DNA from: Takakia lepidozioides
Lineage: Eukaryota > Plantae > Bryophyta
Assembly (NCBI GenBank): GCA_030704615.1
Contig: CM060731.1
Coordinates: forward strand, 81,592,001-81,656,000
Length of the DNA: 64,000 nucleotides
Reading direction: 5' to 3'
Below are positions 1 to 64,000 of this stretch, one piece after another. The notes beneath the pieces are model-generated. The model was given only the letters and a program-made list of their open reading frames with translations. It was not told the DNA's origin and made no database searches. The first letter of the stretch is position 1, and each line of letters opens with the position of its first letter. Position numbers and translations under genes: made by a program.

Positions 1-1399
1 AATACGAGAATCTGTGGTGCATCTTAGAATATTCTATCTGCAAGGAATGTAAACGGTGGCGGAGGGGCTATTCCCAGGCCCGAGTGTGGTGGGTAGAAGC
101 GGCCCGCGTTATTCCTTGTTTATTTGTTACGTGGGAGTTGATGATGAGGTATAAGGGTATGCGGGAGTGTTGTTGTAAAGGAGAAGGGTGAGGTCTGATC
201 ATGGGTTTGCCGTGAGCTCACACCAAAAGCCCACTTGTGAGTTGTCTGCACAGGTGAACTACCTGTGGACATGCCTCTCACATGCTGTCTACAAGCGACT
301 CTGTAAAGGCATGTAGGAGTTGAATGCGTCGTTTTGTGATTGGAAAAGCTGGCATATGAGGGATGACAGTGAGTGGGAGATAGATCGTGAATTTGTACAT
401 ATGGACCTGTAGTATATAGAGCTTGAGAGGTAGATAATTGAATGCAAACCGTGCCCTCGAAATGTTCGAAAGAGTTAACATTCACTCGACAAATAGGTGG
501 AATAGCCAAGTTTCTTTCCACAAAATTGTATGCTAAGCTAAAGCTCCAGTGTAGATTGAAATCTTATCGGTGGGGTGTAGGTGTTATATTGCTGCATAAC
601 GGGGAGCTCCCACCTCGTCGGTAAAAACACATGAAAGCAGTCACAGAGGCACTGAAGACATGTCTCTGAAGGTGCGAAATCCTTGGTTAGGATTGGAGGT
701 TTTTGTCACTGGCCTGTATCTCTGTCTAAATAGCTCTGCTATTCGCTCGCTCTCCGTAGGATTTACAGGGGTACACAATCTTCAACATTGACGACATGAT
801 GACCATGGAAAGGGCGGGACGAAGCTTGACCCAAAAAGCTTGATCATATAAGGATTGGCTACTAGAGATAGTTTGAGAGGCTGGCTGAGGGAAATCGAAG
901 GGCATTGTCATTGAGAAGAATATGGTCTACCAGCTAATTACCGCTACATTGTGATCTACACTGAAATTTCAGTAAGCGTGGCGACTATTGTTTGGTGTGC
1001 CGATGGTACATGTAGACGCCCAGAATCGATTGTTGGGTCTGTCTAACGGGATTCGAGTATAATTTGAGCTCTTTCTTGCTGGCTCACCACATTCTAGATT
1101 GCTTTGCTTCGGGTTTACAATGGGCTTGTAGATCAGAAACAGGTCAAAAACCTTCTCCATTCCGTATTGAAGAAGCTTATTCGGTCCCCACTTGGGGCAG
1201 CTTTGACCAAGCCAGATCTCTCAATGGTTAATTACATACTGAGTTTTGGTTCAACTGCCTGAAAGTGCAAATCATACATGTACAAGTTTTCTTTCTCGAA
1301 GGCTCCTCTGCCAACCTGATACTTGTAGCTACCAAAAACTTGTCTCATCCCATTCCATTGGGAGCCCACCATTGGCTGCCCATGCACTCAAGTGATTTG

Positions 1400-2250
1400 T
1401 TCATTATCCATTCCCAATTAATTATTACTATGGACTGAGGGGGCTTATGCATCTGTTCTATTAATTAATATAACTATGGTTCATGTTTGCGTCTTTTCTT
1501 TGGCCCACTAAAGTAGGTATTAACTAGTAAGTAATAAGAGGTAGGGGAAGAGAGCGCTCTTCTCCTTTATATAGCCATTGATTGGCCCTTATTTATCTAA
1601 GGGGGCCTACTTGCACAGCCCACCAAAGTAGCCCACCAAAGTGAGGTGGAGGTGAAAGAAACCTTGTAAAATGGAGCCCCTACCCTCCTTATATAGTGTC
1701 TCATGGAAGGGGCCCACGGCCTCATCTGCTTTTTGAAAGGGCCACCCTCCTACTTCTATGCTAGCATGTACACGTGGCATCTCACTTCACCCATTCCAAC
1801 ATAGGTGCCCTCCCTCCCCATTGGTTGCTCCAATCCTCTCCCTTTTTTGACCTTCAAGGAATAGCCTTGCCAGAATTTGGGACCCTTACCCTCTCAGCCT
1901 CACCCAGTCGGGCGGTCATGGACCTTTCTAGCCGGCTGCCCCACACATGTCACCCCTACAAACCAAATTTGGCACCTCAACCATCCTCCATTCCTTCCTA
2001 CCTTCTTTCTTTTGACCCCCTTACACAACGGTTATTCTTCAAATCCTTGTGTAGCTTACCATATATCCCCCTTTTTAATTCCTGGACCATCCTCTAATGG
2101 ACAGGGCCCATGCAAACTTGGGGGTCTATTATTAGTGCTGGTCTTTTCTATAATATATTTTGGGGAGACTAGGATATTGATGAAAAAATTAAAAAAAATA
2201 GTGATATGGGGTAAAATTAGTGATATGGGGAGCAGTGTGTGTCACACCCT
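1400..2250. mobile_element. Probable LTR-like retrotransposon remnant (non-coding)
   Basis: Low-coding segment with TATA-like 'ctcctttatatagc/ctccttatatagtg' motifs and composition similar to the LTR-like block at 23.3-23.9 kb; no paired LTR or TSD found. Confidence 0.25.
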
Positions 2251-2523
2251 CCTTCAAACAGCCTCTTAAACGTCCAGCCCCCTTAGGTTGATTTTATTTT
2301 TTTGAACCACTTGGGGGTATATAATTCATACTTCTCATTGTTGAATAATTGGGAGTTTAAGGCTCAGGTATGCGCCAGGCAGCGGCCCATGCACGGACGT
2401 CGGGCGCCCTTGGGTGGCCCCGCCGCGACCTATGACCCGGCCGGGTGGGTCTGCCGCGAGGATGGGTCTGCTATCAGGTATGGTCTGCCGCGCAGTAGGG
2501 TCCGTAGGCCCTGACCCTAGGCG

Positions 2524-2846
2524 TGTTAGACTAATTTCTCTACCCGAGGGATATTCTCTTATCCTCTGAGAGTTTGGGCGCTAAAGCGGGGAAGTAGCCA
2601 GTAAAGCACGCCAAGTTAGATGGGAAGGATCTCTTGCTAGAAGAGCCTCAGCAGGTAGAATACACCATCTTACATATGTAAGATTCGTCCACGCCAGGAG
2701 GAGCGAGCTTCTGCAAGTTTACCAAAGCAAGGTCCTTCAAGCCAAAAAAAATCAAATTCAAAATCTAGACCAGGCATCCGATAGGAGAGGGATGGAAAAA
2801 ACCTCCGGGGGAAAACCTTACCCGGCAAGATGGGTGAAGGACAAAA
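2524..2846 (-). mobile_element. Possible LTR segment of the gypsy element whose body now lies at 7.5-9.6 kb
   Basis: Begins TGTTAGAC on + (…TCTAACA on -). It joins the 9.6-kb flank through a shared TTTTGTCC/GGACAAAA 8-mer once the 6974-10231 inversion is undone. Confidence 0.3.
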
Positions 2847-3060
2847 TCTTGGGGGGTGCACTCCTCATTAAATGTACCAGCCACGTGCGTGCACAGGAGG
2901 GGGTATTTTAAACCCCCCCATGTACAACATTATACATACAGAGGGGGGTTTTAAACACCTTAAATATAATTTTACAGGAAGGGGTTGTTGAGTTTTAAGG
3001 GATAGTGTAGTGGTAAGAATGACGTTTACGCCGCGATGCACCGCAGGATCGAATTGCGGG
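2847..3060 (+). mobile_element. Left terminus (TIR plus subterminal repeats) of a DNA transposon
   Basis: GGGGGTGCACTCCTCATTAAATGT matches GGGGGTGCACTCTTTATAAACTGT at 9638. Both ends carry ACAG(G)AGGGGGT-type subterminal motifs. Confidence 0.6.
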
Positions 3061-3269
3061 ATCGTCGTTTTGTTTGTTTGTTTTTTTTTTCGCTCCACGA
3101 TCTTTCTCCCCTGACCTCCCGCGGCTTTCTCTTTTCTTTCTCTTCCTCTCCCGCGTTCGCCTTCCCTTCCGCGGACTTTCTCTTTTCCCTCCTCTCCTCT
3201 CCCCTCCTCTCCACAGGGCATGATAGGACAATGTGGTGAGGGCACCTTCTTCTTCGACCTATTTCAGTA

Positions 3270-4780
3270 AGCTCATTTCCCTTTGAATGCCTTGCTGCAT
3301 AGGCTCGTTGCTGTGCCTTCTGTGCTGAACCTACATTGTCCCGCAATGTGCTTTGAAGCTCATGAATTAGCATGATCTCTTCCTCCATCATCCTTCGCCT
3401 TGCTGCCTGGTCATCAGTGAGCTCCCCTAGCTCCGCAATCTGTCGACACCTGTTGTCTTTTGCTTTTCCATGAATTGCAATTATTCTCTGCCTCAATCTT
3501 CCGGTCATGTGTTCCACCAGATCGTCGGGTAGATCGTTGTAGTGTGGGTAACGTAGCGCCAAGTGCGCCCAACATCATTTCTTTTGTGTCCAATGTCCAT
3601 AGATAAACACAGATGGCAGTTTCTCCACTCCTCCGTATTCTTCCGTCACTGAGTGCAGCAATCACGTTTGTAGTTCAGTTATAACTGCTGCCCCCCATAC
3701 ATTCTTCCCTTCACTGCACGTGGTGCTCATGCTTGACGTTTCATGGGTATGTTCTCCAGTGCTCGTCGTGTATGTTCTACTTTCGTCGTTTGCCGTTGCA
3801 TTTCCGCTTGTGAGATTTTGCCCTGCTTGCCTTCTCGTTCTTCCCTTGTGTAATTAGGCTCTTCACCAGTCTGAAAATAAATCCTTCTGCCTTCAAATGC
3901 ACCTTTTCTTTACATCTTTCGGATCGTGTTTGAACCATGTTGATTCGGGACAGGTTTCTCTCCTCATTCACCATATGTCGCAGCTCCTTGCCAACCAGCA
4001 TCCCTCGGCAGATATTCCATGCTGCCATCATGTTGCTCCACTTACTCGTATCTTTAGTTGTAGTGACAGTTGCTTGGTTCGCCGTTGTGTTTGCAGCCCG
4101 AAGGTCATCCCACACCTGCTCAGCTGCTCTTCTGCTTACTGGGTACCCCTGTTCCCTTCTTGTGATCTCTAGCATATCCCAATTAGCAGTAAGTGACCTC
4201 CTTGTGCCTCCCTTCCTTTTGCACTTGCACCGTATTACCCTCCTTTCACATACAAGGACTATAGTTTCCTTCCCTTGCTTGTGTAATTGTTGATTTCTTC
4301 AAAGGAAAGTTGTTTCATTGCCCCTAAGCAACTCACTGTATCAGGCCTATTCTCCTCCTTATCATCCCTCGCCCTTTGGAAAATTCCAGCCATAATTGAA
4401 GGGCAATTGGTTGTTGTACTTAACTGCACGAATGTTCTCCTTTCCGTTAGAATGAGCTGCACGTCCTTTCCATGCTGACATACCCTTTCTTCTTCCTGCA
4501 GGATCCTTTGCCCAACCCTGTTATTTCTATCATTTGTGCCATCCTCTTGGCGTTTCCACAGCCTCCCCTCATTGCCAGTGAAGTGTTTCTTTCTCTTCCC
4601 TTTGTCTTTAAAGACACTCCAACTCTTAGCTGCAGTACCCTTCGCTGATTTCTTATTGCCTTTGACCTCATGTATGTTTTCAATCATATTTGAAGGGTGA
4701 TCACTTGCTGCCATATGCATGACTGTGTCATTGACTGCTTCTCTTGTCTCAGTATGATGTTTAATTGTTGTCATGTCAGG
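3270..4780 (-). mobile_element. Degenerate retroelement-derived coding remnant; the 3' part resembles a gypsy integrase C-terminal coiled region
   Basis: MMEEEIMLIHELQSTLRDNVGSAQKAQQRAYAARHSKG parallels MMNEKTQLIAEPESDLRRSVKKGQQKQSRDYARKHHG at 45.9 kb; the other broken ORFs are unassigned. Confidence 0.35.
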
Positions 4781-4782
4781 CC

Positions 4783-5382
4783 GTGCTCAGCTGCACCGTG
4801 GTGTCTTTGTGGTGGTTTGGAGTGACTTTGCAGGTACTGCCGATGTGGCAGCAGGAAAGTACCCAAAAACAGATAACAGAGATGAAGATAAGCTTTGGAA
4901 TGAACACTTTCCTGACATGCAATTCAGAGTTGGAACTACTGTAATAAGTAGGGTTTGGGGTGTTTACTGAAAGAACTTCACGCCGTGAGTGTCAGCTGCT
5001 AACAGCAAGGCTAAGGATGTATTCATGATTTGTACACAGGCAGGGATAGTTGAAGACCAGGGATAGAGGTCCAGATTCATCCAAGAGGGCCGGATTTCAC
5101 ACAAAATTACGTCTGATTCCTTGTGGATCAATAGCTACAAGAAATCTGTTTGGGTAGATGGTCAACTAGAAACAGCAGCGGCAGCAACGGTTGTAGAGCA
5201 AGGACTACTGATAAAGGTACCTTCTTCAATACATTTGTGGTGAGGGCACCTTCTTCTTCGACCTATTTCAGCCTGTTTTTCCCTCTCATCAGACTCATTA
5301 GCTCATTGGGATGATATGTGGTGGTTTGGAGTGACTTTGTAAGTTACTGCCGAGGTGGCAGCAGGAAAAAACAGATAACAGA
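4783..5382 (+). pseudogene. Fragments of the PDF-motif N-terminal region of the PDF-PPR gene family
   Basis: DEDKLWNEHF (4880-4910) and IHPRGPDF-HKITSDSLWINSYKKSVWVDGQLE (5076-5172); DNA shared with 26-29 kb and 48.4-48.9 kb. Confidence 0.7.
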
Positions 5383-6324
5383 TTGTACTCATAAGACGTT
5401 GTTTGCCGTAGCCTTGTGGCCATTGACCCCGCGCACAGTTTGAGCGGGAACAAAAGAGACAGATTCTACCTCTGTCAGGGGCTACTGTGTGTGATTTGCC
5501 CAAAAACAAGGCCTCAGGAGGGGCTGGGCTTTTGGCTCAGCCTCAAGACTTTCAAAGTTGGTAAACAGGGGTACAGACACAATTCCCTTGATAGATTTGA
5601 AGAGAGCGTCTCTTTGGTGAGAGAACCCCGGACAGTGTATCAGAAAATGAATATTGTCTTCAGATTGCCCACACAATGGGAAGTGCACTCCCCCTTTCCT
5701 CTCTGCTTCTGTTTGCTGTTCAAAGATAGGCTTCCTTCCCTGAGTTTAAATTTCAGTCTAGTGCCGAGAGTGGGTGGACCCTTGAGGTCATCCAAGATGT
5801 CCTCCCCCATGTCACTGACTAGAAACAAGTTCAGGGAAGTTTTCTGCCTAACTTCATTTTCATCAGACAATCTCATGGCAACAGACATGGCTTTGGACAC
5901 TACAGCCTTTAAGTCGGATTTATCCAGCAGGGTCAAGACTTGCGGATCAAGGTCTAGGTCCTTGAGAATCTCTTCTACTCTGGTGTTGGGAAAACACCTT
6001 TTGATCTCAGTCCAAACCAGGAAGTGGTCAGAGGTACCAATATCAGTTCTGTTGATCAACACATTGGCACACTAGGGGAACAAATTTTTGTCCATTATGA
6101 TATAGTCCACAATGGAACGTTCCCCAGTTTGGGATTTCTCACGAGTCCACTGCACTTGGTCACCTCTTGTCTTGTTATTCAAGGTCAAAAGCTGAAGCTC
6201 TTCCAGACAGTTAATTAACCGTCTGCCATTAGAATTCAGCTCGTCCTCACCAAAAGACCCAATGATATCGTCCTGATGGAGCCCTTTGCCCACTTGGGCA
6301 TTGAAGTCACCCTGCAATAGCACC
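5383..6324 (-). mobile_element. Internally deleted non-LTR retrotransposon (LINE, RTE/RTE-X-like): APE endonuclease end joined to a C-terminal zinc-knuckle region, RT missing
   Basis: LQGDFNAQVG…GRRLINCLEE…SIVDYII…TSDHFLVW (endonuclease), then GTRLKFKLR and PLCGQSEDNIHFLIHCP. Flanked by ACAGA at 5378-5382 and 6325-6329. Confidence 0.75.
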
Positions 6325-6344
6325 ACAGAGATGAAGAGAAGCTT

Positions 6345-6973
6345 CGGATGATTGCATTGTGGAGGCTTTGAAAACTGGATTTCTAGAAGCACAACTTTTA
6401 TGCCATAACCTTGGGATGAAACCAAACAAAGCGACAAACTTGGATTGGTGGAATGAGCCATGGACAATTGAGAGACAAATGGAGGCCGAGCTATTCAAAA
6501 GCATGGAAGAGGAGGGTGATGATGTCGATGCCATAGATTCTATTTGTCCTCTTAATGCAAACACACATATTCAAAATGAGGTCGTGGAAGATGAATTGGT
6601 GTGCGGGCCTTCGAATTCAATGGAGGATGTTTTGAGCCAACTTTTGGATGATCATGCGGAAGAGGTACTTATTCAAAGTGAATTGAGACATACTCTGGAT
6701 GCTGTCATTGATGAGTTTGAACAAGAGAAAGATGGATCGAAGGCGGTGGTTTCATTTGTCAAAGTAGACGGGAAGACCATATTCAAAAGCACTTTGGTTA
6801 GCCAACTCAATGGCAACCCTACTCTATCCAAGGATAGATTGACACGAGTAAGAAGTGCATCGATGTTGTTTTGCCGAGAAAACAAACCAACTACCAGCAA
6901 CAAAGCCACGAGCTTGGGATTGGGTTCGGATTGTGCTGTATTTTTTGTTGATGAGGAGACTGCGATCCAAACT
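6345..6973 (+). mobile_element. C-terminal region of a transposase-like protein, truncated by an inversion breakpoint
   Basis: Open frame ALKTGFLEAQLLCHNLGMKP…KSTLVSQLNGNPTLSKDRLTRVR…LGLGSDCAVFF ends abruptly at primase intron sequence. The family is recalled from bryophyte repeats and the superfamily is not verified. Confidence 0.5.
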
Positions 6974-7495
6974 ACAGTGAATTGCAGGACCTAGTTATGT
7001 CTTCTCCCATATTGGTTTGTCTGGTCTATTAGCATAATCTCATCGGTCGACTCCACATGAATTCAGCGCGTGTACACGCACAATGCGTTTGATCTGCCCG
7101 GTATGCCATTTTGAGCTGTTAGGTCTCTTTGTCACCTCATTCAGACGCTATTGTTGATGTTGATGCGAATCACCTGTTTTCGTACCTTCGCATTTCAGGC
7201 CCGTAGATTGAGTTGTTTGATGTGCTACTAGGAAGGCTGTTTCCTTGCGTAGAGATGCACAAGTGGTTGTCATATGGACAAAGTAAACTCCCAAACAATG
7301 TGGTCTTTGTCAATGACTCGGGAGTTCGTCATCTTTGTTTGTTTGTTTACCACCTTAGAGTAGCTGTGTTTGGACTCATTGTTCAGTGTCCAACATTCTT
7401 TCTTGTACCCTGCTTTCTTTTGTATAAGCTCTTTGAGCTTTCCTTGGACTTAGCAAAGTTTATTTATTTATTTATTCTTAACATATACAGAGAAA
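6974..7495 (+). pseudogene. PRIM1: Duplicated DNA primase small-subunit fragment (intron 1, exon 2, intron 2)
   Basis: Near-identical inverted copy of 32730-33369; exon GRLFPCVEMHKWLSYGQ followed by a gtaaac donor. Confidence 0.85.
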
Positions 7496-7499
7496 CACT

Positions 7500-9635
7500 T
7501 CAGGCAGTACCTGCATGGTTGTTATTTCACCGTGGAGACAGATCATCTCCCTCTCAAAGCCCTTAAAACTCCTCGTGAATTGTCTGATAGGCTTGCTAGA
7601 TGGACTTTGCTTCTACAGGGCTTTGAATATGATATAGTTTACAAACAGCAACGCTGATGCACTTATTAGGGGAGAGACCAAGACCCATGTTCCTTACATG
7701 ACTCTGGATGATTTGGCTCGCATGCAGGATCCTGATCGTTCACTGCCTGATTTACATCTACGTGCATCCTTTTTTAGCTTGATGGATGAGTTGCCCTATG
7801 CAGTTAAACCTGCAGGGGATCTCATCACTTTTGATGTACATTAAGTTGGTTACTTTGGTACTTGGGTGTCTGGTCTGATATTCTTTTGTTTGATCAATCC
7901 TGCCTGGTAACTTACAGCCGTACCTTCTTCTTCTCACATGGGCATGTGTTTCTTATGTTTACTTCCCTTAGGACCTGTACTTCACGCCCAACCTACCTTC
8001 ACATGTAAGCCTGCTTCAGATGTGATGTAGGGTTATATTATTTGAAGACCACAGGGGCGGACACTTCTGATTACCTGCTATTAACACACTGTTTCCTGGC
8101 TCTGTGCATGATAGGCATGGATGACTCCCTGTTCGCAGCCCTTCTCCACAAGTGCAAGGCCGGCATACAACTCCCAAGTCTTTCCAAGACACTTCAAAGC
8201 CAAGTTAACTATCACCTTCCCTGTCATGTGGAACGTGAAGGTAAATTGTTGAAGAACATTGTCTTGGATGGCACCGTGGAGGTTCCTAATAGGAGCTCAA
8301 TTCCAGAGTTGCTTGAATTATATGATGCCTCACCTTTTGCTGGTCACCTTGGTGTGACTAAAACTGTCAAGCGTTTGCAAGAACAATATGCCTGGAAGGG
8401 TAGACGTTGCATCATTTGTTTCTAAATGTGTTGAATGTCATGCCAAGACATTGCTTCCTCGGGCTCGCGCTTCATTACCCATGCGGCCTATACCTGTCAC
8501 TGGTCTCTTTGATAGGGTGGGCTTAGATCTTGTTGGACCTCTTAAGCTCACAGAGAAGAGCCACTCCTACATAGCCGTAGCAATGGACTACCTCTCTAAA
8601 TGGGTGGAGGTCCTACCTTTGGCCGCAAAGGATGCAGATGCAGTCGCACAATTTTTCTTTGATGAAATCATTCTCAGGCACGCATGTCATCTTGAGATAC
8701 TTACAGATCAGGGTACAAAGTTTTGCAACCAGTTAATGCAAGTGATATGCTTCAATCTTGGGATAAAGCATCGAACCACGACGTCTTATCACCCCAGTGC
8801 AACGGTCTGACTGAGCGATTCAATAAGACCATGTGTTCCATGATGGAGAAGAATGGTTCTCTGTTGGGTGATGGGATGTGGCTCTTCCAGTTTTGATTTT
8901 CACTTATAGGACTTCAGTTCACGCAAGTACCAGGTATACTCCCTTTGAGCTAGTATATGGCAGATTTGCTCGCAGTCCTTTGCATGACACTCCGCTGATT
9001 CCTGTCGGTACTGGCCCTGTTGATTGGGATGCATTCTTGGTTGAGATGAATGCTAAGAGGCAAAAGTTGTTATCCTCTGCCAAAACCAACATAGCTAAAG
9101 CTCAGGCAATTCAGGCTCGCAATTATAATCGACTTGTATGCTATTTTAAAAAGTTTCTGCAGGGTCAATCTGTGTGTGTACGGCTTCAGCAAGGGAAGAT
9201 CATTTCCACGGCTTCCAAGTGTATCGAGGGCCCATATCTTATGTGGAAGTCTTGCGGGGGAGACAGTACAGGCTGCTCCCTCAACATCACTCTGTCCCTC
9301 CTCTTTCATAGACTGTCCACCTTGATTCTCTTGTGCATTGCAAATTAGTTTTTGATCTCACTTGTATTAATGTAGAAGGTCGTCGTGTTATTCTGACCCA
9401 GGCTAGACGTGCTGCATGAGTGCAGATCATGAATTTCTGCTTTCTGCTTTTACACTTGACTTTTGTGCAGTGGTGGAGCTGCATCAGATCTGTGTGGCTT
9501 GGCTTGACTTCACCAGCTAGTTTTATTCATTTAGGATAGACATCTGATTGTGAGAGTGACAAGAGCTACGGAACTGCTCTGTTGAGCTTGCATCAATTGT
9601 ATGGTTTGGGGTTTTTCCTGCTGGGGGTTTTGTCC
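7500..9635 (+). mobile_element. Degenerate Ty3/gypsy pol: RNase H end, integrase zinc finger and core, C-terminal region
   Basis: SDRLARWTLLLQGFEYDIVY…NADAL; GHLGVTKT…CVEC; FDRVGLDLVGPL…DYLSKWVE…ILTDQGTKF…YHP…ERFNKT; YRTSVHASTRYTPFELVYGR. Several frameshifts. Confidence 0.9.
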
Positions 9636-9900
9636 CTGGGGGTGCACTCTTTATAAACTGTGCGTATCACGTGCGTTCGTCGCCTAATAAAAAAACCCCA
9701 TGTATACGGGTCCTTGGATAATTTATACCCCCTCTGTACATACTTTTTGAAGATTATAAAACCCCCTCCTGTAAATATACAAAAATTTACAATTTTTAAA
9801 AAGTACCCCCTTCTGTATGTATATTCTCATTTTCCATCATTAAAAATAATCCTCCAATATGTATATGTATGTTTTTATATTATATCGAATTTATTCATTT
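9636..9900 (-). mobile_element. Right terminus of the 2847 DNA transposon, flipped by the inversion
   Basis: CTGGGGGTGCACTC at 9636-9649 and ACCCCCTCCTGT/ACCCCCTCTGT subterminal repeats; lies 3' of the transposase-like stop at 9928 (-). Confidence 0.6.
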
Positions 9901-9927
9901 AAAACCTAATAAAATCTAACAAATTAA

Positions 9928-10231
9928 TTAAAAATAAAATTTGCCTTTGATAAAGTTGTCAAAGACTTTTTGGTCATTTGCATCAAGTACATATGTGTTT
10001 GACTTGACATTGTACTTTAAACATGCTAACGCGATAATGGAATCCAAATCAATCATCATGTTATCCGTCAAATCGTACGTATAGACCCTCCTCGAATTTT
10101 TTGGTACCATGCTAACCCAATCTCCATATGAGAAGGACGCTCCAATAAATCAATAGAATCCCTACATTCTACAAACCGCTTATTGATTTTCTTCCGCATT
10201 CTTTGAACCCTGCCCAAATACCAAGTGCCTT
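9928..10231 (-). mobile_element. Extreme C-terminus of the transposase-like protein (continuation of 6345-6973)
   Basis: KGTWYLGRVQRMRKK…(frameshift)…YTYDLTDNMMIDLDSII…VFDNFIKGKFYF*; fused at 10231 to primase exon 1. Confidence 0.5.
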
Positions 10232-10932
10232 TGTCTTTATTCGCATAATCGTTCTCGTCAAACTCCGCGCGGTCCTCATCCATGGGCTCCGGGGGTTGTT
10301 CTCCCACGGTCCTCGATTCAACTGAACACAAAAGACTCTAGAGATGAGGAAAATGAAGGTATATTTCAGCTACCGTCCAGTCCCTCACAGACTGGTGAAC
10401 AATGTTGTGTACTCTGCGGCTACATTCACAGCAAACAGCAGACTAGATTTAGAGAGACACTCTCAAAATCCTCCTCGGAGCTCTAGTGTAACACGCAATG
10501 GACCCCTTTCTCACAAGCAGACCAAGAAGAAAGGGAGAGCGCCAAGAGAGGATGAAAAAAGTGGGAAAGGATTGCTGGCTGCATAGGCTTCCTTAGGGAT
10601 GAGCTCACTCTATCATCCGTAGGGACGCATCCATTCACTTTTCATATCTCCTCGTACTGTCAATGGATGTATGAACCCAAGTAGTTGGATGTATAATAAA
10701 GTTTTGCCCGTAGTAAATGAATGTATGTAGATGGATGGAAAGCAGCTGATTGGGGTGGGTTGAGCTGATTCACGGTGCTCGGCCAGCTCCTGTGACATGG
10801 CCCAACTGCGATGCCATTTGCGGTTTTGCCAATTTGCATGTTGCACTGTCTTGCGAAAAGCTTAGGCTAAAGCAGAGCGATAAGCTTAAATTAAACATGG
10901 CGCTTGGGGCTGGCTAAACCTATCGTGGAGAC
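10232..10932 (-). pseudogene. PRIM1: Duplicated primase upstream region plus truncated exon 1
   Basis: Direct near-identical copy of ~33449-34161; encodes (V)GEQPPEPMDEDRAEFDENDYANK. Confidence 0.85.
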
Positions 10933-11693
10933 TCATATTGCATCCGCGCTACTGCCTTTTGTGAACACTGCTGGCAAGAGATGTGGATATGGAGGCGATG
11001 CGTTTTATAGAGTTCTGGATTAGCAACAACCGGTGCATGACCAAGAGAATAAGTGGAGCGTGTCAGTGGACTCCAAGGTCGAAGAAGACAGAGAGACGCC
11101 ATGGCCATATAGACTGATTTCTAGCTTGGTAACTAAAAAAAGAATTATGTGGTGTAGATTGCAATAGCAGTGTGACTGGCCTTTGATTGAATGGACTAAG
11201 AGCAGAGACGAGCGAACGTGGAAATGGTGGAAGCGCGTGGCAACTGAGAGCTTTACAACCTCAGTGCTACTTGCTTTCTGGTTGATTCTACGGCTGTGGG
11301 GCGATTTAGGGTTTCGGGGTTGACTTCATCGGTGACTCTCCCGGGGCCTTCATCAGTCAGCATGGACAACATGGCGCAGGACGGAGGCAGAAATTCTCGA
11401 GACTGCGTGGGCTTGATGTTGAGGAAATGGGCGTTATACATGCGGGTCTTATTTGCTGAATCTTTTTACAAGGGAATTGAGGGTTTGTAGTTTGTACGAT
11501 CCAGGGATTAGTGTCGAGGCAGGCAGTTGCTTGCTTGTGTACTGGATTCGTTTACCGTCTCGTGGTGCTTCCCGGGTGCAGGAGACACTGGAGTTTTAAG
11601 CTTCTGGGGTGTAGTTTATGCGTGAGGAATGAGTACACGAGAGTTTCTGGTGCAATTATCCTTGTCTCTGTGTTCTGCGTACTTGGTTTCAGA

Positions 11694-13952
11694 ATGTCTA
11701 TGATGGATGAGTGCGAGAGCGTTCGCGAGAGTGTTCGGGTGGCTTTGAGAACAAAGCTAGAGGAGGAAGCCGTCCGTCTGTTTAGAGATAAGGATTTGGA
11801 CGTGCTTGGAGAAAATGGATTCACTGATGCAAGACTATTTGCCATTGGTGATGAGGGAACTTTTGAAAAAGTTCTTCCTCGCCGACTTGCTTTGGTGCGA
11901 TTGCTCGTTAAGTCATTTGTACAGTCCCAGCCTCTTGAAGGTATGTTTGCTCTCTAGGGTTCTTTTTCTTTGGCATTAAAAGACAATTTGGCTGAACTAA
12001 GCAGTCTATCCGGAATACTTGGAAAGGATTCTTCCTCACAAGTTTAGGTAAAGTGGGTAAAGTGGGCGTACTCCTCGGGACATTTGGTCCCCCTTCCCAA
12101 GCTGAAGCCACCACAGGTATGTTAGGTCTGATTCATGTGCTTGAAGCCTCGGTAGCATTCATTCCCATTTCAATCGAGACTGTTTATCCTGTGAATTTCG
12201 TACCTCAAGGTTTTTGTACTTCACTTGTGAATTTGCGCTCTCTTGGCAACGAGGTGTGGTGTAAGTTTCTTCGTTGCGTTCACCCATCAGGGTGTCAGCT
12301 AGTGCGTCACGTGATGCAACTGTCGATGCAACTGTCGCATGTTGATGTCCAATCCAGCACCTTGGACATTTTATTTTGTCATTTCAGTGCATGTTCCACT
12401 ATGTTGATATCTTGTTTTGTTTTTACAAGCACCTGATCCTTGTGGTGGTCTGAGTTTCTCAGGGCTCTGCGGCCTGAGTTTGCTGATAGTGAGGTTCAAG
12501 TACTTAGAGTTTGTCGTCACCAGATCATTTGCTCCTTTTGAAGAGGAAATGATAATATTAGTTATGACTTCAGAATCCTTGGTTGATTATGATCTCAAAT
12601 GCCAATGAGCAGCTTGTCTTCTAATTCCTTCGTCAGGTACCCCCAGAGGTGACGATACTTTATCCATTCGGAAGAACATAGTTGAGCAGCGTGTGCAACT
12701 TTGCGGAGTGGATGAGCTGCAGGGATTGTTGAAAACTGAATTGAAGGATGGCTTACGATTTCCTGTTACTTTGAATATGTGGAACTCTTTGCCGACAAAC
12801 AGGGACAAGTTGTTCAAACTAGCTGGACCTGATGAAGAGTGTTATAAGATTGTTCCACTTGTGAATGCTATTGTGGACCCTCCAATGCCCGCACCCACAG
12901 CTGATACAGAAGATTCTTTTCACTACCTTTGGGACACTGTTATTGATGAATCACTTAAGTTTTTCTTTGATGGCCCTTGGCTAACAGAGCGAAACGAGTT
13001 TGGTGAAGGGAGTACTAGTGGAACAAGGCCCGACAAGGTCGTTAGGTTTGGTTTCGGGTTCTATGCTTTGTGGAGAGGGGAAGAGAAAGGCCCTACAATT
13101 GCTGGTGATCGAAGAAAGGAATTGATTTCGAAATTGGACTGGACGTATAAACATCTCCCCTTTCTCATGGCGTACTATGCGAAGGCAGCCCTAGTGACAT
13201 TCTCTACATGTGGTGGTGGATCCACATGGAGGATCCATGAAAATGTGCCGTGATCTCATTCAATTCAAGATATCAAAGGCAGAGGATCGACTTAAGCTTG
13301 TACTGGCCTGCATAACTATCGCGAAGTTGCTGAAAACAAGAGAAGATGTTTGCGTAAGAGAGGATGAAGTATCGGATATGCCTCTCATTTGGAGGAACAG
13401 TGGAAAAGTTATTCGTCCATCTGGGAGGAAGGTAGAGAAGACCTATCCAGATGAGGCTTTCTACAGGAAAGTTGTAGCCATCTATGAGGCGACGTCATCT
13501 TGTCCAAATGTGGAACATCTTATGCAGAGAAGGGATTCAAACCGAACTATTGTGGTGCAGAGGGCTGTGGTTGCAAAACCAAAGAACCATGACGAACTGA
13601 GGACCTGTCTCCGATGTTTGTGTGAAGCACTGCAGTGGTTGCACAAAAAAGGACTCGTGCACAGAGACATCAGGTGGGAAAATGTTCTTCGTGACAGGAA
13701 TAATGCTGAGAAATGGGTAATAAAGAGCGATCAGTGCTTCGAGCTCCACCCTCTAGATGCCAATTCACATGCTCCGGAGATGACAGTTGGGCCTCATGAT
13801 ACCATGGTTGACATCTGGGGCATTGGGTACCTTCTGTCTACTTCAAAAATAATTCTGGATGCAAAGCTTTTGGGTTTGATGGAGAAATGAAAGCATCAGG
13901 TGCCAGACCAAAGGCAACTGCAGCAGAGTGTCTGGAGTTGCTTGATGCATGA
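11694..13952 (+). pseudogene. Crinkler(CRN)-like protein: small N-terminal helical domain, REase-like domain and protein kinase; disrupted
   Basis: Exon 11694-11941 and exon from 12637 join in phase 1. TEDSFHYLWD…RN…TSGTRPD…WRGEEK…ELISKLDWTY…YYA, then LQWLHKKGLVHRDIRWENV…HAPEM…VDIWGIG. Frameshift ~13205, DFG-equivalent absent, stop at 13888. Confidence 0.75.
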
Positions 13953-14980
13953 TATGTAGTCTGGTAACAGATGCAGAACTTTAGGAAGCTGAGGTCTTCT
14001 TGGCGGTTTATTAGGAAGCTGAAGTCTTGTTTAGACTCAAATCTTCTTGGTGGTTTATTAGGAAGCTTAAGTCGAAGCAGAGGTGCTACTGCCCAGAGCT
14101 ATGTTGATCACCTTCAATGGCTTCCTGCTTCCTTTGGCGCAGAATCTCGGTCTGTTTACTCCCGACACTTGCGCCTTCCCATCGCACTCAATAGACGGCC
14201 ACAGTTCTGTCCGGATAAAGATATAAATTTCGTCCGAATGCCCTTGTGGACATAAGGTGCCATGAGTAAGATTCTGTCGCGTAAGGTGCCCTCTGAGTAC
14301 ACTAACAAATTTTTGCCGGGTCTTTAGTCTTTACGTCACGTGGTAGAGCGTTACACTCCGTGTGTGTACGAGTCTGTCTGCTCAAACACAAGCGAGTGTG
14401 AAACGCTGTTGGCGAAGCTGTCCCCTCTCTGTCTCTCTGTCTCTGGGTTTCTGCCAAGTGGAAGGAGCCCTTGCCGGCTGCTGCAGGAGTTGAAAGGCCT
14501 CGCGTGTATTTAGAGCACCAGCCTGCAATGCTTGTTATTGCGTTTGTGCTGACTCTGTTGTGAGCACAAGAGGACTTTTGGAGGGTGGAAAATTGAGATT
14601 TCGGAAGTTGGCACTGGTGATCTTCACAGGACTGCTCAACATTCCTGCTCTTTACTTGGCTGTGTGGGGATGGGTGAAGCATCCGTTGCCAGCAAGGAAC
14701 ATGCGAGTGTGCAACACTCTCAAGTCAGTGTTGCAAGAGTTAACCCCTGAATTTTACTGTTGGTTGGCATTTTGTCACTTGTTAATTGTCAAATTTCAAT
14801 GGAATCACGAATGCAATGAAAAAACATATGTTTCACATCATATATGAATCATTTCATGGCCACAAGAAACTTGAAAATCATCTCAATGCGTAATTTCAAA
14901 ATGTCATAGTGCTTTTATAACCACGCGAGAAAATTGGGTACAATCTAAAATTGTAACTCCATGAACCATCATGCTATAGG

Positions 14981-15600
14981 GTGTTGGCAAAGCATTGGAC
15001 CGAGCAAGAACGGGAGCAAGTGAACTCTTTGATTCGTTACCGCCGCCACCAGAGTAAATTGGCTTGGGCACTGCCGAGCATTATGGATAGTGTTCATAAG
15101 AATCGCATCATGCACAATGACCTTTCACCGAGTAATATTTTGTTGCATTTCCCAGATAGTACCGACCAGGTGTATATCTGGGTGTGTGATTGGGGAATGG
15201 CAACCTCCACGGAGGCAGCGAAGATATCTCCATATCTTTTTGAAACTACCAGCAAAATGAAGGAGGAATTGCATCGGCGTTGGTGGGTGGCGCCAGAGAT
15301 TGCTATGGTCCACGCGACAACAAACAATTTGGTGGATGGCACACCGCGAAGGCCCACCCAGAGCATGGCTTCCGAAACATTTGATGTTGGTAAGATAGCA
15401 CACAAAATCAATGGTGGCAGTCATTACGATGGGAGTGCGTTTGAGGATAAATTCATGGCATAGTGTTTTGCTCTTGCTCTAGAGCAGCTATGCGATGTTG
15501 TTCAGGAGACTCGACCGACATTGAGCGCCATAATGCGACATTTCATGTCGCCACCATTCAATTATATGGAGCCTCACGATTGCTATAGGAAGGACATGTT
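14981..15600 (+). pseudogene. Ser/Thr kinase C-lobe fragment associated with a CACTA end
   Basis: IMHNDLSPSNILLHF…VCDWGMA…WWVAPE…ETFDVG; in-frame TAG at 15461, then a frameshifted ALEQLCD…ETRPTLS remnant. Confidence 0.75.
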
Positions 15601-15699
15601 GTATGCAATTTTACAAGCGCCCCGTAGGCGGGGGCATAAGAGTGTGGCATGGTGCCAAGGTGTTTAAACAGGTAATACGAGGGGTCAGATCTCGAGGGG

Positions 15700-16534
15700 T
15701 CAGATCTCCAGTTATTGTTTGGGTGAGTTGCGAGTGATTGGGGAATGTGAAAAAAAAAAAAAAAAAAAAACAAACAACCGCCAGCAATGGCGGTCGTTTA
15801 ATTTACATATAAAATAATAACAACTTCTACCATACTTGCAGTCGCTTCATTTACATAACAAAAAAATAGAAGTGGTTGACATTCTTATATTTGATTTTTT
15901 TATTTTTTATTTATTAAAATCGAGACTGCTACGGCTCAGATCACTGATGCCAACCACTGAAGATGCCAATGGCTCACATCACTAATGTCAGTGGCTGGGA
16001 GCCATGATGCCAGCAGCTCAGATCACTGATGCAGTGGTTGGGAGCCACGATCCCAGCGGCTAGGAGCGAGATTCCATATTCGGCACTGATTCCTCCGTTG
16101 ATCACCTCTTCTCATTCCTCCTCCGATCCCTCTCCGTACACCTCATGCATGCGACAATATAGAATGACCAGCCACCCACTTCCCCCTCGTTGTATACTTA
16201 TAAAGACACGACGAGTTGGCATCGTAGCTAGGAGAGAACGACGGGCTGCGAGGCGAGATTGGGGGGGGATTATAAGGGTACCACAAGGGAATTTATGGCT
16301 AAGTTTGAGGACTTTTCGCCAAAGTTTGCAAAGACCACCATTTTTGAGCGTTTTGGGCGTCCGTGGACACAAAAATTCAATCCTAGGGAAATTTGGAGCC
16401 TAAAATATGTAGGAGCGCCCTAGGACAGCTGGTAGGATGAATAGTGCCACCTACCAACCAAGAATGGACAATATATTTCCTCATCCATAAGAATGCGATA
16501 TTCCATCCAATCATTTTTTAGTGTTTTTCTAGTG
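15700..16534 (-). mobile_element. CACTA-type terminus with subterminal minisatellite
   Basis: Ends …TTTTTCTAGTG at 16534 (CACTAGAAAAA on -); GCTCAGATCACTGATGC-type repeats at 15930-16040. Confidence 0.5.
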
Positions 16535-16885
16535 GCAGTCCCAATTATTTATTTATTTATTAAAATCGGTCCAAATTAGGGCTTGCATGTATTCCATGCA
16601 CATGATCGAAAGTCCGAGACAAGTCATTTCTGCAGTTTCTTCGAGGGCAAGTCGCAAGAGCCATGTGCAGGTGGGGAGAACTCCCTCAATCTCTAGCTTG
16701 CTAGATCTCTCTCAGTCACCTGTGTCATCAGCACCAAGGCATGGGCACCAAGGAATTGAACTTCTCGCTGTAGGAAAGGGAAATGATAATATATACTCAA
16801 TACCGTTGTCAAGCTGATCTGTGTATATTTCATATAATAATGATATCGAAACTCAATGAGACTGTTGAACTGTACTGTGGAACTG

Positions 16886-19800
16886 CTATTCAGTTGATAA
16901 ACTGACGTTGAATAGATAAATCAAGTGCGCAATTGATACCAACAATAGAATAGCTACAAGCCTGCAAAGAGAGGGGGCAAGGTGAAGGAAGGAGGTGGGG
17001 GAATGCCTGCTAGCCCAATCAGCTGCCGAATTGTCAAAATGAGGGTTGTTTTTGAACTCCAAATAAAGAGAGAACATAATGTGGAGTGATTCTACGCGGC
17101 TCTTATACCTGGACATCCCATGCTAGCATTTTCCTGGATCAGAGTTAGTGATTGTGGTGTTATCTCACAAAAAAAGACTACTGAGCTCTGCCCATATGTC
17201 TTACATTTCAATTTGCTCAGACTAAAGACCTGGGCACCTACGTTGCTCTTGTTTGAGTTCCTGTGTCTAGGTGTGCACAGGTATCACATAACGAAAAATG
17301 ACAAGTCAATCTGAGACCATGCAGGTGACCCTGAGAAAGATTTGGGCAAAGATCAGATTGTTGAAAATTTACTAATGCGAAGTTATAAACACCATTAGTG
17401 ATTCAGGACATTGAACCCTTGATATCAGCACCCTTACCATGCCAAACCAGAAAATGGAGGCTACGGTTCTGTCATGCCAGGGGAGTGCACTCACACAGGG
17501 ATATCAAGAACGGAGCAGCAAATGTCAGTGAAGGTGGCAAGGTCCACATCCAGTTTGGAAGATGGCAGCTTGATCTCACCGAGCACTTTCTCTATCTCTG
17601 GTGGCCACCCCTGCACAGTTGCAAGAACAAGCCTAGAAAATGTTTGTACAGTGAAGCCATCAAAACAAGTGGCACTCCACGCTATGGTAATCCTAGTTTA
17701 CTTAAGACCAGTCAATATGTCGCCATTTCAAGACCAGGGGACTTCATCGACACCGTTTCCAAGAGTTGGGTCCCATACATAGTACTGTGTCCAATGAACT
17801 CTTCAAACGTGATAAAATAGTTGGAGTTTTCCCGCTTAAGTTGACCTTAGCATACATGTAACATTTCTAACACTAAAGATCCAAAAGATGCTCTGGTTCA
17901 AGCCTTGCTAACTTCTCAATTTAAAATGGTGGTATACCTGCACAATTTCCAGATGTGTACATACACCAAAGCCCGGTTGCACTTTGTTCTGGGATTTAAT
18001 ATGATGATCCAATTGTCTAGCAGTTGGTCCATGTGAATTATAGCTATGTGGTACCTTGAGGGCACTAGAGTCACCATGGATCAATAACCCTCCTGGAGCT
18101 GGTCCTGGGGACTTCACCCACCAGGATATGTAACTCAGCCCAAATTATTCTGCTACTCATGCAGAGTTTCAAGATGGTAGTTTAATCTCACCACATTGAG
18201 TTTCATCATTGCCACTACATCCGTCTCCTTTTTAATATGGATGTCATATAGGTGGGAGTAGGAACCAGACCAAGACAATTTTATGTGTAGTTTGCAGATA
18301 GGATAGATCATACATGTACCTGCATGAGCTTTTCGATGTCAGGCATAGGTTTCGAGTAGTTGACAGACGGCAGGGGCTTTGTACGGTGCAGATCCTTAAT
18401 GCTATTGATCCAGGCATCCAACTTTTTGGGGTGCTTGTCAACATTCTCAATGGAAGCTACCTGGATAAAACTACATGGTCAAAGTAAGCCCATAAACACC
18501 AAAAATTCGACATGTGGTCTATGATACTTAAATATCCGCACTTCCCCTTTCTTTCATCTCTCTAACTCAAGTAACTCTGTCTCATATTGAGTGGAATACC
18601 TTCTTCCAAGCTACCGAAGCTGCTATTGCACAGCCTCTCACTCAGATCAGTAATTAAGATCTGTCAAATTACAATGAAATTTAGATTCATAGCATCATAT
18701 TGAATGTGAATACACTTGAAGTTACTCAAGAGCTTCCAGATAATGCCCAAAGCTGTCGCCCTTCTGGGGCTAGAGTAAGGGGAACTTAAGAGTTTTTGGC
18801 AGATCTTTTGAAGCAAACCCACCCCGAAACCACGTTTAGTAAAGCTTGCTTCTAACAATGGTAAGCGCCTTGTTCTACTCAATGTTTGATTCTCTCCTCC
18901 TGTCCATTTCCTACAGTTTCAACAGGGAACGGGGTCCTTGGACGTCCAGCACTACCCACAACAAGCACAGAGTACCGGCCAAATTTTGGTTTTCCTGAGT
19001 TTTAAACAACATCATGAAGAACACCTCAAGAGGATGGAGGCTGGATTGCATGGAGGTAGAGCGTAGCTGCAGGGATAACACTGCTGGATCACTTTGCTTC
19101 GGACCATCTTCATCCAGGACCTGACCACATTACCACTTGAACTTAGGTGTAATTAAGTCTTGCACTGAACACCTAACATATGTGGCAACAGATATAAAGA
19201 GACATACTAGCTGGACCTACATAATAGTTCATGTGTACTGAATCCCCTATTTCCCCTTGCTGTTATCAAGTTCGATTGTCTTAATTTCTCTTCAAAAGTA
19301 GTCTAAGTTAGAAGTGCAAAAACCAGGATTAGACGAAAGATGTGCAGGATGGTTGAGCAACCTTTAAGCCAAGATAGTCAGGCAATCCATCAGGACGAGG
19401 CACTTTGATGAATTCATCAACACTGCCCAGAGCAGGTATGAAATCCGGGAGGAAAGGCTTCAATAGAGTGCCAATCTCTACATCCTGTGGCTTGTAGTGT
19501 CCAATATATTGGAGAAGTCCCCTTATCTCCTCACTTACCTGCACAGTTGCTTTCCCATTGGTTTGTGACCATGGACATAATTGTTTTTCAAAGGTGGAGA
19601 GAGAGACACACACAGAGACAGACAGAGAGTGAACAAATCGCTAGAGTCTTCACTATTAATTAAATAAAGATTTGACTCGAAGGTAACTCCATCTTCTTAT
19701 ATCCATGTCAACTCCACATGGGTGGATACCACCTGAACGACATGATGCTGCCCACCCACAAGTATGAGCCTAAATGAACGTTAGCCGGGGCAACTAGCCT

Positions 19801-21508
19801 TGATCCTTTTGAGTTGAGCATAACCTGTTTTGTTACAATAAGCTGCACTGCCTGACAGAAAAAAAGAATGAGGGAATCACTTGAATGTGATCAAACTCTG
19901 AGGACTGATCAAAGATGTCATTAGCAGACCCCTTAATCAGGCTTGAAGGTCGTGGCTTTGAAGCAGGTGATACTGTTACATCATCAAAGCTTCCGTGGAC
20001 CACGTAATCTCGTTGCCGCAACGTTCGGGATATGTCATCTGTGCCTAATGAAGCGAAGGCATCGAGAGTGTCTGCATCACTGGCACCAATGCAATTATTG
20101 TGTTGGAACAAATTGCACGTGTGTCTACACACAGTGCCTTCTACACATACTAGGCTGATCCACATACGTACACCCTTTTTTATCCTTGACCCCACTTTTT
20201 ATGTCATTCTAGAGCTTCATTCCCTACTGCAGCGGTCAGTGGCCAACATTCGACAAACGGAAGATGGTACCATGGCCATACCTGATAGTGTTTGCTGAGT
20301 TCAATCTGCCAGTCTGCAACATAAAAAACACGTTGTCGGGTCTCTCTCATCAAACCAAAGGAAATAGAGACTCAAATGCCGAAAGATCATTCGGTCACTG
20401 TTAGCACCTCGTTAGCACTAATCCCACACAACATCAGCAGCAGAACATGCACCATCCATGCCTACCGAAGTGCACACATATTTCACATAGTTCAACTCTA
20501 GCTTCCCAACCTTCTTCAAAACAATTTTGAGAGATTTCAGAGCACGAGAGAGGCACGAGAGTCCTTGTGGCATCTACCCCAGGCCGATAGGCAGAGGGGG
20601 GCCGTGCGAAAATATCGGAGCCAGAAGTTTGTTGCGCGGACCTTCTACTCATGACCCTGTCCCCTGCAGCACTCATCTCCATCAAAACTGAATTTCTTAG
20701 ACCCAAACAGAAGGTATGCTGGAAATTCCCAACAAAATGTAAACTAAGCGACCCAATATGACACCGAAAGGATTCAAGTTAAGGGATATCATGTTCACAT
20801 GATCAAACTAAAAATAACGGTGGCAGATTGCATTCTCAACAGAGAAGTGGGATTAGCATTTGAGCACCTGCTCGGGACATGATACTTCTTTGCATGTTTA
20901 AACTGTGTGGCACCTGGTCTGTGTTACTCGCGGGTGAGTGTGGACTTGATGTATTCGAAAACTGCAACCAAAAAATCCCACTTAGAACATTGAAGCATAT
21001 AAGCTAGTTTCCGAATCTATTCAACTTGTGATTCCGCACGTTTTGGCAATCTGAAGTGAATGTTACAACTCATTTTGAACACACACATGTTCCGGACATG
21101 TTCAACATCGAGCCTGCAATTAAGATTGCAAGTGAATTGTGATTGCACATGGATCAATCTGATGAAGAGGTTACTTGGTGGAGAGAGTAGGTTTTCTTGG
21201 AATCTGCAAACAGACAAACAAACAGGTTATGATGTGCAATATTTAACCCCAACAAGTGGACCTTACCTCAATTCACAGAGTAAGATACGCCAACTAGTGG
21301 GGAGGGATTGAAGGGTCCCCAACTGATTTACAGACAAGATATAAGAACTTTAACTCCCGAAATCCATCTATCTTCACCAATGCAATCTCAAGGTAGCTAG
21401 GATGTCTATGCGGTTCTGTACCAAATCCTCATCGTCTTGCATTTTGAGATCCAAGCCGGATGTAAGGTCGGAAGTCATGCCCGATCCCTTGTCGCCGGCT
21501 CTGACCAT
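16886..21508 (-). CDS. IFT46: Intraflagellar transport protein 46 (multi-exon)
   Basis: Exons ~19881-20080 (…FDQSSEFDHIQ), ~19362-19538 (VSEEIRGLLQYIGHYKPQ…FIKVPRPDG), ~19025-19120 (VLDEDGPKQSDPAVL), 18320-18460 (SIENVDKHPKKLDAWI…MPDIEKLMQ), 17495-17610 (WPPEIEK…CCSVLDIPV) and from 17108 (YKSRVESLHIMFSLYLEFKNNPHF); GT-AG and in phase. The 5' exons and exact stop are tentative. Confidence 0.9.
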
Positions 21509-21929
21509 TTAGTCACCCACAAACGAGTTCGCAGATGTTTCTCACCGAAAAACAAATGATCGATTCACATGATCCCATGATATTCTTGTTTGTGTAAAGA
21601 CAATAATGATCCATCGATAAATCCATGCCTTTCATCTTTCAATCCTCTGTCTCTCTCTCGAGTGATCTGTAAATCTTTGGGTAGTCATCTTCCCCTTCCA
21701 GTCTCTAATCCCCAACTACCAAAGTAAAATTGGTTCCTGAAGATAGTTTTGAATGATCTTTGAATACCACAAACAAAACAAGAATACATAAGATTCGGGG
21801 CTTAAGAAGTCTGGTTAGTTACAATAACTAACAGTTTTTACTACAATTAAAATTCCAATTCTGGTCCCAATTCTTTTAAAACAATTATTAGCTCTTAGTA
21901 TTCCCAACTTTATCCAAGAAAAGACCGTC

Positions 21930-22500
21930 AACTCTGGCTGCCGGATTTAATCCTTTAAAATTTTATATAAATATAAATTAAAAATGGGATATGTCAACTC
22001 TGACAAACCCAATATTATCCAGAATAATAACTATAATAATAATAATAATAATAAATACAAATACAAATCGCAATGCTAGAGTTGAAGATCTTGTAATATT
22101 TTCTAAAAAAGGGAACTGCTAGAGTTGGATGTCCCAAATTTATTAAATAACTTTTTGAAAATCGGGATAGCCCGAGCTGACGGTCTCGAATTATCAAATA
22201 TTTTCTTGAACGATCAACATCGTCAGAGGTGACGGTCTCGATTTATTAAAGATATATTCAAAATTGGAACCGCCTGAGCTGGCGCTTCTTATTTATAAAA
22301 TATTTTTATTGAAAATCGGGATCGGTAGCGGTCCCGCAAATATTAAATATCTTCTTAAAGTTGGGACTGCCAAAGCTGGCAGCACCGATTTATTAAATAT
22401 TTTTTTGAAAATTTTGGGACCGTTAGATCTTGCAATCCCAATTTTTTCTGAAAATGTATTTTTGAAATTTCGGACTGCGAGATATGACATGCTTGGTACG
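21930..22500. repeat. AT-rich array with recurrent GGGACCG-N-AG…CGGTCCC imperfect palindromes
   Basis: About 50-nt units; the same family recurs at 50210-50350 and 51270-51420. Confidence 0.6.
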
Positions 22501-23298
22501 TGCTTGGCTTACGTACTTGTATCATGAACCATGAAATATAAAAGTTATTTTTAAAAAACATTACACAATGTAAAGTTAATTTCTGAGGTGGCATCACGGA
22601 ACGTGACTTCGGACGTGACCTTCACGTGTTAGCGCCACATCATTTTGTGCAATTATATAGCCTCATTGGAACATGCTAGTAAATATAGTCTAGTTATGCT
22701 ATTCAATTTCTCCACAAATGGAGAGTCACTGGTAATGAAGTTAGTAGAGGAATTTCATCAAATATATATTGTCCGAATTTTTCTTCTATGCAGGCTGCAG
22801 AAGAGTCACTTTTAGTCATAAAGAGAAAAGCTTATCAAAAATCTGCTAGACCTTGTTATTGGTGAGATTATTTGCAAGTAAAATGCCTCATTGGTTAATA
22901 TCATAGAAAATATATGTTTGGCCAAGGCGCATGAGACTTTCTATATGAGTATCTTCGGAGGCTACATGTTATTTGCTAACAATTCTTTTTGCAAAGCCCT
23001 CAACAAGCATTACAGAATGTAGTGTAAAGATAGACGGAGAAAATCAAATGTTGTAAATGTGACTCACAATGTCTTAGCCTGTTAGCATGCATGTCAATAA
23101 ACATAGTTCACTTCAAACTATTCAATTTAATCTCAGCAAATAGAAAGCCAATGTTAATGGAGTTAATAGAGAAATACCAGTAAACATATGTTTGTCTGGG
23201 TCATTTTTCTTTCTGTGAAGGCCACGTGAAGAGTCGCTTCTAATGTGTTTGTGTTTGCTTAGAAGATCATAATTATGTACATATTTTATTTATGAGAG

Positions 23299-23860
23299 TG
23301 TTACACAAGTTAATCACATGTTTGACTTAAAACTTACACATGTTAGCGATCTCTCAAAGCATGAAGCAATCACACTAAGAACAAGCCCTAGTCCTTCCAA
23401 GTGAAATCCACTCTATCACATAAACTAAGTCAAGCCAAGGGCACCCTTCTTAAAGGAATCCACCCTACAAAGCCCTCAACACACTCCCTCTCAATACCTA
23501 GAGCTATGGAGGTGAGAGAGGCTCATGGAGGCTCAACTACAAGAAGTTGAGCCCTCCTCAACACTCATAGGGGAAAATCCTTTTCCCATGTTCCAAGTGA
23601 GGTTTGACACCTCACTTGGCATATGAGACAAAATGAAGTCCTAACACACAAAATACAAATATAAATATCCAAAATGTCCTAGTTCACTAGAAGTAGGTAA
23701 TTCTAGTTAACCATGACTAAAACCATGACAAGCATGTAGCCCAGTGGTAATGGGCACATACCACGTTGGATGTGGTTGTGGGTTCAAACCACCGTCTGGT
23801 GTGTCATGAAGGTGTCCACCTTCCTGCTGGAAGGCAATAGCCTTTCGGGGTCAGGTGACA
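23299..23860. mobile_element. Solo-LTR-like segment
   Basis: Bounded by TGTTACAC…GTGACA (TG…CA); no TSD match. Confidence 0.3.
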
Positions 23861-24308
23861 TCATAAGTTACGCTCCCTTCGGGAGACGTCATACTTTTTT
23901 TTATCACTACATTCAAGCGAATCCTCCTGTTGCATGGTGGAAAAAGGTTTACAGTGGAGGTGTCGCTATCACTTCATGCGTTCATTCTACCCTGCTACAG
24001 AGCTCTTCTTGCCTAGATTTTCTGTTGTCGAACTATATCTTAGAGGGCCCCCGCAACAGTGTGTGGCACCGCACACTATATCTGCCCTCATTTTCCATTA
24101 CTACGTGCCTTCTCTTTCTGCTACACAAGAAAGTCATATTGTGGAGAATATGTCAAACCTAGGAAGGTTGACTTTAGGAAGTTTTGACTTGAGGCTCTCA
24201 AGTCAAACCTTTAAAATAATCATATTGTGAAGGGTATATAAACCTGCAATGAAGGCATCCAGTGTTTTGGGAAAAAATTGACAAACGCTTTAATTATAGT
24301 TTGTGTAG

Positions 24309-24734
24309 ATCCTGGGTATTACAGCCACTCCTAACAACTCCACTGCCATCATCATTGAAGAAGACATTCTCGGGGTTAGAACCCAGACATCAACTAACGC
24401 GTTTGGCGCTACATGCCTGGATACGTACTACCTTTGCAAATGGGCCGGTTTTTCCTCAGATGACAACACTTGGCAAATTGAGGACGACCTCTTTGGTTCA
24501 CACGACGACTGTAACCTCATCCATAACCTTGCATTCCTTATTGTGTTCCATAAACGTACCAACATTAACTACCTGACACACACTCACCAACAACATGTCT
24601 TCCATGCACAACTCACAGATGCCCGCAATATTCCCTACCTGCTCGTCATTCCTCACATTCACATCAATACTACCGAATGTAACCCTGATAAAGACATTGC
24701 CCACGACTCCCCCTTAATCTGTCAGGGCCCTTAG
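24309..24734 (+). pseudogene. Chromodomain-containing open frame lacking an ATG (retroelement-derived?)
   Basis: IEEDILGVR…TYYLCKWAGFSSDDNTWQIEDDL fits the chromodomain pattern YLVKWxGY…NTWEPEENL; the frame stays open to TAG at 24732. Confidence 0.65.
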
Positions 24735-25447
24735 TGGTAAGATATCTACGCCCACAACGGCCGATACATTGGCCTAATCCCCAATTATCAAATGACCTGG
24801 TGCAAACAATGTTGTAGTCTTAGAATATAATTCAAACTTCAATTGATTATCTATAAATTGTAACTAGACAATGGAGGATTGCAATGATTTCACCATTCAC
24901 ACAAATGAAAATGCAATCAATGAATTGAAAATAATCTAGCACAATATAAGATAGCTAGTTTTCCAGTGAATTCAGTGATTTTAGTTGTAAACCAATTAGC
25001 TGAAAGTTTTGCACACTTGTTCTTTGGTGAAGCTGTATATAGAGCCTAAAGACAGAATGGAGCAAATTGCATGTCAAAGCCACTTGGTTTTGTATAATGT
25101 ATGATAGCCCATGTTGTAAATATATAAGTATTATGCCACTGCTGCTATTTCCAGTTCACCATGTACCCATTCAAGTTTCCTTGGGGCTGTGTTGATTAGC
25201 CAGCTCAAAACCAATGGGTAGCTTCTCCATATGGTATGAAAAGAATAAAGTGATTAACTATCGAGTTTGAATTAGCCTTCCACTTGCAGTCTCCAAAGTC
25301 TAGCTTGATCCCACACCATCTTGCGTATATCCTGTCATGTACCACCAGGGCAGTATTGAAAATGACATTTGATACAAATCCAGCTTTGACAACATGAGCA
25401 TTCAGAACCTATTTGTCTTTTTGCAGGGCTGTCAGATTTACACATGT

Positions 25448-50085: not shown

Positions 50086-52612
50086 GTATTACAACATACC
50101 CATGACTTTTAGATAGCCATACTATCGGGCAGCAAGCTATATCGATCCTGATTTTATCCCAATAAATAAATGCTAGAGCTAACGACTTATTTCATTATAT
50201 ATTTTCTTATAAATGGGGGCCGTCAGAAATTTATTAAATATTTAAAAAAATCAGGACCGTTAGAGCTGAGGGTCCCGATTTATTAGTTATTTTCTTGAAC
50301 ATTCAGGACCGCTAGAGGTGGCGCCGGGCGGTCCTGAATTATTAAATATTTTTATCAAGAAATCGATCTTTTCAAAAACCATAGTTGTAAGTAAACTCCT
50401 TCAAGAGTTTCTTATGAGACAACGTCCAATCCATTTCTAGAATCAACGCCTCCATATCCATCATGGCTATGAATTTCCTGGTCTGCCTTAGCTTCTCTCA
50501 AGTTTCAACATTGGGAAGTGCATCTCCCTATCACGTTTGGTCACCATGATTTTTGTTGTTGCAAGCCCTACGTAGGTTAATAGTAAGGTATCCTGGAGCA
50601 AGAATGCACTATCTGGTGGCACAAGTAAAGAGGTGCGTGGAAAAAAGTCTGGAGTTTATAGATAATCACAAAGTATAGTTGGTATGACACTTGATTCTTC
50701 TTTTCTTTTCAGAATCAGGTGTCATACCTGAATTTTTTGTTTGACAATTCACATGGTTTAGGGAGTGCACATCAGATGGGTTGAATCATTTACAATGTGA
50801 ATTCATTACCAGTGCACATTGTGTCACCCGAGTGTTTTGGGGCTCAAATATTGCTACTTTGTTTTGATGAGGTGTCTCATATATGCTTCAGGGCTCATAT
50901 GAAAGAGGGTTATTTCTTCAAACCCCCTCCCTAAAGGTTGTGAAGTGTGAGCTATTACTTAGGTCTCTTTTCAGGGAAGAAAATTATCCAAATTGTATGC
51001 GTACGGAGACCACCAAAATAAATCTCCTTCATTAATTTTTTGTTCCTTAGCCAAAAACATAATTAGGAAAACCCCGGGCAGGTGTTTCTCAAATCATGGA
51101 ACATTATCTCAAGGGAACCTTATCCTCAGTAAAAGACCTGTCATTCCTCGCTTAGCTCGCACACACGGGTCTCCAACAAAGGGAAAGAGTTGCAAAATTG
51201 GAAGATATTCCCAAATTTTGGAGATAATCAAACTAGTGTTGGGTTGTTCTTATATTTGTGATTGAACCGTTGGTTCTGGTTCAACAATTATTTCAAGAGA
51301 GTGTCGGATCTGATTTTTGATATTATGCGACCTCCGTCACTTCGGTTTTCTGGATATATTAGTAAAAACAAATTAGAGTAAAAAAGGTGTCACTTCAGCA
51401 GTCACGGTGACAGGGACAGGTAAGTAATGAAAAAAGAAATAATATGCGACCGTCAATATTCATACGGTCGCATATTTATACCGGTTGCATGTAATTCATA
51501 AATACAAAAAATAGGTGTGACCGCCATGAATTAGCGGTCGCACGTTTTAGAAAAAAAACAAATAGATGCAACCGCCAATACTAGAAGGTCACATGCCACA
51601 GACTTCTTATAGAAGAATGTGATCAACCTGCTGTAAATATAAACAACATTCAGTCAGAATTCATGTGTTTCCGACAACCTAAGAGTGATAGAATCACATG
51701 GCAAAAATATACAAAAATATACACCAATGGAAACGTAAAAATGTGATCCTGGACTAAGTTTTCAGCTTGCACATGCAAGCTCTTTGGATTTTAGGGGCCA
51801 ACCAATTGAATGGGGTAGTAGATTGATAAAACCATGAAACAGGTGGTAACACTTTCTTAGAGATGAAGTCGATGGATGTGTTGGTTTAAAAGCACAAATG
51901 TATTTACACCATCACCACTCCGCCTGAATGGATTTCATCCAACATTTGCCCATAGCCTCCCAACTTCATACGGAATTGGAGACTCGTCCTATTGAAATTT
52001 GCCCATAGCTACACTAAATCACAATGCAAAATTTGTAATCCTTCGCACACCAGGGCAAGACCCACCTTTGGGGCAATTGAGAGCCATTCTGATGAGCACT
52101 TGGTCCACAGTGGATCCAAGCTAGGTGAAGGGGGTTCTATACGGAAGGTGGTCATGATAACCTCCTCTTCTGAACAGCTCCACGTCCATTTGTGACTTGA
52201 TAGACCATGGCTTGCAGGCAAAAACAATTTGCCACAACAGGAACCTCTCATGGTGGAGTTTTGAAGATCTTCTCAGCCAATGCTGATATTAGCTGGAGCT
52301 TGGTTGCACCTTGAAGATAGTCTTGAGGACACATAAGGTGTTCTCCGTATTGGTAGCCTTCCTGTGTATACTCTGATAAGAGCATGACCCCTTTTCTATG
52401 ATCTAAAATCTTTCCAAGCCCCAAGGCATTTGCTGCACCCACTCCATGTAGCTAAATATACGTGCCGACAGAACCTATGAGTGTGTCAGAAACACTATGA
52501 GACTTTTAAAGTGCAAAGCTTTAGGGCAAGTATCAAGCCAGGGCCCTGGTGGCCTTTTGGACACATGTAAATTTGCTCTTTGGAATATCTCATCTTTCTT
52601 TGAATTAGTATC

Positions 52613-55600
52613 TTACAGGCTGCACTTCATCTGGCTGGTGTGCCCATACTGGCTACGTAAAGCCCGCCTCATCACTTTGTTGGAGGCAGTTCTAGGAAGC
52701 ATCCGAGTGTGTACCACTGCATTGACCTGCACACAGATATATATATTACTCTCACCAACCCGTGATCGCAATTGACATCGAGTGCCAGGTTTCTGTTCAT
52801 AAAAAGGCCAACTGTCCCTCTCATTTGCATATAGATTCCATGGTCAGGTCTTGCTATATGCATTTTGCTTGTAGCACTTAGGACAGGAGATCTAGACCAT
52901 GTGTCAACATTCCAGTTATATGGGACTTGTGAAAGCACCATGACATACCTTGAACAGCGGATTCAGCTTTGATTGGATGGCCAAATTAAAAACCTTCTTG
53001 AGGTCCTCCAAAGGAACTGCAGCTGCCTCCCCTTTTAGGACTGCAATAACAAGTAGTTGTTCAGGGCCCCCGCCAGTCGGGGGCACTCCAATTGCTGCAG
53101 TCTCTAGCACTGCACTGTGTGCTGCATTGCAAACTCGCTCAATCTCCACTGAGCTTACCTGGGCATTGCATGCAATATACTATATCCATCAGACCTCACA
53201 TCAGCACGAGTGCATACTGGACATGTACAGATATTAGTGTTGGGTTCCATCACCGTTGCATATACACTGTAGGCATACCATAGCCTCCATGAAGAGCGAC
53301 ATGACAGGTATCACAATCATATCAACTGTTTTATTACATCACGGAAAATACACAAACGGCAGCTTGACATGCATGAAGCTCCGTGACTAATTTATGTCAT
53401 TTTACCCATGTGTAAGCAACTGGTGGTAAACTTCAGCTCATCATTCAAACATGGTTAATGTTGGGGTGTCACCTTTATACCACCCAGGTTCATGGTGTCA
53501 TCAACACGGCCAAGTGCACGGTAGAAACCACCCACAGTTCGTTCAAACTCATCCCCATGCCTTCTTAATATCTGAGAGCACAATGTTGTGTCAAAAGCAA
53601 CATTACACAAGTGTGCTAGAGAGGAGGTAGGCACCGGGAGGGAGGGAAGGGCAGACTGTGAGTGAGGAAAAGCGAAAGAAAATAATGACATGCACAGGAG
53701 GCCCAGAGGGTGATAGAACACAGAACATTGTGAGCCGATCCGTCATTCCTGACTTTCTGAAACTACCAAGCAGTAAACACAAAAGCAGACTCACCCAGTT
53801 TGTTTCAGAATGACTGATGAGGGAAGATACAACAGCAAGACCATATGGCTGACAGGTGAGTTTACCTGCTTTATTTATTACATCATCTCTATGTCCTCGA
53901 TCATCACTCAGAGAAGCAAGCCATCCCCAACCAAACACACTGAAGACATGAGAAACCTGCCCAAATATATGGCGTAAACAGCAAGCAAACACTGGGACTT
54001 CAGACTGATGATCAACACCCAAGTCAGGTAGCAACCGCAAAGGTTTGTCAAATCAACGGAACAGGTAGATCAGAAATTAATTGCATCCACGTTTTCAACA
54101 AACTAACACATCTTGAGCATGTCCACCAGTGCAGCTCACCTTTCCTTTATAAAAGGGCATGCCATTGAAGTAGACAGAGAAGTGGTTAGCATTAAGCAAA
54201 GTCATTGAAGCACCCAGCATTGTTGGAACCAATGCACACTCTCCAATGCCTGGCTCCTGTAGTGGCTGCCAAAAAGACATGACCAGCAGTAAGTTCTTTC
54301 TGATCTTTCCAGAAAACTGAATTGTCTTTCTGTCTTTGATTCTTGACCAGATTAATTATTCCAGACTGGTTATCCATCTACTTTCTGTCCACCAAATAAT
54401 GTCTGCAACCAGGAGCATATCATCACTGTTTCCATGCCAAGTCTGTAATTTAGGGGAATGTCAAAGCTGCATTATCCAGCATAAATCTAAGGGCTCAAGT
54501 TGAGGGTTCAAATCCAAAATCCCAATGACATTGTCAGACAACTATTTTAACTGCTGAAGATATTTGCTGGCTGCCAAACTCCTCATGTCACTTAGTGAGA
54601 TCAGCTTGGCAACCCACGAATAGTTGCTCCCTTGCTCACTTAAACCTGTGATACGTCATATTGCAAAACAATGCCATCTTCAACTGCAGTCTATATGAAG
54701 GTCCAGTCAGATTCTACTGGCTTTGGCTTGAATCACAGTTGAGGGAGGGTTTCCAATTGAGGATTGATGGCGAAGAAGGGAGAGCGAGTAGTGGGGGTGG
54801 CAGCCCTGCAGTTTTCCTGCACAGACAATGTCGCACTCAATGTCGAGAAAGCAGAGAGGTGGGTCTCTTCGTGTCGGCGCTTCGTCATATTGGTATATCT
54901 TTTCCATTCTAACTTTCCCTCACATTGTAGCGAAGTGGGTGCTTCTTACACATGCCATCTCAGTAGCATATTACTGCGCTCTGTGATTTTATGTTTTGCT
55001 AACTCCTATTGTCCTAATAATTTGGTGGAAATTGAACAATAGAACTTGTTAAAGCTTAGGCACACATCTTTCTTACAAAAGCGAAGTGTCCAAGATTTCA
55101 TCAGGAACTTACCAGAGGGTGACCACCATCGTCGAGGATGACAATGGTGCAACCCATTGCTGGAGTGCTGAAGGCTGCCAAAGATTGAGTCTGCAGTAAA
55201 GAGCCTGTTGCAAAACCCCCTCCAATTTCTGTCCCCCCACAATACTCTATTACAGGCTTGTAACCAGCCCGTCCCATCAACCACAGGTAATCGTCTACAT
55301 TTGATGCCTCTCCCGTGGAACTGAAGCACCTGTGAGCAACTTCACAAAGTGGTTATGAGGATATTCACGACTCCGGTCAAAAGTGTGGCACCAGTGACAC
55401 GTCTCAAGAATATTTTTATGCAATTGGACATGACACTATCCACTCTTTCAGACCGGCATGCTCTTATTGCGTAGGCATATCTAAAGACCAATCCAGAGAC
55501 TCCCAGCTTCATCTTGATATCTGGCAACACCACAGGTGTGCACCTTGTGATGGAGCACAAGGCATGTACAAGGCGGGCTTTGGGTGCCAAGACAAACTAG

Positions 55601-58600
55601 CCACACATTGCAATGGAACTGCATTCTATAAACCCACAACCAAATGTTCATTTCTTGGGTAGAACATGGAGATTTTTCTAAAGGAGCTTAGTGCTCACCG
55701 CAAATGTGACCAATCAAGGTTGTCAAGAACATTAGAGTTCCTCCAAGCTTTGACGATGCTTGGCACCACTCCCAGCATTGTCACCCTTGCATCCTGGAGA
55801 GACAAAATGCATGCTAGATTATAGCTAAGCAATAACCGAGGAAGCTGATTTTACCATGCCTAGTGTATCACCTCTGACTGGGACTTAACATCAGAAAGCC
55901 CCCCGGCAATGAGGCTACCTGAATAAACGTAGCGAAACCACGTCCCAGTGGGGATCCATTATAAAGTGCAATACAAGCCCGGTTTAAGAGTGCTGCATAG
56001 ATGAGCCATGGGCCCATCATCCAGCCCAGGTTTGTGGGCCATGCAACCACATCCCGATTTCGGATGTCATGGTGTGCCCATGCATCAGCAGCAGCCTTGA
56101 TGGGAGTTGCGTGTGTCCATGGTATGGCTTTTGGTTCTCCTGTCATAGCATGCCAGGGCCAATTTAAGACACAAAACAAAGAGCTTCTGACTCTTTGTAC
56201 ATATTAATCAAGGCAGGACTCTATGCAGAGACTCAATGACAACCACTGCACCTACTTACTGAAAAACCAGCCATCGCCCTCCTAATTTCTGAGCAGAAAA
56301 TGTATTCAACTACATACTGCCCATTTACCCAACCTAGCTTTCAAAATGCAGTAAATGAAGTCCCAAGAGCTTCAGAATTAAGTTCAGAGGGTTTTGAGAC
56401 CAGTGCCTGTGGTGCCTGAGGAGAAGAGAATGTTCGATATGGCCTCCACAGGCACGGCCGCTGCTGTGTAATCATATGGTCTGCTGAACAATATTTGATA
56501 TCAACATACAGAGAAACTCAAAAGAGTATTCTACAACCCCACCTACCAGATTTTTGCTGGAAGACATGAGACATGAACATGCAGACGCATTGAGGAAACT
56601 GAAACTACTCCCATCTGCACCCAACCGACGGGGTTTTAAAAGTGCAGAGTGAGGGAAAAAACTACTGTTCACAACCGCTGATCAGATTCTTCTGGAGTAG
56701 ATGGTTGAGCAATACAGACAATTTTTAGTCCTCGGACTAAGCCCGGACAGTAATGTGGGACAAAGGGACACCACCTATGCAATCCAACAAATAATTTCTG
56801 AAACCTGGAAGACGATGCTCATACACGACAGAAGCAGAAGAGAATGGAAAGGGAGAAGAAAAATGTTTAGAACATCCACAGGGGCCCCAAGGACCCATGG
56901 AGTGGTTAGAATAACAAGAGAGAATGTACTCATAAGACGTTGTTTGCCGTAGCCTTGTGGCCATTGACCCTGCGCCCAGTTTGAGCGGAACACAAAGGGA
57001 CAATAACAAGAGAGAGAGGTACACAAAGCCAGGTTGGTAATCCTCTCGTGGTTTGTAACTCCTGTGTTAGACACATACCTGCTAAGTTGAGCAGCCATAG
57101 CTAGAAAGCTCTCCCAGGACATGTCGCCCTTGCGTAGAGATTTTCCCAAAATGATGCCAGTCCCAGATAGCACAATGGCCATTGGTGCATCGGCCTCTAC
57201 AACGCGACTGGCCCATAGCAATGGCTTTGTAAGTTATGCACATCAGGCTGTGGCCCCAGAATGAAAATCACAGAACAGTCTAATCAACTAGTGAGCTGAA
57301 TTTCCTTTTTGTTCAAGTTATGTTCTGGGGTAAGTGTTCTGTGATTTTATTGTCAGATGCACAATTCCCCCGAACACACTAGCTCCAAAAGAAATTGATC
57401 CTCAAAACAGCTTACCCTCATATGGTTCACACTCTGAAAGAAAGTGCTAGGACTTACGCATACAACGGAAGTGCCTTTTGTCCCCGCAGAATAACGTCCT
57501 GCAACACAACCAACAAACACCTTACAACTCTGATATATTGTGAATTGCAACAATCGAATCCAGTACTACTGTCTGCATTTAGCTTAGTGAAAGTGCACCA
57601 ATTCATATCAACCATGGCACAGAAAAATAATTCTAGATAGAATTGTCCTTACAATACATATCAGCATCCAGTCCAGTATGCGGACATATAGACCATCCTC
57701 AAAAGATCCATGATGAAGTCTGAGTTGCAACCATACAATTTCAACATACATTCCCATTTCTCGTTCTCAAGTGCATGTGCAAACCTGTGTGAAAATGGCC
57801 TTCGCTTTTGAGACTTGCAGACGGCTGGAAATCTCAGAGGGAGCGAAACTGTCCGCTATCGAAACCACGACACAGCCCGCAAGAACAATTGCCAGGTAGA
57901 TGATGACCGCATATACAGACATCGGCATATCAATGGCAATAGCATCTCCCTTACTAAACCCTGCCTGTTGCAACGAGTTTGCAACTTGACTGTGAAGTGA
58001 AAGGAAGCATGATAACTAAGTCAGTCATGTATCTTCAGAACTGTGTCTTCTCGTCTATCTAATTAGACTCCCTCCACTGCCTCTGTCCTGTCCAGAATAG
58101 TTCCCTTTTGTCAATCCATGTTTCATGAGAGAGACACATCAACTAATTAAAACAAAAACTGTCAAGGTTAGCGTTTAGACTGCTCATGGGTTTGGCACTG
58201 CTGTGTCGAATAAATGAGAGACCAAAGTGGTAACTTGGTCACAGACCTGGAATGACAGTCTAGAAGAAACGAAGACATAATTACTGACCCTTTACATAGT
58301 TTAAGCATGGAAATAATCTCCCCTATAGAGATCTGCCTGTAGAATTCCGAGGGTTGAGGGTCTAGGATGAACTGTGCAAAGCTGACTAAGTTTTGCTGCG
58401 TGAGATATCACTGACTTTTCAGTTCTTATATTGATTTGACAGCACAATATTTTGACTTTCCCCCTTCACAAATCCAGTAATCTAAGAGGCACCACAGGAT
58501 CCAGGGTGTACCACACCAATGCTCGAAGCGCAGCAACTGTCAAAGACTTTACTGGACCATCATCGTAGCCTTCGTCCCTCCACACAACTGCCACTTCCTC

Positions 58601-59884
58601 AGCTCTTTCCGGTGAATTGACGTGTAGACAGCATTCAGCCGAATTCATAACAGCCCCAGGCAGCCATCTCCCACCCGGACAAGGCTCCCCCCCCACCTCC
58701 ACCTCTTCAGCATTGAGAATGCACAATGGCCGAATGTGAAAGCAGAGATTGAGCTCCTCCAGAACAATACTCCAATAGATCTACAAAACGGTTCAATAAT
58801 AACTCAGTAGAGAATAGAGAATAGACCTATGTATCTAGACAAATACTACACTCCTGTAATGAGCTTCATTTGATCTCTAATTGGTGAGTGCCGGTCAAGT
58901 ACAATCTATATCAGAAGACTCAAACCAGCTGCGAAAATTCAGGGAAAAGGAAACATTCTTTAAAAAAGAAGAGCTGTTTGATGTTAATTGCACAGAAGAC
59001 TCTCTCTGGACATCAGGGATATGTGGAATTTTCCTACCTCTGGATTCTCCACTGAAAGTTGATGGAATCTATTGAAGCTTGCAACCGGATCCCTGTAGAT
59101 AGGTCCCAAAAGTTCTCGACCACGCTTCTCCATAATGTCACCTACATTTGTGAACTTTGCATCCTCCCTGATTCCACCATGTTGTGAGTTGCTTGAACAC
59201 AATGTAAAGTTGCTAGCTGCAGCATGCCTAATTGGTTCCAATTTGTTGCGTATGTATTGATCGGAGGGACAAAGGCAGAGACTGAGTCCTTAGTAAGAGA
59301 AATGCACAACATGTAAGCAGCACCAAACTGGATGTATGCAGGCGAACTTAATATGTGAGTGTCTATAAATTATACATTTTATTGAATATCCTTTCGGATG
59401 CACTGGGAAGAAGAATTGTATCTCCCTTCCTTCACTCTGGATTTAACTATTTCTTAGGATAAACCGGTCACTGAGACCAAATTCCACACCTATCACAATT
59501 GGTCTTTCTGTTGGCACAGTGGACGAACACTAGAGGGAGAACCGACAGACACATCGATGACTAATTCCGAACCACAATTACTTTTCGAGGTTGGAGAACT
59601 CACAAATCAGGTATCCAAGCAGGCGGTGGCCCGAATTCAGAAGAATTCCAGGTCTTGAAACAAGAGTAGTACAGCAGTTGATGTAGGGCGAACGGATAAT
59701 CAGGTTTTAACAATTCCTGGGAGACTCTTTTCCAGGAAGAATCCTGGCACGGACCAGTCTCCCTTAGAACTCCCACAAGCTCCTGATAGAACGCTTGAGC
59801 TTGCGGATACGGAAGTCCGGCCTCTTCAATGTCGAGCACTGTTAACTCCCATATAGTTTTGTTTGCAGATTTCAATGTCGACAT
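52613..59884 (-). CDS. AAE17: Acyl-activating enzyme 17/18-like (AMP-dependent acyl-CoA synthetase), about 14 exons
   Basis: [10 protein letters not shown]…GPPPAWIP; GGRWLPGA; [10 protein letters not shown]; [10 protein letters not shown]|EPKAIPWTH; [12 protein letters not shown]; FSSTGEAS…[10 protein letters not shown]; LRRHGD…[13 protein letters not shown]; [12 protein letters not shown]…KCSL*. AAE17 versus AAE18 orthology is not resolved. Confidence 0.92.
54767..54858 (+). pseudogene. Isolated exon 1 of N-carbamoylputrescine amidase (nitrilase family), antisense within an AAE intron
   Basis: [31 protein letters not shown] followed by a GT donor; resembles the plant CPA/NLP1 N-terminus. 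No further exons seen. Confidence 0.7.
56926..57000 (-). repeat. LINE 3'-end copy (truncated LINE or SINE tail) in an AAE intron
   Basis: TGTACTCATAAGACGTTGTTTGCCGTAGCCTTGTGGCCATTGACCC… near-identical to 5384-5450. Confidence 0.75.
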
Positions 59885-60530
59885 AATTCCTGGCCTTGTC
59901 ACCACTACTCCCTCACACCTCTCTCCACCTAAGTAAACATCGTCTCTTCAATACTCTTCCTTCCTGCTTAATCGTCCTCTCCCTCCCTCGCTCCCTCCGT
60001 CTTCAACTTAAGCGAGGATTCATACTTGCCACGTTGGTCTCAGACTTGAGTAGATGGATTAGAATCCAGATTAAGTAACTTTTTCAGAATAAGAAGGTAA
60101 GTGTCTCTGGCAGGATTCGAAAGCGGGACCACCCGAGATGCAGTACTAATGATGATGGACATTCATCCAGCACCCCTTTCCCGTTCCGTCCCGTTCAAGC
60201 TGCTAGAGAAGAGGATGAACAACCCGTTGACTGGAACTGGTTAAGACAGGTGAACGGAGACTACGTCACATCCTGCGTAAAATACTGGTACGAAGGCCAC
60301 GGGCTACATCCCGTCAGCCGGTCACAGTATGAAGATTGAGGACATAAAGGTGACCGGTTGTCGAAGGAAGGGCGATGGATGAGGCATGCGGATGTGGGGC
60401 CGGGCGGGGTAGGCCTTCATAGCCCTCTCGTCGGGTCCGGTCGCTTTGCCTCGGGAGCCGAGCAGCGAGGGCCGCTTGCTTCTGTTCCGAGAGTTTGTCT
60501 GTGGAGCTGAAGGCGGTATTGCGTTTGGCA
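59885..60530. promoter_or_regulatory. Putative bidirectional promoter / 5' UTR region
   Basis: About 0.65 kb between divergent start codons of AAE (-) and the PDF-PPR gene (+); CT-rich leader on the AAE side. Confidence 0.4.
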
Positions 60531-61351
60531 ATGCGCAAAGGACGTAGTCCCTTGCAAGTGGTGGCTATAGGGCATCCCAAAGCTTTAGGAATGCCAATGA
60601 GATCAGGTAATTTCTTTTCGGTTTGGCATCGTAGGATGTATCTGGCATGAGCCAATCTAATCCGGTCGACGAAGCAAGAAATAGGCAAGGGGTTATAGTT
60701 GGTATATTTGGCATGTAGGTCAACCCTGGAGCATGCAAGAGCACTGGCATGAGCTCTTTAAAGATCCTTCACAGTGGTGGGACTACAGCGTTGACAAGGT
60801 GAGCTTTCTTTCGAAGGATGTGTCATGAAATGTAGTTTGAGTGACTCTTGGCATGATATTGGTTTGTGAACTGGATTATAGCCCTAGGTGTTGAGCGAAG
60901 TTAGAATCTCGATTTGTCTGCAAAAACTACTCTTACTGTCAAAATGTAGGTTGTTCTTCCTAAGGTGGGCATGCAAGTAGGAAGCGGTCATTTCCCTATA
61001 ATTTACTTGGGAGGGTTTATGGTTGTGGCTTGATTAAACGATGGCTGCTCAGCTGCTGCCTGGTGGTTCTCACAGACCAATCGAAAATCTCCGGACTACC
61101 GACATAAGCAGTGCACGCAAGAGGTACTGAGGATTGAGGGTTGGTTCAATCCTCCTTGGGTGAAAGTAAAGCTAATTGCCATGGTACAACGTCGAGGACA
61201 GTGTAGTTATGGTGGAGTTATATCAAAGTTCGGTTCTGATTCCGGTTTGGATGGTGGAGCTCCCCCAAAACTTGAAGATGAAAGTGAGCATGACACGCAG
61301 ACCCTGATTAGAGAAGGGCAGCCTTGTCATGCTCAAGCTTGTTTAGCATCT
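60531..61351 (+). CDS. Putative 5' exons of the PPR gene encoding an OSB-type PDF motif
   Basis: Exons 60531-60606, 60719-60798 and 61076-61351 splice in phase: …MRSG QPWSMQEHWHELFKDPSQWWDYSVDK|TNRKSPDYRHKQCTQEVLRIEGWFNPPWVKVKL…ACLAS. The true start is uncertain. Confidence 0.65.
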
Positions 61352-61760
61352 GTAAGTTTGACATGTTTGTATGTTCCTCATGTGTTAAATGCAATAGTGC
61401 CCCCGGTGACTTGCATGGATGGTGTCGAAAGTTACACTGGCACTCCATAAAGAAAGCTGTCAAACTGTTGATGCTCTCTGAGTTTCTGGTACGAAGGGCA
61501 TCCATGGAGCATTGAACAGTGCTGGGCAGGAGCTCTGTAAAGCTCCTTCACAATGGTGCGATGTGTGATTCTTTTTCATATTGAATTTCGTCTTTGAAAC
61601 TTAGGGTGGTTTCTCAACTGAGACAAATGAGTTGGTATAGTTCTTCAAAGTAGATGACTCGAGTAGTTTTGTAACCATATGAAGATAGGCACTTGTACTA
61701 GAGTGTCTAGGAGCTTTAAGATATTTCATGTGAGTTTGAGCTTGACTAGAAATTTGGGCT

Positions 61761-64000
61761 ATGCAGGATGCAAGGTTGAATCAGGCACCAATGTTTGTTG
61801 GACATCAGATTGGCCGAAGGATTAACACCTCCACCATCACCACTGTTTTTGAAAGAGGATCACAAGAGGGAGTCAACAGAAACTCTCATGGTACTTGCGG
61901 GTATCTCAGGACGCTATCAAAGGCAGGACGTCTGAAAGAGGCACTGCACATATTGAATCAACAAGGTAGTCCAGCAGACTCCAATACTTATCTGTGTCTG
62001 TTGCAGGAGTGCATGAACTTGAAAGACCTATCAGAGGGAAAGCAGGTGCACGACCACATGAACCGATGCGGGTTTAAGCCAAACATATTTCTACTCAACA
62101 CCCTTGTCAACATGTATACCAAGTGCAGGAGTGTGGTGGATGCACGCCAAGTGTTTGATAAAATGCCTGAACGAGATATGTTTACATGGACTATAATGAT
62201 GGCAGGATATGCCAAGCATGGGCATGCTGAGGAGGCTTTAAAAATCTACGAGCAAATGCAATGGGAAGGAGTGGTACCTGACAGGGTCACGTTCACTTGT
62301 GTTCTAAATGCATGTGCCAGCTTAGGAGCCCTGGAAAAGGGCAAGCGGGTCCATGCTGACATCTACAAAAGTGGAATTATGTTGGATATCATCCTGCAGA
62401 ACACCCTTGTTGATATGTATGCAAAATGTGGGAGTGTGAAAGATGCATGCCAAGTTTTTGAAAACATGGCCCAAAAAGATGTGGTTTCTTGGAACATCAT
62501 GATTGCAGGATATGGCCAGCATGGGTGTAGTGAGGATGCTTTTAAGATCTATGAGAGGATGCAACAGAAAGGGGTAATGCCTGACAGGGTGACGTTCACT
62601 TGTGTTCTCAATGCGTGTGCCAACCTAGGCTCTCTGGAAAAGGGCAGGCAGGTTCATGCTAACCTAGTCAAAGCAAACATTGCATCATATATTAATTTGG
62701 AGAATTCTCTTGTAGACATGTATTCCAAATGCGGGAGCATGATTGGTGCACGTCAAGTGTTTGATAATATGGCAAAACGAGATGTTGTCTCATGGAGCAC
62801 AATGATTGCTGGATATGCTCAGCATGGGTTTGGTAAGGAGGCTTTACAGATTTATGACCAAATGCTAAAGGAGGGGGTGACGCCTGACAGGGTCACGTTC
62901 ACTTGCGTCCTTAATGCATGTGCCAGCCTAGGAGCCCTGGAAAAGGGCAAGCAAGTCCATGCTGACATCAACAAAAGCAGAATTGCACCAGATATTATTT
63001 TGGAGAATACCCTTGTGGACATGTATGCCAAATGCGGGGGCATGAAGGATGCCCTCCAAGTGTTTGACAGTATGGCTCAACAAGATGTGGTCTCATGGAG
63101 TGCCATGATTGCAGGATATGCACAGCATGGTTGTGGTAGTTTGGCTTTCAATATGTATGAAGAAATGCAAGAGAAAGGAGTGACACCCAACAGGGTCACT
63201 TTTATGGGCGTTCTAAATGCATGTGCCAGTCTAGGAGCCCTAGAAAAGGGCAGAGAAGTGCATGCTGCCATCATCAAAGCTGGGATCACATCATATATTA
63301 ATTTGGAGAACACCCTTGTTGACATGTATGCTAAGTGTGGGAGCATGAAAGATGCGCATGAAGTGTTCGATAATATGGCAAAGCGAGATGTGGTCTCGTG
63401 GAGCGCAATGATTGCAGGATATGCTCATCATGGGTGTGGTAGGGAAGCTTTCAAGGTCTACGAGCAAATGCACCAGGCAGGGGTGATGGCCAACGGAATA
63501 ACATTCATTTCCATTCTAAATGCATGTGCCAACTTAGGAGCCCTGGAAAAGGGCAAAGAGGTCCATGCTGACCTTATTAAAGCTGGAATATTATCATATA
63601 TTAATTTGGAGAATGCCCTTGTCGCAATGTATGTCAAATGTGGGAGCATGAAGGATGCACGGCAAGTGTTCAACAATATGGCAGAACGAAATGTAATCTC
63701 ATGGAGCGCAATGATCACAGGATGTTCCCAGCATGGGTGGGGTTGGGAGGCCTTGCAAGTGTTTGAACAAATGCAACAGGAGGGACTGAAGCCAAACAGT
63801 ATCACCTTTACATCTCTACTCTCGGCTTGTAGTCATGTGGGCCTGGTGGATGAAGGCCGTCATTACTTTGAGTCAATGAGTCGAGATCATGGGCTCCCTC
63901 CTACATTAGAACATTTTGGCTGCATGGTAGACCTCCTTGGCCGTGCAGGGCGATTGGAAGAGGCAGAGGATTTCATCAACAAAATGCCAATGAAACCAGA
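61761..64000 (+). CDS. PLS-class pentatricopeptide repeat protein (probable organellar RNA-editing factor); 3' end outside window
   Basis: Uninterrupted frame, missed by the ORF track because there is no stop: repeated P-L-S triplets (NTLVDMYAKCGS…DVVSWSAMIAGYAQHG…PDRVTFTCVLNACASLGALEKG) ending TFTSLLSACSHVGLVDEG…HFGCMVDLLGRAGRLEEAEDFINKMPMKP. Confidence 0.95.
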   Translation, partial: MQDARLNQAPMFVGHQIGRRINTSTITTVFERGSQEGVNRNSHGTCGYLRTLSKAGRLKEALHILNQQGSPADSNTYLCLLQECMNLKDLSEGKQVHDHMNRCGFKPNIFLLNTLVNMYTKCRSVVDARQVFDKMPERDMFTWTIMMAGYAKHGHAEEALKIYEQMQWEGVVPDRVTFTCVLNACASLGALEKGKRVHADIYKSGIMLDIILQNTLVDMYAKCGSVKDACQVFENMAQKDVVSWNIMIAGYGQHGCSEDAFKIYERMQQKGVMPDRVTFTCVLNACANLGSLEKGRQVHANLVKANIASYINLENSLVDMYSKCGSMIGARQVFDNMAKRDVVSWSTMIAGYAQHGFGKEALQIYDQMLKEGVTPDRVTFTCVLNACASLGALEKGKQVHADINKSRIAPDIILENTLVDMYAKCGGMKDALQVFDSMAQQDVVSWSAMIAGYAQHGCGSLAFNMYEEMQEKGVTPNRVTFMGVLNACASLGALEKGREVHAAIIKAGITSYINLENTLVDMYAKCGSMKDAHEVFDNMAKRDVVSWSAMIAGYAHHGCGREAFKVYEQMHQAGVMANGITFISILNACANLGALEKGKEVHADLIKAGILSYINLENALVAMYVKCGSMKDARQVFNNMAERNVISWSAMITGCSQHGWGWEALQVFEQMQQEGLKPNSITFTSLLSACSHVGLVDEGRHYFESMSRDHGLPPTLEHFGCMVDLLGRAGRLEEAEDFINKMPMKP

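Follow-up and report, generated by a model that had tools for sequence, protein, structure and literature searches.

The window analysed here, a 64,000-nucleotide stretch of the Takakia lepidozioides genome (GCA_030704615.1, contig CM060731.1, positions 81,592,001 to 81,656,000), holds at its right end a gene in which short exons encoding the PDF motif of OSB (organellar ssDNA-binding) proteins precede a long exon encoding a PLS-class PPR array (Table 1). Exons 1 to 4 join in a frame with no stops across three GT..AG introns in phases 1, 0 and 0, and exon 4 consists of 744 open PLS-PPR codons without a stop or frameshift; the exon and intron coordinates and the phase compatibility given in the preliminary description thus agree with the sequence. 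The last P of the six L-S-P triplets was taken as P2, giving a P2-L2-S2 ending, and the window ends at the end of S2, just before the expected E1, so any E1, E2 and DYW domains would lie beyond the window. The PPR code residues at position 5 and the last position are canonical (ND, TD, SD, SN) and predict a target string of about nUGnUUnUGnUAnUAnYA. An exon-by-exon Pfam search returned PPR matches in exon 4 and no matches in exons 1-3, and no exon matched an SSB family, the sign of an SSB-like OB-fold. The exon 1 product is basic, lacks D and E, and may encode a short organellar presequence, with only about 34 aa ahead of the PDF.

Table 1. Features of the PDF-PPR locus and its neighbours, in window positions.
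Feature	Position	Strand	Description
Exon 1	60531..60606	+	25 codons from ATG 60531; ends in a phase-1 intron
Intron 1	60607..60718	+	GT..AG, phase 1; just before the PDF; position conserved in the family
Exon 2	60719..60798	+	80 nt; encodes the first half of PDF1 (W..LF.DPSQWWD), with S in place of R21
Intron 2	60799..61075	+	GT..AG, phase 0, within the PDF; position common to OSB and fusion genes
Exon 3, form of the preliminary description	61076..61351	+	Second half of PDF1 (F32Y, W42R) and a linker of about 55 aa
Extended part of exon 3	61352..61555	+	Retained in an RNA contig; holds the donor at 61352, an in-frame TAA (61448-61450) and an ATG (61553-61555)
First-half exon of PDF2 relic	about 61497..61561	+	AG acceptor kept at 61495-96; 1-nt insertion; truncated
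Intron 3, RNA-supported	61556..61766	+	GT..AG, 211 nt
Exon 4	61767..64000	+	Lead-in of about 70 aa, six L-S-P triplets, L2-S2; frame open to the window end
AMP-binding gene	about 56000-59972	-	Acyl-activating enzyme-like
Relic cluster	26040-29330	-	Decayed PDF half-exons and PLS repeats with stops
Isolated relic	48357-48830	-	PDF half-exon
Isolated relic	about 4870-5230	+	PDF half-exon

Each exon was tested separately against profiles and databases, with an OSB-only HMM based on 72 OB-fold OSB proteins (175 PDF copies in all) and with 2000 shuffles per exon as controls. Exon 2 scored 22.1 bits over model positions 3-24 (best shuffle 10.9) and exon 3 scored 21.2 bits over positions 26-54 (best shuffle 6.9), confirming at the profile level the earlier assignment to the OSB PDF; as judged by these scores, the two exons are the two halves of a real OSB-type motif. 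Chance resemblance was ruled out by the shuffles together with the introns shared with relatives. This first motif, PDF1, carries three substitutions at near-invariant positions (R21S, F32Y and W42R; conserved in the OSB and fusion families at 96-99%, 98-100% and 95%, respectively) and by that comparison is degenerate. Although paralogues add high depth on exons 2-3, no variants of at least 10% are listed there, and an expressed subfamily may have these substitutions in common. A second motif, PDF2, is left as a relic, its DNA aligning to exon 2 with a score of 79 (shuffle maximum 31) and its translation scoring 7.7 bits against the OSB-only HMM. The second half of PDF2 is absent before the repeats of this gene, and a decayed paralogue at 27.6 kb keeps one; from the relic and the retained half we infer an ancestor with two PDFs that lost the one adjoining the repeats. 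In the gene model first proposed, 126 aa separate PDF1 from the first triplet, which is outside the range of the family described below.

Two public sequencing runs cover the region, both as contigs whose RNA nature is only guessed. Run X1 acts as RNA: it has a spliced contig, its depth falls to zero in intron 2 and in the stretch separating the divergent genes, and near the gene start bins 60406-60707 are covered whereas bins 60104-60405 are empty. The run contigs show transcript along the gene. One X1 contig (record 2; 603 nt, depth 10.3, zero mismatches) extends from 61137 through 61352 to 61555 and is there joined to 61767, the sole junction into the PPR exon among the best 15 of 50 joints listed; the 61351/61767 junction was unseen among these same best 15 of 50, from an assembly into contigs that drops minor paths. 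DNA contamination was rejected as the source of the read-through from 61352 to 61555, the contig being spliced at GT..AG and the depth of intron 2 and the intergenic region being zero. In the form using the 61556 donor, the PDF frame stops at TAA 61448-50 after 176 residues, 105 nt upstream of the junction, and the intact PPR frame starts from a new ATG at 61553-55. The genome sequence would allow a fused protein from this locus; the RNA seen does not support one, joining 61555 to 61767 with the TAA lying after the PDF. Of the three introns first proposed, the first two stand, their positions and phases matching those of relatives and intron 2 having zero depth in X1, whereas for the third (61352-61766) the junction was unseen among the joints listed and the contig runs unbroken across 61352.

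By depth arithmetic, other contigs, probably from paralogues or else an isoform, seem to end near 61335-61351; one contig lacks a base at 61335. Summed RNA contig depth is about 110 on 60719-60798 and about 450 on 61076-61160, versus about 10-25 for the gene itself, an excess on the PDF exons that implies many expressed near-identical paralogues. Elsewhere in the window, a PDF second half at 27.6 kb runs straight into a PPR start homologous to 61827-62059, and together with the clustered and isolated relics of Table 1 it gives the impression of a genome that seems littered with PDF-PPR pseudogenes. The AMP-binding gene, expressed in both runs, is divergent from the PDF-PPR gene and lies head to head with it across about 550 bp.

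Database searches recovered 167 proteins with both PDF and PPR from a clubmoss, mosses, a liverwort and a fern, in keeping with the earlier guess that related hypothetical proteins exist in seed-free plant annotations. None of the 167 has an OB-fold and 62 have a DYW-type C-terminus; the PDF, in one to three copies, stands ahead of the repeats in all 136 fusions that were classified, and the gap from the last PDF to the first triplet has a median of 51 and a maximum of 87 aa. Seven PDF positions (W, P, D, R, P, D, W) never vary in 64 fusions from liverworts, mosses, lycophytes and ferns, with conservation equal to that of any PPR column, and the fusions keep the same invariant residues as OSB PDFs. 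A profile of the fusion PDFs in turn recovers SSB-domain OSB proteins, among them a named Lupinus OSB3-like protein. An intron-free Logan contig from another organism (SRR4210093) has three PDFs and PPR in one frame. A search with a PDF region brought up PDF-PPR proteins of Diphasiastrum, several Sphagnum species, Ceratodon, Calypogeia and Adiantum. The PPR frame of the Takakia gene is closest to Diphasiastrum and Ginkgo proteins, many of the Diphasiastrum ones being PDF-fronted. Many close PPR relatives are without a PDF (the Ginkgo matches and some from Diphasiastrum), and none was found in 14 seed-plant PPR matches (13 Ginkgo, 1 Cardamine), a small sample. No Physcomitrium protein came up when the PDF region of Ceratodon served as query, in a word-index search that can miss members. 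Pfam family PF26713, which occurs on many of the matches, was rejected as the PDF because it is absent from the PDF-bearing protein P0027 and present on the PDF-less P0001. On this sequence evidence PDF plus PLS-PPR is a real family, an ancient domain combination that is a variant of PLS-PPR editing factors and not of OSB. No description of a PDF-PPR fusion was found in a search of full-text literature to which the original OSB paper (PMC1785405) was external, and the family is apparently undescribed. The Takakia gene has the family layout of a phase-1 intron before the PDF and a phase-0 intron inside it, upstream of a PLS array. It departs from the family in spacing: intact PDFs lie some 40-90 aa from the first PLS triplet, against 126 aa here, where PDF2 is destroyed. 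Takakia lepidozioides has 2,016 PPRs (PMC13386178).

The PDF introns are alike in a Diphasiastrum fusion, a Calypogeia fusion, a Liquidambar OSB gene and the Takakia gene, with a phase-1 intron just before the motif and a phase-0 intron after WWD....K, and the first-half exon is 80 nt in both Takakia and Calypogeia. Introns 1 and 2 are supported by their occurrence at the same places and in the same phases in fusion and OSB genes, and the shared pattern points to common ancestry of the PDF exon pair with OSB genes; an early PLS-PPR gene would have taken up the pair together with its introns. In a quick tree of the motif (63 columns), a branch with 96% support sets 30 of 34 fusion PDFs apart; this suggests a single origin of the fusion PDFs, though four label changes are needed and sampling is uneven. 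Two proteins (P0157 and P0158, from Kingdonia and a JGI sample) contain 10-13 tandem PDF motifs, far exceeding the one to three described for OSBs.

AlphaFold modelled the PDF alone with a pLDDT of 94 as a helix, three short strands and a helix, and the Calypogeia PDF with its first repeats with a pLDDT of 93 and a pTM of 0.83, about 10 residues separating the PDF from the first PPR helix. A PDB fold search with the PDF model gave nothing meaningful (best Z 3.2), and in the ESM Atlas the model matches PPR and SSB-family clusters (TM 0.80-0.86 for the SSB-family cluster). Further Atlas fold matches are two clusters of hypothetical tailed-phage proteins (187 and 199 aa; TM 0.63-0.70) and Rad52/Rad22-family proteins (TM 0.41-0.47). 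The motif is called green-plant specific in reviews, and PHROGs gave no significant sequence match to it; on the fold models, a phage single-strand-annealing origin of the PDF may be taken as a lead.

We favor, at a probability of roughly one half, a joint reading in which the PDF is an accessory RNA-side module in the family and is decaying and uncoupled in the Takakia copy. At the level of the family, the architecture, the introns held in common, the constant spacing, the conserved residues and the confident fold model are firm; the function of the PDF is inferred, and is most likely that of an accessory RNA-gripping or stabilizing cap, not a DNA tether. The locus would descend from a two-PDF member of the seedless-plant PLS-PPR organellar editing factors of E/DYW type, in whose intact members the last PDF directly adjoins the N-terminal end of the array, the part that binds the 5' end of the target RNA. 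There it would most likely act as a built-in, sequence-independent grip or stabilizing cap that aids loading of the array on structured single-stranded RNA, a job that falls to separate helper proteins in seed plants, to which the MORF helpers are restricted (PMC13386178). On the bound RNA the N-terminus of a PPR array faces the 5' end and S2 sits four bases before the edited C (PMC10482289), so the PDF would be found at the extreme 5' end, remote from the deaminase; at the array end farthest from E/DYW, an RNA-side role fits at least as well as a DNA tether. The Takakia copy itself appears to be losing the module: of its two motifs one (PDF2) is destroyed and the other (PDF1) degenerate, and in the transcript seen a stop follows PDF1. 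Because of these lesions, and because the PPR frame is intact behind ATG 61553, this copy probably makes an editing-type PPR factor that lacks a working PDF altogether or in part.

Several observations count against parts of this reading. Full-length OSBs prefer ssDNA over RNA (PMC4166229), which speaks against a cap. The uncoupled isoform is represented by one contig at depth 10 among the best 15 of 50 joints listed, the donor at 61352 is a strong GTAAGT, and other contigs seem to end close to it. The PDF1 substitutions may belong to an expressed subfamily rather than mark damage, no variants of at least 10% being listed, and the seed-plant absence of the PDF is drawn from just the 14 PPR matches.

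The rather improbable alternative, put forward in the preliminary description, is that the locus encodes a fused PDF-PLS(-E/DYW) protein via the 61352 donor and that the PDF tethers the editing factor to nucleoid ssDNA (transcription bubbles, R-loops) for co-transcriptional editing. All three introns are phase-compatible, the 61352 donor is strong, and the apparent end of other contigs near 61350, by arithmetic only, would suit its use; the AtOSB1 PDF is sufficient for ssDNA binding (PMC6963530), the same ssDNA preference of OSBs (PMC4166229) applies, and the family retains the invariant residues of the OSB PDF. However, the contig at the locus is continuous across 61352 and splices at 61556, its PDF lacks R21, F32 and W42, its 126-aa spacing is beyond the family range, and in the family the PDF is joined to the PPR N-terminus by a link that is short and constant in length, as would be expected of a cap more than of a flexible tether.

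Unlikely, too, is that the locus in its entirety is a decaying duplicate, transcribed but making little PPR protein, its intact PPR frame reflecting a recent loss of selection. An mRNA with a stop upstream of a splice junction is by general rule a target of decay. In what would be the main mRNA here the premature stop lies 105 nt upstream of the junction, reinitiation is unlikely because of the 176-aa upstream frame with several ATGs, and several more PDF-PPR relics lie decayed elsewhere in the window. Against this stand 744 codons free of stops and frameshifts while the 5' part has several lesions, and a transcript along the gene; the PPR triplets compared among themselves give dN/dS of 0.12-0.32, which reflects past selection only and does not decide the matter.

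A broader and doubtful proposal is that a large class of seedless-plant organellar editing factors uses the PDF to bind nucleoid ssDNA, coupling C-to-U editing to transcription or putting the DYW deaminase beside DNA, and that the Takakia gene is still fused via 61352, with the 61556 donor as a switch removing the module. That the PDF exons are neutral passengers in a long targeting leader, functionless in every family member, is very improbable: many close PPR relatives (Ginkgo, some Diphasiastrum) have no PDF, and PDF copies range from one to three and readily decay in the genome, but the seven invariant residues across 64 fusions and the fixed spacing to the repeats largely refute it.

The importance of the PDF-PPR architecture lies mostly with the family, the Takakia copy being a poor representative that shows loss of the module, and better copies exist. 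Moss PPR-DYW editors are single polypeptides and seedless plants are without MORF helpers; a conserved, unannotated nucleic-acid-binding module such as the PDF, present on much of their editing-type PPR complement, would make a candidate helper in cis, would link organellar DNA maintenance with RNA editing, and could serve as a part for engineered PPR editors. PPR-SMR proteins are another PPR fusion with an accessory nucleic-acid or helper domain. RRM-PPR, MORF-PPR and OZ-PPR proteins likewise carry an accessory module in cis on a PPR array (PMC13386178), and the same 2026 kingdom-wide survey of PPR fusions has no matches for OSB or PDF. PLS-class editing factors with E, E+ or DYW extensions, such as Physcomitrium PPR56 (PMC10482289), have, like the Takakia gene, P-L-S triplets closing in P2-L2-S2, and a DYW-type C-terminus is found on 62 of the 167 fusions too; the fusions differ in their N-terminal PDF module. 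OSB proteins (Arabidopsis OSB1-4) share the 50-aa PDF motif and the intron phases of the fusions; in OSBs the PDF is C-terminal and an SSB-like OB-fold is present at the N-terminus or centrally, whereas in the fusions it is N-terminal, joined to an RNA-reading array, with no OB-fold. Hypothetical proteins of Diphasiastrum (O6H91_05G047200 and others), Sphagnum, Ceratodon, Calypogeia and Adiantum share the domain order, PDF, two-PDF layout and introns of the Takakia gene, whose PDF second half is 60% identical to that of Diphasiastrum O6H91_01G051500. These relatives are annotated as hypothetical or PPR only, the Pfam copy searched having no PDF model and current annotation thus missing the module, and their PDFs are intact and adjoin the repeats, whereas those of the Takakia gene are degenerate and uncoupled in the RNA seen. 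Compared with other PPR fusions, the PDF-PPR proteins draw their module from the organellar DNA-maintenance machinery and occur as very many lycophyte and moss paralogues, not as a few genes.
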